Shown here: piece after piece, positions 1 to 64,000 of the stretch
Layout of the letters: each line of letters opens with the position of its first letter
Position numbering within the stretch: the stretch's first letter is position 1
From: a virus
Taxonomy: Duplodnaviria > Caudoviricetes
Virus record (IMG/VR): IMGVR_UViG_3300012808_000024
Location: 4,965 to 68,964 of that record
Direction: 5' to 3' (one strand)
Length of the DNA: 64,000 nucleotides
Made by a program: the position numbers and the translations under genes
The notes under the pieces: model-generated
Databases searched by the model: none
What the model was told of the DNA's origin: nothing
What the model saw: only the letters and a program-made list of their open reading frames with translations

Positions 1-2846
1 CCCGTCTCTGTGCCGATTGTCTTGCCGGACAGGACGTCTGCCGCAACGGCGTCTCCGTACTCACCCCCTTCACCCTGCAAGAAAAAATTTGAGCCATCGT
101 AGACGAGCGTGTAAACGGAACCTGCTTTGAGCAATCCAGCAGCCGGAGCAACACCGGATGGCTTGAGGATCGGCTTAGCACCTAATCCGTTGACATTGAT
201 CGTCGGATTAGCTCCATTCGCGACATGCATTTTGGCTGTTACGCGCAGCCCACCCGCGAGCGTAGGCACTGGGCTTAGTGTCAACGTATAGGCCGTACTG
301 GTGCCTGCCGTTGTCCCATAGCCGTTACGGTTAGCGCTAGTTGTCTCCAACGCTCCCAACCCTAACACTAATCCCAATTGGTCATCTCGCAGGTCATCTA
401 GATCCAACCGCAAGTTATCGATATGCGCCCCGTCCTCCGTCTGATTACGGTTGATTACGTCCGCACGCCCCGTCAACCTCGCAATCTGCTGCGTATTGGC
501 AGATACCGCAGAGCCTATATTGCCCGCGTAACTGACTGTAGCAGCGTTGATGCCCGCTGAATAGGTGTATCGGTCTAGGGCGATGTAGGTGACGTAGTAA
601 TCGGCGTTAGGATCACGGTCTACTGACGTTATGCTTGCTGATTGATTACCATAGGTAGGTATATTGACGGTATGATTGTTAAGTTGCCACTTCACGTCAA
701 TACCTCCATCCTTGTACACAGCGAGTATCCGATCCACGCGCAAAGACAATTTGGTGCTGACGTTGGCTCCATTGATGTAATAGCGCCCATCTGATACATA
801 ATAAGATGGATTAGCCTTCTCCCGCAGCACCGCCCCCTCTTGCATCGTCAGCGCATTAACCCCCGGATGCAGGTTAATCACGCCCTCGATCCTCGCAGGC
901 TCTATGACAGGCTTAGCGAGCTGGTATTGCAGCGTGCCGTAGCTTACCCAGCCGGGCGCTTTGTTGGCGGCAACGTAGGCTTCGCTTTGCGTGGCTGGCT
1001 CTGAGCCATCGAGATTGGAAATCCACCCCGTATAGGTCGTACCGTTACTGTTACGCGCCCTCCAGCCATTGAGCAGCGCCTTGATGGCGTTAGGTGTGGG
1101 GTTAATACTGTCTATCCATCCGCTTATGCTATTAGGGATTGATAGATACAGATTGGAAATCGAACTACGGAAATAGAATGCATCTCCAATTGTCGGAGAC
1201 AGAAAAGCCTCCGTCGAATTTCGTAGCGTTACCCCACCATACCGGATACCCACTCCGGTTCCCTCCACGTAATCGCCAATGTTAGTTTTGGGGATGGCAA
1301 TGCCCTTGTGTCCAGATGCCGAATACGAAAATACGGCAGGTAGCGCACCAGTAAGCTCAATGCTCCCTACCAGCCGCGTAACCTCCTGCGTAGCCAATCG
1401 CACCTCATCCCGTACACCTGACGGCAGGCTTCGCAAGGTTTCGTCAATGGTAATCCGCTGATCCTCTCGCGGCACGAATGACGGTGGAAGATCGGAGAGA
1501 CCGCCCAATATGATCAAAGGCTCCTTAATGTCTGCTGCTCCTGCCGAAGTGCTATAAAACGTTATCCGCACTTTGACGCAATCAGCGGGAGTAGTGAACG
1601 TTTTGGAGCTTACGCCAACTAGCGTGAGATTGCCCAAATAAGTTACCGTGCCCGCAGCGTTAATCGAATCGTAGTTAATCCGCCCCACTCCCGATAACTC
1701 AGCTTTAACGGTTATCTGGCTGCTTGGCGGCACGGTTATTTCGACAGTGCTTGCTTGGTTTGCTGCCGTAGCATTTAGCGTCATCTCATATGCTGACGTT
1801 GCAGCAGCATTGGCATGTAGCGACCAGCGCCCGAATGGCGGTACAAGGTTACGCCCCGGATGCTCCAGCAGTGCGCCCCGTAGCGATTGCATACCGTCGA
1901 CATACGGATAAGCTGCGTCGATTGCTTCGCCAGTCAGCGTTGTGCCGATGGCTGCTGCTTCTGACGCGCTGATTTCGTAGATACGGATTTCATCGAAATA
2001 AATAACCCCAGTTGACTCGCCTGTTGTGCCAATATACATCCTGAAACCGTTAGACGTAATAGTATTGGATGTCGGTATTTTCACGTGGACAAAATTCCAC
2101 GCCCCGACGACCAGCCCAGACCCGGCCGGACTTGTTGCGTACCTTAAAGCTGCCCCTCCTGAATCAAATAACCTTATAGTAAATCCCCCGCTTGTATAGG
2201 ACTCAACATACAGCCACGCCCCAACTAGATAACATTTCGTTGGATCAAGCTTATAGTTGTAGTCTTTATAGGCAAGTGCATGGGAATTTGAGGCGACAAC
2301 CTTTATCGAGCTTGTTCCACTCCGCTTCTGAGCCGTTGACACCGATACACTTGCATCGGCCTGAAACGGTGTTAAGCTTTCACAGCCTCCATCTTTGCCG
2401 AGCAGGTTAAGATCCGTCCGCCCGTACACATACCCATCCAATAGGCTCGCTTGATCTGTTTCGATCTTGTTAACCCCTCGCTGGAGCTGCGTGGTGAGGG
2501 TGGCGGCTTCTTCGGTCGCTTCCGCCAGCGCCGTAATATTATCGACCATGTTGTTATGATCAGCAGCCGTATAGTACCGCGCTACCTTCGTGCTAACTGG
2601 CCAGCTCCGCGCAGTCGTCCCGCCGAACCCCCGCGTGCATCCTGTCAACGTATTACCGGATTTGCCCGTGTATTGAATCGTCTCCGCGTTACTGTCTGTG
2701 CCGATCGTAATCAAGCCGGGCGCATCCGGTATGGTACTAGCCGCCACGGTCAGCAGCGGAATCGTAGTGACTGAATCGTTAATAGCCGCTGACAACTCTG
2801 TAGGCGACGAGTTAGCAACGGCTTTATACATCGGTTTAAGTTCCAC
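1..2846 (-). CDS. Large tail fibre / receptor-binding protein, runs off the left edge
   Basis: GTG at 2846 with GGAGG 9 nt upstream. Open frame to window start, so not in the ORF track. Reads VELKPMYKAVANSPTTELSAAI...CTRGFGGTTA, then a CBM-like segment (..IYFDEIRIYEI), ending ..NPTINVNGLGAKPILK..VYDGSNFFLQGEGG. Confidence 0.85.
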   Translation of the reverse strand, partial: MELKPMYKAVANSSPTELSAAINDSVTTIPLLTVAASTIPDAPGLITIGTDSNAETIQYTGKSGNTLTGCTRGFGGTTARSWPVSTKVARYYTAADHNNMVDNITALAEATEEAATLTTQLQRGVNKIETDQASLLDGYVYGRTDLNLLGKDGGCESLTPFQADASVSVSTAQKRSGTSSIKVVASNSHALAYKDYNYKLDPTKCYLVGAWLYVESYTSGGFTIRLFDSGGAALRYATSPAGSGLVVGAWNFVHVKIPTSNTITSNGFRMYIGTTGESTGVIYFDEIRIYEISASEAAAIGTTLTGEAIDAAYPYVDGMQSLRGALLEHPGRNLVPPFGRWSLHANAAATSAYEMTLNATAANQASTVEITVPPSSQITVKAELSGVGRINYDSINAAGTVTYLGNLTLVGVSSKTFTTPADCVKVRITFYSTSAGAADIKEPLIILGGLSDLPPSFVPREDQRITIDETLRSLPSGVRDEVRLATQEVTRLVGSIELTGALPAVFSYSASGHKGIAIPKTNIGDYVEGTGVGIRYGGVTLRNSTEAFLSPTIGDAFYFRSSISNLYLSIPNSISGWIDSINPTPNAIKALLNGWRARNSNGTTYTGWISNLDGSEPATQSEAYVAANKAPGWVSYGTLQYQLAKPVIEPARIEGVINLHPGVNALTMQEGAVLREKANPSYYVSDGRYYINGANVSTKLSLRVDRILAVYKDGGIDVKWQLNNHTVNIPTYGNQSASITSVDRDPNADYYVTYIALDRYTYSAGINAATVSYAGNIGSAVSANTQQIARLTGRADVINRNQTEDGAHIDNLRLDLDDLRDDQLGLVLGLGALETTSANRNGYGTTAGTSTAYTLTLSPVPTLAGGLRVTAKMHVANGANPTINVNGLGAKPILKPSGVAPAAGLLKAGSVYTLVYDGSNFFLQGEGGEYGDAVAADVLSGKTIGTET

Positions 2847-2860
2847 TGATTACGGCCTCC

Positions 2861-3259
2861 TTATGGTTGGATGAATCGGACGAGCGCTTTGTTCTGCGCG
2901 ATGATAAAACGGTCATCTAACTGAATGCTGCGCGGATTTTCAAGCGGCGCGAAATACATCAAGTTTCCGCCCGTCGCCGCCGTCCGAATCCCGAAATACG
3001 ACACCGTGCCCCAATTGGCTGTAGCGACTGGGAACGGCACATCTGCCGAGTTGCGCACCGTGTAGCTGCCGTCAATTACCGTAGGTGCCGACATAGTTAC
3101 GGCCTGCCTTGCGTAACCTCCACCGCTTACTTCCGTGCCTGTATCGGCCTTTGTCGGGTTGGACGTGTATAAGGCGAGGTACACGGTTGTTGGCGCGGTA
3201 AATGCGATCCCTCGTAATGTTGCGTTTAATAGCTGCTGTGCGAGCCAATTGCTTATCAT
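2861..3259 (-). CDS. Small tail/baseplate-associated protein (132 aa)
   Basis: VYLALYTSNP..EVSGGGYARQAV..ANWGTV..G motif typical of phage tail accessory proteins; lies between Dit and fibre. Confidence 0.7.
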   Translation of the reverse strand: MISNWLAQQLLNATLRGIAFTAPTTVYLALYTSNPTKADTGTEVSGGGYARQAVTMSAPTVIDGSYTVRNSADVPFPVATANWGTVSYFGIRTAATGGNLMYFAPLENPRSIQLDDRFIIAQNKALVRFIQP

Positions 3260-3262
3260 GCG

Positions 3263-3817
3263 TTAGCCTCCTTCTAGGCGATATTCGTTAGTTAGGACAA
3301 TCTTCGGGACTGTCGTCGTCCCGGTGTTTACGAGGATGATTTCCGGCGGCGTCGGCTCGGTGCCGTCCGAAGTAAGCAACCGAGAACTTGGCCGACTTGT
3401 GATTACATACTCCTCAATCCGCTCGGGTCCGTAGGCGAACGGATCGGAACACTTGAAAGTGAGCGTAAATTGTCCGTACTGTCCGATCTGTTCCGGCCGA
3501 AGCTGCCCCGTCAACTTGGCAAAATAAAAGCGGTCGGGAACGTCGTCAAAAACGAGTATCCCGGCCGCCTGCGTAGGCTTGAGCCATTGGTATATTTGGC
3601 TTTGTCGTACCTTGAATTGATCGCTGGTTACGTCAATGTCTACGGTTACGTCAATTGCTCTCTTTCCGTATTCAGTTCCGTAATCAATAACGCCAGGCAA
3701 CCCGTCAACCTCATCCTCGTACTCCCGCAGCTCCGGGGAGTTGGCGGTATAGTTGAGCAGGTTGACGCCGAGCGTGCTGCTATGCTTTCCACGGTATGTA
3801 AACCCGTATCCGATCAC
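3263..3817 (-). CDS. Distal tail protein (Dit)
   Basis: Directly after TMP; F.YRGKHS..LGV, LVFDDVPDRFYFAKL, F.CSDPFAY. Confidence 0.85.
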   Translation of the reverse strand: MIGYGFTYRGKHSSTLGVNLLNYTANSPELREYEDEVDGLPGVIDYGTEYGKRAIDVTVDIDVTSDQFKVRQSQIYQWLKPTQAAGILVFDDVPDRFYFAKLTGQLRPEQIGQYGQFTLTFKCSDPFAYGPERIEEYVITSRPSSRLLTSDGTEPTPPEIILVNTGTTTVPKIVLTNEYRLEGG

Positions 3818-6800
3818 CTAACACCGCCACCTCCTCCGATTATTGCCCGGCGAAGCATCTCCGCCGTAGCCTCGCCTGCGTTGCGTCCATAAGCGTTAAG
3901 ATCAACGTTATCCTCAATCGTAGGCTCATTAACCTGCATACCTACAAGTGTTTCGATATGGACGGTACCCGCCGCAGCCGCACGACCTCCGACAAGCTGC
4001 GTAATCTGCTCTGGAGTTAACACAACCTCGCCCCGCCGTAGGATCGCCGTCAGTTCGTCCGGCATGAGCATTTGACCGACAGAAAACGGCTGTTCGCCCG
4101 CAATGCCTCCGGTATGATACAGCGGCACGCTGTCCTTATACCACCGTCCCTCGCCGCTGTTGTACGTGGCTCCGACCTGTGTACCTAACCGCTGATTCTC
4201 CGCCGCCAGCCGTTGCTTGCCCGCCGCGTCTGCCGATTTCCAAGCGTTGCTATTCGCTTGCATTTGGTAGACGAGCGATTGCTGATACGGGTCGATTGCC
4301 GGGGCCGCGGCCGCCGTAATCGAGGCCATTTCCGATTTGAATCGCTCCATTTCCGCTTTGATTTTGGCGTTAGTTTCGACAAATGCGGCGAACCTCTCGT
4401 CTTCGGTCGTCTGATAGATCGAAATGAAATCGCCGTTGAAGTCTTCTATCGTCGCCTTGAGGTCGCTGTACCACGAGTCAATATCCGCCTTCTGACGATC
4501 GAGCGCCGCGAGTTTATCGTCCCGCTCGGCTGCCAGCGCCTTCTTATTGTCCTCGACGTCCATCTTACGGAGCTGTTCCTGTAACTCCTCGTACCGTTTC
4601 CGACCTTTTTCCGAGGTAGCAAACCGGTATTTCTCCGCTTCTTCTTCGATTTTCTTTCGGTCGCGGCCACGTTCGTACTCGTCAACGATGCGTAAAAGAT
4701 CGTCGTAATGATCTTTTGTCGCCTTCTTACGGACTTCTAGCCCTTCTAGTTCGGCCTTCCGCTGTTTGTCGATAGAGTCGATGACAGATTTCGTAAGCTC
4801 TTTCGTTGACTTCTCGGCATTCTGTGCAGCTTCCTTCGCTGCTTGCTCGTCTTGCTTACGGAGACTCATTCGGGCGTTGTACATTTCGCGATCCGCCCGC
4901 TTGTAAAAGTCGGAGTCCTTTTCATAACGGTTCCTGACCCGCGTCCATGCCGCTAGCTGCATTTCCGTAATGTCACGTTCCGATTCGCCCTTCTCCGTCA
5001 TGCGGCGCGTCTCCATGTCAATCCACTCGGCAGATGCGTCGAATTTGTCGCGGGCAGCCTTTTGTGCGGCCTTAGTTGCGTCTTCTTGGCGGCGGGTTTC
5101 GTCATCGGCGCGTTTCTTATCGGCAGCCGCCATTTGGTCGGCAAGTTGATTACGGCGCTTCGTGGCGTCGATCCAAATATCGTCGTACTTCTTGTGTTTA
5201 TCCGCCAGCGTGGCGAGAGCGGCAAGCTCCTGCTGTTCCGACATCTGATTGAGCAGCCGCTTCTTTTCGATATATTGGAGCGATGCACGATAGGATTCCT
5301 GTGCTATCTGCTCGGCCGTTTTTTCCTTCTTCGCCTTTTTGTCGCCGGATTTGTCTTTACGCAGAGAGCGCGTAAAGTCTACGTCGCCTTCGCCGCCTAC
5401 ACCAAGCCCTCCGCCCGTCCCGCTGAAATCGCTGCTCCAGTCTCCGCTATCCAGCTTTGCTAGTAGTCCGTTAATATCGTTGAGCGCGTTTGTGTACGTG
5501 CTAACTTCTCGTTCATAGGCGGTTTTTGTACCGTCAGTCACTTGGCGCATAAAGAGTGCCGCCGATTTGAGCGTAGGATTATCGCCCATTAGCCCGTAAG
5601 GATCGTCAGGCCCGGAGAACGTTTTGCTTCCAGACTCCGAGATGGCCGCCAGTGCTTTCAATTGTGTCTTTGCGTAATCTAGCTTTTGCTGCGTCTCAAT
5701 CCGCCAAGCTTCCGTCCGCTTCTTCGCGTTCTCAACGGTACTATTAACTGCGTCCTTTTCCGCGGTGATAAGCGACCTTACGCTAGACTCGTTGGTAATA
5801 ATCAGCCGACCGTTTTCGTCCAGTTCGGTACTTAATCCCGGTAACTTGTCAGTCAACTCTCCGACGACACGCGCAAGTTCTGATTTTTCTGCGGCGGTCA
5901 GAGTCGTTTGACGGGACAGCTCCGAGTATCTGTCGGACAGTTTCTCCGTCTGTTCGATCTGAGATTGTTTAGCAGCGGTGTCCTTTAGTTCCTCTTTCAA
6001 CAAGTCGGCTAAGGCAGGTATTGACTTTTGGATTTGACCGTTCAACTCTTCTATTCTGCGGGCTGCATCCTCTGGTGTTTTCACGTCAAACGTAACCTTC
6101 AACTGCTGTTCTACGTTCCGCAACTGTTGCTCCATCATGACGAGTTCGCTCGACTTACCCGCAATGACTCGCCGTGTATTCGCCCAAAACCCCTCCGGCT
6201 GTGCCTCGTCAATCTTCCGTACAAGTTCCGCCTGTTTTACGAGCAGGCCGTTCAGCGAGTCGATTTGGTCACGCAGATTATTTACGTCCTCTGCCGTGCG
6301 CTCGAATGGGGCTTTTTCAAGCTGCGCGTTGAATTCCGCTTGAGCTTTAGCTGCTTCTGACGCAGTGGCTCTGTAGGAGATGAACGCAGCTCCGAGAGTT
6401 CCCGCCGCTGCCGCTGCTACGGCAATCCACCCAAGGGAGGCTTTTGCGATTATCCCGGCAGCAGACAGTGCCTGTAGTGCCGCATACAGCCCGTAAATTC
6501 CCGTAATCAAAGTCCCGACTCCGCCCGTTAGTAGCGGAAAAGTTACGAGAAATACACGCAGACCCGAGTCCATCTCGTTAAACCCTAGCAACGCCCGCGT
6601 AACAGCTTCGGCAGCCGACCGCATGATCGGAATGAAGTCGTTACCTACCGTAATGCCCACGCCTTCTAGCGCAGATTTCATCGCGATTACGGAGCCGTTA
6701 AACGTATCGAGCTGAATGTCTGCGATTCGCTGCGCCGTGCCGCCCGCGTTTTCCAAGTCGGCCGAGAACCGCTTCAACTCGTCGGCTCCCGTATTGAGCA

Positions 6801-7728
6801 ACGTCAGGAAGCCAGAAGTGGATTCGACGCCAACCAGAATAGCCGCCGCTTGAGTACGTGCCGCTTCGGAAAGCCCGCCGAACGCCGTCTCGAGCGACCC
6901 GATAATGTCCGTAAACTCCCGAATATTACCGCCCTCGTCGATAATCGATACGCCCAACTGATCGAGTATATCCTGCGCGCGCTTCGTTGGCTTAACGAGC
7001 CGTAACAGCATCATACGTAGCTGCGTACCGGCCATTTCGCCTTGAATACCGGCATCGGACAATTTTGCGATAGCGGCCGCCGTGTCTTCGATGGATACGC
7101 CGGTAGTTGCCGCGATAGGAGCGACGTACTTTGCGGCATACCCGAGCTGTTCAATGTTCGTATTAGCGTTCGTCATTGTGCGCGCCAATACGTCAACAAC
7201 GCGGCCAGTTTCTTCCGCAGAAAGCTGAAATCCCGTAAGGATATTCGATGCAATGTCGGCAGTCCTCGCTAAGTCCATTTGTCCGGCCGCCGCCAAGTTG
7301 AGAACGCCCGGCATAGCGGCAAGGATTTCGTTGGTTTTAAATCCAGCCATTGCCAAAAATCCCTGAGCATCTGCCGCCTGGCTTGCCGTAAATACAGTCG
7401 TCGCTCCGAGTTCGAGCGATTGATCCTGAAGCCGCTTGAATTCGTCAGCCGTCGCGCCTGTAATCGCCTTTACTTTCGCCATCGATTGCTCGAATGTTGC
7501 CGCCACTTCGACGGACTTTGCGATAACCCCCGCCATTGCAGCAGTCAGCGCTCCGAACGCGATCCCCAGGTTTCTTACGTTGCCTTCCGTGCGCTTCGCG
7601 CTGTCGCCCGCACCGTCCGTTCGTTCCTCCAGGTCTCGTAAATTACGCCGTACTTCGTCGATTTCGCGGCGAAACTGCGTCATCTCCAAAACCATCCGCG
7701 CGCGTATTTCGCCTACATCCGTTGACAT
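3814..7728 (-). CDS. Tape measure protein (TP901-type core)
   Basis: 1304 aa; FEQSMAKVKAITGA..LGATTVFTASQAA..GIQGEMAGT core; long coiled coils; C-terminal HTGG. Confidence 0.95.
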   Translation of the reverse strand: MSTDVGEIRARMVLEMTQFRREIDEVRRNLRDLEERTDGAGDSAKRTEGNVRNLGIAFGALTAAMAGVIAKSVEVAATFEQSMAKVKAITGATADEFKRLQDQSLELGATTVFTASQAADAQGFLAMAGFKTNEILAAMPGVLNLAAAGQMDLARTADIASNILTGFQLSAEETGRVVDVLARTMTNANTNIEQLGYAAKYVAPIAATTGVSIEDTAAAIAKLSDAGIQGEMAGTQLRMMLLRLVKPTKRAQDILDQLGVSIIDEGGNIREFTDIIGSLETAFGGLSEAARTQAAAILVGVESTSGFLTLLNTGADELKRFSADLENAGGTAQRIADIQLDTFNGSVIAMKSALEGVGITVGNDFIPIMRSAAEAVTRALLGFNEMDSGLRVFLVTFPLLTGGVGTLITGIYGLYAALQALSAAGIIAKASLGWIAVAAAAAGTLGAAFISYRATASEAAKAQAEFNAQLEKAPFERTAEDVNNLRDQIDSLNGLLVKQAELVRKIDEAQPEGFWANTRRVIAGKSSELVMMEQQLRNVEQQLKVTFDVKTPEDAARRIEELNGQIQKSIPALADLLKEELKDTAAKQSQIEQTEKLSDRYSELSRQTTLTAAEKSELARVVGELTDKLPGLSTELDENGRLIITNESSVRSLITAEKDAVNSTVENAKKRTEAWRIETQQKLDYAKTQLKALAAISESGSKTFSGPDDPYGLMGDNPTLKSAALFMRQVTDGTKTAYEREVSTYTNALNDINGLLAKLDSGDWSSDFSGTGGGLGVGGEGDVDFTRSLRKDKSGDKKAKKEKTAEQIAQESYRASLQYIEKKRLLNQMSEQQELAALATLADKHKKYDDIWIDATKRRNQLADQMAAADKKRADDETRRQEDATKAAQKAARDKFDASAEWIDMETRRMTEKGESERDITEMQLAAWTRVRNRYEKDSDFYKRADREMYNARMSLRKQDEQAAKEAAQNAEKSTKELTKSVIDSIDKQRKAELEGLEVRKKATKDHYDDLLRIVDEYERGRDRKKIEEEAEKYRFATSEKGRKRYEELQEQLRKMDVEDNKKALAAERDDKLAALDRQKADIDSWYSDLKATIEDFNGDFISIYQTTEDERFAAFVETNAKIKAEMERFKSEMASITAAAAPAIDPYQQSLVYQMQANSNAWKSADAAGKQRLAAENQRLGTQVGATYNSGEGRWYKDSVPLYHTGGIAGEQPFSVGQMLMPDELTAILRRGEVVLTPEQITQLVGGRAAAAGTVHIETLVGMQVNEPTIEDNVDLNAYGRNAGEATAEMLRRAIIGGGGGVR

Positions 7729-7732
7729 CTAC

Positions 7733-8020
7733 TCACCTCCTGCCTATGCGTTGTCTTAGTTTCGCTAACCCTTCGGTATCGAGCCGGTCACCGCGCACCT
7801 CATTGTTATTGCCGTTATTCAAATCAGCCTTGAGGTGATCCACGAATCGCCCGTAAGCATCCTTGTCCGTAGATTGACTCATGCTCGCGATTTGCAACGC
7901 CATTAGCCGTTCCTCCGCCGTCTGCGCCGTCTTGTGTCGTAATATCTCGGGCAGGTCAATCATGTAATACTCCGCTTCGAGTGCCCGCTGACTGACGCCG
8001 AGCCTGATCGCCGCCGACAT
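7733..8020 (-). CDS. Tail assembly chaperone, frameshift extension (gpT-like)
   Basis: In the -1 frame from the slippery site in the upstream gene (KRQSRSRPV..GITLDEWLMSAAIRL); immediately precedes TMP. Confidence 0.75.
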   Translation of the reverse strand: MSAAIRLGVSQRALEAEYYMIDLPEILRHKTAQTAEERLMALQIASMSQSTDKDAYGRFVDHLKADLNNGNNNEVRGDRLDTEGLAKLRQRIGRR

Positions 8021-8037
8021 TAACCACTCGTCTAGCG

Positions 8038-8457
8038 TTATCCCTCGCTGTTGCCGTCCTTGACTGGCGCTCGGAACCGGCCGAGAACGGCTTTGACGTT
8101 TTTTAGCGTCTGCTCCAAGTCGTTACGTTCGGCCGTCAGCCGGATAAACTCGATAATCTCATTTGGCGTAGCCTCATTGCGGATGTAGTCCGGCTCCAAC
8201 TCCGTAAGTACTGCAACGATGCGGACGGATTCGTCAATCGCCAAACCAGCCGCCGCGACGATAGCGGGTACAAATTGGTCAGAGTGTTTCGTTGCCAGAA
8301 CGGTAAGAGCGAGCCGAGGCAGTGATTCGATTACGCCGAATAATTCTTGCCATTTGGCAATCGTTAATTTCGGGATCGTTACCGGCTTGGAACCGATGGT
8401 CACCGCAGGAACGGCGGATTTATCGAATAATCGTGATATATTCACGGCAGTTTTCAT
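8038..8457 (-). CDS. Tail assembly chaperone (gpG-like)
   Basis: Between tail tube gene and TMP; contains slippery heptamer. Confidence 0.8.
   Translation of the reverse strand: MKTAVNISRLFDKSAVPAVTIGSKPVTIPKLTIAKWQELFGVIESLPRLALTVLATKHSDQFVPAIVAAAGLAIDESVRIVAVLTELEPDYIRNEATPNEIIEFIRLTAERNDLEQTLKNVKAVLGRFRAPVKDGNSEG
8098..8104 (-). other. Programmed -1 frameshift slippery site A-AAA-AAC
   Basis: CTA AAA AAC in frame; -1 frame is open into 8020..7733. Confidence 0.8.
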
Positions 8458-8473
8458 CTCCAGTCAGGCGCAA

Positions 8474-8507
8474 ATTTAAAAGGACGGCTCCGTAAAAGAA
8501 CCGTCCA
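8474..8507 (-). terminator. Rho-independent terminator after major tail gene
   Basis: GGACGGTTC-ttttacg-GAGCCGTCC followed by TTTTAAATTT on minus strand. Confidence 0.6.
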
Positions 8508-8526
8508 TTTGTCGTTTGTTTATCGT

Positions 8527-9063
8527 TTACGCTTCGGCTTCGGGGTCGCCAAAAGAAATCAGCAACCCGTCCTCTGCCGGGAAACCACGGAAAGTGATAT
8601 TCGTAACTAGCTCGTTATCGTATGTGTAGCTGTAGGATAGGTTGGACTGCGGCCCTGCTTTGTGCAGCACTACGATGTCGTCCGCTTTTGCGTAACTATC
8701 CAGCGGTTCAATTTTGAGTTTCTTGGCGAATGGAAACAGCCGTTGCACAATCGTAGCCTTAATGTCCACGCGCTTTTTCGTAGGGTCTGTCGCGTCAACG
8801 ACCAGCGTCGCACCTGGAATGAGCTTCGATAGCTTCTCTAGATCGCGCTCGACCATCGGGACTTCCACCGTTGCTGTCCGTCCCGTAATGATTACGTCAG
8901 CCGGGGTAGACCCTAGTTGGTCGATGTTAATATCCCGCGTGGTTTCTTCGTAAGTCAGCGTTACACCGCCTTGTGTCTGCTCCATTACTACCGGCGCCGC
9001 TCCGTCAAAGTCAAAAGTAACTCTGCACGGGCCTAGCGAGATTTTTTCCGCATTTGCTGCCAT
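8527..9063 (-). CDS. Major tail tube protein
   Basis: 178 aa; ISLGPCRV, TQGGVTLTYE, GRTATVEVPM; position in tail operon. Confidence 0.85.
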   Translation of the reverse strand: MAANAEKISLGPCRVTFDFDGAAPVVMEQTQGGVTLTYEETTRDINIDQLGSTPADVIITGRTATVEVPMVERDLEKLSKLIPGATLVVDATDPTKKRVDIKATIVQRLFPFAKKLKIEPLDSYAKADDIVVLHKAGPQSNLSYSYTYDNELVTNITFRGFPAEDGLLISFGDPEAEA

Positions 9064-9121
9064 TTATCGTATCCCCTTTCGTTTGTCACAAAACAAATAG
9101 GCAGTCCCGAATAACTGCCCG

Positions 9122-9502
9122 TTAAGTCTTGCCGTTGATTAATCTTGCCGTAAAATTAACACTGTACAGCGCCCGATTATTGTCGTCGACTCCGAGATAG
9201 AGAGGCGCAGGCTGATCGGCAAAAGTTGCTACGATGCGCTGAGTGCCGATGCTGAAAGAACGCCGTTGGTGGTACGCCGTCCAAATAGCTAATGCCGTCG
9301 CCTCCGCAAGAACCGCCGTTTTCGCACGAACCACGACTTGGAACGTTGGCCGAAGCTGCGGCGTCCACTGCGAAGGTGCGTACCCGCCAGTAATCCGCAC
9401 ATATGCCGAATTGTCCGCGCCTGTAGCCAGGAACTCATTAACGTAATACGTGTACGGTACGGCGGCCTCAACGGAAGCTTTCAGCTCGTTTACCGTAAAC
9501 AT
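9122..9502 (-). CDS. Tail terminator / tail completion protein
   Basis: RPTFQVVVRA..YLGVDDNNRALYSVNF; position before tube gene. Confidence 0.7.
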   Translation of the reverse strand: MFTVNELKASVEAAVPYTYYVNEFLATGADNSAYVRITGGYAPSQWTPQLRPTFQVVVRAKTAVLAEATALAIWTAYHQRRSFSIGTQRIVATFADQPAPLYLGVDDNNRALYSVNFTARLINGKT

Positions 9503-9888
9503 TAGCCCAACTCCCGTCTGATCGCGTCGTTAATCATCTGATCGTATAAGTTAGCGCGCTCTTGTAGTGGACCGGAGAGGTATTTCGGTCGGGTTCCGGG
9601 CGTCGTCGGGTTTTTGTATTCGCCCATTTCGTGCATCCTGAGCGCATAGTTGAATCGGCCGCCCGGTCCCGACTCTACTGCGCTGTATACGACCTCGCCT
9701 TCGACGGTATCCCTCGTCTTCTTGACGTCTGAGAACGACGTCATCCGCAGTGTGCCTTTGTCCAGCGGGGCTATGTTACGTGAAACTCGTAACAGATCGT
9801 CGCAGGCATCCTGTACGCCTGTCTCGGCTGCCGTCATCACCTTGTTTACGAGCCGGTCCAAGTTGCGGCTAATATCGTTTGCACTCAT
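9502..9888 (-). CDS. HK97 gp10-like neck protein
   Basis: APLDKGTLRMT, YALRMHE, PKYL motifs. Confidence 0.75.
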   Translation of the reverse strand: MSANDISRNLDRLVNKVMTAAETGVQDACDDLLRVSRNIAPLDKGTLRMTSFSDVKKTRDTVEGEVVYSAVESGPGGRFNYALRMHEMGEYKNPTTPGTRPKYLSGPLQERANLYDQMINDAIRRELG

Positions 9889-10208
9889 CTGACATACACC
9901 ACCGTTAGTACCGTTTTACCGTTAATCCATCGCTTCCGCGCCGTTGTAATTGTCCTATACCTCCGCGACTCGCCCGTCTCATCTAAGTACTCGTATTCGT
10001 GAGCAGGGCCGATGGGCGCAAATTTGTCGAGGTAAATCTGCGCGGAAGATACGACCTCGCGACCGTGCTGATCCGATACAACCGCCGTGCCCTCCTGAAA
10101 CCGACACCGTAGCGTAAAAGGATCGGAGCCGGGAACGGGGTTGTTTGGGTCGTCCGAATCCGGCGGATATACGGTCACTGACTGGCGCAACGAAATGCCC
10201 ATCGGCAT
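9885..10208 (-). CDS. Head closure / head-tail joining protein
   Basis: 107 aa; V.DQHGREVVSSAQIY; position. Confidence 0.65.
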   Translation of the reverse strand: MPMGISLRQSVTVYPPDSDDPNNPVPGSDPFTLRCRFQEGTAVVSDQHGREVVSSAQIYLDKFAPIGPAHEYEYLDETGESRRYRTITTARKRWINGKTVLTVVYVR

Positions 10209-10222
10209 GAGTTACCGCCTCC

Positions 10223-10609
10223 TCACAATGTCGTGTAACGAATCGTCCGGCGAGACAGTGATACGCCGTCGTTCGCTTCTGAAATCAAGTCTAGTACCGT
10301 GTCCGAAATCCATGCGTCAAGTCCTGATTTCGCCCAATCTTTAAACGTCATAGATGCGACGCTGGTAAGGGAAAATGACGCAACCCCCTGCTGCTGTAGT
10401 TTGTTCGCATCGTTGAACGCTATCGAAAGCTCGTTGCTAAACTCGTATATCGCGTTATCCGGTATCGTCAACTTCGGGTACTTATGCGTTAGGTGACGCT
10501 CTGCGACGTTTATTATTCGTTGTTTTCTCGCGGCGTCCCCGTCCAACCAGTCCTCGTTGTCGATACAATACAGCGTAATATACTCGTCAGCAGCCGAAAT
10601 CGTAAGCAT
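10223..10609 (-). CDS. Head-tail adaptor
   Basis: ADEYI..IDNEDW...K.RI.N.A..L; position after capsid gene. Confidence 0.65.
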   Translation of the reverse strand: MLTISAADEYITLYCIDNEDWLDGDAARKQRIINVAERHLTHKYPKLTIPDNAIYEFSNELSIAFNDANKLQQQGVASFSLTSVASMTFKDWAKSGLDAWISDTVLDLISEANDGVSLSRRTIRYTTL

Positions 10610-10623
10610 GTGCCATTCCCTCC

Positions 10624-10890
10624 TTATTTTGCGGAGGGTTTACGGCGTGGTTGCGGGCGTTCCGACCTATCCGGGCCTTTTTCGACCTTTTCGGGCGTTT
10701 CCGCAACTCTTAACTCCTCCGGTGCTTCTTCGGTCTTTCGGTCAACACGTTTAATCCACCGCGGCGCTAGTCCGTCCAGCACTTTAACCTCGGAGGCGTC
10801 GTCCGTCGTGTACTCTCCGAGCCAGTCAAAGCGCACGTTTTTACCGTTAATGCTTACGGAGTAGTTGGGCGCGCCTTTATATGTCGCCAA
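10624..10890 (-). CDS. Small head-associated hypothetical protein
   Basis: ORF with GGAG RBS directly after MCP; low-complexity charged C-terminus. Confidence 0.55.
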   Translation of the reverse strand: MATYKGAPNYSVSINGKNVRFDWLGEYTTDDASEVKVLDGLAPRWIKRVDRKTEEAPEELRVAETPEKVEKGPDRSERPQPRRKPSAK

Positions 10891-10921
10891 TTTTCGTCAC
10901 ACCTCCGTTGATTTATCGTTA

Positions 10922-10946
10922 AGAGGGCGGCCGAAACCGCCCCTTT
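10922..10946 (-). terminator. Hairpin/terminator after major capsid gene
   Basis: AGGGGCGG-tttcgg-CCGCCCTCTT. Confidence 0.5.
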
Positions 10947-10956
10947 CCGCCATAAC

Positions 10957-12087
10957 TTACGCAACCGACGTAGAGATGTTTTCGAGAATCGCGACTTTCT
11001 CCTTCGCGTTCTTCACCGTAATTCCGTACTCGCCGCGAATCTGACGAGCAACGAAGTCTGCGCCCGGAATGGAGGCGTCAACGTCGTACAGACCGCGGCC
11101 TTGCAGCGGGGAGAGCTTCATAATGTTGCGGTCAAACAGCGCAACCTTATTTTTCGGGAAGTTCGGATCGACTACGATTACCGCCTCGTTACCGCCGACG
11201 AAATCAGCTACGAACGTAGAAATGCGATGTCCTGTCGTTGTGTCTGTGCGCTCTGTGCGGATAGTATCCTTCGCCAATTTCGAGATTTGGCGAGCGCCCG
11301 CAGTGTTCGTCAGGATCGTATTCACGTTACCGCCGCGCAGGTACACTTCTTCCATCAAGTCGTTAATCGCCTTGGCCGATACCTCTGCGCCCGCTAGATT
11401 CGCCTTAGCTGCTCCGTTTTGTTGTGCGAAGTACAGCAGTCCGCCAGACGTGGACGGTACGTTCTTCTGCCCTTGAATACGGCGGCCGTGAATCAGCCAG
11501 TCGTTCATCTCACGCGCTAGTTCTTTCAGGCGCAACTCGACCTGATAGTTCAGCTCGTTAGTTACGTTGTGAGTGCGTACAGCCAACTGAGTACCGGACA
11601 CGGCAGCGTAACGTTCGATGATTTGCGTGTAGTTGAAGTCGGTGTAACGGTCGTGCGCTTCGTCAACGCCCGGCAGCGCGCCTTGAAGTTGCGGACGCGA
11701 TACAATACGGATTTCAGAGCCAGCGTCGATTGCTTCCGCTGTTGTACCGTCAAACCCGCGAACTACCGTAATTACATCGCCTGCGACCGCCGTCACCTGC
11801 ATGTACTCCTCGCCATGAACGACGATGGAGTTGATTCGGAACTTCTCGCCATCGCCTGCCGCTACGGTAATCGAAGTGGCGGTCTCATTAGCCGCTGTCG
11901 CTACGTTCGCGCGGTTAGAATTGAGGTTATCCGACATCCATTCGTACTTTGTCTGCGTAAGAGACTCGCCGTTCATGCCGACCAGACCGAGCAGCGTCGG
12001 CGCGTCGTCGATAATAAGCGAGATGCCTTCCGCCAGCGATCGGACTTGATCCTTGAAATCGTAAGTATACGTAAATTGTTGAGACAT
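10957..12087 (-). CDS. Major capsid protein (SU10/DUF5309-like) with inserted beta domain
   Basis: 376 aa; TKYEWMSD.L, NYTQIIERYAAVSGTQ, GEYGITVKN. Confidence 0.85.
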   Translation of the reverse strand: MSQQFTYTYDFKDQVRSLAEGISLIIDDAPTLLGLVGMNGESLTQTKYEWMSDNLNSNRANVATAANETATSITVAAGDGEKFRINSIVVHGEEYMQVTAVAGDVITVVRGFDGTTAEAIDAGSEIRIVSRPQLQGALPGVDEAHDRYTDFNYTQIIERYAAVSGTQLAVRTHNVTNELNYQVELRLKELAREMNDWLIHGRRIQGQKNVPSTSGGLLYFAQQNGAAKANLAGAEVSAKAINDLMEEVYLRGGNVNTILTNTAGARQISKLAKDTIRTERTDTTTGHRISTFVADFVGGNEAVIVVDPNFPKNKVALFDRNIMKLSPLQGRGLYDVDASIPGADFVARQIRGEYGITVKNAKEKVAILENISTSVA

Positions 12088-12156
12088 ACGTTATTTCCTC
12101 CTCGTAATTACCTGTTTTTGTATAAATAAAAAGCCCGCCGGATTCCGACAGACTTC

Positions 12157-12852
12157 TTATTTCAATCCGTTTAGTTTGTTGGACAACTCGATAACGCGGC
12201 CTAGCTGTTTAAGCTTTTTCGCTTCCTCAAGCTGAGCCTCCAGCGTTTTTCGTTCGTCTTTCGGGGGATTGCTCGGGCTGCCGATTTCTTTCGGTTTTGC
12301 CGACGGCGCTTCGACAAGGTAGGGTTTCGCGGCCACCAACGCCTCCAGCGCCTCTTTTACGCCGACTACGTTCCCGCCGTCATCTACCGTAATCCCCGAC
12401 TTATCTGCCAGCAAGAACGCATCTTCTAGCGCATCGGCCCGAATATTCGCCGCCGCAGCAAGCAGTTTAAAGTCCGCTTTGATTACGCGATCGTTTGCCG
12501 CCTTGAGCGCAGCCACTGTCTTGCCTTCCGCTTCTTCTGCCGCCTTCTTCGCCGCCTCAAGTTCCGCTTGCATTCGCTCAGCTTCGGTCATGGCCGCTTT
12601 TTTACGCTCATCTTCCACCTTTTCAAACTCCGACAGCTTCGTTTTTAACTCGTCGTAATCGCCGTATTTCTTACGCTCCTGTCCGAGACGTTTGGTGATC
12701 AGCGCGTCAAGCTCTTCCTGCGTCATCGTGACCGTTTTTGGCTCTGGCGTTGGTTCCGGCTCTGGCTCAGGCGCTGGCTCCGGGTCGGCTCCAAACGTCT
12801 GCAAGTCCAGTGCAAGCATATATCTACGGTCAGTTTCATTAGATTTCGTCAT
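12157..12852 (-). CDS. Capsid scaffolding protein (DUF4355-like)
   Basis: GGAGG RBS before ATG 12852; LDLQTFG, Pro/Glu linker, TQEELDALI..RL, coiled coil, KPYL. Confidence 0.85.
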   Translation of the reverse strand: MTKSNETDRRYMLALDLQTFGADPEPAPEPEPEPTPEPKTVTMTQEELDALITKRLGQERKKYGDYDELKTKLSEFEKVEDERKKAAMTEAERMQAELEAAKKAAEEAEGKTVAALKAANDRVIKADFKLLAAAANIRADALEDAFLLADKSGITVDDGGNVVGVKEALEALVAAKPYLVEAPSAKPKEIGSPSNPPKDERKTLEAQLEEAKKLKQLGRVIELSNKLNGLK

Positions 12853-12869
12853 GATTACGTCCTCCATAT

Positions 12870-12932
12870 CCGTTTTAGCGCCGTCGCGCATAAGTGTCCG
12901 TAGCAGTTTAACGACGTGTACGTTCGGTCGGG
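12870..12932 (-). promoter_or_regulatory. Tandem hairpin + TAAA(A)C leader before scaffold gene (putative cis-regulatory RNA)
   Basis: CGAC-N11-GTCG-TTAAAC and GCGC-GACG-GCGC-TAAAAC directly upstream of the RBS. Confidence 0.4.
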
Positions 12933-12942
12933 ATCAGGCTCG

Positions 12943-13782
12943 TTACTCGTCCGTGTCCAGATCGAGCGTCCGATTAGGATCACGTAAAGGTGTTACCGTA
13001 TGGCGGCAATTCGGGTGAAATATCTCGCGACGTGGCAGCGCGTAAAGGTACGGATAATTGCCCGGCGCGTCCATTACGAATTTGACGATCCGGCCTTCCC
13101 ACCGCGCGCAAGCGTCCGTTGCATTGTGCCGCGAAATCACTCCGTAGAAGGCCGCCCGCTGTACCGCTTCGTTTACGGTGGCCGTCCGGTGCGTCTCGGC
13201 CATCTTCGTCCGAGCAACGGTGTCAACGTAGGTTTCTGGCTTCCACCTCCGCCCTGCCGCGTCAATGATTCCAGTCTCGGCCGCCGCGCCTAAGTCTCGC
13301 CGTATACTCGTCAGGATGTCGCGACTTAGCGTTTTCCGCCCGTTAATACCGGCGGCCATGTTCGCCCGCATCGACTCGGCCGTCGCGTTACGTACCGCCG
13401 CCTTGATTCGACGATCGACGTTCTGCGTGACAGCGAGCAAGTCCGCCTGCGTGTCCGCGATAGTTGCCGCAACCATATTCGCGTTGATCCGGTTAAACTT
13501 GACAATCTTCTCGGCGGCCGCAACCGTATCGGCCACGCCGAGCGCGAGCAGCGTCGTAATAATTCCATTACGGGCTGCTTCCGGTATGTGTCCCGCGACC
13601 CAAGCCGCGGATTCTTCGTTCAACTCCGCCAGTATTTCCGACACGGCCTTGAGTGCGGCGGTCGAGTTCGCCCGACTCATGTTCGTAATGTCAAGCCGGT
13701 TTAATTCGGCCCGTATTCGTTTGATGGCGTCTTTGTAGGCGTCGACCAGGGCGGTTATCGCAGCTTCGTATTTCGGCTCCAT
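12943..13782 (-). CDS. Phage minor capsid / head morphogenesis protein
   Basis: DAAGRRWKPETYV..VART, ISRH.A.DAC..WEG, FHPNCRH. Confidence 0.85.
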   Translation of the reverse strand: MEPKYEAAITALVDAYKDAIKRIRAELNRLDITNMSRANSTAALKAVSEILAELNEESAAWVAGHIPEAARNGIITTLLALGVADTVAAAEKIVKFNRINANMVAATIADTQADLLAVTQNVDRRIKAAVRNATAESMRANMAAGINGRKTLSRDILTSIRRDLGAAAETGIIDAAGRRWKPETYVDTVARTKMAETHRTATVNEAVQRAAFYGVISRHNATDACARWEGRIVKFVMDAPGNYPYLYALPRREIFHPNCRHTVTPLRDPNRTLDLDTDE

Positions 13783-14210
13783 TACACCACCTCCGGTGCT
13801 TTAAGACGTAACAACTTACGGCGCTTGCTATACCCCACCGCTACCCATCCGGCAATTTTGAAGCAGTAGCCAGGATTTGTGCTTCGTATTTTCGTCTGAT
13901 TGACATACGTAATTATTCCGTCTGGAGGAGGACTTCCCCACTCTCGCCGCGTAACTGCGATTGCTTCGCGGACTAATTCAGACGATAGATGAGCGGATTC
14001 GTTACGAAAAATGGTACACTCCCACGCGTTCACACCGTCATCGCGAATCCCTGACCACGTAACCCACACCGCGTCATTTTCAGGTGTCTTCAAAACGAGA
14101 TTACGGCCTGGTCTTGTAAATTGCGGAGAACCGACTTTTTGGCGCGAATAGTGACGGTCAGCCAGCGCCCGACAATGTTGATCACCTTTGTTCGTCACGA
14201 TCCAGCGCAT
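13782..14210 (-). CDS. Mom-like GNAT-fold protein (putative DNA modification enzyme)
   Basis: ADRHYSR..G..QF..PG, CTIFRNES, TYV...K.RS.NPGYCF..AGW pattern resembles Mom/XF1762-type proteins; coupled overlaps at both ends. Confidence 0.5.
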   Translation of the reverse strand: MRWIVTNKGDQHCRALADRHYSRQKVGSPQFTRPGRNLVLKTPENDAVWVTWSGIRDDGVNAWECTIFRNESAHLSSELVREAIAVTRREWGSPPPDGIITYVNQTKIRSTNPGYCFKIAGWVAVGYSKRRKLLRLKAPEVV

Positions 14211-15823
14211 TAATCAACAACCTCAACGACTTCTGGCTCGCCATTAAACACACTGCCGTCTACGGTGCCGTTAACGCGCTTGTCGTCGGCCTGTATCCGC
14301 TCAAGGATTTCGGCCGCCTGTAAGTCGTCTATGCCATCCATCCGCTTGATTGCCGATGCTGCGTCAAGCGTAGCCATGTTGCCCGTCCTGATCTGATAGA
14401 CCTCCGCCTCCTCTTTCTCGTTGCGGGGAATACCGTCACGCCAGTTGATTTTTGGGTATACCGGCTCGTAAGGCGTATAGCCCGCTACGCCCTGGTTAGC
14501 GTAATTCTCCAGCTCCATTGCAGACCACAGCGCATCTCGTATAGCCTTGTCGATGTGTGTCCGAATACGCTTGACCTTGGATAATATCGGCATAAACCGA
14601 GCCTTGATCGCCGCGCCGTCCGTATGTGACGTGCCTGACCCGCCTTTGTCTGCGCCCGCTACAGTCGTGCCGAATAACCATTGCGGCGTCTCGGATTGCA
14701 TAAATACGATGGAGAGCAAAATGTCTAGCTCCTTAAATGCGCCTTCCAACTGCGATTCCCACGTCATATACCCCGGAACCACGTCATCTTTAGCTAACGG
14801 GATGTACCTTCCGCCTCCCCAACGGACTGCTGTTGTACCGTCGTCCTCGCTAATGTCATCGGGGCCGTAAGCGACCGGATCAGAGTGTTTCCACAAAATA
14901 TAGTCGATCTGCACGAGCCTGTCGTTGATGGCGGCCAAAACGGACTCGAGTTTCTCGATCATACCGGTTCCCTTCCAGTCCGTATCAATCGTCTTATACG
15001 GCGCATGGAAAACAAGCGGCCGATTAACCCCGGTTGCCACTACGTCCTCGTCCTTACCCGTAGGTACCGCTTCGTCAATTCGGAACACCGGGATCGGCAC
15101 GCCGAATTCGGTATTTACGCCAAGCTGCGTAACCTTGTACCGCTCATAGATGATAAATCCCGGTAAATGCCGCTCGACGACGAGATACGGCTTTGAGTTC
15201 GTTTTGAGTCCGGTTAACTTTGACGTAATAATAGACAGCGCGGTCGCTTCCGTTACCCATTCGACATAGGCGATATTGACCGCTTTAAACTTCTTCCGGC
15301 TGCCTCGGCTAAGCTCGGGGAACACGTAACAAGCGTCAACTGCTTCGAGGATTGCTTCGCGCTTTACGTCCGGTACAGGCAGCCCCGCCGCCTCGACTTC
15401 GGAAAAATCCTGCCGCGCCCCGTAATACGTTTTAATCCAACTGTCTCCGCGTATCCCGCTGCCCGTACCTACTTCGTGGATCATCTGAACAACGTCGTTT
15501 TCCTCGACAATCGAATTCAGCGCCTTTTGTTCGATCGAGTCGTCCGGGGTTCCGCTCTCAAACGTAGGCGGATCGCCTACCATCAAGTCTGCGGGCTTGC
15601 TTACAAGTACGTCCATTAGGTTTACGGCGATGTATAGTTTACCGAGTTGGCTCGCTACGGGCGTGTCCTTCAACAACTCCGTCGCCCGCTCGAATACCTC
15701 AAACAATTTGCCGTCATATATCGCCTCTGCTCGTTTGTACTTCGCTATCCGCTCAATATCATTTGGCGGCGGGTACTGCGCGCCCGGCTGAAACAATTTC
15801 GTTGATGTTACGATAGGGTCAAT
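14210..15823 (-). CDS. Portal protein (SPP1 gp6-like); start uncertain (ATT 15823 or TTG 15796)
   Basis: ERIAKYKR..IYDG, YIAVNL, W...LP.NEKEEA; position after terL. Track start 15979 overlaps the neighbouring gene and has no RBS. Confidence 0.9.
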   Translation of the reverse strand: MDPIVTSTKLFQPGAQYPPPNDIERIAKYKRAEAIYDGKLFEVFERATELLKDTPVASQLGKLYIAVNLMDVLVSKPADLMVGDPPTFESGTPDDSIEQKALNSIVEENDVVQMIHEVGTGSGIRGDSWIKTYYGARQDFSEVEAAGLPVPDVKREAILEAVDACYVFPELSRGSRKKFKAVNIAYVEWVTEATALSIITSKLTGLKTNSKPYLVVERHLPGFIIYERYKVTQLGVNTEFGVPIPVFRIDEAVPTGKDEDVVATGVNRPLVFHAPYKTIDTDWKGTGMIEKLESVLAAINDRLVQIDYILWKHSDPVAYGPDDISEDDGTTAVRWGGGRYIPLAKDDVVPGYMTWESQLEGAFKELDILLSIVFMQSETPQWLFGTTVAGADKGGSGTSHTDGAAIKARFMPILSKVKRIRTHIDKAIRDALWSAMELENYANQGVAGYTPYEPVYPKINWRDGIPRNEKEEAEVYQIRTGNMATLDAASAIKRMDGIDDLQAAEILERIQADDKRVNGTVDGSVFNGEPEVVEVVD

Positions 15824-16157
15824 CTTCGCTCCCTCCTTCCATCCATTTTCCGTACAATTCTGCGACCGTAACCTCTCCGTCCAGCAGCGACTTGTATTCT
15901 GCGATCCGCCGATAGCTTTCGTAATCCCGAGGCTGCCCGGCCAAGTGTCCGTTGTATTCCGACCACAACAGCATTCCAACGAGGCACTTTACGTAAGCGT
16001 CCGACTTCGGCGGTAATATTGCCAAATACTCCCGCAGCGCTCGGTTCCTGCTCGCAGAAAAAACAGCCCAGGCGTCGTAATCGAGGCTGGCCGTCTGCTT
16101 TTCATATTCCGTTTCGACGGCGCGGTAATACGCCTGCAAGTCGAAAATACTGCCCAC
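15819..16157 (-). CDS. Hypothetical protein between terL and portal
   Basis: 112-aa ORF filling the gap exactly; GGAGG present. Confidence 0.6.
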   Translation of the reverse strand: MGSIFDLQAYYRAVETEYEKQTASLDYDAWAVFSASRNRALREYLAILPPKSDAYVKCLVGMLLWSEYNGHLAGQPRDYESYRRIAEYKSLLDGEVTVAELYGKWMEGGSED

Positions 16158-16160
16158 CTC

Positions 16161-17921
16161 CTATCGGTAAAATATCGCTGGCTTGTTGCGGACTTTCTTG
16201 CGGGCCCGCGCCACGTTCTCGACCGCCTGTTGCAGCGCGTCGAGCGAGTCTACGTAATCACCGTGCGGATACTGCGCCATTTGGTCGAGCAGCATCGTAT
16301 GTGCCCGGTTAAATATCAATGTTTTGTTATGACACATCGGCTCCAGCGACTCGATACGTTCTTCCTTCGCGGATTTATGTGACTTAATATCGTTAAGGCG
16401 CGTTCTCGTTACGCCCGCCTTCCGTAAAGCTTCTTGCAGTTGTCGATAAAATTCGTGTTGCGCGTTGATTGTCTCTACGCTAAAGACGCCGTGCCGCCAT
16501 TCTCGAATCTTCTCGACGATTAAGTCGATATAGACATGCGGTTGCTCCTTCGTCGCGTACTCGTCAAGCACAAAGATGTGCCCCGTCTTCTCATAGCGGC
16601 CGACGGTCAGGACAGCGTTATAGCAGCTCCGCGCGTTCTTACCCTGCGCAATATCCCACGCTCCGCTAATCGTTAATTCATCGACCGGAATTTTCAAGTC
16701 CTCGTATCGAATGTACCGGCGGCCTTGATCGTACTCGAATCGGTAATAGCCATAAGTCTCCGGGAAGAAATACTGCTCGTCTTCCGAAAACGCCAGGTTC
16801 CGAAACTCGGAGTTGTACGCGCGCGTCCCCATGTTAAACTTTTCGTGCATCAGTGCCCGGTAAGTCCACCGCCACGGCCACGCAAGCTTTACGCCCGCTT
16901 CTAGAGCTTCCTGATTCGCCTCATAAAACGCATCGGCTTCCGCGTCTGTATCGGACCGACCGTAAATCTCTAGGTACTGGTCCCATAATTTCGGGTTAAC
17001 CGGCTCCTGGATTACCGCGCCGTGGAACGAGGACTTGAAGTCCTTACGTTTGAGTACGTGATTCAACAACCCCGTAGCCGATACCATTGTACCAACGAGA
17101 ATTATCGCCGTTGACTTTGTACCGATCGGAACCACAACGGAATTGAACCAGTGGACGAGCTTTTCTCGTGCATCCTTCGTCCCCTCGTTGTTCTGCGACG
17201 ATGGGTCGTCAACAATTACAAGGTCCGGCCGATACGAACCGTGTCTCTTACCCCGAAGCTGCTTACCGGACGACGACGCTTCAACCAGTGCGCCAGACAG
17301 CGTAATGAACGCTTCCTCGTTATCCCGCTCGTTCGCTGTGTTCCGCTCGTGCAAAAGAACGCCGAAGTCTTCACGAAGCTTGGCGTTAAATTTAAGCTGC
17401 TTATTGACCCATCCGATAAGCTTCTTCGCTAGGCCGTCCGTCTCTGATATAACCAGGACGTATCGACGCTTGCGGAAGACGACTTGGTGTAGTGGTAGCG
17501 CGTTGGAGAATACACCAGACTTCGAGTGACCTCGCGAGGCTGCGATAGCCAAGCGTGCCGAACGGTCAACGTGATCTACGTAGTCACAAAGATCGAAGAA
17601 TTCCCGGTGGATCGGCGCTATCTGATCTAACGGGTCGTGCAGCGTTCCGTCCTCAGCGTGCCGGATGATGTTATCGTCATTCTCAGGATTATTCTCGTCA
17701 GACAAGTATTCATACGTAAAATAGGCGATGTCTTCCTCCGCCCGATGGATACGTACAAGCCGTCTCAACTCATCAAGAGTTGCCCGCAGCGAATCAATAT
17801 GGTAATCCGTCGCCTTACCGGACTTGACTAGCGCTTGGAGTTTATGGCCGCGCTCCTTTACGAGCTTCATACGGGCTACCCGTTCAGATCGGCCGAGCCA
17901 CTTTCCATCAACCCACGCCAT
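16161..17921 (-). CDS. terL: Terminase large subunit
   Basis: ASRGHSKS Walker A, LVIVDD Walker B, GAWDIA, HGDYVDSLDA nuclease motifs. Confidence 0.95.
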   Translation of the reverse strand: MAWVDGKWLGRSERVARMKLVKERGHKLQALVKSGKATDYHIDSLRATLDELRRLVRIHRAEEDIAYFTYEYLSDENNPENDDNIIRHAEDGTLHDPLDQIAPIHREFFDLCDYVDHVDRSARLAIAASRGHSKSGVFSNALPLHQVVFRKRRYVLVISETDGLAKKLIGWVNKQLKFNAKLREDFGVLLHERNTANERDNEEAFITLSGALVEASSSGKQLRGKRHGSYRPDLVIVDDPSSQNNEGTKDAREKLVHWFNSVVVPIGTKSTAIILVGTMVSATGLLNHVLKRKDFKSSFHGAVIQEPVNPKLWDQYLEIYGRSDTDAEADAFYEANQEALEAGVKLAWPWRWTYRALMHEKFNMGTRAYNSEFRNLAFSEDEQYFFPETYGYYRFEYDQGRRYIRYEDLKIPVDELTISGAWDIAQGKNARSCYNAVLTVGRYEKTGHIFVLDEYATKEQPHVYIDLIVEKIREWRHGVFSVETINAQHEFYRQLQEALRKAGVTRTRLNDIKSHKSAKEERIESLEPMCHNKTLIFNRAHTMLLDQMAQYPHGDYVDSLDALQQAVENVARARKKVRNKPAIFYR

Positions 17922-18357
17922 CGGATTCACTCTCCGCTAGTAGCGCGTCTAGCTCTTTAATCTCAGCAGCCAATTCGTCATTAGTACGCGCCGCGCTGGT
18001 GTCTTTCGTTTCAACTGCGACCTGCGCCGTAATCAAGCCCTCCCGCCGCATGAATAGGTCGATAGCCTTTACGGATGGCTGCGAGCCGTCGATAAGCTGC
18101 ATCAAGCGTTTATATACGATTGGCCGTTTCGAGGTTAAGAAGTCATCCGAGATATAGTTGACGTAATCGATAAACTCCTTCTTCTGTGTGCGCCATTCGT
18201 AAAGAGTATTCCGACTGACTCCGGCCTCGGCTGCGATTTCCTCGAAACCCTTACGCTCATCTTCCGGCGCGAATTCCCGTTCTACCACAGCGAGCGCGGC
18301 GAGCTTCTGACGGCCGTCAAGTTTAGATTCGAGTTGTTTTCGTTTTGCTGCGGACAT
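17908..18357 (-). CDS. terS: Terminase small subunit (phBC6A51-type HTH)
   Basis: EEIAAEAGVSRNTLYEWR HTH, PSVKAIDLF; overlaps terL. Confidence 0.85.
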   Translation of the reverse strand: MSAAKRKQLESKLDGRQKLAALAVVEREFAPEDERKGFEEIAAEAGVSRNTLYEWRTQKKEFIDYVNYISDDFLTSKRPIVYKRLMQLIDGSQPSVKAIDLFMRREGLITAQVAVETKDTSAARTNDELAAEIKELDALLAESESDGVG

Positions 18358-18461
18358 TTTGCGTCCCCCTTCCTCTCGTTAATTTCTCGTAGATTTAGGC
18401 GTCCAAGCCTGCGAAAGCGTGCTAACATTCCCGCGCGATTTAAACGTCTAAACCCCCGTAT

Positions 18462-19112
18462 TCAGACGGCTCTATCAAGCATCGTGATCATCTTTGCCCG
18501 CTCCCGTTGGTATGCCGCTTCAAATTCGTGCGATTGCGTGAGTAATTCGTAAATATACTCAATTGAGTACCCGCTGCGCTCAACCATACTGTCAATTACA
18601 GCGCTTAGTTTATCCTCTGTAAAATCAGCGGTTCGGCTTCGGAATTCGTAGAGCGACGCCGATCCTTTCGATGTGTTACAGCTTGCGCAGACCTTTACGA
18701 GATTCCACCGGCTGTTAGGGCCACCCTGAACCATCGGAATAATGTGATCGATATGAAAAGAGCGCAGCCCATCTTCAGGGCCACGCTCCTTACCGCAGTA
18801 ACTGCAAATATCTTCCGTAAAGTAGATGTCGTATGCATCTTCCATCGTCAAGTCCGAGAATACTTCGGCTTTTGCCGCTAGGTATCGGGACGTTGTGTAA
18901 AACGGAGCGTGCGGTTTGCGTTCGCGATGCTTACGTATCCTTTGCCGGTGGTATTCTCGATCCTCGTCCGTCATATTCTCGCGAAGTTTACGCCCATAGG
19001 CCGCTAACCGCTCGCGAGATTGGGTGTTTCGGCACTTGTTACACTTGCGGTGCTTGGCGCTAAACTTAACGCCCTCACCTTCTGGCTTATTACATCCGTC
19101 GCATATCCGCAA
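18462..19112 (-). CDS. HNH endonuclease (packaging-associated position)
   Basis: CSYCG..IDHIIPMVQGG.NSRWNL..VCASCN.SKG. Confidence 0.9.
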   Translation of the reverse strand: MRICDGCNKPEGEGVKFSAKHRKCNKCRNTQSRERLAAYGRKLRENMTDEDREYHRQRIRKHRERKPHAPFYTTSRYLAAKAEVFSDLTMEDAYDIYFTEDICSYCGKERGPEDGLRSFHIDHIIPMVQGGPNSRWNLVKVCASCNTSKGSASLYEFRSRTADFTEDKLSAVIDSMVERSGYSIEYIYELLTQSHEFEAAYQRERAKMITMLDRAV

Positions 19113-19263
19113 GAAATAACCTCCCGAGATTAATAATTTGTACGCAACCTCCGAACAGCAGGCGCGCGGTTTCGCTCCCCCGCCTTGGGGGGTCGGACGC
19201 TATGCCGCGCCAAAGCGTTGATTATCCGCTCGGGTAAAGTAATATACACTTTCGATGCGTCCG

Positions 19264-19544
19264 TATGCATAAGCGATTATGCATCGAATATGCACGGACA
19301 TGTTCGCAAAAGCCGTCTTTTGACGTAAAGTAGTAAACCTTTACACCCGAGAAAAGCCCGCCAAATCAACATTTTTCAATGCGGGATAATTACCGAATAT
19401 CTCCCGAATATTCACCGGTTATGCATAATGCCGAAAACCCGCGTCATTACTGGATTTTACGGAAATGACCGCATAATTATTTCCCAGCGATTCCCCACGT
19501 TTATGCATCCGTTATTCATACGGTAATATTAGGTAATTTGCATA
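19264..19544. repeat. Cluster of TATGCAT(A)-like motifs in a 630-bp non-coding gap (candidate packaging/terminus region)
   Basis: Copies at 19264, 19278, 19289, 19409, 19420, 19502, 19513, 19537. Confidence 0.55.
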
Positions 19545-19739
19545 AAGCCGCGTGAAAGAACGTAATCTTACCGGCCGACCCCGTGAGTTTCGGCGGCCTC
19601 GTCCAACATGCGCGGTTTGCAGATGCGGGAGAACTACTCGTATTCCCCTCCCGTAGTATCCATCCGTAATCCATACGGAGCGTGCCGTTCCTTTTACGAT
19701 AAACTATCGCTTCATTAGAGACGGAAGTCTATCGGTTCC

Positions 19740-19967
19740 TTATGAGTCCGCTTCTGGTAAGGTTACGACATGTCTCGCAATCAGCCAGTACCACCCGATA
19801 TATAACGCTGGATATACGGACAATGCCGCTAGGTTCCGTAATACCTCCGCACACCCGTATCTCTTAACATTGAACACTCCGATGCTGACGTAATGAAGAA
19901 CAGCAGCGAGTACAAGCGCAATATGTACCGTGAGGAATACGGTAAGCATCGTAACAAACGTAGCCAT
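19740..19967 (-). CDS. Small two-TM membrane protein
   Basis: GGAGGTG RBS; two hydrophobic stretches. Confidence 0.65.
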   Translation of the reverse strand: MATFVTMLTVFLTVHIALVLAAVLHYVSIGVFNVKRYGCAEVLRNLAALSVYPALYIGWYWLIARHVVTLPEADS

Positions 19968-20034
19968 TCGGGGTCACCTCCGGTTGTATACGTAATGCTC
20001 ACGGCAGGCTTTGAGCCTAGCGGGAGCATAAAGG

Positions 20035-20346
20035 ATAAAAGATTACGTCCAGCAGCTAAAACCGTGCTGCTGTCCGGGCACCTTTCTTTACGGGCTTTTA
20101 ATACCGGGAAAAGATCTCGTAAAGAAGATAAGCCGCAAGGGAAGGTGGTTTTCCTTCCCGAAGCGAGGCGGGTGGTTTTTCCCGCCAATACCACAAGGAG
20201 ACGTTACGGCTCCGTTACACTCTAAGAATAAGAGCAGCTTTTGCCCGAAAACGCTCGAAACCCTTGCGGCTGTAAGGCGGAGGCCACTTTTCAACTGTGC
20301 AGTATTTGATACACTTTTGCCCGTTGCTGTGCAGTATTTGATACAC
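20035..20346. repeat. Origin-like region: hairpins with AAAACC loops, 11-bp inverted repeat, 20-bp direct repeat
   Basis: CTGTGCAGTATTTGATACAC at 20295 and 20327; AGCCGCAAGGG 20131 / CCCTTGCGGCT 20261; hairpins 20050-20072, 20139-20159, 20167-20186. Confidence 0.7.
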
Positions 20347-20347
20347 C

Positions 20348-21262
20348 TCAAAACGGAAGGGCCGACTCGTCTACGTTAATCCCCACGTCTTCGCAACCGT
20401 CCGCTATTTTCGCAGCCTGACGGAATTCTTCCCGAATAGCTTCCGTGTGTTCGTCGTATTCGTCACGCGGCCGTTTCCGATACATAATATCTGGATTGAC
20501 CCGTATGTAACGTACCCCTAACGTTTCCGATCGAATAGCAAATCCTGCTGCTAATACTTCGCGCATACAGCGGCTGGCTGTGTCTTTATCAATGCCTACT
20601 TCTTCCGCAAAGCGGTTTTGCGATAGTGGGCGTAGTTCGTCAAGGGTCCGCGCGTTAGGATTGCAGCACAAATAAAGATACTCGTAATGAATGTACGGTA
20701 TCATCTTGTACAAGAATCCGGCTGCTTGAATCGATATATTGGCGATGTCTGTCCGCGTCTTCGTCTGATAAATCCGCGTAAAGGCCGACTCTTTTATCGC
20801 TGTACCGATCGTATGATACTCTGGAGAGATGTCGTAAACGTTACGCTTCCCCTCACGGTTCGTGAGTAAAACGCCTGCTTGCATAAGACTGCCGATAAGT
20901 GTCACCGTCCAGCGGCGAGCCTTGCCAATAACTTTCGCGATTTCCTCGATACCCATTCGTTTGTCGGCCGCCATCAAAGCGCCGCCCTTATCAAATCGCA
21001 TATATGGGATCAGCTTCATGATTACGCCAATCTCGTTTAAGCTGAGTATATCGTTAAGTTTACGAACAGGTCCGTGATACGCAATGACGTAATTGCGACC
21101 AGAACCGGCACGCATACGTTCTTTCTGTCTACGCTTACTCTCTCGGATAGCGTCAAGTTGTTCGTAACTCATTACGCTGTGTTCGGTTTCGTCAACGATA
21201 GTTAACGTCCGTCCGGTAGTCTCGTCGTAATAGGTTTGTAGACCGAATATTTCGGAGCTCAT
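20348..21262 (-). CDS. Tandem winged-HTH, RepL-like protein
   Basis: Start ATG 21262 by ATGA coupling; two repeats of G...K.IPY..; EEIAKVIG and RFAEEVGI HTHs; IRVNPDIMY. Confidence 0.65.
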   Translation of the reverse strand: MSSEIFGLQTYYDETTGRTLTIVDETEHSVMSYEQLDAIRESKRRQKERMRAGSGRNYVIAYHGPVRKLNDILSLNEIGVIMKLIPYMRFDKGGALMAADKRMGIEEIAKVIGKARRWTVTLIGSLMQAGVLLTNREGKRNVYDISPEYHTIGTAIKESAFTRIYQTKTRTDIANISIQAAGFLYKMIPYIHYEYLYLCCNPNARTLDELRPLSQNRFAEEVGIDKDTASRCMREVLAAGFAIRSETLGVRYIRVNPDIMYRKRPRDEYDEHTEAIREEFRQAAKIADGCEDVGINVDESALPF

Positions 21263-21447
21263 CGACGGGCAGCCTCCTTTGTTGCGCTGTACTCGTCTAA
21301 AGATCGTCTCACGGCGGTAGTTTTCTCGAATAACCAAAAGCGACCGCCCGTTCTTTCGTTCATCCCCACGCAAATGTACCGGTGACCCGCTGACAAAAGG
21401 AATCGGAACATAGCTGGTGAGTAACAAAACAAATAATCGTTATTCAC
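21259..21447 (-). CDS. Small DUF5659-like protein
   Basis: Reads GTG AAT AAC GAT on the minus strand (track labels it +); FCYSPAMFRFL..YICVG.N..T...FWLF; GGAG RBS. Confidence 0.7.
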   Translation of the reverse strand: MNNDYLFCYSPAMFRFLLSAGHRYICVGMNERTGGRFWLFEKTTAVRRSLDEYSATKEAARR

Positions 21448-21520
21448 AAATTACCACTCCATTCGGAATAATTAAGGGCCACGTAATACATACAAGCTTT
21501 TATTCTATGGTAACTGCTGC

Positions 21521-21748
21521 CTATTCCGTAAACGTCAGCGCGTGTAGAATAAAACGAGCAACTAACGGAGCGTCTACCGCTGTTCTAAAGTTCTCAAACC
21601 AACCTTGAACAGACGGGATGATGGCGATAGAAAAATCGAACTTATCTTCGTAATCCATAGCGGACAGCTCAGCGAAATCGTATCCTAACTGCTCAATAAT
21701 TACGCGGGCAGAATAAGCAGTTTCACGACCAAATGTATACTCACCCAC
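21521..21748 (-). CDS. Hypothetical protein
   Basis: GGAG 10 nt before GTG 21748. Confidence 0.45.
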   Translation of the reverse strand: MGEYTFGRETAYSARVIIEQLGYDFAELSAMDYEDKFDFSIAIIPSVQGWFENFRTAVDAPLVARFILHALTFTE

Positions 21749-21945
21749 TCGCAATCGTCTCCATTTCGATAGATTAAAAAAAAAATAACCGGCATGACCC
21801 CGCGAAAGCGCAGTATCAAGCCGGTACATTACGTATAGGCAACTAATCACAGGTAAAGGGAGCGTTTTACAGAGGAGTTTTCCGGTAATTTGTCGAATAA
21901 TTAGGCGTAATTCAGCGATATAGGAACCGAAAGGAAGCCGTTAAC

Positions 21946-22188
21946 ATGACGAAAAGTACGAAAGCGACGATAAAACCGCTCCCTACACTGCTTCACTTAC
22001 GGACAGCAGCCGCCGAAGGTCGGTCAATTCTCGTATTCCAAGACGGGGAACTCACCGGCAGCGGCCGTATAGATGCGATAAAGGAGACGGAAGAGGGCAC
22101 ACTTGTTACGCTGATCGAGGAAAAAGGGATGCGATATGTGTTCGGGAGTTGTTCGTTCGGATATATGAACATACGGAGGAGTCGTTGA
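21946..22188 (+). CDS. Hypothetical protein
   Basis: AAAGGA RBS; coupled to next + strand gene. Confidence 0.6.
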   Translation: MTKSTKATIKPLPTLLHLRTAAAEGRSILVFQDGELTGSGRIDAIKETEEGTLVTLIEEKGMRYVFGSCSFGYMNIRRSR

Positions 22189-22189
22189 G

Positions 22190-23563
22190 ATGAAAAAGAA
22201 CATACGAGATATAGTGGTACACGTATTGATCTATTTTGAAGGAAAGTGCGTCCAATGCCATAAATTGAACGAGGCTCTTGTTAAGGATTACGGCCCTCTC
22301 CCCGCACATGAGTTTGAGGATCAAATTGACAATGATAAATACTACCCCCGCCCGATTAAGTGTAGCCGGTGCGGAACGGAGTACAGCCCCGAAACGCTCC
22401 TTTGTCGGACAGTGGACGGGGATGTTATATCAAACACATCTATAGCGCAAGTAACGCAATATGACCCGGCTTATCAGGAGGCGCATTCGCGGCGTTTTGA
22501 GACGTTCGAAGCGCACGCGGACGAGTTTTGGGAAGCGTATTGTTTATTTGCCGCGGAAGACTGGAAAGCAGCGGTAGGGGAATTGTTCCGTTGGGAAATC
22601 GAGGAGGCATACGAACAACTTGGCGTGGACATGTCGGGGATAAAAACCGAGCAGCAGGCACGCCGCGATGCCGCTAACCGCTTTGTGACTTACGCGGAAA
22701 AGTCCGAATTCTGGCGGCTGGCAAACCGCCACTTTATCTACGAAGATATGTTAAATATTGGGCCTGACGGTTGGATAGCCGAGAGCGACGCGAAGAGATT
22801 CGGGCCACGGCGGGTGCGGTTTACGGTGATGCACTTCCCGATGGCTGCAATATTGGAGCCGACCCGTACAAAACATATCGCAGCCTTGTTCCGCCGCGAC
22901 AAAGGGGATAACGCCTTTTTCTTCCGCATGATCGCGCAGCAGCAGGACGAAATAGCACGGCTGCGGGAACGTAATCAGGAATTACAAAGGACAGCGGAGG
23001 CCAAAGCGCAAGAAGTCGCCGCGGCTCAAAAGAAGTTATCCGCAGCCTATGCGGAGTTACGAGAAGAGCGCGATAAAAAGGCTGTATTCTATCGTAGCCA
23101 GGATGATGTACGAAAAATAGCCGAATTGAAATCGTTTGTCCGCGAGCTAATGGAGTGGAAACGGGCAAATGAGGTAGCCGAAGAACCCGAGGAACAGCCG
23201 CCGGTGGAGATTCTGGAGGAAACGGAAGGTACGCCATCGCCCGCGACAACTCCAGACTGGTCGAAGCTGCAAGGACAAACAGTTTCGATTATCGGTGGCT
23301 GGCGAAAAGAGGCAGCGGCGAGGGAATACCCCTGCACGATACTTACGCACGATGGGCGCAAGCATGACCCGGATTTTGATCACACCTTGAGAGAGGCGGA
23401 TATTATCGTAGTGCTTACGCGGTTTGTCGGACACTCTGCCATGTGGGCTGCCAAGGCGTGGGCTATCGAGCATGATACGCCGATCCTGTACCTGTCGGAG
23501 ATTAATATGACACGGATACTGGACGCGGCAGCTTCCGTTAAAAAAGAAATAAGCAGCCTATGA
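22190..23563 (+). CDS. DUF2325-domain protein with N-terminal CxxC...CxxC and coiled coil
   Basis: VSIIGG..ADIIVVLTRFVGHSAM.AAK..A.E...PILY C-terminus; GGAGG RBS. Confidence 0.75.
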   Translation: MKKNIRDIVVHVLIYFEGKCVQCHKLNEALVKDYGPLPAHEFEDQIDNDKYYPRPIKCSRCGTEYSPETLLCRTVDGDVISNTSIAQVTQYDPAYQEAHSRRFETFEAHADEFWEAYCLFAAEDWKAAVGELFRWEIEEAYEQLGVDMSGIKTEQQARRDAANRFVTYAEKSEFWRLANRHFIYEDMLNIGPDGWIAESDAKRFGPRRVRFTVMHFPMAAILEPTRTKHIAALFRRDKGDNAFFFRMIAQQQDEIARLRERNQELQRTAEAKAQEVAAAQKKLSAAYAELREERDKKAVFYRSQDDVRKIAELKSFVRELMEWKRANEVAEEPEEQPPVEILEETEGTPSPATTPDWSKLQGQTVSIIGGWRKEAAAREYPCTILTHDGRKHDPDFDHTLREADIIVVLTRFVGHSAMWAAKAWAIEHDTPILYLSEINMTRILDAAASVKKEISSL

Positions 23564-23573
23564 CGGGCTGCTT

Positions 23574-24326
23574 TTATTTTCCTAAGAGAGGTTTATGATA
23601 TTTCTCTTCGGCAGCTTTACGCGCCTCTGCCGCTTCTTCCAACGTATCAAATAGACCTAGATACGTTGTCACTCCCTTAGTTGTTATATAGGCCTTGTAT
23701 CGATCTTGACCACCGATACGCTGAATCGATACACCCTTAACGCCAGTGGTGCTGTTGCTGCGTAAGCGCTGGTTGAGTAGACGTGCTGTTGTATAATCGC
23801 CACCTTTTCCCGCGCCCAATCGTTTGCCCCACTCGGAGCTGAGACAGCCGCAAGATTGCGTAGTCTTAGTTACTAGATTGCGGTACTCCACCGACGTGAG
23901 TTCGCCGCATTTACAGGCGCATATCCATCGGGTCGTATTCCCAGGGTCGCGCTCGATCACCTTGAGGCGGCCGAACTCTCTGCCTGTCAGATTGTATCGC
24001 ATCCTTCGGCGCAATTTGTAACGCTTCGGGTTAATCCGCTTCTTGTTGGCGTGATAAAACGCCAGCGCCGTTTTCCGGTCGTGTTCGGCGGCATGAAGCG
24101 GCTGACACGTCGGGCAGAATCGCTGATTTCCGCCCTCTATGTTATATTCTGCGCCGCACCTATCGCAGTTGTCGGATGACCCGAGAGAGCGTGAGTAGCC
24201 GTTTTGACGGTACTTCTTCGCTCTCTCCCTCTGGCGGATCACCCGACATTCCGGGCAATAGAATGCGCGGGGGCCTCCGCGAAACTTGGCGGGGCACCGC
24301 AGGCATTTGCGATCCATCATCGCCAT
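23574..24326 (-). CDS. AP2-domain protein with Zn-ribbons
   Basis: NSTTGVKGVS..YKAYI....YLGLFDTLEEAAEARKAAE; LTGREFGRL..W.C.CKCG..SCGC. Confidence 0.8.
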   Translation of the reverse strand: MAMMDRKCLRCPAKFRGGPRAFYCPECRVIRQRERAKKYRQNGYSRSLGSSDNCDRCGAEYNIEGGNQRFCPTCQPLHAAEHDRKTALAFYHANKKRINPKRYKLRRRMRYNLTGREFGRLKVIERDPGNTTRWICACKCGELTSVEYRNLVTKTTQSCGCLSSEWGKRLGAGKGGDYTTARLLNQRLRSNSTTGVKGVSIQRIGGQDRYKAYITTKGVTTYLGLFDTLEEAAEARKAAEEKYHKPLLGK

Positions 24327-24361
24327 TACGAGGAATCACCTCCTGTCAGAATTGCGAATAC

Positions 24362-24712
24362 TTACTCTGCCCCAAACACCTCGTCCAGCACTGCGTTTAC
24401 CGCGGCAGCGTGGTCTTCCAACTCGTTGCTTCCAGCAGACGCCACGGCATCATATACAGCGTCCGATCCATACGCTTCTCGTAATATCGCCAAACGCCCC
24501 TCCAGCGCTTCGTTGTCGGATAGAACTTTCGCCCACCAGTCATATGTAACTTGACTGGCCTCGTATACGTCAGTTCCCTCGATGCGTGCGAATTGCTCCG
24601 CGCAAAATCCCCCATGGTTGCCGATCATGTCGGCAGTGAAGTCTGTACCATTAGCGTCAACAGCTTTTAAAACTTCAATTGCTCCGGTTTCTTTTACTTG
24701 CACTTTAATCAT
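24362..24712 (-). CDS. Small acidic hypothetical protein (anti-defence candidate)
   Basis: GAGGAGG RBS; first gene after its own promoter; D/E rich. Confidence 0.8.
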   Translation of the reverse strand: MIKVQVKETGAIEVLKAVDANGTDFTADMIGNHGGFCAEQFARIEGTDVYEASQVTYDWWAKVLSDNEALEGRLAILREAYGSDAVYDAVASAGSNELEDHAAAVNAVLDEVFGAE

Positions 24713-24773
24713 TTTTATTTCCTCCTCTTGGCTCGGCGGTGACCGCCCGCAGCCTCTTCTTCTTATACTCTTA

Positions 24774-24820
24774 TTATATACCGCTTTACCTTAAAAGTAA
24801 AGGGGAACAATAAGGGAACA
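24774..24820 (-). promoter_or_regulatory. SigA-type promoter TTTACT-17-TATAAT with CTTTAC-N7-GTAAAG operator
   Basis: Inverted repeat 24784-24802 overlaps -35; GGGAACA direct repeats upstream. Confidence 0.75.
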
Positions 24821-24824
24821 GAGA

Positions 24825-25118
24825 TTATTTTTCGATATATGGGCGAATTGTATCTTCGTACCATATACCCGGCTCGTCAAACGGGGGGAGAGTCCCTCGC
24901 TTAACACGATCCCGTATAGCCTGCTTAGTTACGCCGAGGACTCGCGAGAGCGCAGACTGCGTATACTTCCCGCGGTGCTTTTCTGACTCGATGTCGCCGG
25001 GCCCGTAAGCCTGACCAGAGGGACTTACGAGAACCGGCTGTCCGTAGCTACTGGCGGCATGATCCGTGGTAATCCTCCAACCCGACCATACCCCGTCACC
25101 TTTCCAAATATCGCTCAT
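24825..25118 (-). CDS. Small protein with C-terminal HTH (Aca-like position)
   Basis: TQSALSRVLGVTKQAIRDRVKRG HTH; last gene of an operon of small ORFs. Confidence 0.75.
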   Translation of the reverse strand: MSDIWKGDGVWSGWRITTDHAASSYGQPVLVSPSGQAYGPGDIESEKHRGKYTQSALSRVLGVTKQAIRDRVKRGTLPPFDEPGIWYEDTIRPYIEK

Positions 25119-25462
25119 GACTCGACCACCTCCACGGAAGCGAAGTCGTCGAATCGGTACACATTACCGGAATGCTGCGTCAGGTTGTCGTACCCATACT
25201 CGAACAATTTTTCGACGGTAATCATCCCGTCCTCATGATCGGCATCGTCGCAATCGGTGGAAACGACCGCATCCCATTCCATTCGATTTAGGATGAGCGG
25301 GAGGCCGAGGCGTTTCGCGGCTTCGATTCGATGCGAGCCCTCCAGCGCGAACGCTGTTTCCCCGTCATACCACACGTTAACGGTTACGCTGCCTACTTTT
25401 GCGGCGTGCTCCATTACCGCCAATAGATGCTGCTCGTCATATCGGTTAATAGTTAAAATCAT
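25115..25462 (-). CDS. ParB/Srx-like N-terminal domain protein
   Basis: LEGSHRIEAAKRLGL resembles the DGxHR..AA..LG motif. Confidence 0.55.
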   Translation of the reverse strand: MILTINRYDEQHLLAVMEHAAKVGSVTVNVWYDGETAFALEGSHRIEAAKRLGLPLILNRMEWDAVVSTDCDDADHEDGMITVEKLFEYGYDNLTQHSGNVYRFDDFASVEVVES

Positions 25463-25629
25463 TTCGTCAACCCCTTATAATTTCGTTTGCGATCACGAAA
25501 CACCACTCGGCATGTTCCGTCTTCGCTGTCGTCCATGATCCGCAGCATACCTTCGGTGTCTACAAGAATCATGGGAACGATCAATTTTTCGTCGTACACG
25601 GCGTAGTCTAGGTGCCGCAGCCCTTTCAC
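25459..25629 (-). CDS. Small hypothetical protein (56 aa)
   Basis: GGAGGTGA RBS before GTG 25629, preceded by GAGACC-CTTCG-GGGTCTC hairpin. Confidence 0.6.
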   Translation of the reverse strand: MKGLRHLDYAVYDEKLIVPMILVDTEGMLRIMDDSEDGTCRVVFRDRKRNYKGLTK

Positions 25630-25700
25630 GGCGTTCACCTCCCGGAGAGACCCCGAAGGGTCTCCAATAGTATAAATCGGAAGGAGCCGGAGCCCCAATA

Positions 25701-25928
25701 TTAAATGCAGATCGTCTGACCCCGGAAGCAGTTGCCCATGTATCGCCACTCACCGTCTACCTTGGCGGCAGTGTGATAGGTCGCCCGCCAATTACCTTCG
25801 ACGTCTGGCCGGTGGCTGTACGGCTCACCAAACTGCACGAGGTCTGCTCTATGGGTTGCAGGCGGCAGGATGTTTATCCAATCGTCCACTTCCTCCGGGG
25901 TCATGATGTCCCCGATACTCTTAAACAT
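25701..25928 (-). CDS. Small hypothetical protein
   Basis: GGAGG RBS before ATG 25928. Confidence 0.65.
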   Translation of the reverse strand: MFKSIGDIMTPEEVDDWINILPPATHRADLVQFGEPYSHRPDVEGNWRATYHTAAKVDGEWRYMGNCFRGQTICI

Positions 25929-26007
25929 TGTTGGTTCCTCCAATTTGTGTTAGGATGGAGGAGGGAGTTAGCCGCTCCCTCCGTTGTGCTTATTGAGATG
26001 TAATGTG

Positions 26008-26226
26008 TTACTTCTGCTTACGTTGTCGTTGCCGCTGTATTGCGGCGTAACGCTCGTAAGCGAGTTGTTCTTCGTCGGTTAATGCGAACCGTCGAAGGAT
26101 GGCAGCTTCTTCATCCCGGAACACTTCCCGAGTCACCTTGCCGAGTCCCATTCGGTCACGTGCGGCTCGGAGATAGTGTTCTCTTTTTTGCATTTTATCG
26201 AATGCTCTAATTGTATGTTCGTTCAC
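26008..26226 (-). CDS. Small hypothetical protein
   Basis: GGAGGTGA RBS; first gene after promoter. Confidence 0.7.
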   Translation of the reverse strand: MNEHTIRAFDKMQKREHYLRAARDRMGLGKVTREVFRDEEAAILRRFALTDEEQLAYERYAAIQRQRQRKQK

Positions 26227-26253
26227 CTTGTTCTCACCTCCTTTCTATACTTT

Positions 26254-26302
26254 AATTATATTATACTTTACGTAATAAGTAAAGGGGAACAGAGGCGAAC
26301 AC
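26254..26302 (-). promoter_or_regulatory. SigA-type promoter TTTACT-17-TATAAT with CTTTAC-N7-GTAAAG operator
   Basis: Inverted repeat 26266-26284; near copy of the promoter at 24774-24820. Confidence 0.75.
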
Positions 26303-26336
26303 AATAAAAATCCCGCCTAGCCTAAGCCGGGCGGGG

Positions 26337-26365
26337 TTGTGAGCTGCGGAATAATATGTTACTAT
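26337..26365 (+). promoter_or_regulatory. SigA-type promoter for the repeat-containing small RNA
   Basis: TTGTGA (26337) -17 nt- TGnTACTAT (-10 at 26360-26365). Confidence 0.7.
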
Positions 26366-26387
26366 CTACTCATAGCCTTATGGCTTG

Positions 26388-26465
26388 GTCGCACCCCTAG
26401 AGGGCGCGTTGATTGAAACGAATCATTTTTCCGAAAAGCCCTTGTGAGGTAGCGCCTCTAGGGGC
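26388..26465 (+). CRISPR. Solitary type I-C repeat + 29-nt spacer-like segment + degenerate partial repeat (mini-array / Racr-like); no cas genes
   Basis: GTCGCACCCCTAGAGGGCGCGTTGATTGAAAC (32 nt, 26388-26419) fits the I-C pattern GTCGC-hairpin-GCGTGGATTGAAAC; second copy GTAGCGCCTCTAG-GGGC at 26449-26465. Confidence 0.8.
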
Positions 26466-26470
26466 TTTTT
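26435..26470. terminator. Bidirectional rho-independent terminator
   Basis: AAAAGCCCTTG-T-GAGG-tagcg-CCTCTAGGGGCTTTTT. Confidence 0.75.
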
Positions 26471-27074
26471 AGTTTGGCCAATTCCTCCGGTACAATATTA
26501 GCTGCCTGCGGCCGTCTGGGTAACTAAATGAAATCTCCACCACCTCACCCGCGTACATATAAACGGTCACCTCATCGTCAGCGCTTAGTTCTCTGTAAGC
26601 TTCGGCATGCACCAAATCCCCGTGCTTTTTGCCGGCCTCTGATAGAGGCATGCGGAGAACATCCGACTTTGCAATATAGTCCTCGTGATTCGGGTAGTAC
26701 CGCTTGCCGACCCACGAAGCCTGTCTGCGGATAGAATCCGCTGCCCACTTAGGCATGTGTAAGAGATGGTGACCTCCGCAATTATCACATCCTAACTGCA
26801 ACCCAGTGCCGTCCGATCCTGTCGGGCAACACGACCCGTCAAGGTTGGTCGCAAAGCATCCGGGGCAAAAATCTACGTATTCAGCCGTCATTTGTTGGTA
26901 CCTCCTAATGCCTTGTGCGAGGCTATTGATATATTCCGTCTTCCACGTAACTATCTCCGTCAACTGGTACCCCTCTTTGACTATTACCTCTATGTCTTCG
27001 AGGAGTTCTATTCTCCGTACCCGTCGTATGAGCGGATACAGAGAATAGGCCGATATTAATAGAATCCGAATCAT
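26469..27074 (-). CDS. Cys-rich (Zn-binding) hypothetical protein; alternative start ATG 26891
   Basis: CPGC, CC, CDNC; ATGA coupling at 27074, GGAGGT RBS at the internal ATG. Confidence 0.7.
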   Translation of the reverse strand: MIRILLISAYSLYPLIRRVRRIELLEDIEVIVKEGYQLTEIVTWKTEYINSLAQGIRRYQQMTAEYVDFCPGCFATNLDGSCCPTGSDGTGLQLGCDNCGGHHLLHMPKWAADSIRRQASWVGKRYYPNHEDYIAKSDVLRMPLSEAGKKHGDLVHAEAYRELSADDEVTVYMYAGEVVEISFSYPDGRRQLILYRRNWPN

Positions 27075-27808
27075 ACCGTCATGAACCGCGTTGTACCGAC
27101 GATCCCGCCGGACTCATTACGCACAGCCCCGGCTCCGGTGTCCGGTACCAGAATATCCGTGCGGTGGATGCCGTCTGCATCGAGGCGCTGCGCCACTACC
27201 AGCGATACAATGTAGTACGTGTTAGGCTGCGGATCGGGAAGCCCCGTAACGGCTCCGTACTCGCTGCGGAATACAGGGTAGCCGCCAACGGACGGAATCT
27301 CCACATACGATTGACTCACACGCGCCATTTCAGGCGCTCCCGGAAGTGTCATAAGCACCTCCGACTTGTCCGAGTTGTAAAGCGTGAAGGCGTGCGGTGT
27401 AAGGTTGATGAATACCGGTGGCTCCTGGAGACGCTCGATAAGCGCGTCAATTGCTGCAATATCGTCGGACATATCGTCCAAATCTCCAAACTCGATACTA
27501 AACGAAACTAGTGAATCACGCTGGTCATCGAGAAACATGCTCTCGGAGTGACTGCTAAAATTGATCGATACATCCTCGAAATCATCATTACGCAAAACCT
27601 TGTCCAGGTATACTTGCGCGTAACAACCGTCCCCATCACCATCAATCGAGAAATTGTCCTCACCGATCCCATCGACGATAATGTCGAACACCTGCTGCTT
27701 GTCACGGCGCTTGAGTTCGCGGAAATCACGTTCTCCTCCCGCCAAGATAGCCTCGCGTGCAGCCGCCAATACCGTAATCAGATCCGTTTTAGTCATAGTC
27801 ATGTTCAT
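27071..27808 (-). CDS. Two-domain protein: acidic N-terminal domain + NLTPH-motif domain (putative Crn4-like ring nuclease)
   Basis: FINLTPH..ARV..GLP.PQPNTYYIVS.VVA..R.DILVP..VRNESG.IVG. Confidence 0.6.
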   Translation of the reverse strand: MNMTMTKTDLITVLAAAREAILAGGERDFRELKRRDKQQVFDIIVDGIGEDNFSIDGDGDGCYAQVYLDKVLRNDDFEDVSINFSSHSESMFLDDQRDSLVSFSIEFGDLDDMSDDIAAIDALIERLQEPPVFINLTPHAFTLYNSDKSEVLMTLPGAPEMARVSQSYVEIPSVGGYPVFRSEYGAVTGLPDPQPNTYYIVSLVVAQRLDADGIHRTDILVPDTGAGAVRNESGGIVGTTRFMTV

Positions 27809-27914
27809 TCTCCTTTGCCCGTCTCTGCGGGCTTTAAATAGTATGCCTTATGGCACCCAGCGAGTACACAACGAGACTGACGTTATGTACTCTAGCGTGT
27901 CACAAGTTAATCAA

Positions 27915-28121
27915 TTAGTCGGATTTGAGAGCGTTCCACAACTTCTCCTCCAACTCTCTTCGGATTCTCATCCGGTTCATGTGATCGTCGGGCGTTCTGA
28001 CGCTCGGGTGAACGTCCATAACTCCTTTGATCATTTTTATCGCGTCAATAACGCATTGTGCGTCATCGTCGCGGATATCCTCCGAAAAAGTTACGGTCAG
28101 CCCTTTTATTCTATCGCTCAT
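27915..28121 (-). CDS. Small hypothetical phage protein
   Basis: AAGGAG RBS; RIKGLTVTF..DIRDDDA. Confidence 0.7.
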   Translation of the reverse strand: MSDRIKGLTVTFSEDIRDDDAQCVIDAIKMIKGVMDVHPSVRTPDDHMNRMRIRRELEEKLWNALKSD

Positions 28122-28227
28122 TGCTACATCTCCTTCTGCCCATTCCGGGCTATGTAGTATACCTTACGGTATCCATTGGGAACACGACCGGAGTCATGCG
28201 CCCTAGCATATCGTAATGTAGCTAATG

Positions 28228-28725
28228 TTACTCAGTTTGTGGCAACTTTTTCTCTACCCTAGCGAGCCACTTTTCGATTTTGTTCTTTACTTCCTCGGGC
28301 AAGTATCCGCCCGGAAGTAACTCTTTTAACTCGTTTATTGCCTGGATTACGGAATGGAGATCCCAATAATCCAGTGTTCCGGTTATTCTCTCTGTGATGC
28401 TGTCTATACAGGTTTCCGCCCTATATAGACAGCTTACGATTTTTTGTTTTTTCTTCGCTTGTTCTATCAACCTCCCTTCTTCCTCCATGACGACCCGCAA
28501 GGAGTTAGAAATATGATGCTGGTCTAAATCATCTAACCGGGAAACCAGTGGAACCAAAATGCAATGGAGTTTCGCGTAACCATCACTAAAGTATTCCGCG
28601 ACTCCAGGAACCAGCGTAACTGCGTTCTCGGCTTTCCAGTACGCCTCTTGTGTCTCGGCGCGTAAAACCTTTAATTCCTGTACCAACATATTTCCTTCTT
28701 TTTGTAACTTCATCTTCATCTTCAT
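28228..28725 (-). CDS. Helical hypothetical protein
   Basis: AAGGAG RBS before ATG 28725. Confidence 0.65.
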   Translation of the reverse strand: MKMKMKLQKEGNMLVQELKVLRAETQEAYWKAENAVTLVPGVAEYFSDGYAKLHCILVPLVSRLDDLDQHHISNSLRVVMEEEGRLIEQAKKKQKIVSCLYRAETCIDSITERITGTLDYWDLHSVIQAINELKELLPGGYLPEEVKNKIEKWLARVEKKLPQTE

Positions 28726-28762
28726 TTTATCTTTCTCCTTATGCCCCTTGATGGGGCTTTTG

Positions 28763-28921
28763 TTATTTGGCAACCAGCGAAACAACGCATCCTTTGCCGT
28801 AATTCATTTCGAGCACTTCGGCTGCTCCAGCTAAATCGCGAGCGTTGAGACTGCGGAATGTACCTCTCAGCAGGTCGCCGCGAAAATTGACCTCGTATTT
28901 CCATTTGAACCATTTCGTCAT
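28763..28921 (-). CDS. Small hypothetical protein MTKWFKWKYEVNFRGDLL...VAK (52 aa, not in track)
   Basis: GGAGG 8 nt before ATG; flanked by hairpins. Confidence 0.6.
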   Translation of the reverse strand: MTKWFKWKYEVNFRGDLLRGTFRSLNARDLAGAAEVLEMNYGKGCVVSLVAK

Positions 28922-29052
28922 CCCCATTACCTCCTTGAATTGAAGGGGCCGAAGCCCCGGTGTTATTTAATCTTCGATAACTCTTCGTCGTGGGTTTTGT
29001 TCAACTTCTCCAAAAGCGCCTCCCCACGTAAGCCCGTAGGCTGATATTTTCG

Positions 29053-29478
29053 TTACGCCACGCACCAGGCTTCGTAAGCCTCTGTGCGGGTTACCTCGCG
29101 GAACGATCCGTCCGCCATTGCGATCATCCATACGTTGTACGTGCCGTTGCCCCGTCCGTCCTTTTGCCCGTAGGCGATAACGTCACCGGGCTTGCATGTA
29201 ATATAGACCGCGCCGCCGGTGTCGTTACCGAGGAAAGAGCCAGCTTTGAAGTCGTATTGCGGGCGAGCTCCGTCAAACGTGATTACTGCGCCCCAAGGCT
29301 TGCTCCAGCGGCGGCTGTTGTAACCGTCGACCTCGACTTTGACTCGCACCTGTTTCGGAGCCTTGAACTCCTTCCAAGCTTGACGCAGCGCCTCAGCGAT
29401 GAACTGAGCGGCCTTGCCGCCGAACTGCGCTGCTGCCTTACGTGCAATCTCCCAAGCCCTTACCATTACGTTTTTCAT
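29053..29478 (-). CDS. Early hypothetical protein with MKNVMVRAWEIARK..FGGK..EAL..AW N-terminal module
   Basis: AAAGGAG RBS; first gene after strong promoter. Confidence 0.8.
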   Translation of the reverse strand: MKNVMVRAWEIARKAAAQFGGKAAQFIAEALRQAWKEFKAPKQVRVKVEVDGYNSRRWSKPWGAVITFDGARPQYDFKAGSFLGNDTGGAVYITCKPGDVIAYGQKDGRGNGTYNVWMIAMADGSFREVTRTEAYEAWCVA

Positions 29479-29523
29479 GTCGACCGCTCCTTTCGTTACG
29501 TTTTCCGTAACAACCTTGACTTA

Positions 29524-29552
29524 ACTTTAACACGTTACGTTTAACGTGTCAA
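29524..29552 (-). promoter_or_regulatory. SigA promoter TTGACA-17-TAAAGT with ACACGTTA-N4-TAACGTGT operator
   Basis: Inverted repeat 29530-29549 fills the spacer; divergent Xre gene adjacent. Confidence 0.75.
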
Positions 29553-29604
29553 TATATTCAGCGATATTTTTTCGTGATATACTTTTCGAAGGGAGGTCGA
29601 TGTC

Positions 29605-29832
29605 ATGAGCGGTAAAAATCCGCCTTATATACGTATAAAATTAGCGGAGATTCTTTCCGCTCGAAATATGTCTCAACGGGAACTGGCTCGCCAAACAGGT
29701 ATACGGCACCCGTCCGTTAACGAAATGTGCGAAAATAAAACCCAACGGCTGCCGCTCGATAACCTAGCGATTATCTGCGTGACGTTGGGCGTAAGTATTA
29801 CCGATATATTAGAGTTAATAGACGAGGCATAG
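29605..29832 (+). CDS. Xre/Cro-type HTH regulator
   Basis: MSQRELARQTGIRHPSVNEMC..LDNLA.IC..LG..I.DIL; GGGAGG RBS. Confidence 0.9.
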   Translation: MSGKNPPYIRIKLAEILSARNMSQRELARQTGIRHPSVNEMCENKTQRLPLDNLAIICVTLGVSITDILELIDEA

Positions 29833-30285
29833 CCGTTCCCTCCATCGCGCCGCCTGCTGCCGAGCCTGCACGAAAGGCTCCGTTGCTCCCGCCGTTACTG
29901 GCCCCGGCGACGAATCCCGCCGATACTGCGCCCGCCTAGCTTCGTTACGGCCGCGCGCGTCCCGATCCACTCGCCAATTCTCGTAACGAGTACGGCGGCG
30001 TTTCGTCGGCTTCCGGTGGTTACGGCCGTCCGCGCCCGTCTCCTCGGCGGCCTTGATTCCGGTTTCGCGGCCGTGTCGCAGCTCCAGTTGCCAGGCGGAG
30101 AAGAACGGATATTCCGTATTTGTTACCTTATCCGGGTGCCGGTCGGTCAACTCTTCGCGGAGGATTGCGTCAGCTAACCGTTCCAACGTCCGCGCATCCG
30201 GCCGCTCGCAATCCTCCAATGCCTTCGCCAGCGCCGCAATACGCTCGCTGCGGTCGGTAATCTCTGCCACCGCGGTAAATGTCAT
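29815..30285 (-). CDS. Conserved phage hypothetical protein
   Basis: ERLADAIL.EELTD.HPDKV...EYPF; GGAGGTGA RBS; ATGA coupling. Confidence 0.7.
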   Translation of the reverse strand: MTFTAVAEITDRSERIAALAKALEDCERPDARTLERLADAILREELTDRHPDKVTNTEYPFFSAWQLELRHGRETGIKAAEETGADGRNHRKPTKRRRTRYENWRVDRDARGRNEARRAQYRRDSSPGPVTAGATEPFVQARQQAARWRERLCLVY

Positions 30286-30656
30286 CGACTCACCTCCACC
30301 TCTCCGTAATTCCACCGTTTATATACCGCCGTAATCCGCCTAATTGCGCTATCCAAGAACTTATTTACGGCGTCTCTCGTTACGCCCATGACGGCGGCAG
30401 CTTCCGCTTGCGTCAAATCCCAATGGCCGTAAACCAACGCCACTGCCTCCGTCTGCCGATCCGTAAGTCCAGCCGAGCTGATAGCCGAAGCCAGGTCAAT
30501 CAATATGTCGGATGCGGCCGTGTCGCCCACGAATCGGCGCTGCCCTATTTTATGTCGGTCGCGGAATAGGCTCTTTACGCCTGCCTCCGTCGTTAGTGCG
30601 TAAGTTACCGTGTATTTACGTGTTTGTTCCGTCAAATCTACGTTTGATCCGCCCAT
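30282..30656 (-). CDS. Sigma-70 region 4-type HTH protein
   Basis: LTDRQTEAV.LVY..DLTQAEAAAVMGVTRDAV. Confidence 0.8.
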   Translation of the reverse strand: MGGSNVDLTEQTRKYTVTYALTTEAGVKSLFRDRHKIGQRRFVGDTAASDILIDLASAISSAGLTDRQTEAVALVYGHWDLTQAEAAAVMGVTRDAVNKFLDSAIRRITAVYKRWNYGEVEVSR

Positions 30657-30691
30657 TTAATCCGCTCCTTTATCTTCGTAATATTTATTGT

Positions 30692-32242
30692 TTATGTTGC
30701 CTCTTGTAACAGCCTAACTTCGCCTATATCGCCAAATTCGCGTGCGACCCATTCCCGTGCTACCGAACTATTACGCTGCTCGCCCTCTGACGGAATCCAC
30801 CCAAAATGACTACCGCAGATGTAATTGAGGCGTGAAAGAAGTAACTCATTTTTGAACCACACGTGGATTGTTCCTTTAGAGAACATTTTAAATCTGAGCG
30901 TGTCGTTCTCGAACTCGCCTCGGTTAATCGCTGTAAATTTTCCGCTTACGGCGGGGTCGATTAGTTGGAGCGCTTTTATAATATCGTCAATCCACGCGCG
31001 CACCTCGTAATTAATGCGTGTGTAGTCGTCGCTAAAATCCCATCGGTCGAACGCTGCGTACTTAACCGGAATTATGATTTTCCGATTGATTTTATACGAG
31101 CTATTCGTCCGCCACCCGTTATAGTAATGTACATTTGACGAGTAGCTTGTCATATGGTGGTCTGTAATCCGCTGAAAAATCGAAACTACGCTATCGATGA
31201 GAATATCCTGCCGGTTTGCGCCCAATGCCATCAAGAGCGTGCGAATATTTGAGAGGTTAATTTCCAACTCGCCTGCTGATTCTAATTTTCGGTTCAGCTT
31301 TGCGATAGCATCGTTCGTCAGCATTTTTCGGAAGTCGTCAGTACCGAGTATCAATTTCCAATACTCGCTACGTAGTTTATCGATTTCGTTTCGCAAATCC
31401 TCCGAATCAACCGCTTTTCGCGTCTGGACTACGTATCCAAGCGAGTTTGATCGCTCTCGGTTGACGTTAGACACATAACGCAAAAACGATTGCTTTGCGA
31501 TCGACGTGCGGTGTGCCTCTCTTATCAGACTTACCGCTGTCTCGTACTCGGCTACTAATCGTTCTACGTCACGTAATCTTTCCGCCAACTCCGTGGGTTT
31601 GACATAAGTGGACATCGCTGTTCCCAACTCTGCCGCGAGGTCAGACGGTTCACGAGCGGTGAAAAACGGAATCTTATCGTATATAGACTTTCCGCCGCCA
31701 TCCTTCGGAACCTTGACGTGAATTAGCGCTATTTCTACGTCTGTTTTTCGTTCAGCATCGGAGAACGCCCCGCTTACGTAACGTATGTCAGCGTTATATA
31801 AATTCAGTTTACGTATCAACTCTTGCCGCTTCGTTGAAAATGTGTTGTCAATCGTTTCTCTGTTTACAATCGCGAATATTTCGCAATATGAAAGTTGATT
31901 TTCTGCGAGATCCAGCGCTTTCAATACGTGGGCAACACCGTCTGAGAATGGGGGATTCATAATTATAAAGTCGTATTCTTTGTACGTCTCATAAGTTAAA
32001 AAATCGTCCCAAACGACAGACACGCCAGCGCTCATTAACGTGTCAACAAGCCGAGGATCGTTTTCAATCGCATCAATCCGAGGTGGGTCGCCGTGCCTGC
32101 GGCTATCTCGAATATACCGAATAATGTCCCCTTTACCAGCGGATGGCTCTAATATACGGCCGTAAATGCGCGCACCTTCCGTTAAATTATCGAATACGTC
32201 CCGCGGTGTCGGGTAAAAATCCTTATTATCCGTATATATCAT
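30692..32242 (-). CDS. N6-adenine MTase-like domain + DUF4942
   Basis: DFYPTP, ILEPSAGKGDI (motif I), IIMNPPF (motif IV); C-terminal F..GT.H..FKN. Confidence 0.8.
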   Translation of the reverse strand: MIYTDNKDFYPTPRDVFDNLTEGARIYGRILEPSAGKGDIIRYIRDSRRHGDPPRIDAIENDPRLVDTLMSAGVSVVWDDFLTYETYKEYDFIIMNPPFSDGVAHVLKALDLAENQLSYCEIFAIVNRETIDNTFSTKRQELIRKLNLYNADIRYVSGAFSDAERKTDVEIALIHVKVPKDGGGKSIYDKIPFFTAREPSDLAAELGTAMSTYVKPTELAERLRDVERLVAEYETAVSLIREAHRTSIAKQSFLRYVSNVNRERSNSLGYVVQTRKAVDSEDLRNEIDKLRSEYWKLILGTDDFRKMLTNDAIAKLNRKLESAGELEINLSNIRTLLMALGANRQDILIDSVVSIFQRITDHHMTSYSSNVHYYNGWRTNSSYKINRKIIIPVKYAAFDRWDFSDDYTRINYEVRAWIDDIIKALQLIDPAVSGKFTAINRGEFENDTLRFKMFSKGTIHVWFKNELLLSRLNYICGSHFGWIPSEGEQRNSSVAREWVAREFGDIGEVRLLQEAT

Positions 32243-33486
32243 TGCTCAACCACCTTCCGTAATTGCTGCGCGAGCGCGATGCCTAGCAAATAAGCGACGC
32301 GCGATGCGACTCCGTTGCCGACAATACGGTATTGCGCGGATAGCGAAATCGAGTCCGGCAACACGTAAGAGTCGGGAACGGATTGGATACGAAGGCATTC
32401 GCGGACGGTAAAGCGGCGCGGCTGTGTCGGGTGAATCTCCGCATGATCAAGTCGACATACGTTTACTGTGCGGCCAGCCCCGTCCATGTCCGCAACGTAT
32501 CCGCGTTGGTTCGAAAGCAAGTGTTCTGGCTTTACTGTAGTCGCACGAGTTTGCACATGGTTTTGAACGTTTGCGTCGTTTGGATGCGGTGTATAGTTTG
32601 ACGGCATAGGACGACTGTTGTGGGTCTTTATCGTTGGTGAAGGCTCGTCAACATTAAATACTGCCTTCTTACCGTAATTCCTTGGATGATTGTAGTAGTA
32701 ACTCGTAGGTTCCGGCAAGTCTCCGATAGCGTCTCGAATTACCTGCGTCCGATAAAGAGCGGCGTCCGGTTCGGGGAACTCAAACGTAAACCCGAGGTCC
32801 TTCCGAATCCCAACGATGAATACGCGCTCCCTTTTCTGCGCCACTCCGTAATCCCAAGCGTTGACGATCCGCCAGCTTACTTCATACCCGATCTCGTCAA
32901 ACTTCGTTAGTAATGCGTCAAATGTCGGCCGGTGCCGTTTACTTACGAGCCCTTTCACGTTCTCGAAGATAAAGGCGCGGGGCTTCTTCCGCTCGATCAA
33001 CGCCAGATACGTCCAGACGAGTTTGCCCCGTTCGCCATCTTCGCCTGCGCCCGAACCAGCGACGGAGAAGTCCTGACACGGCGGGCCTCCTGCAATTACG
33101 TCCGTGTCCGGGATCGAATCGAAGTCAATCGTGATAATATCGCCTTGGATTACGTGGTCGCCTAGATTGTAACGGTAAGCGGCAACGGCATTCTTGTCGA
33201 AATCGTTCGCCCAAGATAATGAATAGCCAGCCCGCGCGAGTCCTGTCGCCATAAGGCCGCCGCCCGCGAATACTTCCGCTACCGACAGTTCATTATTCGC
33301 AAGTTGAGGAGTTACGTCGTAGTGTCGTATGTTTATCGTCTCCTTTTCGTTGAGTGTATCGAGAACATTTTCCGCCTTTGCCCTAACTACTCGCGCTGGT
33401 TTATCGAACGAATCGTTATATCCGATAAGGTGGTCGCGCGAATGTCGGTATTGTGCGGTAGTCAACGGGTATGTCGTGTGATTCAC
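32239..33486 (-). CDS. dcm: DNA cytosine-5 methyltransferase
   Basis: FAGGG, GPPCQDFS, ENVKGL, QKRERV, RECLRIQ, QYRIVGNGV; no cognate endonuclease adjacent. Confidence 0.95.
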   Translation of the reverse strand: MNHTTYPLTTAQYRHSRDHLIGYNDSFDKPARVVRAKAENVLDTLNEKETINIRHYDVTPQLANNELSVAEVFAGGGLMATGLARAGYSLSWANDFDKNAVAAYRYNLGDHVIQGDIITIDFDSIPDTDVIAGGPPCQDFSVAGSGAGEDGERGKLVWTYLALIERKKPRAFIFENVKGLVSKRHRPTFDALLTKFDEIGYEVSWRIVNAWDYGVAQKRERVFIVGIRKDLGFTFEFPEPDAALYRTQVIRDAIGDLPEPTSYYYNHPRNYGKKAVFNVDEPSPTIKTHNSRPMPSNYTPHPNDANVQNHVQTRATTVKPEHLLSNQRGYVADMDGAGRTVNVCRLDHAEIHPTQPRRFTVRECLRIQSVPDSYVLPDSISLSAQYRIVGNGVASRVAYLLGIALAQQLRKVVEQ

Positions 33487-33510
33487 AATCAGCCGCCGTC
33501 CTCCTCGTAT

Positions 33511-33539
33511 TTGAAATTTGAGTAAATCTGCGTTATACT
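33511..33539 (+). promoter_or_regulatory. SigA promoter TTGAAA-17-TATACT
   Basis: Directly upstream of + strand gene at 33577. Confidence 0.6.
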
Positions 33540-33576
33540 TACGTTAATATCTCGTTAACGAACGGAGTGAAACATA

Positions 33577-33915
33577 ATGCCCGAACAATCTAAACGGTAC
33601 AACATCGTAAGTGTACCGTTACTGAATCTTTACGTGGCTACCGATAAGCAGCAGCGGCTCCGGCTTTCGGCCGACATCGTTAAGATGTATGAACTGGCGG
33701 CCGGAAACCGCGTAGAACTCGGATTCGTGGCCGACGAAAGGGCAATTTGCCTGCGCCAAGCGTCCGGCGGGAATCTCGAAGCTGCTAACGTAGATCAGCG
33801 GGGATACATATCGGCGCGGCGGTTTTTCGCTAAATCGCAAATTCCGGCCGCGGCAGGTCGGTACGTATTCGAGGCGGAGCAGGACGGCTGGTTAATCTTT
33901 GTTAGAGCGGAGTAG
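33577..33915 (+). CDS. Possible AbrB/MraZ-like swapped-hairpin protein
   Basis: DKQQRLRLSADIVKMYEL..G.RV and VDQRGYIS repeats; GGAGTG RBS. Confidence 0.5.
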   Translation: MPEQSKRYNIVSVPLLNLYVATDKQQRLRLSADIVKMYELAAGNRVELGFVADERAICLRQASGGNLEAANVDQRGYISARRFFAKSQIPAAAGRYVFEAEQDGWLIFVRAE

Positions 33916-34440
33916 CTGCGTTACTACTTTGTCAACCTTCGCGTGTAATTCCGCTAGGCTGCCGTCGTTGACGATTTCGTAATCTACTTCGAAGCCGTCA
34001 ACGTATTGCTCCGTCTCGTGTTCGAGGTCAGCCGCGGTAAAGTTATCGCCCGCCGCAGCCGCCCGCTGAAGGCGAAGCTCTGTCGGAGCTGTTACGCGAA
34101 TGATGGCGTATCCCTCCGCACGGCAGCGGGCGTGTTCGTTCGGCTGGCGAAGGTCAGTAATTACGATAGGCCGGCTGCCTCCAAACCACGAAATATTGTC
34201 GAAACACTCCCTCACCCATATATCGGGATCGCGTTGCCGCATTGTCTGCCCGAACCACTGGTACAGCCCGCGGGGCTTACGCCCATCAGCGACCTCGTGC
34301 GGGAACAAGGCGTCGGCGTATATTCCGATTTCATCACCGAACGCGAAGCGGGAATAATCGTACTTGGTGCAAAGGTACTCGCCCACGCTGTCCTTGCCGC
34401 TGCGGAGAGTTCCGGTAATTGCGATGTTTGGTAACGTCAC
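33892..34440 (-). CDS. Deoxynucleoside monophosphate kinase-like P-loop protein
   Basis: IAITGTLRSGKDSV, ITDLRQPNE, HETE. Confidence 0.85.
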   Translation of the reverse strand: MTLPNIAITGTLRSGKDSVGEYLCTKYDYSRFAFGDEIGIYADALFPHEVADGRKPRGLYQWFGQTMRQRDPDIWVRECFDNISWFGGSRPIVITDLRQPNEHARCRAEGYAIIRVTAPTELRLQRAAAAGDNFTAADLEHETEQYVDGFEVDYEIVNDGSLAELHAKVDKVVTQLLRSNKD

Positions 34441-34643
34441 GCATCCACCTCCGTAATATCCTCGATATTGTCAAACGTCATCTCTGCGACCTGGGCGCGG
34501 CGTGTCCGATAATATAGGTACCTCATAAGTTTGCGCGCCTCCTTTTCCGCCCGCTCTCGCGTCAAGTATTTCCGCACGGCTCCGCCATCTTTTAGGTACG
34601 GATTCCCGTCAAATAAAATAACGTACATTCCGCTGCTGATCAT
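34437..34643 (-). CDS. Hypothetical protein
   Basis: GGGAGG RBS; ATGA/GTGA overlaps. Confidence 0.6.
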   Translation of the reverse strand: MISSGMYVILFDGNPYLKDGGAVRKYLTRERAEKEARKLMRYLYYRTRRAQVAEMTFDNIEDITEVDA

Positions 34644-34822
34644 AGTCCGCCTCCCCAAATGTACTGTGCCGGGATTGACGCAAAGAGAGCGACTATAAGC
34701 GTCTGCCACAAAAACCCTGACGCAGACTCAGTGTCCGCAGTGATGACACTTGCGACCAAGCCCGTGATAGAAATTACTAACATTACGCAAAATATTACGA
34801 AAAGCGTTACAACGATAATCAT
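34640..34822 (-). CDS. Small two-TM protein
   Basis: Hydrophobic; coupled overlaps. Confidence 0.6.
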   Translation of the reverse strand: MIIVVTLFVIFCVMLVISITGLVASVITADTESASGFLWQTLIVALFASIPAQYIWGGGL

Positions 34823-35049
34823 TCGGACACCCTCCCATAAGGTACGATTGTATAGCGTTCCATTTCCGCAATGACCTCGATACGTGTTGCGGCTCTGTAT
34901 CCGCGAAGGCCAATTAAGGAATTTCGTGCCAGACGCATAGCCTGCGCCCGCGCTGTACTTTTCGTAAGGTAGGCTGGTCGGCCTCCTGCGGGATCGATCG
35001 GCACTCCATCGCGGTAAATTACGTAAACCAAGTGTTGGTTATCGGCCAT
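34819..35049 (-). CDS. Hypothetical protein
   Basis: RBS and TAATG coupling. Confidence 0.6.
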   Translation of the reverse strand: MADNQHLVYVIYRDGVPIDPAGGRPAYLTKSTARAQAMRLARNSLIGLRGYRAATRIEVIAEMERYTIVPYGRVSE

Positions 35050-36215
35050 TATTCGATCACCTCCTCATAGCGGGCAGAATCGTCGATTACGCGGACCTGA
35101 TTCTCGCCGATCCAACTGCGATTATATGTGTGACTCCATCCATTTCCACAAGACACGCCACTTACGACCTGACTATCATAGATAGGCAACCTCTCGACTA
35201 ACGTAGTTATGAGGTCCTTCGTATGATACACGTCTTCTCTCGGCTCGACGACATCCCCGGCACGAAATCCTTCCGGCCCCGGCGCGTTCAGGTATTCGTC
35301 AGGCACCGACAGGCCAAGCGCCCTTCTTAGCGCAATCGCCTTTCCGATATATTCGTTGAAGCAGTCGCCTGGCGCGGCCTTTGCGATTCCCCGGAACCTA
35401 ATTACCTGAGGCACCTCGTAAGCAAGGCGAAGTAAAGCGACCACTGTCCGTTTTTCTCGGTTGACTACGAACTCTAGCGTATAATGACATGCGTCCATGT
35501 GCTCTACACATCCGTGGGAGTTCGTCCGCCCCTTTACGTCTTCCATCGCTTGCTTTACGATGTCCTCACGGGTTAAATTCGGCACTGCTGGTTCGCCACT
35601 AGCCGGAGATTCAAGTGCAGCCACTCGCTCCTCCAACGCAAGGACTCGCGATTCTAACGCGGCGAGTCGGTTGGGCTGTGGCGTGTCTTCTGCGGTATGC
35701 ACAACGTTCGGTAACGGTTCGAGAACGTAGGATTTTGGGATACTGGAAGAGCCTCGGTACCTCAACACCTCGTTATCGTCTCTGAAACATTCCCATATAC
35801 CGTGAATATCGTATACTACGTAAGTTTTTGCTGACGAAATAGCCTGGTCGTGTCGGTCTTCCTCAAATACGATCCTCTCGCCAATTTTAGCCGCTCTGTC
35901 TACGAGTCGGTACCGATTCCCACCCGCATCTTGTACGATGTCGGTAGGTTCGAGGACATTGTAGGTGCTGCTGTTACGCGCAGTATCGCCCACCTGCCAT
36001 TTTCCCTCTCCGAAGTAAGAATCAGAAAGTCCTCTAAAATCTACAAGATCAGACGAAATCACACGACCTATGTCACCTACCGAGTAGAATCTGTAATTCG
36101 GCTTAGTGGACTTTACGATAATCAACTCGCCTTTCTTCGCTCCTCGAACAACTTCGCGATATTCCCGTTTCCATCCCGTCAATTTTTCGTCAGCTAATAT
36201 CGTAACATTACTCAT
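35049..36215 (-). CDS. Multidomain phage hypothetical protein
   Basis: About 390 aa; EKRTVVALL..GIAKAAPGDCFNEYIGKAIALRRALG module. Confidence 0.7.
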   Translation of the reverse strand: MSNVTILADEKLTGWKREYREVVRGAKKGELIIVKSTKPNYRFYSVGDIGRVISSDLVDFRGLSDSYFGEGKWQVGDTARNSSTYNVLEPTDIVQDAGGNRYRLVDRAAKIGERIVFEEDRHDQAISSAKTYVVYDIHGIWECFRDDNEVLRYRGSSSIPKSYVLEPLPNVVHTAEDTPQPNRLAALESRVLALEERVAALESPASGEPAVPNLTREDIVKQAMEDVKGRTNSHGCVEHMDACHYTLEFVVNREKRTVVALLRLAYEVPQVIRFRGIAKAAPGDCFNEYIGKAIALRRALGLSVPDEYLNAPGPEGFRAGDVVEPREDVYHTKDLITTLVERLPIYDSQVVSGVSCGNGWSHTYNRSWIGENQVRVIDDSARYEEVIE

Positions 36216-36672
36216 TCGCATTACCTCCGTTATTTATTATCCGTAATTCCACCATTTGCCTTCCGAACTCTAGCGCCTCTTTCCGTGTCTTGTGCAGTAC
36301 GTCGACCTTCTGTCCCTTTATCGCGCCGCCCTTATCTGCCGCAACGCCGTCAATAACCGTCCCGTCCGATAGCCTGATTTCGATGACCGTCCCGAGAGGA
36401 ATTACCTTCGGATCAACGGCGATAATGCGGCGGCCATCCTCGTCATTTATCGTGTGTCTTACGTCAATTCCAGCGGCCGTAATGCCGGAGCAGCCACGGC
36501 AATTAGCGGTGTATGCGGTCGCTTCATACGGTAACCATTCCGGCTCAGGTTCGGGCATTGGCACCGGTACGGCGGTTCCTGCGACTTTAACTGCGATAAG
36601 AGCCGCTGCAAGCAGGGCGGTTACGAAGCAGTTAGGGACGGGCACCTTCGAAAATAGCGTCAATCTTCGCAA
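36208..36672 (-). CDS. Secreted 3D (Asp-Asp-Asp) domain protein
   Basis: Hydrophobic leader; ATAYT..ITAAG..IAVDPKVIPLGT..AADKGGAIKG..VDV. Confidence 0.85.
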   Translation of the reverse strand: MRRLTLFSKVPVPNCFVTALLAAALIAVKVAGTAVPVPMPEPEPEWLPYEATAYTANCRGCSGITAAGIDVRHTINDEDGRRIIAVDPKVIPLGTVIEIRLSDGTVIDGVAADKGGAIKGQKVDVLHKTRKEALEFGRQMVELRIINNGGNANE

Positions 36673-37174
36673 TCATGGCTGCGCGGGCCTCTTCCGGCGT
36701 CAAGCGTTCTGCCGTCGAAACCCAATCGTAATCCATTTCTGTGCCGAACACCTTCTGCACCCAGAACGGGTATGCGTCTTCATCACAGTCTTCTACGTCC
36801 ATAACAGAAACGATGTCGCCCACCTCGACACTACCGTCCAGCGGAGCAGACTCTTCCGTAATCCGCGCATAATCGCCGACCTTTAAGCGGGATTCCTCTG
36901 CGATAAGTCTTTCTAACTCCGCCACCTTCGCGCGGGCTTCGTCGAGCTGTTCCGCAAGGGACTTCGGAGGGTACACGCTCTCGGACGATACAACTTCGTA
37001 CTCATCCTCGTGGAGAAAAACTGAAGAGTCGTCTGTGCCGTCCGGCCAGATACACGGGAGACCACAATCAATCTCCTTAACTTTGTACTCCTGACCGTTC
37101 TTGTACCCGAAGCATTCCATAGAATCAGTTACTGCGTTAACTATACGCACTCGATCCCCGATTTTTACGCTCAT
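36632..37174 (-). CDS. Hypothetical protein with two SH3-like 'K(I/V)GD.(V/A)RI' modules
   Basis: VKIGDRVRI and LKVGDYARI around a coiled coil. Confidence 0.65.
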   Translation of the reverse strand: MSVKIGDRVRIVNAVTDSMECFGYKNGQEYKVKEIDCGLPCIWPDGTDDSSVFLHEDEYEVVSSESVYPPKSLAEQLDEARAKVAELERLIAEESRLKVGDYARITEESAPLDGSVEVGDIVSVMDVEDCDEDAYPFWVQKVFGTEMDYDWVSTAERLTPEEARAAMIAKIDAIFEGARP

Positions 37175-37917
37175 TTACTTACCTCCTCGAAAAATTTGGT
37201 CGTCCAAGCGTCAATCTTCGTTACTTCCTCGCGTAGCCTGTCAGCCAGTTCCGCTATTTCCCACTGTGCGCCGGAGCCTGGCCGTCTCTTTCCGTAAAAC
37301 TCCAACAAGGCTCGGAGATTTACGGTTAGTACGATATTGCAGGTAGCCGCGTTCGGCAAGACCATTCGGGCGTCTTCGGCGGGAACGCCAGCTTCGCGGA
37401 GAGCATCATACACTGCCTGCATTATCAGCATCGAAGCTTCGAACTTCCGAAACGTTTCGGAATCACGCTCAATGTTCGGAGGCGTTACGTAATCAAATCC
37501 GCCGGACTTGTCTTCGCTGCCGAATCGAACGTACCGCTGCGATTGAACCGAAAAGCTGAACCCGATTCGGTGACGTGTGAGCTGCGAGAGCAAAGCTCTG
37601 GATACGCCCTCGACTGCGAAAGTGTACGTGATCCCTTCGAGAGTTGACGTATGTTTGCTCCGTATGATGTGGCGGAACAATCGATCAGACTCCGTCCCTC
37701 CTTCGCCGTCTGATGCGGCAACCTCGAAATACTTTTCGAATTCTTTATCCGCAACTTCCGAAGGGTATAGATGGCTGTAACAAGTCCTAATGGCCGTAAG
37801 AGCGATAACTTGGCGAGAAGTGACGAAACCTTCTTCGATAAGCTGACGCAGTTTATCAGGCAGTTCTTTTACAAACGCCGGAGATAACTCACTCATTGAT
37901 AGCAGCTTCACGCGCAC
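37171..37917 (-). CDS. thyX: FAD-dependent thymidylate synthase
   Basis: HTSTLE, SRALLSQLTRHR..SFSVQSQRY, EDARMVLPNA, AQWEI. Confidence 0.95.
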   Translation of the reverse strand: MRVKLLSMSELSPAFVKELPDKLRQLIEEGFVTSRQVIALTAIRTCYSHLYPSEVADKEFEKYFEVAASDGEGGTESDRLFRHIIRSKHTSTLEGITYTFAVEGVSRALLSQLTRHRIGFSFSVQSQRYVRFGSEDKSGGFDYVTPPNIERDSETFRKFEASMLIMQAVYDALREAGVPAEDARMVLPNAATCNIVLTVNLRALLEFYGKRRPGSGAQWEIAELADRLREEVTKIDAWTTKFFEEVSK

Positions 37918-38431
37918 GTTTCCGATTCCTCCCTACTTGGGAAAAGTCCCGATTTTTGAGCTGCTCTTCCATGGTTGCCCAGGTACAATTTGCAGGCTCG
38001 TAATTACCGTTATTGTTTACCCTCTCGATAGAAAGGTCATCCCGGTAGCCGTTAGAGATAGCCCATTGATAGAAGGCCATAAAGTCTTCTATCCACTCGT
38101 CGCATATCTTGATGCCTCGGCCTCCGTACCTGTAGAAACGGCGATTAGACGGATTTAAGCATCGCTGACGCATGTCTACGTATATTTTGTAGATACGCGT
38201 ATAGCACATCCCATGGCGCACGTTCCATCCCTTAAGCTCGCTGGTCTTGCAGCCGCAGGATTTTGTACGCCCTTGTAGTAAGTTGTGCGCGAGAATGGTC
38301 TTTTCTGACCCGCAGTCGCATCTTACTTTGAAGTATCCTCGTTTTCTAACGCCGCTTTGCGTTCGCAATGAATCGACCACCGTTAAGTACCCGTACCTTT
38401 CGCCGATATACGATGCTAACGCTCGCGACAT
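37889..38431 (-). CDS. Free-standing HNH homing endonuclease
   Basis: YGGRGIKICDEW..SIERVNNNGNYEPANCTWAT; overlaps both neighbours. Confidence 0.85.
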   Translation of the reverse strand: MSRALASYIGERYGYLTVVDSLRTQSGVRKRGYFKVRCDCGSEKTILAHNLLQGRTKSCGCKTSELKGWNVRHGMCYTRIYKIYVDMRQRCLNPSNRRFYRYGGRGIKICDEWIEDFMAFYQWAISNGYRDDLSIERVNNNGNYEPANCTWATMEEQLKNRDFSQVGRNRKRAREAAINE

Positions 38432-38970
38432 TCTTCGTCACCTCTTCGTTCAGATTTCGCGCCACCCCCTACGCCGGTTGAGCCAAACCCGCCACCTCCG
38501 CGCGCCGTCTCGGAAAGCTCCGTAACCATTTCGAACGATACGCGCGGCACCGGTACAATTACGGCTTGGGCGACGCGATCGCCAGTGCGGATCAGGTACG
38601 AACCCGGCGCGCATTTGCTCATGGACTCGATCTCGTATCTGTTATCTAAGCGACGAGCTGCGTTGCTCCAAGTGTCTCGGGAATTATTCTCGAACATCAT
38701 CGCTACCTCGCCGCGATAGTCCGAGTCAATGACGCCTATTCCGTTAGGCTGGCGCAGCTTCGTCTTCAACGCGATACCTGACCGCATCATGACGTACATA
38801 ACGTAGCCGGGCGGAACCTCGACCGCGAATCCGAGCGGAACCTTCTTCGTCTCGCCCGGCGCGATAATGACGTCTTCAGCGGCGTAAAGGTCGAAGGCCG
38901 CGGCTCCGTCGGTTGCATACGTTGGGATGCGGGCGGCTGCCGAGAGGAGACGGATTTTTACGTCTATCAT
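38416..38970 (-). CDS. dut: dUTPase (trimeric)
   Basis: AAFDL, RSG, GVIDSDYRGEV, GDRVAQ, RGGGGFGSTG. Confidence 0.97.
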   Translation of the reverse strand: MIDVKIRLLSAAARIPTYATDGAAAFDLYAAEDVIIAPGETKKVPLGFAVEVPPGYVMYVMMRSGIALKTKLRQPNGIGVIDSDYRGEVAMMFENNSRDTWSNAARRLDNRYEIESMSKCAPGSYLIRTGDRVAQAVIVPVPRVSFEMVTELSETARGGGGFGSTGVGGGAKSERRGDEECRER

Positions 38971-39155
38971 TCGCCCACCTCCTCGATAGTAACTTCGATA
39001 TCACACGTCGACCCGTCGTCCATACTTCCGATAATCAGATGCCGAGTACCCGCCTTAATCTCTTCGATGCGCTCTGCGACCTCTTCCGGCGACATCAACG
39101 GTCCGTCCACCGCGGCCGTCTTCGCGTTAATTGTGACGGTCATTACGTATTTCAT
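38967..39155 (-). CDS. Hypothetical protein
   Basis: Coupled overlaps with RBS. Confidence 0.6.
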   Translation of the reverse strand: MKYVMTVTINAKTAAVDGPLMSPEEVAERIEEIKAGTRHLIIGSMDDGSTCDIEVTIEEVGE

Positions 39156-39394
39156 TCGGACACCTCCTCCAGTACAACGAAATCTACGTAATCAACATCG
39201 AGAAACCCGTCTGGCGGACTTTCTAATGTCGTGTCGACCGACCAATCATCGAATTCATCCGTTCTTGTTACGGTAGCTTCCGCATCAAATAATTCCGGGT
39301 ATTTGACATTCCACGGTTCCTTGACGTCCTTAACGCGGATTTTATCGCCAACTTTTGGCTTACGCACAACCTCGTGGTAAATTACGTTACTCAT
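39152..39394 (-). CDS. Hypothetical protein
   Basis: RKPKVGDKIRV; coupled overlaps. Confidence 0.6.
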   Translation of the reverse strand: MSNVIYHEVVRKPKVGDKIRVKDVKEPWNVKYPELFDAEATVTRTDEFDDWSVDTTLESPPDGFLDVDYVDFVVLEEVSE

Positions 39395-39752
39395 CCGCAC
39401 CCGCTCCTTTTCTCGCTTGAATTACGTAAATCTCGCCGCGCTGCTCGACGATCTCCCACCAGGCCGCGTCGATAACATGACCGGGGTTTACGGTAACTTC
39501 GTAGCGGAGCGGATTTATCTCTTCTACGTAACCGATAGGCGTAATGTATGCTATCGTCGCGATAAACACGCACACAGCCGTAACACCGGAGAAAACCGGG
39601 TTCCTTTCGACTATCGCAACGGCAAAGAACACCGCAGCTACGAACGCACACATTACTATAATGAAGATAGCCCTCTCAGCCAATTGCGTAGAGACTTCGC
39701 CGCCTGTCGTATTCAGCACGGTAAGTCCTTCTAAAGCTTCTTCGTATTCCAT
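39387..39752 (-). CDS. Two-TM membrane protein
   Basis: GGAGGTGA RBS; two hydrophobic segments. Confidence 0.7.
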   Translation of the reverse strand: MEYEEALEGLTVLNTTGGEVSTQLAERAIFIIVMCAFVAAVFFAVAIVERNPVFSGVTAVCVFIATIAYITPIGYVEEINPLRYEVTVNPGHVIDAAWWEIVEQRGEIYVIQARKGAGADE

Positions 39753-39775
39753 GTCGTAATCACCTCCTAATAGTT

Positions 39776-39805
39776 ATATGTGCCCGGTCTCGTCAAATTG
39801 GGACA
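39776..39805 (-). promoter_or_regulatory. Possible phage-sigma promoter variant TGTCCCAA-N15-CACATA
   Basis: Same spacing as the motifs at 51150 and 62020, upstream of an RBS. Confidence 0.4.
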
Positions 39806-39831
39806 GTAGGTGTCAATCCGAGCCTACTTAT

Positions 39832-40833
39832 TTATTCGTGGTGACCGCGCTCTTTCGCACATTCCCCGAAAATAAAATCCTCATCCCGCATCGGCTCGAC
39901 ATTCAGCGCCATAACATACCCGTCGCCCTTCCGCGAAAAGAAGTCGTGGTGCGACGTGCCTGTATCAAGCCCGTTTTCTACGATGCTGCTGAACGGTTCG
40001 GGCGCAAATGCCGGTTCCAGCCCGAGGTTCATCAACGCTTTATTCGCGTTGTATTCAACGTAACGTAGGACGTCCGCAACGCGCTCCTCGCCTAACTGCC
40101 CGTAAATCTCCGTCGTATAATCGACCTCGTTACGGTACAAGTCGTCAAGCAACGTTTCTGTCCGTTCGGCGGCCTCGGCTCGGTCAATCTCCGTCATTTG
40201 TCCGTATAGTTCCTGCGCCAGCATCCCGACAAATACACCATGGATGGACTCATCCAGCAGAATTTTACGGATGATTTCGCCGGAAGTGGTCATTCGGCCT
40301 TGCCCGGCAAGATACAACGGATAATAAAAGCCGGAATAGAACAGGAAGGATTCGAGCAGCACCGAAGCCACACACGCCATATAAATTTGTAGGCGCGACG
40401 GCTGCGGTTGAAGCAGCGCCCGATAATAACGACTTATCCTATCCGCCTTGTATACGAGGTGCGGCTGATTCGGAACCCACTCGGACAGCAGCCGATCTGT
40501 TTCCGCCGATGAAATAAGCGTCGTAAAGATGTGCGAGTATGATTTCGCGTGTACGCCCTCCATCATCGCCATAAACGTAAGCACCGCTTGCTTCCGGCCG
40601 TCTTCGACATGCGTCGCCAGCAGCGGCATACCCTCCGTCCCCTGCAACGTATCCAGCCCCGTCAGACCGGCAAGGACGCGCTTATAGACGTCCTGCTCGG
40701 CCGGAGACAACGCAGCCCATGCCGCGATGTCTTTCGATACCGGAAATTCCTCCTCCGTCCAAAATTGGGCTACGTTCTGCCGCCAAAATATATTTACGTA
40801 ATCCTCCGATAGATTCCAGTTCGTGGCTCGCAA
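39832..40833 (-). CDS. nrdF: Class Ib ribonucleotide reductase beta subunit
   Basis: LTGLDTLQ, MEGVHAKSYS, LESFLFYSGF, DESIHG. Confidence 0.95.
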   Translation of the reverse strand: MRATNWNLSEDYVNIFWRQNVAQFWTEEEFPVSKDIAAWAALSPAEQDVYKRVLAGLTGLDTLQGTEGMPLLATHVEDGRKQAVLTFMAMMEGVHAKSYSHIFTTLISSAETDRLLSEWVPNQPHLVYKADRISRYYRALLQPQPSRLQIYMACVASVLLESFLFYSGFYYPLYLAGQGRMTTSGEIIRKILLDESIHGVFVGMLAQELYGQMTEIDRAEAAERTETLLDDLYRNEVDYTTEIYGQLGEERVADVLRYVEYNANKALMNLGLEPAFAPEPFSSIVENGLDTGTSHHDFFSRKGDGYVMALNVEPMRDEDFIFGECAKERGHHE

Positions 40834-40865
40834 TTAATCGCCTTCCTCTCGTTAATAATTCGTAA

Positions 40866-42983
40866 TCAAACTTGGCACGCCGTACACTCAGCCGGATTCA
40901 GCCGCTGCGTCCTCGTATAGTACAAACTTTTAAGCCCGCGGCGATGCGCGTATACATAAAGCCTCGCCAGCTCCCGTGTGCCAATGTCGCTATTAACGTA
41001 AAGGATCGTCGATATGCCTTGGTCAACGTGCGGTTGAATTTCCGCAATCAAGTCGATAAGCGCGTATTGATCGATATTGTACGCGGACTTGTAGAACCAC
41101 TGCGTCTGCGGTGAGAGGAACGGCATCGGATAGTAAGTCTCCGCATTCCCATACGTGCGCCGCTCGATATGCTCAACGATTGGCATTACGGAGCTGGTTG
41201 CGTTCTGGATGTACGAGATGCTTTGCGTCGGGGCAATCGCCAGGCGATAAGCGTGATACAGGCCGTAATTCGCAACGTTCAACGCCAGTGCACGCCAGTC
41301 TCTCCACGTCGGCAACTTAACTCCACGTAGCAGATCGACCACCTTTTCGGTACGTGGCGCAAAGTCTTCGCGAAGATAGCGGACAAAATATTCGCCAAAG
41401 TCGCTGCCTGCTGCTACATTGCGGGCGTAATCAGATTGGTCAAACCCGGCAAACGTCTGACCGCGCTCCCTTGCGATTAACATCGAAGCTTCCAGCGAGT
41501 AGAAGTTCATGGCCGCGAAGAATACCCGGCAGAAGTCACGCGCCTCGGCCGATTCGTACTGAATTCCGTTCTTGGCGAAGAATCCATGTAGATTCATTAC
41601 GCCGAGGCCGACGGAATGCAACTCCTCGTTTGCCTTACGGACGCCAGGCGCATTGTCAATCGACGACATGTCGGACACGGCCGTCAGCGCGCGCATTCCC
41701 TCATGGACCGATTCCCGCAACTTGCCCGACTCCATTACGTTGACTAGATTTAAGCTGCCGAGATTGCACGAAATGTCACGCCGAATTATGTCAGGCTCGC
41801 CGTAGTCCGCGATGGTCGACGTTTCCTGCAATTGGCTGATCTCCGCGCATAGGTTCGACATTTTCACCGTCCCAAGCCGCCGCAGCGGGTGTGCTTTGTT
41901 CGCGTTGTCTCGATTCATAATGTACGGGTAACCCGACTGGAGCTGCGTAATAGCAATTCGCTCCAGCACGTCACGCGCCCGCATCGGCCGTTTGTACACG
42001 TCAAGGTCGGCGGCAAGTTTGTTGTAAAACTCGCGCGTCATCGGCTCGTCATCGAGTTCAACACCGTATTTCCGCCGGACGGAGTGCGGTCCGAACATGT
42101 AAATCGTTTCGTCGGCGGCGGCCATTTCGTAAAAGAGCGATGGGATGATTACGCCGACTGACAACGTGCTGAGTCGGATACTCTCGTCCGCGTTGATCTT
42201 TTTCGTATCCAAAAATTCCGGCAAATCGTAGTGGAATACGTTAAGATACGCCGCGCCTGCTCCGGGCCGCTGGCCGAGTTGGTCTGCGTAAGCAAACCCG
42301 TGTTCTAACGATTTCGCAACGGGAATGACGCCTTTTGCCGCGCCTGCAACGCCTTTAATCGCCTCACCCCGCGCCCGGAGCTTCGAGAGATTAACCGCAA
42401 CGCCGCCGCCAATCTTACTTAGCTGTTTAGCGGTGGCTTCTACGTAATTAATCGAGTTGAGCGAATCGTCCATTTCGAGCAGGAAGCAAGATACGAGTTC
42501 GCCACGCCGCGCACGGCCTGCATTCATAAACGTCGGCGTTGCGGGCTGGAATCGCTGCTCCATCATGGATCGAGCGAGACTTTCCGCCAACTCGTAATTG
42601 CCCTGTCCGAGATAAAGCGCCACAATTGCGACATGCTGCTCGTAATCCTCCAAATACTCCGCCTTGTCATCCGTCTTGAGCGCGTAATCCTTGTAAAACT
42701 TGGACGCGGCCATGTACGAGGCAAAGCGGAAATTGTACGAGTCGCATACGGAATGGATATTGACGATTTGCGATTCTGTATACTGAGCAAACGCGTCGTA
42801 ATAATATCCGTTAGCTACGAGCCACTCTACGCGAGTCAGCGGGTAAAGCAGCGGCTTCGTTTTCGATACGACCTCCGCCGTGAACACATCTAGTGCCGCC
42901 TGGTCGCGGTCGAGCCGATAAAATCCGTCCGGCCCCCGCTGCTTCAATTCGTTGTTCAGTTCGATGTGATTTCCGATAACCAC
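40866..42983 (-). CDS. nrdE: Class Ib ribonucleotide reductase alpha subunit
   Basis: PATPTF, LVSCF, SNLCAE, APTQSISY, KSLYY. Confidence 0.97.
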   Translation of the reverse strand: MVIGNHIELNNELKQRGPDGFYRLDRDQAALDVFTAEVVSKTKPLLYPLTRVEWLVANGYYYDAFAQYTESQIVNIHSVCDSYNFRFASYMAASKFYKDYALKTDDKAEYLEDYEQHVAIVALYLGQGNYELAESLARSMMEQRFQPATPTFMNAGRARRGELVSCFLLEMDDSLNSINYVEATAKQLSKIGGGVAVNLSKLRARGEAIKGVAGAAKGVIPVAKSLEHGFAYADQLGQRPGAGAAYLNVFHYDLPEFLDTKKINADESIRLSTLSVGVIIPSLFYEMAAADETIYMFGPHSVRRKYGVELDDEPMTREFYNKLAADLDVYKRPMRARDVLERIAITQLQSGYPYIMNRDNANKAHPLRRLGTVKMSNLCAEISQLQETSTIADYGEPDIIRRDISCNLGSLNLVNVMESGKLRESVHEGMRALTAVSDMSSIDNAPGVRKANEELHSVGLGVMNLHGFFAKNGIQYESAEARDFCRVFFAAMNFYSLEASMLIARERGQTFAGFDQSDYARNVAAGSDFGEYFVRYLREDFAPRTEKVVDLLRGVKLPTWRDWRALALNVANYGLYHAYRLAIAPTQSISYIQNATSSVMPIVEHIERRTYGNAETYYPMPFLSPQTQWFYKSAYNIDQYALIDLIAEIQPHVDQGISTILYVNSDIGTRELARLYVYAHRRGLKSLYYTRTQRLNPAECTACQV

Positions 42984-43336
42984 ACAACCCCCTCGTTAAA
43001 ATTTCGTACATCCTCGTCATTCCCCGCCAGCTCAAATCTGAGCAGTAGCGGAACATCGTACATCTCCGTAATCAAGTCGGCCGCCTTCGCAAAGTTCGGA
43101 CCCCAGTTCCGGTTCCCGCTCGCCGCCACGCCGCGAAGCAGATCGCCGTTGAGTGCGAGGAAATCCGACACCGTGCCGGGAATCTGCCCAAATCCTACAG
43201 TCGGCGTAATCAACACAAAAGGCTCCGCCATCATCTCGCGGCCGGTCGAAATCTCGAAGAGCTGATCCGGCGGTCGACCTAGCTTACGGACGAACCGCCG
43301 AACATTGCCGGTTAGCGAATAGTAGGCGATGAACAT
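42956..43336 (-). CDS. nrdI: Flavodoxin NrdI
   Basis: SLTGNVRRFV, GVAASGNRNWG..FAKAAD, FELAG. Confidence 0.95.
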   Translation of the reverse strand: MFIAYYSLTGNVRRFVRKLGRPPDQLFEISTGREMMAEPFVLITPTVGFGQIPGTVSDFLALNGDLLRGVAASGNRNWGPNFAKAADLITEMYDVPLLLRFELAGNDEDVRNFNEGVVWLSEITSN

Positions 43337-43863
43337 TACGCATCAATCACTCCCTTCTCGATGAGGTACGTCAGAGCGATAGCGGCTGCGTCTGATTCGT
43401 CATCGTTAACAAACCGATAATCGCTCGGCAGCTCCATTATCCGCCGGACGCCCGCGGCAACCTCGTCTTTGTCCGCCTTGCCGTGACCGCCTACGATGCG
43501 CTTTACGGTAGTGGCGTTGACCTCTGCCGTAATCACCCGGCCGCACCGTTGCAGCCCCGAATCAACCGCAGCCCACGCGCCGAAAATCGTCTGACCTTGC
43601 CGCTTACTGGCCGGGCGTTTGTAATCTTCGCGGATAATGGCGACCGCGGTCGGATATGCGGCGATCTGCTGCACCGTCCACGCCTCAACGAGTGAGTACC
43701 GGAGGCCGTCCGGCTGCTCAGCGCTCGTCGTGATGGACGACGTTTTGAGCAGCGTCGGCTTGCGGCTGGTGACGGAAATTGCCGCAAACCCCGGCGATGT
43801 CAGCGAGATGTCAAAGGCGGCGTATATCGTAGATTCTTCGTTACTCCTTCGTCTCTGTGCCGT
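43336..43863 (-). CDS. RuvC-like Holliday junction resolvase; probable ACG start
   Basis: AFDISLTSPG (upstream of the track's GTG), G.GKADKDEV, DESDAAAIA; GGAGG 9 nt before ACG 43863. Confidence 0.85.
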   Translation of the reverse strand, partial: TAQRRRSNEESTIYAAFDISLTSPGFAAISVTSRKPTLLKTSSITTSAEQPDGLRYSLVEAWTVQQIAAYPTAVAIIREDYKRPASKRQGQTIFGAWAAVDSGLQRCGRVITAEVNATTVKRIVGGHGKADKDEVAAGVRRIMELPSDYRFVNDDESDAAAIALTYLIEKGVIDA

Positions 43864-44905
43864 AAGATTCCGCCTCCCCTCTCAATCGTTTAATATCCGC
43901 CAGCGCCGCCACATATTGCCGCTTGACGAAATCTTTCAGGCTCGACCGCTGAACCGCGTCAACTTGTCGTTCAATCTGCGCTAGTTCATCCGCCGAAAGC
44001 CCGACTGCACACGCCGCCTTGAAATTGTTGAATGTCCACCGCGTAATATCCAGCGGAGGAGATGCGCCCTCTGCGGCAGCCTTGGCGATGCCTGCGAACC
44101 TGTCGAGAATGACCGTCCGATCCCCGTCAGTAATCCGAACACAATGGACGGCAATGTCCGGGCTTTTCGCGTAATCCTCGGCGGACATCTCCCAGGCTTT
44201 CTTCGAGGCGTTGACGTAAAGGATAATATAGTAATCGAGAGGACCGTACATAATCGAATAACAGACCGTCTGCTTTACGTGATCATCCTTCGGCCCGTTT
44301 CGCTGACTAAATTCGGACGTTGCCGAATATGACGTCTGTTTCGACTTAATTTCGAGACCGACGCGGACAATCTCGCCGGACTCCGATACATAGCGCATAA
44401 TACCGTCGCAGAGGCCGAAAAGGGCGAACGTCTGCCCATTATGCGTAATTGTCTGATTAATCTTGGCGAAGTTCTCGAACATTGGCTCGCCTCGCTCGTT
44501 GCGCTCGAAGCTGAATCGGTTGCCCGGCAGATGCTTTTCCGCGAATAGCAGCTCCCGCTGGATAGCGTCACCTATCGCCGTCCCTATTGACTGCCAGCGG
44601 CCTTTGTGCGGCGGCGTCTCCTGAGTATCCTTCTTGGACTTACGGAGCTTTTCGTACAACTCCCGCGGGCAGCTATTCGCGGAGCTGGGCGTAAAGTATG
44701 GCATATTACGAGGCGGCCACATGATGCGGCTGCGATCCGTAAGAATATCGGCGTACCAGCGGTGTATTTGCGCGTCCAGTGCGTCGTCATACGTCTCTGG
44801 ACGGCCAAACCAATCGTCAAGGTGTGCCCGGAAGTTGGCGGCAATTTCGGCGGTTAAGTCGAAGCCAGTTATACTTGCGGCTGATATACGTTTGAGTATT
44901 GTGAT
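43841..44905 (-). CDS. PD-(D/E)XK (Cas4/RecB-like) exonuclease; probable ATC start
   Basis: GLCDGI, GLEIKS, HVKQ..CY; open frame 61 codons upstream of first ATG. Confidence 0.8.
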   Translation of the reverse strand: MTILKRISAASITGFDLTAEIAANFRAHLDDWFGRPETYDDALDAQIHRWYADILTDRSRIMWPPRNMPYFTPSSANSCPRELYEKLRKSKKDTQETPPHKGRWQSIGTAIGDAIQRELLFAEKHLPGNRFSFERNERGEPMFENFAKINQTITHNGQTFALFGLCDGIMRYVSESGEIVRVGLEIKSKQTSYSATSEFSQRNGPKDDHVKQTVCYSIMYGPLDYYIILYVNASKKAWEMSAEDYAKSPDIAVHCVRITDGDRTVILDRFAGIAKAAAEGASPPLDITRWTFNNFKAACAVGLSADELAQIERQVDAVQRSSLKDFVKRQYVAALADIKRLRGEAESYGTETKE

Positions 44906-45121
44906 TTACAACGCCTCCTTTGTGACAAATTCGCGAAGCTGATCGTAAAGAGCCTGAGAGGTGCTTCCGTCTAACACCTCAACCCCTATACTTCTAGCGC
45001 GATCCTCTAGTAGAGTGTAAGCAGATAAGCCGTATGCCACAGCTATCGTGTTCAACTCCTTTCCCGTCAAGGTCACGCTAAAGGTCCGCGCAACAACCGG
45101 TGTCGTTTCCGTAATCTTCAA
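44906..45121 (-). CDS. Hypothetical protein (71 aa)
   Basis: GGAGG 8 nt before TTG 45121. Confidence 0.6.
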   Translation of the reverse strand: MKITETTPVVARTFSVTLTGKELNTIAVAYGLSAYTLLEDRARSIGVEVLDGSTSQALYDQLREFVTKEAL

Positions 45122-45282
45122 TTGTACCGCCTCCATCTTCGTTTTTCTTCGTCGATAATCCGTTGAATCTCGCGGCCGGGCACGTCGTTGTGCCGTGGCT
45201 GATACAATAGCGAGAAACTGAGCGCGTCGTAGCCGCCTGATTTTACGTATTCCGCGATGTCGGTACGTAGTTTTTCCGTCAC
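45118..45282 (-). CDS. Hypothetical protein (54 aa)
   Basis: GAGGAGG RBS; GTGA overlap with pol stop. Confidence 0.55.
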   Translation of the reverse strand: MTEKLRTDIAEYVKSGGYDALSFSLLYQPRHNDVPGREIQRIIDEEKRRWRRYN

Positions 45283-47465
45283 ACGTCGTCCTCCTCTGCG
45301 GCAAACCACCTGTCAACGTCTACTTTACGCATCCACCGTTCCGGGTTAATTTCAACGTCACAACGGACAGGACAACGTAGTTTAATCGCGTTTTCCATGG
45401 TTGACCGTATGTGTCCGAGAGCCTCTTCTGAAATATCCCGAGGGCAGTCGAATACCAACTCGTCATGTACTTGCAAAAGGATGTATACGTCATATAACGG
45501 TATTACGTGTTCCAAGTCGACCAACGCCCGTTTAAATATCGAACCAGCTCCAGCTTGAATCGGAAAGTTACCGGCCATACGCTGCGCCGAGAACACCTTC
45601 CACTTCTCCGTCGCCTTGATTTCTTCATGCAACCGCCGTTTCCGCCCGAGCAAGTCCGTAACGAATCCGGTCCTCATGACTGCGGCGTGCTGTTCATCCA
45701 TATACCGCTTGATGTTCGGATAGCCGCGAAAATAGTTATCAATAATCTTTTGCGCCTCAGCCTTCGTAATCTCCAGCGTGTCCGCCAGTTTACCTGCGCC
45801 CATCCCGTAAACAATCCCGAAGTTAACAATCTTCGCTTGCTTACGGAGTTTTTGGCACTCGTGGCCGTCCGTATCCTTCCAGCGCTCAATGTCTTCGTAA
45901 GTGTACTTTCCGTTCGAGATAAGAGCAGCCGTCGTGGAGTGGATGTCTCGGCCCTGCTCGAATGCCTCGATAAGCACTGTCTCGTTCGCCATATGCGCCA
46001 GGACGCGCAACTCAATCTGCGAGTAGTCGATGGATACAAGAATACGGTCAGGACTCGTGGCTTTGAACAGATGGCGGATTTCTGGCCGCTTTGCCGGAAT
46101 TTGCTGCGTATTAGGCGATTGGCATGTGAACCGACCAGTCGCCGCGCCCCAGGTGTTATGCCACGGGTGTATCTTCCCGTCACTCTTTACGGATTTCGGA
46201 AGCTTCGACGTAAAAGCCTGCCGTAACTTTCCTACGCCACGATATTCGAGAATCAACGGAATGACTTCGTGCGCCCGCTTAATCCGTTTAAGCGTCCGAA
46301 CACCTGTCGACCCTTTGTCGTGATCCGGTAACCGCAAGTCACCAAACAGCTTACGGGATAACTGCACAGGCGAGTTAAGGTTGATTTCTTCGCCAAGCAG
46401 CGAGTGAATCTTCGTCTGCAACTCGGCTTCCTCGACCGCAAACTTCGCGTCAAGTTCGGCGGCCATCTCGACATCGAACACGATCCCGCGTAAATCTGAC
46501 CGAATGAATTGACGGGCAACCGGCATTTCTACGTCAAATATTAAGCGTTTGATGCTCGCCAAGTCTGGTCGCTTATCGTACCAGCCGCAAATCCAGTCGT
46601 ACAGTTTCAGCGTCTTTTCTGTATCTGCGGCCGCATACGCCAAAGCCACGTCTAGCGAAATCTGGTTGAACGGAGTCTTGCCGAAAAGCTGGTCGAAATT
46701 GTCCCCCGGTAGCCGTAGCCAGTCCGTACACAAGTCTTTGAGACGGTGATTCCGGTTTTCGTCGAAGGCCATCGCCATAATCCGAGTATCTGCGTGAAGA
46801 ACATCGTGCAGATTTACGCCATATTGAACCGCGAACCACTTACAATCGAACGGCGCGTTATGCATGACGTTCGGGACCGTCTCAAGTAACGGCTGTAGTA
46901 CCTCGAATACACGGGCTGCTGGTAACTCTGTTACCTCGTCATGGTTTATCGGAACATAAAACGAATAGTCCCGCGTTGATACCGAGAACCCGGCCATTCT
47001 ACCAGTCCAAGGGTCAAGCGCACCGTCGGGATTTTCCGGTGTGCCGAACGTCTCGCAGTCAACAGCGATCATATCAGCGGATATGATTACGGCGGCCGCC
47101 CGCGCAAGACTCGCCTCGTCCGTAACAAGAAAGTAGTGTGACGGAGTATTTTCGACCATCTTACGCAGCGTTTCGGCCCGGTTCCGTTCATTCAACTCAG
47201 ACCATAACCGGAGCGCTTCCGCTTTACTAAACCGTTTAGAGGCTTGAGAGGGGACTCTACCTATAAGCCCCTCTGCCATAGCCTTACGGACTTGATGCAG
47301 CCTCTCCGTGTCCATGTCCGAATTTTTCATCGCCAGAATACGGTGCCAAGCGTCTTCTAACGATTCGATCGCCGCCTTCTTCCGCTCGACCGCTCCTTTT
47401 ACGGCAGCTTCCACGGTGCCCGTACTACTTGGGCTACGTATATGTGACGAGAGTTTTACGTCTAT
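45279..47465 (-). CDS. polA: Family A DNA polymerase with 3'-5' exonuclease; start ATA 47465 or GTG 47414
   Basis: AVDCET, HNAPFD, YAAADT, DYSQIELRVLAH, K.VNFGIVYG, QVHDEL. Confidence 0.95.
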   Translation of the reverse strand: MDVKLSSHIRSPSSTGTVEAAVKGAVERKKAAIESLEDAWHRILAMKNSDMDTERLHQVRKAMAEGLIGRVPSQASKRFSKAEALRLWSELNERNRAETLRKMVENTPSHYFLVTDEASLARAAAVIISADMIAVDCETFGTPENPDGALDPWTGRMAGFSVSTRDYSFYVPINHDEVTELPAARVFEVLQPLLETVPNVMHNAPFDCKWFAVQYGVNLHDVLHADTRIMAMAFDENRNHRLKDLCTDWLRLPGDNFDQLFGKTPFNQISLDVALAYAAADTEKTLKLYDWICGWYDKRPDLASIKRLIFDVEMPVARQFIRSDLRGIVFDVEMAAELDAKFAVEEAELQTKIHSLLGEEINLNSPVQLSRKLFGDLRLPDHDKGSTGVRTLKRIKRAHEVIPLILEYRGVGKLRQAFTSKLPKSVKSDGKIHPWHNTWGAATGRFTCQSPNTQQIPAKRPEIRHLFKATSPDRILVSIDYSQIELRVLAHMANETVLIEAFEQGRDIHSTTAALISNGKYTYEDIERWKDTDGHECQKLRKQAKIVNFGIVYGMGAGKLADTLEITKAEAQKIIDNYFRGYPNIKRYMDEQHAAVMRTGFVTDLLGRKRRLHEEIKATEKWKVFSAQRMAGNFPIQAGAGSIFKRALVDLEHVIPLYDVYILLQVHDELVFDCPRDISEEALGHIRSTMENAIKLRCPVRCDVEINPERWMRKVDVDRWFAAEEDDV

Positions 47466-47785
47466 CTTTCGTCGCCCCCTTTGTCAAAGCGCTGCTCGAC
47501 TGGTACTACGAGTTTGACGTTACAATAGAGTCCGTACCCATAAAGGATAACCTTCGGATTCTCGACTGTATCATATTCGACGTAGCCTACTGCTCCTGTC
47601 GGATGTCCGTTAGTAATTCCGCCCTCTACATAGACAACCTCCACGACATCTCCCGCCTTATATTCGCCTACCTCGCGCCCAATCGCCGCCCACTTAGCGC
47701 GCTCCCTTTCTTCCGCCGCCGCCTTCCGTTCGATCTCCGCTACCCTCCGATACTTGACTCCGTTAATCTCGATAATTTCATCCAT
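47462..47785 (-). CDS. Hypothetical protein
   Basis: AAAGGAG RBS. Confidence 0.65.
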   Translation of the reverse strand: MDEIIEINGVKYRRVAEIERKAAAEERERAKWAAIGREVGEYKAGDVVEVVYVEGGITNGHPTGAVGYVEYDTVENPKVILYGYGLYCNVKLVVPVEQRFDKGGDER

Positions 47786-47805
47786 CTATAAATCGCTCCT
47801 TTTCG

Positions 47806-48000
47806 TTAATTTATCGTCAAGTCAGCGCCAATTACGCCGTGTGACTCGTAAAACTGAGCGTAAGCAAGCCGTTTGGCGCAACTACCGTCATGTACGATTT
47901 CACCGGAGTATGACCGCCTAACCTCGTCGCCCACGTAAACCTCTCCGCCGCACCAGGCGCATTTTTCGATTGCTGGAGCCTCTGCGGGATCACGAAGCAT
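47806..48000 (-). CDS. Small Zn-finger protein
   Basis: CAWCGGE..H..SC. Confidence 0.65.
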   Translation of the reverse strand: MLRDPAEAPAIEKCAWCGGEVYVGDEVRRSYSGEIVHDGSCAKRLAYAQFYESHGVIGADLTIN

Positions 48001-48451
48001 ACGTAACATCTCCGGCGGCCGTGTTCACGGTATAAAACTCCCGCTGAATCCCGAGCGGCAGTTCAAACCATCGGTCGGCCGCCGTAGTCTCTGTCGCCCA
48101 ATACTCGGAAATCCCTCGATTCGGGAACATCCAAGCCCGCGGGGTTACGGCAGGCTTCCCGTCTGCCTCCGGCTTACCGCCCAATATGCCGATAATATAG
48201 TCGGCCTCGGGCTGGCTGTACGGTTTGCCGTTCCCCTTCCGGGCATAGACGACCATCTCGTTACGGCGGTCTGCCCGTAGCAGAATCGTCTTGACCTGAA
48301 ACGTCTTCCACTCGGCCGAAACCGGGTCACGCGCTACAATATCGTAACTTTCGCGCGTCTCCGGCTTCGCAACCGCCCATCCAGCGCACATTAACGCTGT
48401 CCTTGCGATTGACTCCGATACTGATCCGACAACTTCCGAAATATGTGCCGT
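47990..48451 (-). CDS. PD-(D/E)XK nuclease-like protein; start ACG 48451 (or ATG 48469)
   Basis: SE..A..AL...GW.V..P....YDIV..FQVKT. Confidence 0.7.
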   Translation of the reverse strand, partial: TAHISEVVGSVSESIARTALMCAGWAVAKPETRESYDIVARDPVSAEWKTFQVKTILLRADRRNEMVVYARKGNGKPYSQPEADYIIGILGGKPEADGKPAVTPRAWMFPNRGISEYWATETTAADRWFELPLGIQREFYTVNTAAGDVTYAS

Positions 48452-48452
48452 A

Positions 48453-48557
48453 TTAATCACGCTCCCCATCGTCTGTTGCTGTGCTTACGGGGATTGGCGG
48501 TTTATACCCGCCGCCTCCCACTGCTGTTACCGGTCTTTCCAACGTAAGTGTACTCAC
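48453..48557 (-). CDS. Small peptide MSTLTLERPVTAVGGGGYKPP...GERD (34 aa, not in track)
   Basis: GGGAGGGAG 8 nt before GTG; its stop abuts the next start. Confidence 0.4.
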   Translation of the reverse strand: MSTLTLERPVTAVGGGGYKPPIPVSTATDDGERD

Positions 48558-48575
48558 TGTACCTACTCCCTCCCG

Positions 48576-49358
48576 TTAAAAATTCACCGGAGGACCGTCG
48601 CCCGTTACTGGAGGCGCATCTTCGTCATTCGGCGTATTCGCTGCTCCGATACTCAGCCCGAGTCGACCGATGTCAAACCCCGCAATGACGAGATTTTTCG
48701 TCTGCTCCGCCTCATCAGCCTCAAACAAAAATCCGTCAAAGGCTGCGAAGTCAAACGACTTGCCGTCAAGCTTGGCGAAGTTGGCGCGTTCGGCCTCCGT
48801 CAAATCCTCGTCCATATCAAGGATTGGCGTAAGTGTAACGGCTGTGTCCGTGCTGCTGCCCGTCTTGGACAGTTCAAACGCCAGTTTGTCGAGCTTCTTC
48901 GCGTACTTCGCAATGGCTGCGAATACGCCTTTCGACTGCTTCGGCGTCAGATCCACGAAACCGAACTCTCCCGTCTCCAGATTGCCGAATCCGATCAAAT
49001 AACGAGGCTTGGATTTAAGAAAATACGCTTGTTTGCGAATGTCTTCCGCGCCCTTCTCGTCGCCCGCGTCTTTTGCGGCCTTGGCATCAGCGTAAAGCAG
49101 GTCGGCTGCCTGATCCCATACGGACGGGTTCGCGGTCACGTAGCCTTTTGCGTTACGTTCGGCAGGCGTCTTCGGTACGAACGTATTGACTTTGCCGAAG
49201 ATTCCATGCGCGTAATACTCTACCGAGTCCTCCGCAGACAGAACACGTACTTTCAACGTTGTTCCCGATGGAAATGGCACGTGTGCGCTGCTACCGGAAT
49301 CCTTCTCGGCTGTTGCGGAATTTACGGCTGCCGCGCCGCGTTTCGTAAAATGACTCAC
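48576..49358 (-). CDS. Phage single-stranded DNA-binding protein (putative)
   Basis: In the pol operon; acidic C-terminus ending in F; family recognised from related Bacillota phages. Confidence 0.65.
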   Translation of the reverse strand: MSHFTKRGAAAVNSATAEKDSGSSAHVPFPSGTTLKVRVLSAEDSVEYYAHGIFGKVNTFVPKTPAERNAKGYVTANPSVWDQAADLLYADAKAAKDAGDEKGAEDIRKQAYFLKSKPRYLIGFGNLETGEFGFVDLTPKQSKGVFAAIAKYAKKLDKLAFELSKTGSSTDTAVTLTPILDMDEDLTEAERANFAKLDGKSFDFAAFDGFLFEADEAEQTKNLVIAGFDIGRLGLSIGAANTPNDEDAPPVTGDGPPVNF

Positions 49359-49386
49359 TCAATCACGTTCCTTTACGTTTTATTTT

Positions 49387-49523
49387 CGGGCAACTCTCCG
49401 CCCGCTGGACGATAGTAACGAGGCTAGCGCTCCTACCGATCCCTAACCGCTAACGAAGCGGTAAAGAACCGAAAGGACTCGTTACTATCGCCTAGCCGAC
49501 GGGGGACTTTCGTCCCGCTAGGC
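49387..49523 (-). ncRNA. Structured leader RNA upstream of ssb
   Basis: 13-bp perfect stem 49410-49422/49478-49490 with nested helices; GCCTAGC/GCTAGGC stem capped by GGGAC-GAAA-GTCCC; CGGGC/GCCCG hairpin. Confidence 0.6.
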
Positions 49524-49524
49524 T

Positions 49525-50097
49525 TTACGTCACGAAGGCACATACGCCTTTCGCAAACGTAGTCTTTTCCCGCGTAACTCTGCGGATACTCTCGTTAATG
49601 CCCGTGATCTCTACGTCAATTTCTGCTATCCTATCCGTTAGCTTCTCGAACACGCGCTTACTGTTCGTTTTAAGCTTTCGCAATTCAGCCTCGGCTCGCT
49701 CAACGGCCAATTCCGCTTTTGCGATCGATAGCCGTTTAATCTCGGCGGCTTCTTTACGCTGTGCCTTCCGCAGTTCGCGGATTAGTGTCTTCTCCACGGA
49801 TTCGCGGAGTTCTTCCGGCGCAAGCGTCTGAGGGTATAGCGTAATCACTGTGTCGGAGTCCGGCGCAATTACGTAAGCAACACCTTGATGTGCGAACAAT
49901 CTCCCCGGATTCCCGTCGTCAGACAGCACGTTACTATCTACGAGAGTGGACTTGAGTACACGATTTACGACGTATAAAGCAGCGGCCTCTTGCTTAACTC
50001 CGAAATGATCGACTGCCCGCCTAATCGCGTGCGGCGTTACGGTGATTTTCCGTCCCCTAAAATGCTCCCCGGCCGATGGATCGAAAATTGCCGTCAT
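49525..50097 (-). CDS. Hypothetical protein (TPHAIRR N-terminal domain + coiled coil)
   Basis: GGGGTGA RBS; ATGA coupling. Confidence 0.7.
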   Translation of the reverse strand: MTAIFDPSAGEHFRGRKITVTPHAIRRAVDHFGVKQEAAALYVVNRVLKSTLVDSNVLSDDGNPGRLFAHQGVAYVIAPDSDTVITLYPQTLAPEELRESVEKTLIRELRKAQRKEAAEIKRLSIAKAELAVERAEAELRKLKTNSKRVFEKLTDRIAEIDVEITGINESIRRVTREKTTFAKGVCAFVT

Positions 50098-50264
50098 CCG
50101 AGTCTCACCCCTTTCAAGCCACCGCGACGACGAATCGTATCGCCTACGGTCGTTTTCGGGACTGCAGGTAGTTGTGCGCTTTGATTCGTTAACTCTTCGT
50201 CATCTTTCGTTACAATCACGGATTGATCCGTGTACTTCCGCCACATTTCCGTCACTTTTCGCAT
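50094..50264 (-). CDS. Small protein MRKVTEMWRKY...GGLKGVRLG (56 aa, not in track)
   Basis: GGAGG upstream; TGA overlaps next ATG. Confidence 0.55.
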   Translation of the reverse strand: MRKVTEMWRKYTDQSVIVTKDDEELTNQSAQLPAVPKTTVGDTIRRRGGLKGVRLG

Positions 50265-50294
50265 GGATAAATAGGCCTCCAGTCTGACAAATTA

Positions 50295-50324
50295 TTGACA
50301 ATTGAGACAAGGTGCATTTATAAT
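50295..50324 (+). promoter_or_regulatory. Consensus SigA promoter TTGACA-18-TATAAT, opposite to flanking genes
   Basis: Exact hexamers at 50295-50300 and 50319-50324. Confidence 0.7.
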
Positions 50325-50492
50325 AGGAACATATACGGCTTGGAATACAATGATTTCCAACGGGCAGCCGTTTACCTACAGGCTGTTCGTGGTATAATTA
50401 ACGTAAGTCAGAGTTTATCGGCACAATACCTAAGTGTCGATCCTCTCTTGGTATGTCAGATTGCTATTTACGGCAATCTGCGCATATAATAA

Positions 50493-50539
50493 AGTTGGAA
50501 CGGCTGGCGGCCGTTTGATTGACCGCCGTTGTTCCGACT
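50493..50539. terminator. Long hairpin after sigma gene
   Basis: AGTTGGAACGGC..GGCGG / CCGCCGTTGTTCCGACT, followed by TTTATT on minus strand. Confidence 0.6.
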
Positions 50540-50540
50540 G

Positions 50541-51116
50541 TTAAACGACAAGATAGTCGCGGTAATCACCAAAACGACTGGAGTCGTAATTGCGTGCTAA
50601 TTTGCGAAGCTTGCGTTTAACAACCTCGTGGTGAAGTCCTAGCGCTTTGGCGAGCGCCGTGATGGACGGATACTGCGAAAACTCTGAGACGATTAACCTC
50701 GTTTCAGGGTCGACCTGGGAAGGGTCATTATTTACAAGGAAGTCGATCAGTTGGCGCTGGTCGGCTTCTTTTATTTTCAAAACCTCGTCCTCAACTGTTT
50801 CGTTAGCAACAACTTCGAATTTCGGAGCATCGGTTTCGTCAGTGCTCGCAGTTGAATCCAGAAACCCTCGCCTCCTATGGTAATTCCCTTCTTTAAACCT
50901 CAAAACGTCCACTGCCCTTTTCTTTAAACAGCCGTAAAGCCACGTCCTTAGAACTGCTCCTTTATTAGCGTTGAAATCTCTGTAAGCTAACCATAGTTCC
51001 TCGTTTAACTGACTGATAAATTCGGCTATGGGTATTCCCGATACTTTGTGGTACCTAATACTGATACTTAGAATATCTCTTTTTGAGGATTCAAACAATT
51101 CATCAAAACTCTGCAT
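50541..51116 (-). CDS. Phage sigma-70 family (ECF-like) sigma factor
   Basis: Region 2 (ELWLA..DFN..G..LRTWLY..L...AVD.LR) and C-terminal HTH (ITALAKALGLHH..VKRKL). Confidence 0.8.
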   Translation of the reverse strand: MQSFDELFESSKRDILSISIRYHKVSGIPIAEFISQLNEELWLAYRDFNANKGAVLRTWLYGCLKKRAVDVLRFKEGNYHRRRGFLDSTASTDETDAPKFEVVANETVEDEVLKIKEADQRQLIDFLVNNDPSQVDPETRLIVSEFSQYPSITALAKALGLHHEVVKRKLRKLARNYDSSRFGDYRDYLVV

Positions 51117-51149
51117 CCTGTACTCAACTCCTTTTATGCTTGTGTAGTA

Positions 51150-51184
51150 TTATTCGTGGTCACGAAGTAGCTTCGCACACTTTT
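51150..51184 (-). promoter_or_regulatory. Candidate phage-sigma promoter AAAAGTGTGCGAAG-N12-CACGAATAA
   Basis: Both boxes and spacing identical to 62020-62054. Confidence 0.7.
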
Positions 51185-51233
51185 CAAGAAAAATATGCTA
51201 AAATATTTTTGAATCATCTATAGGGGAGGTAGC

Positions 51234-51455
51234 GTGTTGCGTCTCATTCCAGACGTCTGCCTACTCGACGAGTGTCTACTGGCTGCGGGGATGACTCGTA
51301 GCCAACTAGCACGTAAAACAAATCTAGACCGACGATACCTCTCTCGGGTTGCTAACGGCGATATTACAGTTATGTCCCTTCCGATCGCTGTATTAATTGC
51401 GGACGCAATCGGGTGCAGCCCGAGAGATTTGTACGTATGGGAGATTAGTCGTTGA
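51234..51455 (+). CDS. Xre-family HTH protein (fifth gene of the Agr-like cassette)
   Basis: GMTRSQLARKTNLDRRYLSRVANG..MSL..A..IADAIGCSPRDLY; GGGAGG RBS. Confidence 0.9.
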   Translation: MLRLIPDVCLLDECLLAAGMTRSQLARKTNLDRRYLSRVANGDITVMSLPIAVLIADAIGCSPRDLYVWEISR

Positions 51456-51650
51456 GTAGCGGCTTCCAATCGGTAAACTGTTATTTGGTTTACCGTGACG
51501 AATATGTCTACTCTAGATGAGACATATATACGTAGACCGTCCGAAAAGCCTATTACCATACCCCTTATATATTGTCAAGAAAAATACAGTTTACCGAATC
51601 CAGATAACTGATTATGTTGTCTGGGTGGTATAATTAAAGGTTACTACATT

Positions 51651-52055
51651 TTACAAATTTTCGGAAGCTACGTTGCTCTTGATGAATTTTCCTTGACAGC
51701 ACGTCTGCCCTGTGCTGTTGGGAATAATTACATCTTTACGCTGCTTTGCCGAAACCGGCGCATATACCGCGCCCTTGCTCGCTGGTTCAGGCTCGAAAAA
51801 AATACGTTTCGTCCCCTCGTCAAAGTACTCCGCGTTATCCATATTAACCGCGTAACAGCGGTCTACCTTACGGAATCCCTGCGCCGCCAACATCCTCTCG
51901 TGTTCCTCAAACGTCGATACTTGCGGGAATAACCCCTCCGCCGTCTGATAATATACGCTTCCCTTGAAACTACGCATGAATAGTACGTCCTCGATGCGTA
52001 GGAATATGACGTCAAATTCCGTCTTGCTGTATCGCTTGACTACGGGTATTTGCAT
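51651..52055 (-). CDS. Stand-alone LytTR DNA-binding protein (no receiver domain)
   Basis: IEDVLF..S..GSV.Y.T..G, TFEE.E..L...GFRKVDRCYAVNM. Confidence 0.9.
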   Translation of the reverse strand: MQIPVVKRYSKTEFDVIFLRIEDVLFMRSFKGSVYYQTAEGLFPQVSTFEEHERMLAAQGFRKVDRCYAVNMDNAEYFDEGTKRIFFEPEPASKGAVYAPVSAKQRKDVIIPNSTGQTCCQGKFIKSNVASENL

Positions 52056-52057
52056 AT

Positions 52058-52189
52058 CTAGGCTCCTTTACGCCGCAACTCCTCCGGGATTTCCGGCTGG
52101 TGCAGCAGAAAGTATGATGCCGTGAGAACAAACATAGCCGACACACCTATCAATACCGTAGACACTAACGTAAACAATCTCTTTTTCAA
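52058..52189 (-). CDS. agrD: Cyclic lactone autoinducer propeptide MKKRLFTLVSTVLIGVSAMFVLTASYFLLHQPEIPEELRRKGA (not in track)
   Basis: TTG overlaps agrB TGA (TTGA); GGGAG RBS; amphipathic leader, ASxxxx core, HQPExPEEL tail. Confidence 0.9.
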   Translation of the reverse strand: MKKRLFTLVSTVLIGVSAMFVLTASYFLLHQPEIPEELRRKGA

Positions 52190-52719
52190 ACGAATCTCCC
52201 CCTAATGTACGGCAGCATTAGCGCTGCCTGAATGGTATATGTTATCGCAAGTAACTCGGAGCCAATGGCGAAATTGGCGGCAACCATGCCGAATGCTATC
52301 GCCTTGAGCAACGGATAATACTGCTCCGGTATCCTCGCGTATTTATCGAAATTGCACGGCGCTAATATCACCATAACTACGCACGATCCGGCTGTTAGCC
52401 CGTAAGTTAAGGCGCTGGAAATTGGTACTAGCGGGATTACAGCGAGTAGGCCGATGGATGCTACGGAACACCAAACGCTAGATTTTAGATGGAATCCGCC
52501 TGATACGTATCGGATAGCGCAGAACGCCACTAACACAAGGGCAGTCTCCGCGAGCGTTCCGATAATGCTCCCTATCACAAGCGCCGCCACTATGGTTAGA
52601 GCCGTGCTGAATATGATATGTAACGCATATTTGATTACGGCTACTGACGGAGGCGATGCGCCCGAGTCTCGAATTTTACCGTGGAGTCCTACCGCTATCT
52701 TTTGCAGCTTTCCCGTCAT
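52186..52719 (-). CDS. agrB: AgrB-family peptide-processing membrane protease
   Basis: IRYVSGGFHLKSS..C catalytic motif, ILAP; multiple TMs. Confidence 0.92.
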   Translation of the reverse strand: MTGKLQKIAVGLHGKIRDSGASPPSVAVIKYALHIIFSTALTIVAALVIGSIIGTLAETALVLVAFCAIRYVSGGFHLKSSVWCSVASIGLLAVIPLVPISSALTYGLTAGSCVVMVILAPCNFDKYARIPEQYYPLLKAIAFGMVAANFAIGSELLAITYTIQAALMLPYIRGRFV

Positions 52720-53371
52720 TATATCGATCCTTTCGCACGGAATAATATATCAGAAACGGAGTCGTGACCGCGAAAAGCGCACTTGCTACGATCGCGTATT
52801 CCGTGTAGTTATTGCGTAGCACCAGCGCAGCTATGACAGCCGCCGTTAGCGTCGTAATAATACTAGCTAGTATTAAAGCGTTAAGGCCAGTAACGGGGAC
52901 GTAAGCCCGTCTATCAGGCGGTACGAAATCGAATCCAAGGTTGAGTAATACAATAGTGCGTGCGATTGCTACGACTAAGAATGCGGTTAGGAGAATGACT
53001 AATGCGGTGAGTGTTGACGATTGTTGAACGGCCTTCATCGGCAGCCCTGTAGAGTTGAGCGTGATCAATACCGCTCCTTGTACGACGAATCCCACGATAA
53101 AGCCCACGAAATTCATCAAAATTGAGTAGTACCACGGCACCTTAAACAGTAGCCATAGTACGAACATCATCACGACCAATTGTATGTACGAGGACAAGTC
53201 GCCTATGTCCTCAGAAAGCCTCGTAATATATGAAACCTGGCTCATCATTACGCAGACAATGATGGTGGTGATTAGCCGCTCCATTATATCGAAACGGAAA
53301 AGCGCAAACATAAGCATAAATACGGAAAAGTACTCAATTACTGACGACCCCGTAAACAGTAGATAATCCAC
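52676..53371 (-). CDS. Multi-pass membrane protein resembling an AgrC sensor domain without kinase
   Basis: About 7 hydrophobic segments; no HisKA/HATPase motifs; GGAGG RBS; first gene of cassette. Confidence 0.75.
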   Translation of the reverse strand: MDYLLFTGSSVIEYFSVFMLMFALFRFDIMERLITTIIVCVMMSQVSYITRLSEDIGDLSSYIQLVVMMFVLWLLFKVPWYYSILMNFVGFIVGFVVQGAVLITLNSTGLPMKAVQQSSTLTALVILLTAFLVVAIARTIVLLNLGFDFVPPDRRAYVPVTGLNALILASIITTLTAAVIAALVLRNNYTEYAIVASALFAVTTPFLIYYSVRKDRYNDGKAAKDSGRTPR

Positions 53372-54341
53372 GTCGATATGCCTCCAACGATATATTTATA
53401 GTTGATAAAGCTCGACGTCGGTTTACCATCTCCGCAACCTGATCGACGCTGCCCTCGGTTGCTGTTTCGTTTACGTCCTTGTATCGACTCGGCACTGCGG
53501 CCACCGATACCTTTACGGCTCCTAGCATCGCCCCGATTACTGCCCGCTGCCACTTCCGCCCGGCCGCATCGTTATCTCGGACAACGACCAGCTCCTCGAT
53601 AGGACTCCGCTTAATCAAATCCGCTTTGTATTCGTTGAACGCAGACCCGAGCGTAGCAATCGCTGGAAAGCCCGCTGCCGCTAACGTCATTGCGTCAATC
53701 TCCGCCTCAACTATCGCTACTATACGACACTGCTTGCGGTAGATTACGTCAAGTCCAAATAGTAATTCGCGAATAGGTCGGCCGCCCTGTGCGTACCAAA
53801 ACAATTTTGTATCCGTCCGCCGGTACTTAACGTTCGCCAGCGTGCCGTCTGAGTTATATAGCGGAATGGTCACGGCCCTGCTTCCGGCATCATATCCGAT
53901 CCCATAGAGCCGCTGCACTGCTTCGGGTATACTCCGTCTGCCTAAGTACGGCGAGCGGTATTTATACGCATCAAGCAGGCTGCTGTCAAGTGGCCGGTAC
54001 ATTTCGGGTAACTCAAGCCTCGGGACGCGGAGCGGTCTTTCTTCGGCCTCGTCCGCTTCGTCTCCGTACTTGAGTCGGAGATAAGCGGCCGCCTCGTCGT
54101 ATCCGATCCCGTTAAGCCTGGCGATCAGCTCCGTAAAGCTGCCGCGCTCGCCCGTCCCTCTGTCGCCCCAATAACCAGCCCGCGCCGTCGCCGTATCCTC
54201 AAAATATACGTAAAAAGACGGGTGACTGTCGGTGTGCTGCCCGCGGATTTCAGGCGGAGAGCAAGCGAGGAGGTACGAGTCCGCCCAGGTTGCGCGATCC
54301 CACCGGTAGGCTTCGAGTTCGGTGCGGTAGTCAATGTTCAA
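53334..54341 (-). CDS. TOPRIM-domain DNA primase
   Basis: HPSF, GSF..L, IPLY..NVKYR, IVEAEIDAMT, VRDND.AG, KDVNE. Confidence 0.9.
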   Translation of the reverse strand: MNIDYRTELEAYRWDRATWADSYLLACSPPEIRGQHTDSHPSFYVYFEDTATARAGYWGDRGTGERGSFTELIARLNGIGYDEAAAYLRLKYGDEADEAEERPLRVPRLELPEMYRPLDSSLLDAYKYRSPYLGRRSIPEAVQRLYGIGYDAGSRAVTIPLYNSDGTLANVKYRRTDTKLFWYAQGGRPIRELLFGLDVIYRKQCRIVAIVEAEIDAMTLAAAGFPAIATLGSAFNEYKADLIKRSPIEELVVVRDNDAAGRKWQRAVIGAMLGAVKVSVAAVPSRYKDVNETATEGSVDQVAEMVNRRRALSTINISLEAYRRGLSTVYGVVSN

Positions 54342-54631
54342 TCAGCGTCACCGTCCTCTTTTTTCCGTTTCAGAATACTTAGGCCCCGATCATAGTGGTC
54401 TTCACTAGTCATCTCGGCATTAACATAGTTAAGTTCTTCTTCTAAATCGGTCAATGCGGCCAGTAAGAGTCTAGAGACAAGTTCCTGCTTACTCAACTGT
54501 AAATCACCGGCCGCCTGCTCGATCCGCAAATTGTCCTTCTCGGTCAGTGTAAGGGAAAATCTTGTAGTCTTCACTCCTCCTGCGCGATAAACCTCCGCTA
54601 GTTCTCTCACTACGTTTTTTATCTCACTCAC
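54338..54631 (-). CDS. Ribbon-helix-helix-like protein
   Basis: TTRFSLTL...NLRIEQAA..L.LSKQELVSRLL..AL.DLE. Confidence 0.55.
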   Translation of the reverse strand: MSEIKNVVRELAEVYRAGGVKTTRFSLTLTEKDNLRIEQAAGDLQLSKQELVSRLLLAALTDLEEELNYVNAEMTSEDHYDRGLSILKRKKEDGDAD

Positions 54632-54709
54632 TGTAACCACTCCCGTATTTTTATGAGTGAATTATATCATCAATTTTTACGCAATGTAAAGAGCAATATC
54701 GCACTCTTT

Positions 54710-56053
54710 CTAAAAATTCCCGACAAACTGTTCCGCAGCGGCCTGCGCTTCTGGTAACTCGCAGAGTACTCCGTAATCCATCAATGCGATTAGGTCGATC
54801 GTAAACCCCTCGCCGCCGTTCCGCCCCTTCTCCACGCCGAGCCGCCCGTTGCCGTTCACGGAATCGATCGAGAATAGGTTCGTCGTAATCTCCAGCAGCG
54901 CCTTAGTCGTCTTCAACCGGTCGCGGCCTGGTAAACGGAGTTCCCGCTGCCCTTCATCATCTTCCTCGGTTCTCTCCGTATGCGCTTGAACCGTATAAAT
55001 TCCGACAACATCATGTTCGCCAATGATCCGCTCGAGCCGCCGCGCAGCCTGTTCCGCAGCTCCGCCCGTCGTCTTATTAGCGTTACGGCCATATACGTCT
55101 TCCAAGTTGTAAAACGCATCGATTACGACGACATCGACCTTCTCCGTAAGCAACTCCCGCTCCAAGTCGTCGAGCGACCGTGTAAGCCCCGAATCAGATT
55201 TCGCTTGCAGGAACAGTTTGCCGGGATAGTACGAATCCAGTGCCGCCAGAACATCGTAAAAATACGCCTCAACGTCGCCGTCTAACTTACCGGACAGTAT
55301 CGCCTTATTCGGCAGCCCTAGCTTTACCGCCATCTCATTGGAGGTCAACGCGCCCTCTACCGCCGTTATGATCGACAGCAGCCGCGATACCCAAGGATAC
55401 GACTTAACCTCGTAAGACTTAACGAGGACGCGCGCGCCTTGCCGAAGCAGGCAATCGATAAGCACCGCAGACAGATACGTCTTACCGCGGCCGGACTCCG
55501 CCATGATGCCGTAAACATCACCAGAGTATAAACCGCCGATCTGTTCGTTAAGCGCCCGGAAAGGCGTCTGCCACAACCGGAAGGACTTTCCCTCCTTGCG
55601 CTTCTCATACTCGGCCTTGAACTCGGCGCTAATTTCAGTCAGCGTCTTGCCAATTTTTTTACGAACGCTTGTTCCTATTTTAATCGAAGTCAACCGGTCC
55701 TGCAACGTCGAAATTAACGTTTCGGTATCCATCGACGAAAACATGCCGCCAAGTTCCTTTTCGACGAGCTGAACGAATTGTTTTCGGCCGTGTTCGTCCT
55801 TGATTTTGCGGGCTAGGAACGTAAACTCGTCCGTCACTTCCGGGATGTACATTACGTCCGGGTTCTCGGCCGAGAACGTTGCATAAGATGGCGGTCGGCC
55901 TCCGTTTGCTGCCGCATGAGATAGGACGTATTCCGCCGCTTTCCGCTCGGCCGCCGTGCCGAAATGCTCCGGTGTAATTCCGAATCGGGTAAATGCAGAT
56001 ACGTCGCCACTGTCGATGACTTTGCTTAAAAAATTCTGTCCGTAAATGGACAT
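54710..56053 (-). CDS. DnaB-like replicative helicase
   Basis: AESGRGKT Walker A, VVVIDAFY Walker B, VEKGRNG; GGAGGTGA RBS before ATG 56053. Confidence 0.9.
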   Translation of the reverse strand: MSIYGQNFLSKVIDSGDVSAFTRFGITPEHFGTAAERKAAEYVLSHAAANGGRPPSYATFSAENPDVMYIPEVTDEFTFLARKIKDEHGRKQFVQLVEKELGGMFSSMDTETLISTLQDRLTSIKIGTSVRKKIGKTLTEISAEFKAEYEKRKEGKSFRLWQTPFRALNEQIGGLYSGDVYGIMAESGRGKTYLSAVLIDCLLRQGARVLVKSYEVKSYPWVSRLLSIITAVEGALTSNEMAVKLGLPNKAILSGKLDGDVEAYFYDVLAALDSYYPGKLFLQAKSDSGLTRSLDDLERELLTEKVDVVVIDAFYNLEDVYGRNANKTTGGAAEQAARRLERIIGEHDVVGIYTVQAHTERTEEDDEGQRELRLPGRDRLKTTKALLEITTNLFSIDSVNGNGRLGVEKGRNGGEGFTIDLIALMDYGVLCELPEAQAAAEQFVGNF

Positions 56054-56074
56054 CGTTACGCTCACCTCCGTATT

Positions 56075-56191
56075 GTAAGACAAGGAATAGATTTCCGTAA
56101 AATGCCGTATTCCGCCGTTTTATTAAAATCTCCCTATTTTACGCCGTTTTTTGTAGATTCCGATAGAGCACGATAAAGCGGGTTATCCACA
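56075..56191 (-). promoter_or_regulatory. Helicase operon promoter (TTTACG-18-TACAAT) with a perfect DnaA box upstream
   Basis: TTATCCACA at 56183-56191 (+); repeated GTTTTT(T)GTAGA and CGCCGTTTT. Confidence 0.5.
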
Positions 56192-56305
56192 AATTTAGTT
56201 TTTGTAGAGTACGGTAGGCTCGTTTAGAAATATATCTGTGAATATTTCCAACTCCGTAAATCTCCCGAACACTCCCGTTATCGCAGTTTTACGAAATCCG
56301 AAAAA

Positions 56306-57082
56306 TTACCTCATCCCCCGTTTGCTCTCGCCTCCAAACGTAACCTCGACGCAAAGGTCCCGAATCCGATCCGCCAGCCGCTGATCATACACCCGCGCCA
56401 GCTCCGCCAGTGGAATATTACTCGTATATACCGTTGGAAGCCCTGCCGCCACTCGCGCGTTAATCAGCGCATGAAGGTCGCCCCGGAATCCCTCCGTACA
56501 GTCCCGCACGCCTACATCGTCCATTACGAGATATGGCGAAGCCCTCGCGTATTGCTCCCGTCGGTAATATTCGCGGCTGTGAGGCTCCGCTATATCCGCC
56601 GGAATGCCAGGCCTTGTGAACCCGTTATATAACGTCTGCCACTCGTTAACGTCGAGGAAATATCCGGGCCGATCCGCAGGCTGCCGTCCACGTCGCAGGC
56701 TGCCGACAAAGTGAACCGTAATCCACTCCGTCAAAACTGCGGCAGCCGTTGTCGTCTTTCCTGTGCCAGGCGCGCGACTGAACAGGTATAGCGACTTAAT
56801 CGGAACGTCCGCTTTTTCTACGTCGCCAAACTGCCGCGTAAAAGTCCGCGAATATTGCGTTACAAGTTCGTAAGCTTCCGCTTGGCCTGCGCGGGCTGGA
56901 CTGTTTTCAAGCGTCACATTACGGTAAGCAGCCGGGAGGTTGCTGCTCCCGATCCGCCCGCCTGCGCCGTCGTGTCCGTGCATTGCGACGTAGGAACCGC
57001 ACATAGCGGAGCATTTCGGCCCGTCCCGCAGCGTACAGAGCCGAGCCAACGTACATTTAACGGAATGGCTCATAGTGGTCAA
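56306..57082 (-). CDS. DnaC/IstB-like AAA+ helicase loader
   Basis: APGTGKTT, LVMDDVG, TVYTSN, LADRI. Confidence 0.9.
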   Translation of the reverse strand: MTTMSHSVKCTLARLCTLRDGPKCSAMCGSYVAMHGHDGAGGRIGSSNLPAAYRNVTLENSPARAGQAEAYELVTQYSRTFTRQFGDVEKADVPIKSLYLFSRAPGTGKTTTAAAVLTEWITVHFVGSLRRGRQPADRPGYFLDVNEWQTLYNGFTRPGIPADIAEPHSREYYRREQYARASPYLVMDDVGVRDCTEGFRGDLHALINARVAAGLPTVYTSNIPLAELARVYDQRLADRIRDLCVEVTFGGESKRGMR

Positions 57083-57795
57083 TGTACCACCGCCTCTCCT
57101 CCGTCTGTTTGTAGCTTACGGAATAGAAAGTCAAGTCCTTTTGGCGTTACGCGCGTTGTCGGGTATACGCTGCCTGCCCTACACGCTTCCACCACCTCGA
57201 AATATCCAGCGTCAATGTACTGCTGATACGGCGTGTTCTCTTGCGTAAGCACTCGCATTTGACGCAACTCCGAGAACATTTTGTTTCTGCCGTAACCGAG
57301 CGCCTTGGCCGCCTGACCCATCGACTGCGTACCGTCCGCATCAATCAACGTATCATACGCGGCTACTTTCGGGGCCTGCTCGGTCAGCTTCGCCTCGGCA
57401 GCGAGCCTGGCGTTCCGTTCGTCGCGGAGACGCGTTACCGTCTTGAGCAATAGATCAGGATCGTCGAGCAGCGTGTCAGTGGCGTACATACCTGTTTTAC
57501 GGATGGTCGGCAGGACTTCCGCCGTGACCCACCGCTTGAATTTGCGAGCCTCCGGTTTACGACTGCCGAGAATGAGCGTATAGAGACCGGATTCATTTAT
57601 TACCACAGTATCGGAAGAATAGGAAGAACCAGTGTGCGTTAAATGCACGGTGGTTTTGTCCTCACCGTCAACCCTACGTACTACTGTCCTGTCTACTCCG
57701 ATGACCTCACAAACATCCTTCGCCACAAACCACGGCTCTCCTTCGACAGTCACCGTGCGGACTTCCTTGCCTTCGTAATTAAATAGTTGGTTCAT
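57079..57795 (-). CDS. BRO-N + ANT/KilAC antirepressor
   Basis: PWFVAKDVC, INESGLY.LI..SRKP.A..FKRWVT.EVLP.IRKTG, PKV..YD, T.VTPKG. Confidence 0.93.
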   Translation of the reverse strand: MNQLFNYEGKEVRTVTVEGEPWFVAKDVCEVIGVDRTVVRRVDGEDKTTVHLTHTGSSYSSDTVVINESGLYTLILGSRKPEARKFKRWVTAEVLPTIRKTGMYATDTLLDDPDLLLKTVTRLRDERNARLAAEAKLTEQAPKVAAYDTLIDADGTQSMGQAAKALGYGRNKMFSELRQMRVLTQENTPYQQYIDAGYFEVVEACRAGSVYPTTRVTPKGLDFLFRKLQTDGGEAVVH

Positions 57796-57864
57796 ATTTT
57801 CCTCCTTTTAGTTTTCTCGTAGTTATTATAATTCGCGACCTCTATTTTCGTTAAGCTCTACTCA

Positions 57865-58026
57865 TTACACGTATCTCGTCACCCTCCGTTTCATTTCGTC
57901 AGTTCTTCGTAAATACATCCGTAACCACATCCGCCGGAGCCGGTCGTTCCCCGCCTCTCGCGCCATGTCCGCCAAGTCGAGCAGCATGTTTGTCGGACGG
58001 CCTGCGTAATCAATAGCCAGTTTCAT
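57865..58026 (-). CDS. Small protein MKLAIDYAGRP...VTRYV (53 aa, not in track)
   Basis: AAAGGAG RBS. Confidence 0.5.
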   Translation of the reverse strand: MKLAIDYAGRPTNMLLDLADMAREAGNDRLRRMWLRMYLRRTDEMKRRVTRYV

Positions 58027-58201
58027 GCGCCCACTCTCCTTTAGCTTCCGAATCAGTTACGGCAAAACTCCGACAGCTTACCGCACGCTGTCCAAGTTTC
58101 GTTATCGGCTCGATTTCAGCCGCCGTTATCCGCCTGCCATTATTGCTTACGATAACCCCGCCGCTATCCGCCAGGCGGTGCAGCGCAGCCGTCAGTCCCA
58201 T
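58010..58201 (-). CDS. Hypothetical protein
   Basis: Fills gap; overlaps next gene. Confidence 0.45.
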   Translation of the reverse strand: MGLTAALHRLADSGGVIVSNNGRRITAAEIEPITKLGQRAVSCRSFAVTDSEAKGEWAHETGY

Positions 58202-58215
58202 TCGTCTCGTCCGCC

Positions 58216-58626
58216 TTAAAGCCACGCCTTCACCGCCTCGTAATCAGTCTCGGACACTGCTTCCGTCGCCTGCTTCGCAATCAGCCGCGGCAGGATCGTG
58301 TTAATCCGGTAGGCGACCGCAAAGCCAGCCGTAAGCATAGGGTACTCGCTCGACGGCCGATAAGTACGGAAGCATTCGTCGAAGGCCGCCCGCAGCAATT
58401 CCGGCCCATGCGCGTCCAATGCCCGCTTGATTACGCCCTGCTCAAACCGCCAATTCCGCATTGGCATATATTCGGCTATGCCGAAGTACTCTTCGTTCAT
58501 CGACCGGAAGTACTCCGTAAACGTGAGCGTATTCCAATCGGAAGTAGGCAAAGCCTTCCAATCGCGGCGGCGTTCGGCTGTGATTCGGGGCTTGGCGGAT
58601 TTTTTACGAGATTGCTTCGTCACCAC
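58216..58626 (-). CDS. Conserved replication-module protein
   Basis: WNT.TF..YF.....E.FG..Y.P; GGAGGTGA RBS; upstream of loader. Confidence 0.7.
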   Translation of the reverse strand: MVTKQSRKKSAKPRITAERRRDWKALPTSDWNTLTFTEYFRSMNEEYFGIAEYMPMRNWRFEQGVIKRALDAHGPELLRAAFDECFRTYRPSSEYPMLTAGFAVAYRINTILPRLIAKQATEAVSETDYEAVKAWL

Positions 58627-58937
58627 TCACAATCACCTCCTGTTTGCGGAATCATGCTGTAAATACGATAACCTGAATAACTGCCGTACTCTCTTACGTA
58701 AGTCAAGCAGTATGCCGTCCCTTCTACGGCAAGCCTATTTAAGCGGGAGTTAATGAATAGTTTGACTTCGTCCCCTGCATCTGTCTTTAATACCGCAATC
58801 TCAGCATTGTTCCCCATTGGTTCAGAGCGAACGTACTCCGCTTTAAGTTCACGGTGTTCCGTGACACAACCAGTCAGAGTCGCAGCGACCAGCGATAAAA
58901 GTACCGCCTGTTTGATTTTACGGTGTGGCTTCGTCAC
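58620..58937 (-). CDS. Putative lipoprotein
   Basis: Basic N-terminus, hydrophobic core, LTGC lipobox. Confidence 0.65.
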   Translation of the reverse strand: MTKPHRKIKQAVLLSLVAATLTGCVTEHRELKAEYVRSEPMGNNAEIAVLKTDAGDEVKLFINSRLNRLAVEGTAYCLTYVREYGSYSGYRIYSMIPQTGGDCEW

Positions 58938-59328
58938 GGACACTTCTCTCCTTTCCGTTAACATACCGCGAGTGTGCGTCTTTCGCGTACTTGGTTCCAG
59001 AAATCGGTGCGCCGACCCGTAAACACTCCTCAACAAACTCGGGGTCGCGATCGTCAAACGGAACCCCTGTCTTAAACAAGCGCCAATGTACTAATTCGTG
59101 CAACAATACTCCGAGAACTTCTTCCCGGCTTCGTCCGGCATTTCTTGGCGCGCTGAACTCGATCCAGTTATCGCCTCCTCTACGCTTAAACACGCCGTTC
59201 CAATACTTCCACCGCCGTTTAATAACGTTGATCCTCCCCGTAAAGTCTACGCCCCAATGTTTACGGCACATTTCATTAGCTGCCGCGTATAGTTCTTCAA
59301 GCGTAAGGTTTCCGTCAGTCTTCGTCAC
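58918..59328 (-). CDS. SprT-like zinc metallopeptidase domain protein
   Basis: VLLHELVH HExxH; G.F; IEFS. Confidence 0.75.
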   Translation of the reverse strand: MTKTDGNLTLEELYAAANEMCRKHWGVDFTGRINVIKRRWKYWNGVFKRRGGDNWIEFSAPRNAGRSREEVLGVLLHELVHWRLFKTGVPFDDRDPEFVEECLRVGAPISGTKYAKDAHSRYVNGKERSVRDEATP

Positions 59329-59693
59329 TCTGCGTCGCCTCCTTCGTCATAGATATTACCGTCCCATTCCGAGAATTTACGCCACGCCTTCGCCTCTGTA
59401 GCGCGGGCTTCTGCGTCTCTCTTAGCGGCAATTTCTCGTTCACCTAGCTTTGTGACGTATCGCTTAATCGCCGTTATTGCGGAATTTCTTACGTCGTTTT
59501 CGTTAGTCGGGAATGCCGCTATCCCTGCGCTATACACGCGCTTGAACGGAAATAGCCGCGACCACGCTCCAGACCTTTGAACGTAAATCTTCACGCGATG
59601 GAATGGGCGTTCTGTTAAGTACTCCTCAAACTTTTTCACGCTGACACGGTACTGAATGCCGCGGTAAGTGACCGGAAATTTCGTCGCCTTCAT
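59325..59693 (-). CDS. Hypothetical protein
   Basis: GAGGAG RBS; coupled overlaps. Confidence 0.65.
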   Translation of the reverse strand: MKATKFPVTYRGIQYRVSVKKFEEYLTERPFHRVKIYVQRSGAWSRLFPFKRVYSAGIAAFPTNENDVRNSAITAIKRYVTKLGEREIAAKRDAEARATEAKAWRKFSEWDGNIYDEGGDAE

Positions 59694-60103
59694 TGACGCT
59701 CCTCCTCCTCCTCGCTCTTGCAAAATCCACACACCGCTATTCCGTCTTCCTCCGCCCAATGCTCTCCAAGCTTGTCGCCACACTCCGCGCATCGAAGGCG
59801 AGATATTAGCATTTGGAGCCGAACAATCTCGCCATGATGCACCTTAAATTCCGCTCTCCAGAATGATTCCTTGCCGATAAGCTCATGTGCTAGGTCCGCT
59901 TGCTGACGAAAACCGGTAACGGCAACGTCAAGCTGCATACTCAGTCGCTCAATTTCCGCGAGTGCCGCAGGCCATCCGGTACGGGCTTCGGCTATAAACA
60001 AAGCATCCTCCTCCCGCTCGAATCCGTCGGCAACCCAAGGCCCCGCCGTAGCCGCGTTACATATCGCCCGATCTGCCACAAAATCACGTTTAATTTCCGT
60101 CAT
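59690..60103 (-). CDS. Ead/Ea22-like module + Zn finger protein
   Basis: AATAGPW..DA.FIAEAR..WPA.LAEIERL; C-terminal CAEC..CGFC. Confidence 0.65.
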   Translation of the reverse strand: MTEIKRDFVADRAICNAATAGPWVADGFEREEDALFIAEARTGWPAALAEIERLSMQLDVAVTGFRQQADLAHELIGKESFWRAEFKVHHGEIVRLQMLISRLRCAECGDKLGEHWAEEDGIAVCGFCKSEEEEERQ

Positions 60104-60104
60104 A

Positions 60105-60467
60105 TTAATTAACGCCTCCCTCACGTAATAACTCGTCAAACTTCGGCCTTAATGCGTCAACAATTACCGTCCGCAGCCGAACCATCTCCGCGGTGTACTC
60201 CGATAGCAACGCCGCAAGGCTGCTTGCCGTAGTGCTACCGTTAACCTCTCTGAGTACGGCGATTTCGACGGCCGCGACCAGTCCGGTATGATTCAGCGGA
60301 TAATAGCCTGCGTCGCGTAATTCCTCGCGAATTTGCGGCGCTGGTGAGGACGGATCGGGCTTATATCCGGGAGCCTTCGTTGGGTCAACGATGTGCATCC
60401 GTTGAAGGATGAAATTGCGATCGTCGGCCGCTAGGTAATAGGATTTCGTAATTTGTACGGGATTCAC
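60105..60467 (-). CDS. Hypothetical protein
   Basis: I.IT..YYL.AD..NFIL pattern; coupled. Confidence 0.65.
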   Translation of the reverse strand: MNPVQITKSYYLAADDRNFILQRMHIVDPTKAPGYKPDPSSPAPQIREELRDAGYYPLNHTGLVAAVEIAVLREVNGSTTASSLAALLSEYTAEMVRLRTVIVDALRPKFDELLREGGVN

Positions 60468-61378
60468 AGGGCAGCACCTCCGTAAAGGGATTCGATAATG
60501 GTTTGGCGGACAACATCCGATACTGGCGACCCTGCTGCGTTTTTGTGCCCACCGCCGCCGTAAATCTGAGCGAATAATCCAACGTTAACCTTGCCGTCAG
60601 TCCGATAACTCACGGACTTTGCTGGATCAATCATCGCCACAAAATCGATGTCTGCCCGTTCCGTTACGATGTGATTGCCGAGTTCAGATTGATAGCGGTC
60701 TGCGAATACAATACCCACCGTATGCCCTCCGATGCTATGAGTGGTAAGTTGCCGCACCTTGCCCGTAATGTACGCATTGATCCGCTCGCGTTCAATTTCA
60801 AGCAGTAATCGCTCTGTGTGCGTGAGGGCTACGGAAGGGTCGACCGTAAAGCGTTCCACGAAGCGGTCGCGTCCGATAAGCCAAAACAGGTCGTTTAAGT
60901 CCTTCGCCGCCTGATCGCCCGTTTTCGCCCAGTACCATGTGTCATAAGAGCGGACAGCTTCTACGAATTCTCGGATGTTTCCGCCATCGACGTAATTCCA
61001 GCCGGCTAACCATCTGAAGAACAAGTCCGTACCCGACCGCTTGATGCCTTGAGACTCGACCACTACACCTGCCCACTGGTACTTATTCATCCACTCGGCA
61101 GTAGCGTGATGATCGAGCAAGCACCATATACGACTCATAGACGAAACGTCAGCATTGATGCGTTCGCCCACTTCTTCATTTACGCTAATGTCCGTAACGT
61201 AAATAACGTCGTACATACCTAGCGCTAATTGATCGTCAAGTAAGGCGGACACTTTTCCATTAACGTTGTGATAGTCGCAATAGGCGACATCGACGTTTTC
61301 TCCGAAAAAGTGATGAGCGACAACAGCGCAGCCTACTCCGTCAAGGTCAGTGTGCGTGAACAGTTTGATACGGGACAT
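60464..61378 (-). CDS. DHH/DHHA1 phosphoesterase (NrnB-like)
   Basis: HTDLDG, VTDIS, LDHH, SYR, GGGHKNAAG. Confidence 0.9.
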   Translation of the reverse strand: MSRIKLFTHTDLDGVGCAVVAHHFFGENVDVAYCDYHNVNGKVSALLDDQLALGMYDVIYVTDISVNEEVGERINADVSSMSRIWCLLDHHATAEWMNKYQWAGVVVESQGIKRSGTDLFFRWLAGWNYVDGGNIREFVEAVRSYDTWYWAKTGDQAAKDLNDLFWLIGRDRFVERFTVDPSVALTHTERLLLEIERERINAYITGKVRQLTTHSIGGHTVGIVFADRYQSELGNHIVTERADIDFVAMIDPAKSVSYRTDGKVNVGLFAQIYGGGGHKNAAGSPVSDVVRQTIIESLYGGAAL

Positions 61379-61491
61379 ACGTAATCATCTCCTCTAGTTA
61401 ATTAACGTAATGAAACGATGACAGCGTCAGGTACGAGTGTATTTCTTTACGCATCCTTTAGCGTAAGCAAGGTATTACGGATATTTAAAGT

Positions 61492-61630
61492 TGCCCGGAC
61501 AGCAGCACGGTTTTAGCTGCTGGGCGTAATGTTTTATGGATATAGTTATAAATGGCTCTTGTTGTAATGGCTCTTGTTAGTGTGACGTGAGCCGTGTGAC
61601 GTTTACGGTGTGACGTTCATATCACACGGT
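61492..61630. repeat. Iteron cluster / probable replication origin
   Basis: AATGGCTCTTGTT x2 (61551, 61566); GTGTGACGT x3 (61580, 61594, 61608) plus inverted TCACAC; AT-rich patch; CAGCAGC/GCTGCTG hairpin. Confidence 0.8.
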
Positions 61631-61651
61631 TATCTTCTACTCACCTCCCCG

Positions 61652-61987
61652 TTAGAATATCGATACGAGTACGTCAGTCTTTATGGTGTACACCACGTTT
61701 GCCCAACGCTGTTCTTCGCTTCTCCGCTGCTTCTCCGCAGTAACAAGCGGCTCGCCCTGCCACCGATATGCCAGCAACGCTTTAACCCGCCTGTTTGCCG
61801 TCTCTCGGGCTACGGAAAGTCCTTCGGCTATCTGCCACTGATTCGGCCAACAGCGCCCGTCAGCGTCCATATACGAAGCGAGAACGAGCAACGTCTGTAG
61901 CCGCTCTGCCCCGAGGTCAGCAACGAGGCCGGATCGGACGGCGTCCGTAAAGAAACGAAGGTAGATGCGGTTGTTCGGACGATCCGT
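61652..61987 (-). CDS. HTH replication initiator-like protein; probable ACG start
   Basis: RIYLRFFTDAVRSGLVADLGAERLQTLLVLASYMD..G.CWP.Q.QIA..L.V.RETANRR; GGAGG 9 nt before ACG; in-frame TAA just upstream. Confidence 0.8.
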   Translation of the reverse strand, partial: TDRPNNRIYLRFFTDAVRSGLVADLGAERLQTLLVLASYMDADGRCWPNQWQIAEGLSVARETANRRVKALLAYRWQGEPLVTAEKQRRSEEQRWANVVYTIKTDVLVSIF

Positions 61988-62019
61988 TGTATCCGACCTC
62001 CTTTCGTTGGTTTAGTGTG

Positions 62020-62054
62020 TTATTCGTGCTTAATCAATGACTTCGCACACTTTT
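62020..62054 (-). promoter_or_regulatory. Candidate phage-sigma promoter AAAAGTGTGCGAAG-N12-CACGAATAA
   Basis: Same as 51150-51184; heads the replication operon. Confidence 0.7.
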
Positions 62055-62241
62055 ACGGAAATTTCTTTAGAATCAACGGGAAATTAGCGGTCGGAGCCTT
62101 GTTGTGGCGGGATGTACCGGAGAGGTGCTAGGACGGCTAAAATGCCGATGCTGGACGGGTTAAAATTAAGAATCCGATATAACACGTATAGTAGGAGCTG
62201 GCGAATAGTGGTAAAATGGATTTATCATAGATTACGGAGGT

Positions 62242-62826
62242 TTGGAGATGCGAAGATTTTTGCACACCGGTCTAATTACACTATTTCTAGTCGTGGCGAC
62301 TGCCTGCGGAGGGAATTCAGGAGAGGACGGGCAATTTGCGGAGCTTGTAGAGCAGGCGAAGACGCATTACGGTAATAAAGATTTACTATCCGCGCGGGAA
62401 GTTTACGAAAAAGCGCTAGAAACGAAAGAAGACTCGGAAGTCCGTAGTGCTTTGCGTGAATTGAATAATGAAATAGAAAAGACACGGGAGTTTAACCAAT
62501 TGATCGATTCGCTACGAGAGGCCCAAAGGGGAGCGAAAGCATCGTTGTCAGTTGCGGAGATTAAAAAGCAGGGAGTAATCGTCGATGACGTTATCATGGC
62601 GCTGGACAACTACGAGTACGTCGGAGACTACTATGTCAATCGATACATAAAGAAAGCGAGAGACAGTGCCGAGTACGTTTCGTTGGGACTCGCAGGAATG
62701 TCGGCAAAGATTCCAGAAGTTGTAAAAGAATTTACCGTAACAGAAAGCGCGAATGACTTAATAGAGGCTGTCGACGCTCTTATGAGTAAAATTGAGTACC
62801 CGGATATTTTACGCAGCGTTAAATGA
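62242..62826 (+). CDS. Lipoprotein with TPR-like helix pair (possible superinfection exclusion)
   Basis: LFLVVATAC lipobox-like; AREVYEKALE; own terminator. Confidence 0.7.
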   Translation: MEMRRFLHTGLITLFLVVATACGGNSGEDGQFAELVEQAKTHYGNKDLLSAREVYEKALETKEDSEVRSALRELNNEIEKTREFNQLIDSLREAQRGAKASLSVAEIKKQGVIVDDVIMALDNYEYVGDYYVNRYIKKARDSAEYVSLGLAGMSAKIPEVVKEFTVTESANDLIEAVDALMSKIEYPDILRSVK

Positions 62827-62828
62827 CG

Positions 62829-62884
62829 AAAAAGCCCCGCACGCCCACCGTAATGTTAACGGCAGGTGTACGGGGCTTTATTTG
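62829..62884 (+). terminator. Bidirectional terminator between lipoprotein gene and integrase
   Basis: AAAAAGCCCCGCAC..CCGT-aatgtta-ACGG..GTACGGGGCTTTATTT. Confidence 0.7.
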
Positions 62885-62965
62885 ACGTTCTTAGGCGTTA
62901 TATCTCGTCGACTGACCAAGGTTCCGAAATGAGGAGCAAAACGCTAAATCAGGCGCACAGCGAGC

Positions 62966-64000
62966 CTAGCGATGTGTCCTGCGGTCTTTGCTTAACTTGT
63001 TCGTGATATTGTGGATAGCCGAGTACTTACTGTGCATTTCCTTTACGGATTTTTTGGACAAGTGCGTATATCGCATAACCATGCGTAAATCGCGGTGTCC
63101 AAGCATTTCCGCCAAGAACCGAACCTCTCCGCCATTTTCTAAATAGATCGTCGCCGCGCTGTGTCGGAATAAGTGAGGGTAAACGTTTATCTCCAGACCA
63201 GCCTTCTCTGCGTATATCTTTATACGATCCCGCATCCGATCATCTGCTATGTTCTCTCCGTAATTCGTTAAGAAGATGAACTCACTGTCAAAATCTTCGT
63301 TCTCCTTAATTAAATCCGCGAGAAGTCTTAACGTCCCTTTTGATATTGGAACTTTTTTTGACCGCCTGACCTTAACATTATTTGCGGGAATCGTAATAAG
63401 TTCAAGGTTAAAATCTATATCAGATACTTTAATCTTTACAGCTTCGTTCAGTCGAAAGAATCCGTCGATTAGCACATTCATAAATACGAAGTCGCGGAAC
63501 CCAACGTATGTCTTCCGATTCGGCATTTTTAGCAGTCGCTCAAGCTGCTCTCCTGACATAACCTCTATCTCTGACTCAGGTTCAATTACCGGTTTGATTT
63601 TCGCCATCGGATTATTTTGAATATAATCCTCATCGTAAAGAAAATTGAACATTGTGCGTAAGCCTTTCAGCCGAGTGTTTACTGTGACGGGTGACAGCCC
63701 GACTGTTTTGTCTTTCTCTGCTTTGTGTGCGTGCCCCTCCCATTTCCGTTTTTCTTTGAGCATGTAGGAAATATACGACCGCACTAATTCTGTAGTTACA
63801 ACGTCAACCTCTCGCGGTAAATTTTGAAGGGATAGATAATCGCATAAGAATCTATAATTTTCTTCATAAGTTTGTAGTGTTCGGTTCGACACACCTTCGG
63901 CAACCTTTGCGTTAAAGAAAGTGCTATATAGGTCGTCTAGGGAAACTAGGTTTGACTGTTTTCGTGTGTTTTTATATTGTCGCCCAACTCGCTTATCCAT
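62966..64000 (-). CDS. int: Tyrosine recombinase / phage integrase
   Basis: F.R..E, K, PHLFRH, LGHRDLRMVMRY catalytic residues; N-terminal SAM-like domain. Confidence 0.95.
   Translation of the reverse strand: MDKRVGRQYKNTRKQSNLVSLDDLYSTFFNAKVAEGVSNRTLQTYEENYRFLCDYLSLQNLPREVDVVTTELVRSYISYMLKEKRKWEGHAHKAEKDKTVGLSPVTVNTRLKGLRTMFNFLYDEDYIQNNPMAKIKPVIEPESEIEVMSGEQLERLLKMPNRKTYVGFRDFVFMNVLIDGFFRLNEAVKIKVSDIDFNLELITIPANNVKVRRSKKVPISKGTLRLLADLIKENEDFDSEFIFLTNYGENIADDRMRDRIKIYAEKAGLEINVYPHLFRHSAATIYLENGGEVRFLAEMLGHRDLRMVMRYTHLSKKSVKEMHSKYSAIHNITNKLSKDRRTHR

Follow-up and report, generated by a model that had tools for sequence, protein, structure and literature searches.

What a single type I-C-like CRISPR repeat does in a provirus devoid of cas genes is the question raised by positions 26337 to 26470 of the window, that is, of the whole 64,000-nucleotide stretch of viral DNA analyzed here. 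Viral solitary repeat units (SRUs) have been catalogued in large numbers (2,103), 83% of which match the subtype of the host, and they are enriched beside acr genes (PMC10651486). The RacrIC1 RNA of a Bifidobacterium prophage inhibits a heterologous type I-C system (Camara-Wilpert et al., Nature 2023, PMC10651486), and the Cracr RNAs described by Liu et al. are regulators of viral origin that resemble crRNAs and act by silencing cas or toxin promoters, type I-C and short-spacer representatives included (bioRxiv 10.1101/2024.10.29.618823). The explanation favored here, held with about even confidence, is that the present unit would be a solitary-repeat (Racr-type) RNA anti-CRISPR, a decoy or competitor directed against the type I-C system of its host.

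The unit occupies a 240-bp intergenic gap between a minus-strand gene of 72 amino acids (26008-26226) and a gene of 140 amino acids (26469-26891), and is composed of the following elements, in window coordinates:

26305-26336: upstream hairpin CCCGCC...GGCGGG with an A-run, a strong intrinsic terminator on the minus strand
26337-26365, plus strand: promoter-like site of predicted function, with a -35 box TTGTGA (26337-26342), a 17-nt spacer and an extended -10 box TGtTACTAT (26357-26365)
26372-26387, plus strand: predicted leader of 16 nt, which starts at the putative transcription start and carries the 5' stem-loop AGCC-UUAU-GGCU
26388-26419, plus strand: solitary type I-C-like repeat of 32 nt, GTCGCACCCCTAGAGGGCGCGTTGATTGAAAC
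26390-26408, plus strand: repeat hairpin in the register of host repeats, with 3+3 bp flanking an A·C mismatch (dG -8.8 kcal/mol)
26409-26419, plus strand: repeat handle of 11 nt, UUGAUUGAAAC
26420-26437, plus strand: single-stranded tail of 18 nt, the start of a 29-nt segment proposed earlier as a spacer
26433-26470, bidirectional: terminator, a 17-bp hairpin with a U-run, which also ends the convergent 140-aa gene

The original prediction described a stand-alone unit, running from promoter to terminator and built on a 32-nt type I-C-like repeat, and this description stands: the repeat at 26388-26419 fits the type I-C pattern and is present as a single copy, in the window as in the entire 68,964-bp provirus record. 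The sequences quoted for the 16-nt leader and the 29-nt segment are correct, and both boxes of the proposed TTGTGA-17-TGnTACTAT promoter are found at the positions claimed, 22 nt 5' of the repeat. The site scores 8/12 to consensus, and because of this score a stricter sigma-70 scan makes no call there. No credible open reading frame covers the gap, the longest being of 20-43 aa; no Rfam family reaches its gathering score in the window, with just chance-level hits (E up to 10) around the unit. The absence of cas genes noted earlier for the window extends to the provirus, where tblastn with the Cas proteins of a host-like genome finds none. The repeat is lone and intergenic, with neither further repeats nor cas genes beside it, and the unit runs opposite to the surrounding operon, with terminators insulating both flanks. 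In the full predicted transcript, the pairs of the hairpin have probabilities above 0.9. On the strength of its sequence, the single repeat unit is a predicted small RNA gene that is real, well formed and evolutionarily maintained. A 10-bp long-range helix between the repeat core and an arm of the terminator was also considered and was rejected (ensemble probability ~0.002, 4.8 kcal/mol worse, not conserved in the homologous cassette of genome G049 described below).

The likeness of the repeat to type I-C can be followed with a search pattern made of the conserved I-C positions of the phage repeat alone, run on GTDB genomes and on IMG/VR. This pattern finds at least 120 loci in the former, nearly all of which are arrays, and at least 117 in the latter, and the likeness is therefore not due to chance. 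The phage copy is nevertheless divergent, with an A6·C18 mismatch in the middle of the stem, a CUAGA loop, and a U replacing G at the second handle position (position 23), which is G in all of the at least 237 real I-C loci among the matches listed. Among those same matches, the nearest real I-C repeats are at least four positions apart from the phage copy. The host-like genome G073 has three repeat variants, each sharing 25/32 positions with the phage copy, and other I-C repeats share 27-28/32. An exact or near-exact version of its core, with positions 6 and 18 left free, has no match in IMG/VR, GTDB genomes or JGI metagenomes, and a version that leaves the loop free but keeps T23 has none in IMG/VR. 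Resemblance to the host subtype holds in both sequence and structure, with the caveat of the A·C mismatch and of the U at handle position 2: the hairpin pairs positions 3-21 in the canonical register (-8.8 versus -10.4 to -11.7 kcal/mol for host repeats), the handle is identical to the canonical one at 10/11 positions, and the geometry of the cleavage site is retained. Due to the divergence of the repeat (25/32, A·C mismatch, U in the handle), recognition by a Cas5c of the G073 type must be considered putative, and the copy may be decaying.

The provirus is carried by a 125-kb soil-metagenome contig, where it lies between hbs (HU) and mtrB-hepS-menH-...-ndk-cheR-aroC-aroB, with a tyrosine integrase (window 62966-64000, minus strand) at its right end. 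The flanking chorismate synthase (AroC) is 99% identical to that of G073, a member of the Paenibacillaceae, 95% identical to those of G061 and G049, from the same genus, and 79-84% identical to those of named Paenibacillus and Saccharibacillus genomes; the predicted host is a Paenibacillaceae species. The host cluster upstream of which the provirus sits, hepS-menH-hepT-ndk-cheR-aroC-aroB, is accompanied by futalosine-pathway-type genes (MqnA, UbiA, UbiX-like).

Between two arrays, G073 carries a complete cas3-cas5c-cas8c-cas7c-cas4-cas1-cas2 operon, above NCBIfam cut-offs where applicable, and its I-C repeats, 154 in number, are spread over several arrays. The original prediction hinged on the presence, in a plausible host, of a type I-C locus with a matching repeat; the complete system is there, together with spacers against the phage, but the repeats are related at 25/32 positions and do not match exactly. 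At least eight of the 82 spacers read from G073 match the provirus, with 1-6 mismatches, and six have a 5' TTC flank. TTC is the type I-C PAM. One of the protospacers is located at 28294-28327 on the plus strand (30/34, seed intact, TTC PAM), and others at window positions 1129-1161, 5584-5616, 6109-6144, 8197-8235, 15401-15433 and 31107-31141, and at 4070-4102 of locus L122; one G073 spacer matches the provirus at 38/39 positions, with a CTC flank. By comparison, ~2,200 spacers from unrelated taxa give nothing against the provirus beyond chance matches of 15-18 nt, which, set against the at least 8/82 from G073, argues that type I-C immunity is a real pressure on this phage. The spacer matches also give the predicted host assignment of the provirus.

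A few other features of these hosts may be mentioned. Both G073 and G049 have Cas10-like matches that fall below the Csm1 cut-off, making a type III target in the host possible. Past the last canonical repeat of array A of G073, at L256 5025-5190, two strongly degenerate repeat-like units are followed by a terminator; they could reflect ordinary trailer-end decay or possibly a crRNA-like element. Many leaders of Paenibacillaceae I-C arrays harbor the motif GAGGTTCGC(G/A) ~55-60 nt 5' of the first repeat (L256 2715-2803, L257 5670-5758, L258, L049, L050, L272, L275, L280, L285, L286), as well as a palindrome, CCCTTG-N5-7-CAAGGG, ~15-40 nt 5' of it, and the two may constitute a leader-recognition or promoter element. 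No homology to the leader of the phage unit is found among 29 Paenibacillaceae array leaders.

Within the genus (ten genomes), BLAST with the region reveals a homolog of the cassette on contig 26 of G049, a sister species. It is located 3' of an endolysin gene in a baseplate-J-type (myovirus-like) prophage that is unrelated to the present provirus, and its neighbors include a tyrosine integrase and homologs of the Gp111-like, 96-aa and 72-aa genes of the window. Segment by segment, the G049 cassette compares with that of the window as follows:

Upstream hairpin: 26/32 identical
-35 box: 3/6 (TTTACA in G049)
Promoter spacer: 6/14, with the same length of 17 nt
TGn and -10 box: 7/9 (TGcTAATAT in G049)
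Leader: 15/16
Repeat 5' end: 7/7
Repeat core: 3/11
Repeat 3' end and handle: 13/14 (20/21 for both repeat ends together)
Tail: 10/23 columns, with a 5-nt indel
Terminator: 23/33

The core of the G049 repeat is that of G049's own array repeat minus 2 nt. The segment identities, which are those of two sequences, possibly of recent common ancestry, indicate that the chassis is conserved, that the core, in G049 at least, follows the local host, and that the tail varies; this is the pattern that would be expected for an expressed RNA working via its leader and repeat, not for a conserved guide. The consensus fold of both cassettes comprises three stem-loops with four compensatory pairs, three of which are in the terminator; there, the inner stem GAGG-nAGCn-CCUC is conserved, and the pairing of the outer stem is kept through three compensatory and two one-sided changes.

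The cassette has a narrow distribution. The pattern of leader plus repeat is found in one of 401 sampled Paenibacillaceae genomes (G049), BLAST of the unit over the same sample returns mostly CRISPR arrays, and the pattern of the leader has no matches in IMG/VR or JGI metagenomes. The sequencing runs listed as carrying the region include no RNA run and comprise two soil-metagenome DNA runs, one of which is the likely source, and their contigs contain no variant of the unit; IMG/VR holds no close relatives of the two adjacent proteins, and INPHARED yields no DNA match. The nearest cultured phages are distant (Bacillus phages Mgbh1 and PK2, and Paenibacillus larvae phages), and neither Mgbh1 nor PK2 has a I-C repeat. 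Two of G049's own I-C spacers match the SRU-bearing prophage region of contig 26, at 93808-93843 (33/36) and 66625-66658 (32/34). These self-matches are flanked by GTT and TGC, not TTC, and are mismatched at positions 7 and 3 of the spacers; they look like escaped or related-phage protospacers and are uninformative as to anti-CRISPR activity.

Three other explanations compete with a decoy. The earlier account gave the unit the anatomy of a mini-array, in which a degenerate second repeat (14/18 identical) is merged with the terminator; a phage mini-array of repeat, spacer and degenerate repeat would yield a crRNA that uses host Cascade-Cas3 against a competing phage or plasmid, a reading that we consider extremely improbable. 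Viral mini-arrays are a known class, as cited in PMC10651486, and the terminator region does align to the repeat at an offset of 29 nt, but the count is of 12/18 ungapped and 17/32 overall, where the best chance matches downstream of 70 viral I-C singletons reach 12-18/32 and true second repeats 23-28/32. The value of 17/32 is at the upper edge of background, and the putative second repeat is best read as the terminator hairpin (26433-26470) only. Moreover, no repeat-like segment is found downstream in the G049 cassette (best 14/32; 7-8/18 at the equivalent place), the 29 nt are shorter than all 82 measured host spacers (32-39 nt), and no protospacer is found in the provirus, in 300 compared loci, in three host-clade genomes or in IMG/VR, leaving neither the two repeats, nor the spacer of normal length, nor the mobile-element target of a mini-array. 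The unit shares with the viral mini-arrays and SRUs of Faure et al. (2019), to the extent that these are presented in PMC10651486, an orphan repeat directly 3' of a promoter in a virus genome, and differs from the mini-arrays cited there by the lack of a second repeat and of a spacer with an identifiable target. Viral contigs often carry single I-C repeats, some having a terminator 10-30 nt 3' of the repeat, as in the present unit. Alternatively, the repeat could be a decaying relic or recombination scar, acquired from a host array by phage-array recombination and drifting with no RNA function amid promoter-like and terminator sequences that belong to its neighbors. The divergent core, stem mismatch and odd handle base, all three absent from every sampled array, the hairpin weaker than those of host repeats and the rarity of the cassette (1/401 genomes) all lend themselves to this interpretation, and the 10-nt complementarity between repeat core and terminator arm could reflect templated mutation of the core. 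It is nonetheless very improbable: the whole cassette, including its promoter geometry and leader (15/16), is kept in a second, unrelated prophage, where the core matches the arrays of that host; neither copy has lost the repeat ends that Cas5c needs for recognition; and a unit that is opposite to the operon and insulated on both sides behaves as an autonomous accessory gene would.

Rather unlikely, in our view, is a Cracr-like short guide, in which the 3' product of Cas5c (11-nt handle, ~18-nt tail, and a terminator hairpin replacing the 3' repeat hairpin) would enter a shortened Cascade and lower expression of host cas3 without DNA cleavage. Viral crRNA-like silencers of cas genes are on record, I-C and short-spacer ones included (bioRxiv 10.1101/2024.10.29.618823); the handle, with 10/11 canonical positions and its cleavage geometry retained, is suited to such a role, and the kept handle and a seed match in cas3 would fit a guide equally well. 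The match concerned is the best TTC-flanked one of the tail in the I-C locus of G073, TTC-GAATCcTTgTTC, inside the cas3 ORF (L256:7603-7617): it is perfect at seed positions 1-5, 7 and 8, its score is equalled in the 20-kb locus by just 3 of 200 shuffled guides (p ~0.01), and the motif occurs once in the 6.3-Mb G073 genome. However, the match extends over ~10 bp, was found post hoc, and lies ~1.1 kb into the ORF, off the promoter, and the same motif also appears at a non-cas place of a sister genome, at about the chance rate; it amounts to a marginal lead, not a finding. In addition, the tail is not conserved between the cassettes (10/23), that of G049 has no comparable site in the G049 I-C loci (best 8/10, with seed mismatches at 4-5, reached by 24% of shuffles), and the terminator stem takes up half of the nominal 29-nt spacer. 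A guide against a cas promoter or a competing element, which the original prediction had envisaged, finds no target: there is no TTC-flanked tail site at the promoters of the I-C loci of G073 and G049, no target in the provirus and the 300 compared loci, and no site with up to three mismatches over 20 nt in G073 or G049, G061 having one 3-mismatch chance match; in IMG/VR, the tail pattern gives three chance matches that lack TTC and do not extend. What is left of that proposal is the one marginal seed match inside the G073 cas3 ORF. The likeness to Cracr RNAs and to host CreR/CreA crlRNAs lies in the repeat-derived handle, in a shorter-than-normal guide-like segment on a phage, and in the possible seed-length match to cas. 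The unit departs from them in that the I-C loci of G073 and G049 contain no site with at least 9 PAM-proximal matches at a host cas or creT promoter, which would mirror CreR/CreA, no host crlRNA counterpart turns up for it, a CreR/CreA-like RNA as possible template not being seen in the G073 locus, the sole candidate site, of marginal statistical weight, lies within the cas3 ORF, and the homolog does not preserve the guide-like tail.

The RNA decoy, the favored explanation, is supported by several observations read from sequence: the unit has the anatomy described above and recurs, conserved, in a second prophage; its repeat ends and hairpin register agree with those of host repeats; and the host clade possesses both an intact I-C system and spacers that target the phage. 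A small RNA of ~100 nt would be made from its own sigma-A-type promoter, and in it a 5' hairpin leader would be followed by a mimic of a I-C repeat, a short tail and a terminator. Host Cas5c would bind the repeat hairpin and the AUUGAAAC handle, and its cut would probably fall between 26408 and 26409, where the stem ends on its 3' side. The cut products, or the uncut RNA, could then sequester Cas5c and Cas7c, perhaps along with Cas8c, in complexes lacking any guide against the phage, and these decoy complexes would compete with real crRNAs, leading to weaker type I-C interference against the phage or prophage. We infer transcription, binding and cleavage by Cas5c, and inhibition alike. As in the Racr RNAs, a single repeat mimic is present on a (pro)phage without cas genes, a predicted promoter lies within ~250 bp of it (with the same geometry in the G049 homolog), the hairpin and handle resemble the repeat type of the host, in which the subtype is present, and a gene for a likely anti-CRISPR protein is found less than 1 kb away. 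Unlike RacrIC1, which is co-transcribed 11 nt downstream of acrIC5, the unit is predicted to be transcribed independently, with a promoter of its own, a 5' leader hairpin that is conserved, and a terminator; its repeat, furthermore, diverges to an unusual degree (25/32 positions shared with host repeats, a mismatch in the stem and a changed base in the handle), and its activity is putative. A more elaborate scenario, which we regard as distinctly unlikely, is that of a portable chassis, made up of promoter, 5' hairpin leader and terminator, which would move among unrelated Paenibacillus prophages, its core re-tuned to the I-C repeat of each host and its tail serving as a very short guide to hold host Cascade on the coding sequence of cas3. 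If it were true, one 100-nt RNA would both soak up Cas5c/Cas7c and silence cas3 from within its ORF.

The surroundings of the unit evoke the question of whether it is part of a larger anti-CRISPR locus, and involve the following features:

27071-27808, minus strand: 245-aa protein, whose C-terminal domain (~residues 133-245) is related to Crn4 ring nucleases, 600 bp from the unit
26375-26384: copy of the exact 10-mer GCCTTATGGC in the RNA leader
27845-27854: copy of GCCTTATGGC that abuts the -10 box of the Crn4-like gene
33248-33257: copy of GCCTTATGGC inside a C5-methylase gene
30692-33486: two DNA methyltransferases, within 6 kb of the unit
26469-26891, minus strand: convergent neighbor, for which the gene call is of 140 aa, not the 201-aa maximal ORF

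A putative ring nuclease had been noticed near the unit, and the Crn4-type domain of the 245-aa protein bears this out. Its three best PDB matches are Crn4a, Crn4b and Crn4 (E 0.0009-0.009); the segment INLTPH, identical to that of Crn4b, spans the conserved Thr and His, and a C-terminal Arg segment also matches. The protein has an additional N-terminal domain of ~130 aa, versus the 60-80-aa extensions reported for phage Crn4b. Phage orthologues of Crn4 with N-terminal extensions are reported, and probably serve as anti-CRISPRs (PMC12830947), and the 245-aa protein is likely an anti-type III / anti-cOA factor. Shared operators had been suggested as well, and the 10-mer GCCTTATGGC, with inverted arms GCC/GGC, is indeed common to the RNA leader and the promoter region of the Crn4-like gene, three copies being present in the window versus ~0.1 expected; the arrangement is compatible with an operator role, and GCCTTATGGC may be a shared operator. 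A similar palindrome, ACC-GTAA-GGT, abuts the -10 box of the 68-aa gene (~28159-28172). In view of the lone I-C unit, a host I-C system that targets the phage, the Crn4-type neighbor and the shared GCCTTATGGC, the description of the locus as an RNA and protein anti-CRISPR island is reasonable.

The unit would represent a fresh example of a known phage strategy, leaving the established principle unchanged. To our knowledge, the description of RNA anti-CRISPRs is recent (2023-2026), with few of them dissected in hosts other than Proteobacteria. The present setting is unusually complete, bringing together a host clade with type I-C, PAM-correct spacers against the phage, a second cassette and a Crn4-type neighbor, the latter suggesting a joint anti-type I and anti-type III island. 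The second cassette separates the parts that are constrained (promoter spacing, leader, repeat ends, terminator) from those that are swapped (core, tail), and the unit could serve as a test case both for the repeat divergence that Cas5c tolerates and for the distinction between decoy and guide.

The genes that frame the unit have features of their own. The 140-aa neighbor, which has no Pfam, PHROG or PDB match, belongs to a family of which six members were found, with an invariant zinc-ribbon-like N-terminal motif, CPGC...CxNCG, and SIRRQASWVGKRYYP; its AlphaFold model (pLDDT 57) is too poor for a fold search. For the 72-aa neighbor, the PDB sequence search came back empty. The pair formed by the 72-aa and 96-aa genes to the left of the unit (25459-26226, minus strand) recurs in prophage-like elements of G073, G049, G061 and G085 (L268 6996-8425; L267 6776-7189; L266 13428-14119). 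In G073 this pair is directly divergent from an Xre-type gene, and the 3.4 kb lying between them in the window, with the RNA unit and the 140-aa, Crn4-like, 68-aa, 185-aa and Gp111-like genes, therefore resemble an accessory block that was inserted. One G049 copy of the pair, on contig 82, lies ~0.8 kb from a decayed cas8c fragment.

Follow-up and report, generated by a model that had tools for sequence, protein, structure and literature searches.

The canonical agr system, encoded by agrBDCA in Staphylococcus aureus, is the textbook case of two-component signalling, and the arbitrium system of SPbeta-like phages (AimR-AimP-AimX) combines an intracellular RRNPP-type TPR receptor with a linear hexapeptide. 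Genes of the agr type have also been reported from phages. The phage phiCDHM1, which the initial annotation of the locus described below rightly invoked as a precedent, holds an agr3 locus with agrB, agrD, and agrC, in which the passage that describes it reports a full-length AgrC kinase and no regulator (PMC3901668). The same paper mentions four-gene cassettes in the Brevibacillus laterosporus phages Abouo (gp44-47), Davies, and Emery (gp54-57), so a phage cassette of the kind analysed here was already on record in 2014, in a passage whose list of genes stops at AgrB, AgrD, and membrane proteins (Hargreaves et al. 2014, PMC3901668). A different arrangement is found in the LytTR regulatory systems, represented by HdrRM and BrsRM from Streptococcus mutans, which consist of a membrane inhibitor and a LytTR regulator (Zou et al. 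2018, PMC6193735). Finally, the Alo system of Paenibacillus polymyxa, to which the locus had initially been likened, is formed by AloR and AloP, a receptor-peptide pair of the RRNPP type and not an Agr system (PMC7425212). The likeness was therefore wrong, and the accompanying suggestion that the phage jams host Alo signalling loses its basis for the same reason.

The locus lies in the window (the whole stretch of 64,000 nucleotides that was analysed), which is part of a provirus record of 68,964 bp. The phage is a temperate, Paenibacillus-type phage of the Paenibacillaceae. Its DNA is that of a siphophage-type provirus, with genes for integrase, Ant, DnaC, DnaB, DNA polymerase, and ribonucleotide reductase, as well as structural genes for terminase, portal, capsid, and tape measure. 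The features of the locus and its surroundings are the following:

54661-54690, minus strand: sigma-70-like promoter (TTTACA, 18 nt, TG-TATAAT; 11/12 consensus), a consensus match only
53334-54341, minus strand: gene for a DnaG-type primase, phage backbone (Toprim_2, E 3.6e-12; phrog_47, E 1.8e-34)
52676-53371, minus strand: gene for a membrane protein of 231 aa with seven helices, a putative peptide receptor or LytTR controller
52186-52719, minus strand: AgrB gene, 177 aa (PF04647, E 7.9e-16), a membrane cysteine peptidase predicted to cleave and cyclise AgrD
52058-52189, minus strand: AgrD gene, propeptide of 43 aa (TIGR04223, E 1.4e-10) with a predicted Ser-lactone ring S-Y-F-L-L
51651-52055, minus strand: gene for a stand-alone LytTR DNA-binding protein of 134 aa without a receiver (PF04397, E 1.8e-6)
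51456-51650, no strand: LytTR-Xre intergenic region, AT-rich (GC 0.37)
51234-51455, plus strand: Xre HTH gene, phage backbone (HTH_3/HTH_26, E 1.3e-9)
50541-51116, minus strand: sigma-70/ECF-like sigma factor gene, phage backbone (Sigma70_r2, E 5e-6)

On the minus strand, the genes run from the primase through the membrane protein gene, agrB, and agrD to LytTR, and they form a tightly packed block that closes the replication operon. Read directly from the sequence, the primase gene overlaps the membrane protein gene by 38 nt, the latter overlaps agrB by 44 nt, agrB and agrD share 4 nt (TTGA), and a spacing of 2 nt separates agrD from LytTR, each gene being preceded by a GGAGG-type ribosome-binding site 6-10 nt 5' of its start. 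The C-terminal tail of the primase, which overlaps the start of the membrane protein gene, is not conserved, and its homologues align only to residue 295-325 of 335. The promoter at 54661-54690 stands upstream of a 100-aa gene, the primase, and the cassette; no minus-strand terminator is predicted between this promoter and LytTR, and the cassette is probably transcribed together with the replication genes. The Xre gene, on the opposite strand, is convergent with LytTR and divergent from the sigma factor gene, from which the stretch 51117-51233 separates it. Open reading frames, domains, and overlaps thus bear out the initial description of a kinase-less membrane sensor, AgrB, AgrD, and a stand-alone LytTR protein tightly packed with the primase in the replication module and facing a convergent Xre gene. 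The term kinase-less even extends to the entire provirus, since HATPase_c_5, HATPase_c, and Response_reg have zero matches across the 68,964-bp record. As far as sequence can tell, there is strong support for a complete, phosphorelay-free set of Agr-type producer proteins alongside a regulator consisting of LytTR alone and a membrane protein lacking a kinase.

The individual proteins agree with this description. In AgrB, the residues R70, G75, H77, and C84 are 100% conserved among 34 AgrB proteins from such modules, and His77 and Cys84, the predicted catalytic pair, are intact; a sequence search identified no relative of this protein with a solved structure. AgrD matches TIGR04223 with 41 bits (cut-off 19) and shows an N-terminal amphipathic leader, a Ser/Cys followed by four residues that together form the predicted ring, and a charged C-terminal tail. 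Across its homologues, the column holding Ser/Cys precedes the conserved P-x-E-L Pro by 10 residues. Because the Ser of the phage AgrD occupies this column, the signal is predicted to be a five-residue lactone ring, S-Y-F-L-L, carrying a short exocyclic tail. The LytTR protein scores 28.5 bits against PF04397 (cut-off 22.6), and among PDB entries its profile picks out AgrA and ComE, in both cases at the LytTR domain; its homologues in other modules have 111-136 aa, and a word-index search returned only the query itself. The membrane protein has no Pfam or NCBIfam match but belongs to phrog_15604 (E 1e-14), and its AF2 model (pLDDT 95) consists of seven long helices, the chain stopping after helix 7. 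A cytoplasmic loop with a conserved G-F-x-F-V-P is predicted at residues 144-161. Clustered at 50% identity, the family of this protein comprises 160 representatives, mostly of 210-240 aa. No fusion to a kinase occurs among the 150 listed representatives, all of which have at most 293 aa, and a profile search among longer proteins, which is weak evidence, found no kinase-fused forms either.

As both the membrane protein and the LytTR protein are devoid of kinase and receiver domains, the signal most likely passes between them by direct protein contact. The kinase-free path of the initial annotation need not be called unknown, given that the LytTR regulatory systems offer a published paradigm (PMC6193735). 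On balance, we consider it somewhat more probable than not that the locus is a complete Agr-type peptide signalling module free of phosphorelay, carried by a temperate Paenibacillaceae phage as an accessory cassette and operating through a path like that of the LytTR regulatory systems. AgrB would process AgrD to the cyclic S-Y-F-L-L lactone peptide, the seven-helix membrane protein would act as its receptor, and peptide binding would make this receptor hold or release the LytTR factor, as in the LytTR regulatory systems. The freed LytTR would then act at the level of transcription, its most plausible target being a phage promoter near the Xre-sigma switch, and infected or lysogenic cells may in this way sense each other by means of a peptide type specific to the phage. 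A further-reaching proposal is that, in this clade of Paenibacillaceae phages, the phosphorylation-free Agr derivative has become a private channel with diverging peptides, in which a lactone, a seven-helix receptor holding or releasing a bare LytTR protein, and an output on the promoter that faces the Xre-sigma switch are combined. We advance it tentatively, as a possibility that is more doubtful than probable. If true, it would provide a functional analogue of arbitrium made from unrelated parts, and would also show how the common chromosomal kinase-less Agr modules of the Paenibacillaceae signal.

The relationship between the cassette and the switch can be examined in related phages. In more distant relatives lacking the cassette, the primase is directly followed by Xre and then by sigma, which identifies the Xre-sigma pair as phage backbone and the cassette as a 2.1-kb insertion. 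The initial proposal that both regulators are wired in as parts of the cassette is consequently not upheld. Since approximately 21 of these distant relatives do without the cassette, the Xre-sigma switch does not depend on it. The sigma homologues come after Xre in the relatives; the sigma factor of the window matches TIGR02937 with an E value of 5.6e-9, below the cut-off of that model. A motif shared upstream of sigma recurs at 62041-62052. On the other hand, the cassette occupies the identical position after the primase in four relatives (G045, G057, G040, and contig L005), all syntenic with the window phage from DnaC to DNA polymerase. A search with AgrB for related loci in viral contigs found nothing.

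The region between LytTR and Xre is rich in potential regulatory DNA. It holds three copies of CGGTAAAC, a 26-bp palindrome (51502-51527) whose half-sites are kept in the related phage contig L005, and a TTGACA promoter-like site oriented towards sigma, at about 51550-51580. The cassette-less relative L092 shares a GGTAAAC inverted repeat with this region, and CGGTAAAC is not considered LytTR-specific because it is found in a cassette-less relative too. The 11-mer ACAGTTTACCG, which resembles an AgrA box, has exactly two copies, both in this region; it was rejected as a LytTR-specific site, given that its core inverted repeat is likewise found in L092. Upstream of the modules, 29 regions were scanned for LytTR boxes as 10-mers repeated with at most one mismatch at a spacing of 17-25 nt, a stringent scan with weaker repeats outside its reach. 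No clear direct-repeat LytTR boxes were found by it, the only candidates being those of L005 (21-nt spacing), L014, and L016.

Kinase-less Agr modules are by no means restricted to phages. They were detected in 190 of the 301 sampled Paenibacillaceae genomes (63%), and the order membrane protein gene, AgrB, small ORF, and LytTR is kept wherever a sampled context extends far enough to reveal the module. Full modules make up 26 of 33 genome loci, and the membrane protein is paired with LytTR in 29 of the 33, including three chromosomal loci that hold the membrane protein, AgrD, and LytTR in the absence of AgrB, as would fit with AgrB being shareable. The phage copies of the receptor are polyphyletic among the bacterial ones, with at least four changes forced. 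A single insertion site has received different module lineages in five related phages. In the related lysogens G045 and G057, the prophage has the ring SYVFI, as opposed to SPVAG and SWLYI in the chromosomal copies (two host copies examined per genome). The cassette is therefore neither absent from the relatives of the phage nor near-identical to these host copies, the two outcomes that the initial annotation would have taken as a sign of passive capture. Sequence comparison thus supports the view that the cassette is a conserved unit maintained by the phage lineage. The literature that was searched, in which few subscription journals were represented, offered no paper that treats the kinase-less module as one unit or explains how it works.

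The abundance of bacterial modules also bears on what the cassette may be for. Rather than the lysis-lysogeny decision or the timing of the phage, its output could be host physiology or crosstalk with the many kinase-less Agr modules of the host (a new peptide type, eavesdropping, or interference), so that it would serve lysogenic conversion or host manipulation. In favour of such a role, genomes of the host family have up to seven such modules, the receptor of the window is sister to the chromosomal copy L004 (support 99/93), and most phage relatives run the Xre-sigma switch with no cassette at all. Moreover, the SYFLL ring of the window phage is identical to that of AgrB-less chromosomal modules in the genomes G074 and G251, whose receptor and LytTR protein are 52% and 58% identical to those of the phage; the prophage of the window itself was not found in G001, G074, or G251. 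Nevertheless, the cassette is located inside the replication operon with overlapping frames, and it starts only 5 nt after the primase in G045 and G057, an arrangement suggesting that it is expressed in the course of lytic development and not under a lysogeny promoter. Regulatory genes of the phage also adjoin it, here as well as in Abouo and Emery, the latter two having an integrase and a repressor at this place. We therefore regard a role directed at the host as rather unlikely, if clearly worth keeping in mind.

A second alternative concerns the membrane protein, which might be a factor for peptide maturation, export, or self-protection, while LytTR would be controlled otherwise (for instance, by re-imported peptide) or be constitutive. 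In staphylococci, extra membrane factors are needed for AgrD processing. Such a role would accord with the lack of detectable sequence homology to sensor domains: the HMM of the family (alignment A1) showed no similarity to Paenibacillaceae kinases, and hhalign against 24 HPK10 N-termini reached a probability of only 18-30%. The four polar residues that are nearly invariant in the transmembrane helices (S10, E13, S47, and Q98) could likewise be catalytic or take part in transport, and there are loci where the membrane protein is combined with AgrB but not LytTR (L040) or stands alone (L030, L031, and L041). However, the protein matches no peptidase or transporter family, and the three loci without AgrB would be odd for a helper of AgrB but natural for a receptor-regulator pair. 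Its predicted structure, in turn, resembles the membrane part of HATPase_c_5 (AgrC-type) kinases in an ESM Atlas structure search (TM 0.67 over 214 of 231 residues), a similarity to be read as a lead only. Foldseek with the pLDDT-95 model found nothing in the PDB at E <= 0.001, the VIA-align wide search returned generic helical hairpins only (best Z 8.4), and a profile search of PDB sequences gave no match. A complex of the membrane protein (alignment A1) and LytTR (alignment A3) was predicted with a best score of 0.29, against a mark of 0.32, a result that speaks neither for nor against contact. Taken together, a maturation, export, or protection factor appears improbable, and direct control of the LytTR factor by the membrane protein is the most likely arrangement.

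Passive carriage, in which the phage would have captured a host module recently without maintaining any function for it, is disfavoured and very improbable. In its favour, the cassette is less GC-rich (0.46-0.51) than the primase and DnaB genes on either side (0.54-0.56), and its closest relative is a chromosomal copy. Against it, all four genes are intact with conserved catalytic residues, different module lineages fill the same site in five related phages, and the prophages have copies unlike those examined in their hosts.

Under the favoured reading of a phosphorelay-free signalling module, the cassette combines elements of several known systems. It shares with canonical agr the AgrB peptidase with its His77 and Cys84, an AgrD with a five-residue core of the (thio)lactone type and an acidic P-x-E-L tail, and a LytTR DNA-binding output domain. 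Unlike canonical agr, however, the provirus has no AgrC-type (HPK10) kinase and no AgrA-type receiver, the LytTR domain alone being present. It is also the reverse of phiCDHM1, which holds a kinase without a regulator, whereas the cassette holds a regulator without a kinase. An Agr version lacking both kinase and receiver would represent a distinct route of signal transduction, widespread in the Paenibacillaceae, where a genome often has several copies, and recurrent on phages.

The resemblance to the LytTR regulatory systems lies in a soluble LytTR-only regulator co-encoded with a polytopic membrane protein, both without phosphorelay domains. In those systems the regulator gene comes first, whereas here the membrane protein gene is first and the regulator last, with agrB and agrD between them. 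HdrM carries a DUF2154 domain, which the membrane protein of the window lacks together with any other Pfam domain. The direct repeats that, in LytTR regulatory systems, lie just upstream of the -35 element of the operon promoter and serve positive autoregulation had no clear counterpart in the stringent scan of the 29 upstream regions, and the cassette, unlike those systems, encodes a dedicated secreted peptide, as predicted from its AgrD.

The similarity to arbitrium would be one of function: a secreted peptide encoded by the phage, with phage-specific variants, next to regulatory genes. The parts themselves, an AgrB-made cyclic peptide, a membrane protein, and a LytTR factor, are unrelated to those of arbitrium, as initially claimed, and none of the nine proteins of the region (the cassette, Xre, sigma, primase, and two neighbours) has a Pfam match to TPR. 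With the cassette, phages would have a further peptide communication system besides arbitrium, evolved independently of it and with phage-specific peptide variants at a fixed genomic position beside a developmental switch.

Among the closest known counterparts are the cassettes of Abouo, Davies, and Emery, which are likewise uncharacterised. Like them, the cassette of the window has four genes in the same order (a membrane protein of ~222 aa, AgrB, a small AgrD-like ORF, and a LytTR protein of ~122 aa in the Brevibacillus phages), belongs to the same PHROG families (15604, 10353, and 15081), and resides in a temperate phage of the Paenibacillaceae/Brevibacillaceae. Their LytTR genes, annotated as "peptidase" in Abouo and as "hypothetical protein" in Emery, can now be corrected, in particular the label "peptidase" in the databases. 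Differences are nonetheless clear: the AgrB proteins are only 27-30% identical to that of the window, the Abouo-type precursor has no Ser/Cys at the aligned ring position, and the cassettes of Abouo and Emery adjoin integrase and repressor genes, while that of the window is fused onto the replication operon as its last part. With a size of 2.1 kb, a short predicted peptide, and the same layout in these published phages, the cassette is directly testable.

Almost the whole window belongs to one temperate phage, and it covers bases 4965-68964 of a 68,964-bp provirus that is 100% complete (IMG/VR class, CheckV). Nearly all genes of the window lie on the minus strand, in the order integrase, anti-repressor, DnaC, DnaB, primase, DNA polymerase, ribonucleotide reductase, methyltransferases, terminase, portal, capsid, and tape measure. 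The features on which the following sections rely are:

62966-64000: integrase
54690-54661, minus strand: strong sigma-70-like promoter, upstream of a 100-aa gene, the primase gene, and the cassette
52676-53371, minus strand: membrane protein of 231 aa
52186-52719, minus strand: AgrB (PF04647, E 7.9e-16)
52058-52189, minus strand: AgrD of 43 aa (TIGR04223, E 1.4e-10)
51651-52055, minus strand: LytTR-only protein of 134 aa (PF04397, 28.5 bits against a cut-off of 22.6)

The phage-borne, four-gene Agr-type cassette proposed in the initial annotation is real, with all four open reading frames present and domain matches for AgrB, AgrD, and LytTR. From the primase gene onwards, successive genes overlap by 38, 44, and 4 nt, the last two are 2 nt apart, and a good ribosome-binding site precedes each. 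Next to the integrase, the only sizeable gene on the plus strand is a 194-aa ORF (62242-62826). It diverges from the early promoter, had no match in Pfam and PHROG searches, and may be a lysogeny repressor gene or a moron.

A domain search of the whole provirus (68,964 bp) revealed neither a kinase ATPase domain nor a receiver domain, and, in a search of solved structures, the LytTR family profile matches the corresponding domains of AgrA and ComE. No family was found in Pfam or NCBIfam for the membrane protein, which an exhaustive phmmer search placed in a family of 160 representatives at the 50% identity level. Most members have 210-240 aa, and the longest among the 150 listed has 293 aa, so that none of these listed homologues carries a kinase; a profile search of longer proteins, which is weak evidence, likewise found no kinase-fused form. 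The AlphaFold2 model (60-sequence alignment; pLDDT 95) shows seven long helices. Positive-inside reasoning, applied by hand, would place the N-terminus outside and, on the cytoplasmic side, a conserved loop with the motif G-F-x-F-V-P (144-161) together with the basic C-tail. Fold and profile searches of the PDB returned no similar structure. An ESM Atlas structure search superposes 214 residues on the membrane half of HATPase_c_5 (AgrC-type) kinases of 422 aa (TM 0.67), but an HMM search of kinases gave no match, and hhalign against AgrC-type sensor parts gave weak probabilities of 18-30%. The likeness to AgrC sensors is consequently a structural lead rather than demonstrated homology.

The four genes form a single conserved unit that is widespread. 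Throughout the neighborhoods of AgrB and membrane-protein homologues, including the Thermobacillus composti chromosome, a Paenibacillaceae genome, and metagenomic contigs, a single order is observed: membrane gene, AgrB, small ORF, and LytTR. At least one copy is present in 190 of the 301 sampled Paenibacillaceae genomes, with up to seven in some, while homologues of a classic AgrC-like kinase occur in 19 of 151; kinase-less modules are thus much commoner in this sample. Among 33 genome loci examined, 26 hold full modules, three the membrane protein, AgrD, and LytTR without AgrB, one the membrane protein and AgrB only, and three the membrane protein alone. The AgrB-less chromosomal triads (L013 in genome G001, L033/L050 in G074, and L035/L051 in G251) suggest that the specific sensing set comprises the membrane protein, the peptide, and LytTR, and that AgrB can act in trans; the genome of G074, for instance, encodes a single AgrB at another place. 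The neighbors of the G074 and G251 triads are ordinary genes of metabolism (alanine dehydrogenase, PucR, and an MFS transporter). By eye, at L004 ~6990-7100 and L006 ~6850-7130, the chromosomal modules of G001 and T. composti lie directly downstream of apparent tRNA genes, and in a Thermobacillus MAG (L007) a phage integrase is found ~2 kb past the module.

Judging from the alignments, the producer half of the cassette, AgrB and AgrD, looks functional. Residues R70, G75, H77, and C84 (window numbering) are invariant in 34 module AgrBs; in S. aureus AgrB, His77 and Cys84 are catalytic. A hydrophobic leader and an acidic P-x-E-L tail are common to the module AgrDs, and 10 residues before the conserved proline most of them hold a serine and some (L010, L026, and L027) a cysteine. 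On the basis of this serine column, the phage AgrD is predicted to yield an S-Y-F-L-L ring, cut before H-Q-P-E, whose chemistry would be that of a lactone. In the lysogens G045 and G057, the prophage ring is SYVFI, and the two chromosomal modules examined in each encode SPVAG and SWLYI; there, the prophage peptide looks like a separate channel rather than a copy of the host's. The SYFLL ring of the window is identical to that predicted for the AgrB-less triads of G074 and G251, which makes cross-talk with some hosts possible.

Related prophages, traced through primase homologues, occur in 26 of 401 genomes of the family. The cassette directly follows the primase gene in G045 and G057 (primase 69-71% identical to that of the window), in G040 (53%), and in the metagenomic phage contig L005, all of which share synteny with the window over the stretch from DnaC to DNA polymerase, and is absent from this position in ~21 more distant relatives. 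In many cassette-less relatives, the primase gene is directly followed by the convergent Xre gene and then by a homologue of the window's sigma gene. The cassette is thus a 2.1-kb insertion at the junction of the primase gene and the Xre-sigma pair, and Xre, initially counted as a part of the cassette, belongs with sigma to the phage backbone. The region from the sigma gene to the 100-aa gene is a mosaic: the sigma (50541-51116; GC 0.44), membrane (0.46), and 100-aa (54338-54640; 0.46) genes are clearly less GC-rich than those of primase and DnaB (0.54-0.56).

Between these cassette-bearing phages, the cassette proteins are more diverged than the flanking ones (membrane protein 35-46% and LytTR 32-37% identical, versus 62-79% for DnaB). 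A maximum-likelihood tree of the putative receptors makes the phage copies polyphyletic, and its well-supported branches force at least four changes; the window receptor is sister to L004 (99/93) and that of L005 to L013, both chromosomal in the sense that no primase adjoins the module. Different module lineages have therefore come to occupy the same phage site, by filling or refilling it.

The cassette is likely co-transcribed with the replication genes, given the upstream promoter, the lack of any predicted terminator between it and the cassette, and a primase-cassette distance of only 5 nt in G045 and G057; internal promoters may also exist. Downstream of LytTR lies an AT-rich gap (GC 0.37) before Xre. 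It contains a TTGACA promoter-like site directed at sigma through antisense Xre and, clustered at 51471-51596, half of the window's CGGTAAAC copies (three of six) and a 26-bp palindrome (51502-51527) whose half-sites are conserved, with a 4-nt gap, in L005 (~9123-9146). The GGTAAAC inverted repeat belongs to the backbone, as it recurs at the 3' end of Xre both in L044 and in the cassette-less relative L092. The element AAGTGTGCGAAG, with CACGAATAA 13 nt later, is a candidate promoter for the phage sigma factor or a candidate shared operator. The window has exactly two copies of it on the minus strand, one preceding the sigma gene (51150-51184) and one the early/replication operon (62020-62054), and upstream of the sigma homologue in L005 there is a similar GTGTGCGAA element. 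A direct-repeat scan upstream of the modules identified no clear LytTR boxes.

The best-supported reading combines two known systems in a hybrid, where Agr would supply signal production and a step of the LytTR-regulatory-system type would supply transduction. In such systems, a membrane protein is paired with a LytTR-only regulator (PMC6193735). The membrane protein would accordingly act as the receptor and control the LytTR-only regulator directly, by binding it, to determine the output. A complex prediction for both proteins (best score 0.29 against a mark of 0.32) counts neither way. The interpretation given in the initial annotation is supported in part; its proposal that the cassette serves in phage decisions, as a lysis-lysogeny signal gating the sigma switch, is a hypothesis that seems to us less likely than not.

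Regarding known systems, the initially suggested likeness to Alo of Paenibacillus polymyxa is wrong, as Alo is an RRNPP system and not Agr (PMC7425212). Hargreaves et al. (2014; PMC3901668) report agrB, agrD, and agrC in phiCDHM1, and mention in passing putative cassettes of Davies, Emery, and Abouo, with membrane proteins without an ATPase domain. Emery carries two tandem membrane-protein paralogues (gp53 and gp54; L002, 2604-4005) ahead of AgrB. In Abouo the fourth cassette gene carries the annotation "peptidase", in Emery "hypothetical protein", and a 2025 review still describes phage agr sets as having no regulator (PMC11945551). Abouo gp47 (L001, 4657-5025) matches LytTR (PF04397, E 1e-6, above the Pfam cut-off), Emery gp57 does so more weakly, and the window's LytTR protein matches phrog_15081, a family labelled "peptidase". 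The gp47 and phrog_15081 matches suggest that this label is probably an annotation error hiding the regulator of the cassettes. A literature search of limited coverage found no description of the kinase-less module as a unit. The window cassette joins the Abouo-type phage cassettes as one more member and adds two new points of context: its insertion where the replication operon ends, in front of a conserved Xre-sigma pair, and the repeated filling of this site by different module lineages.
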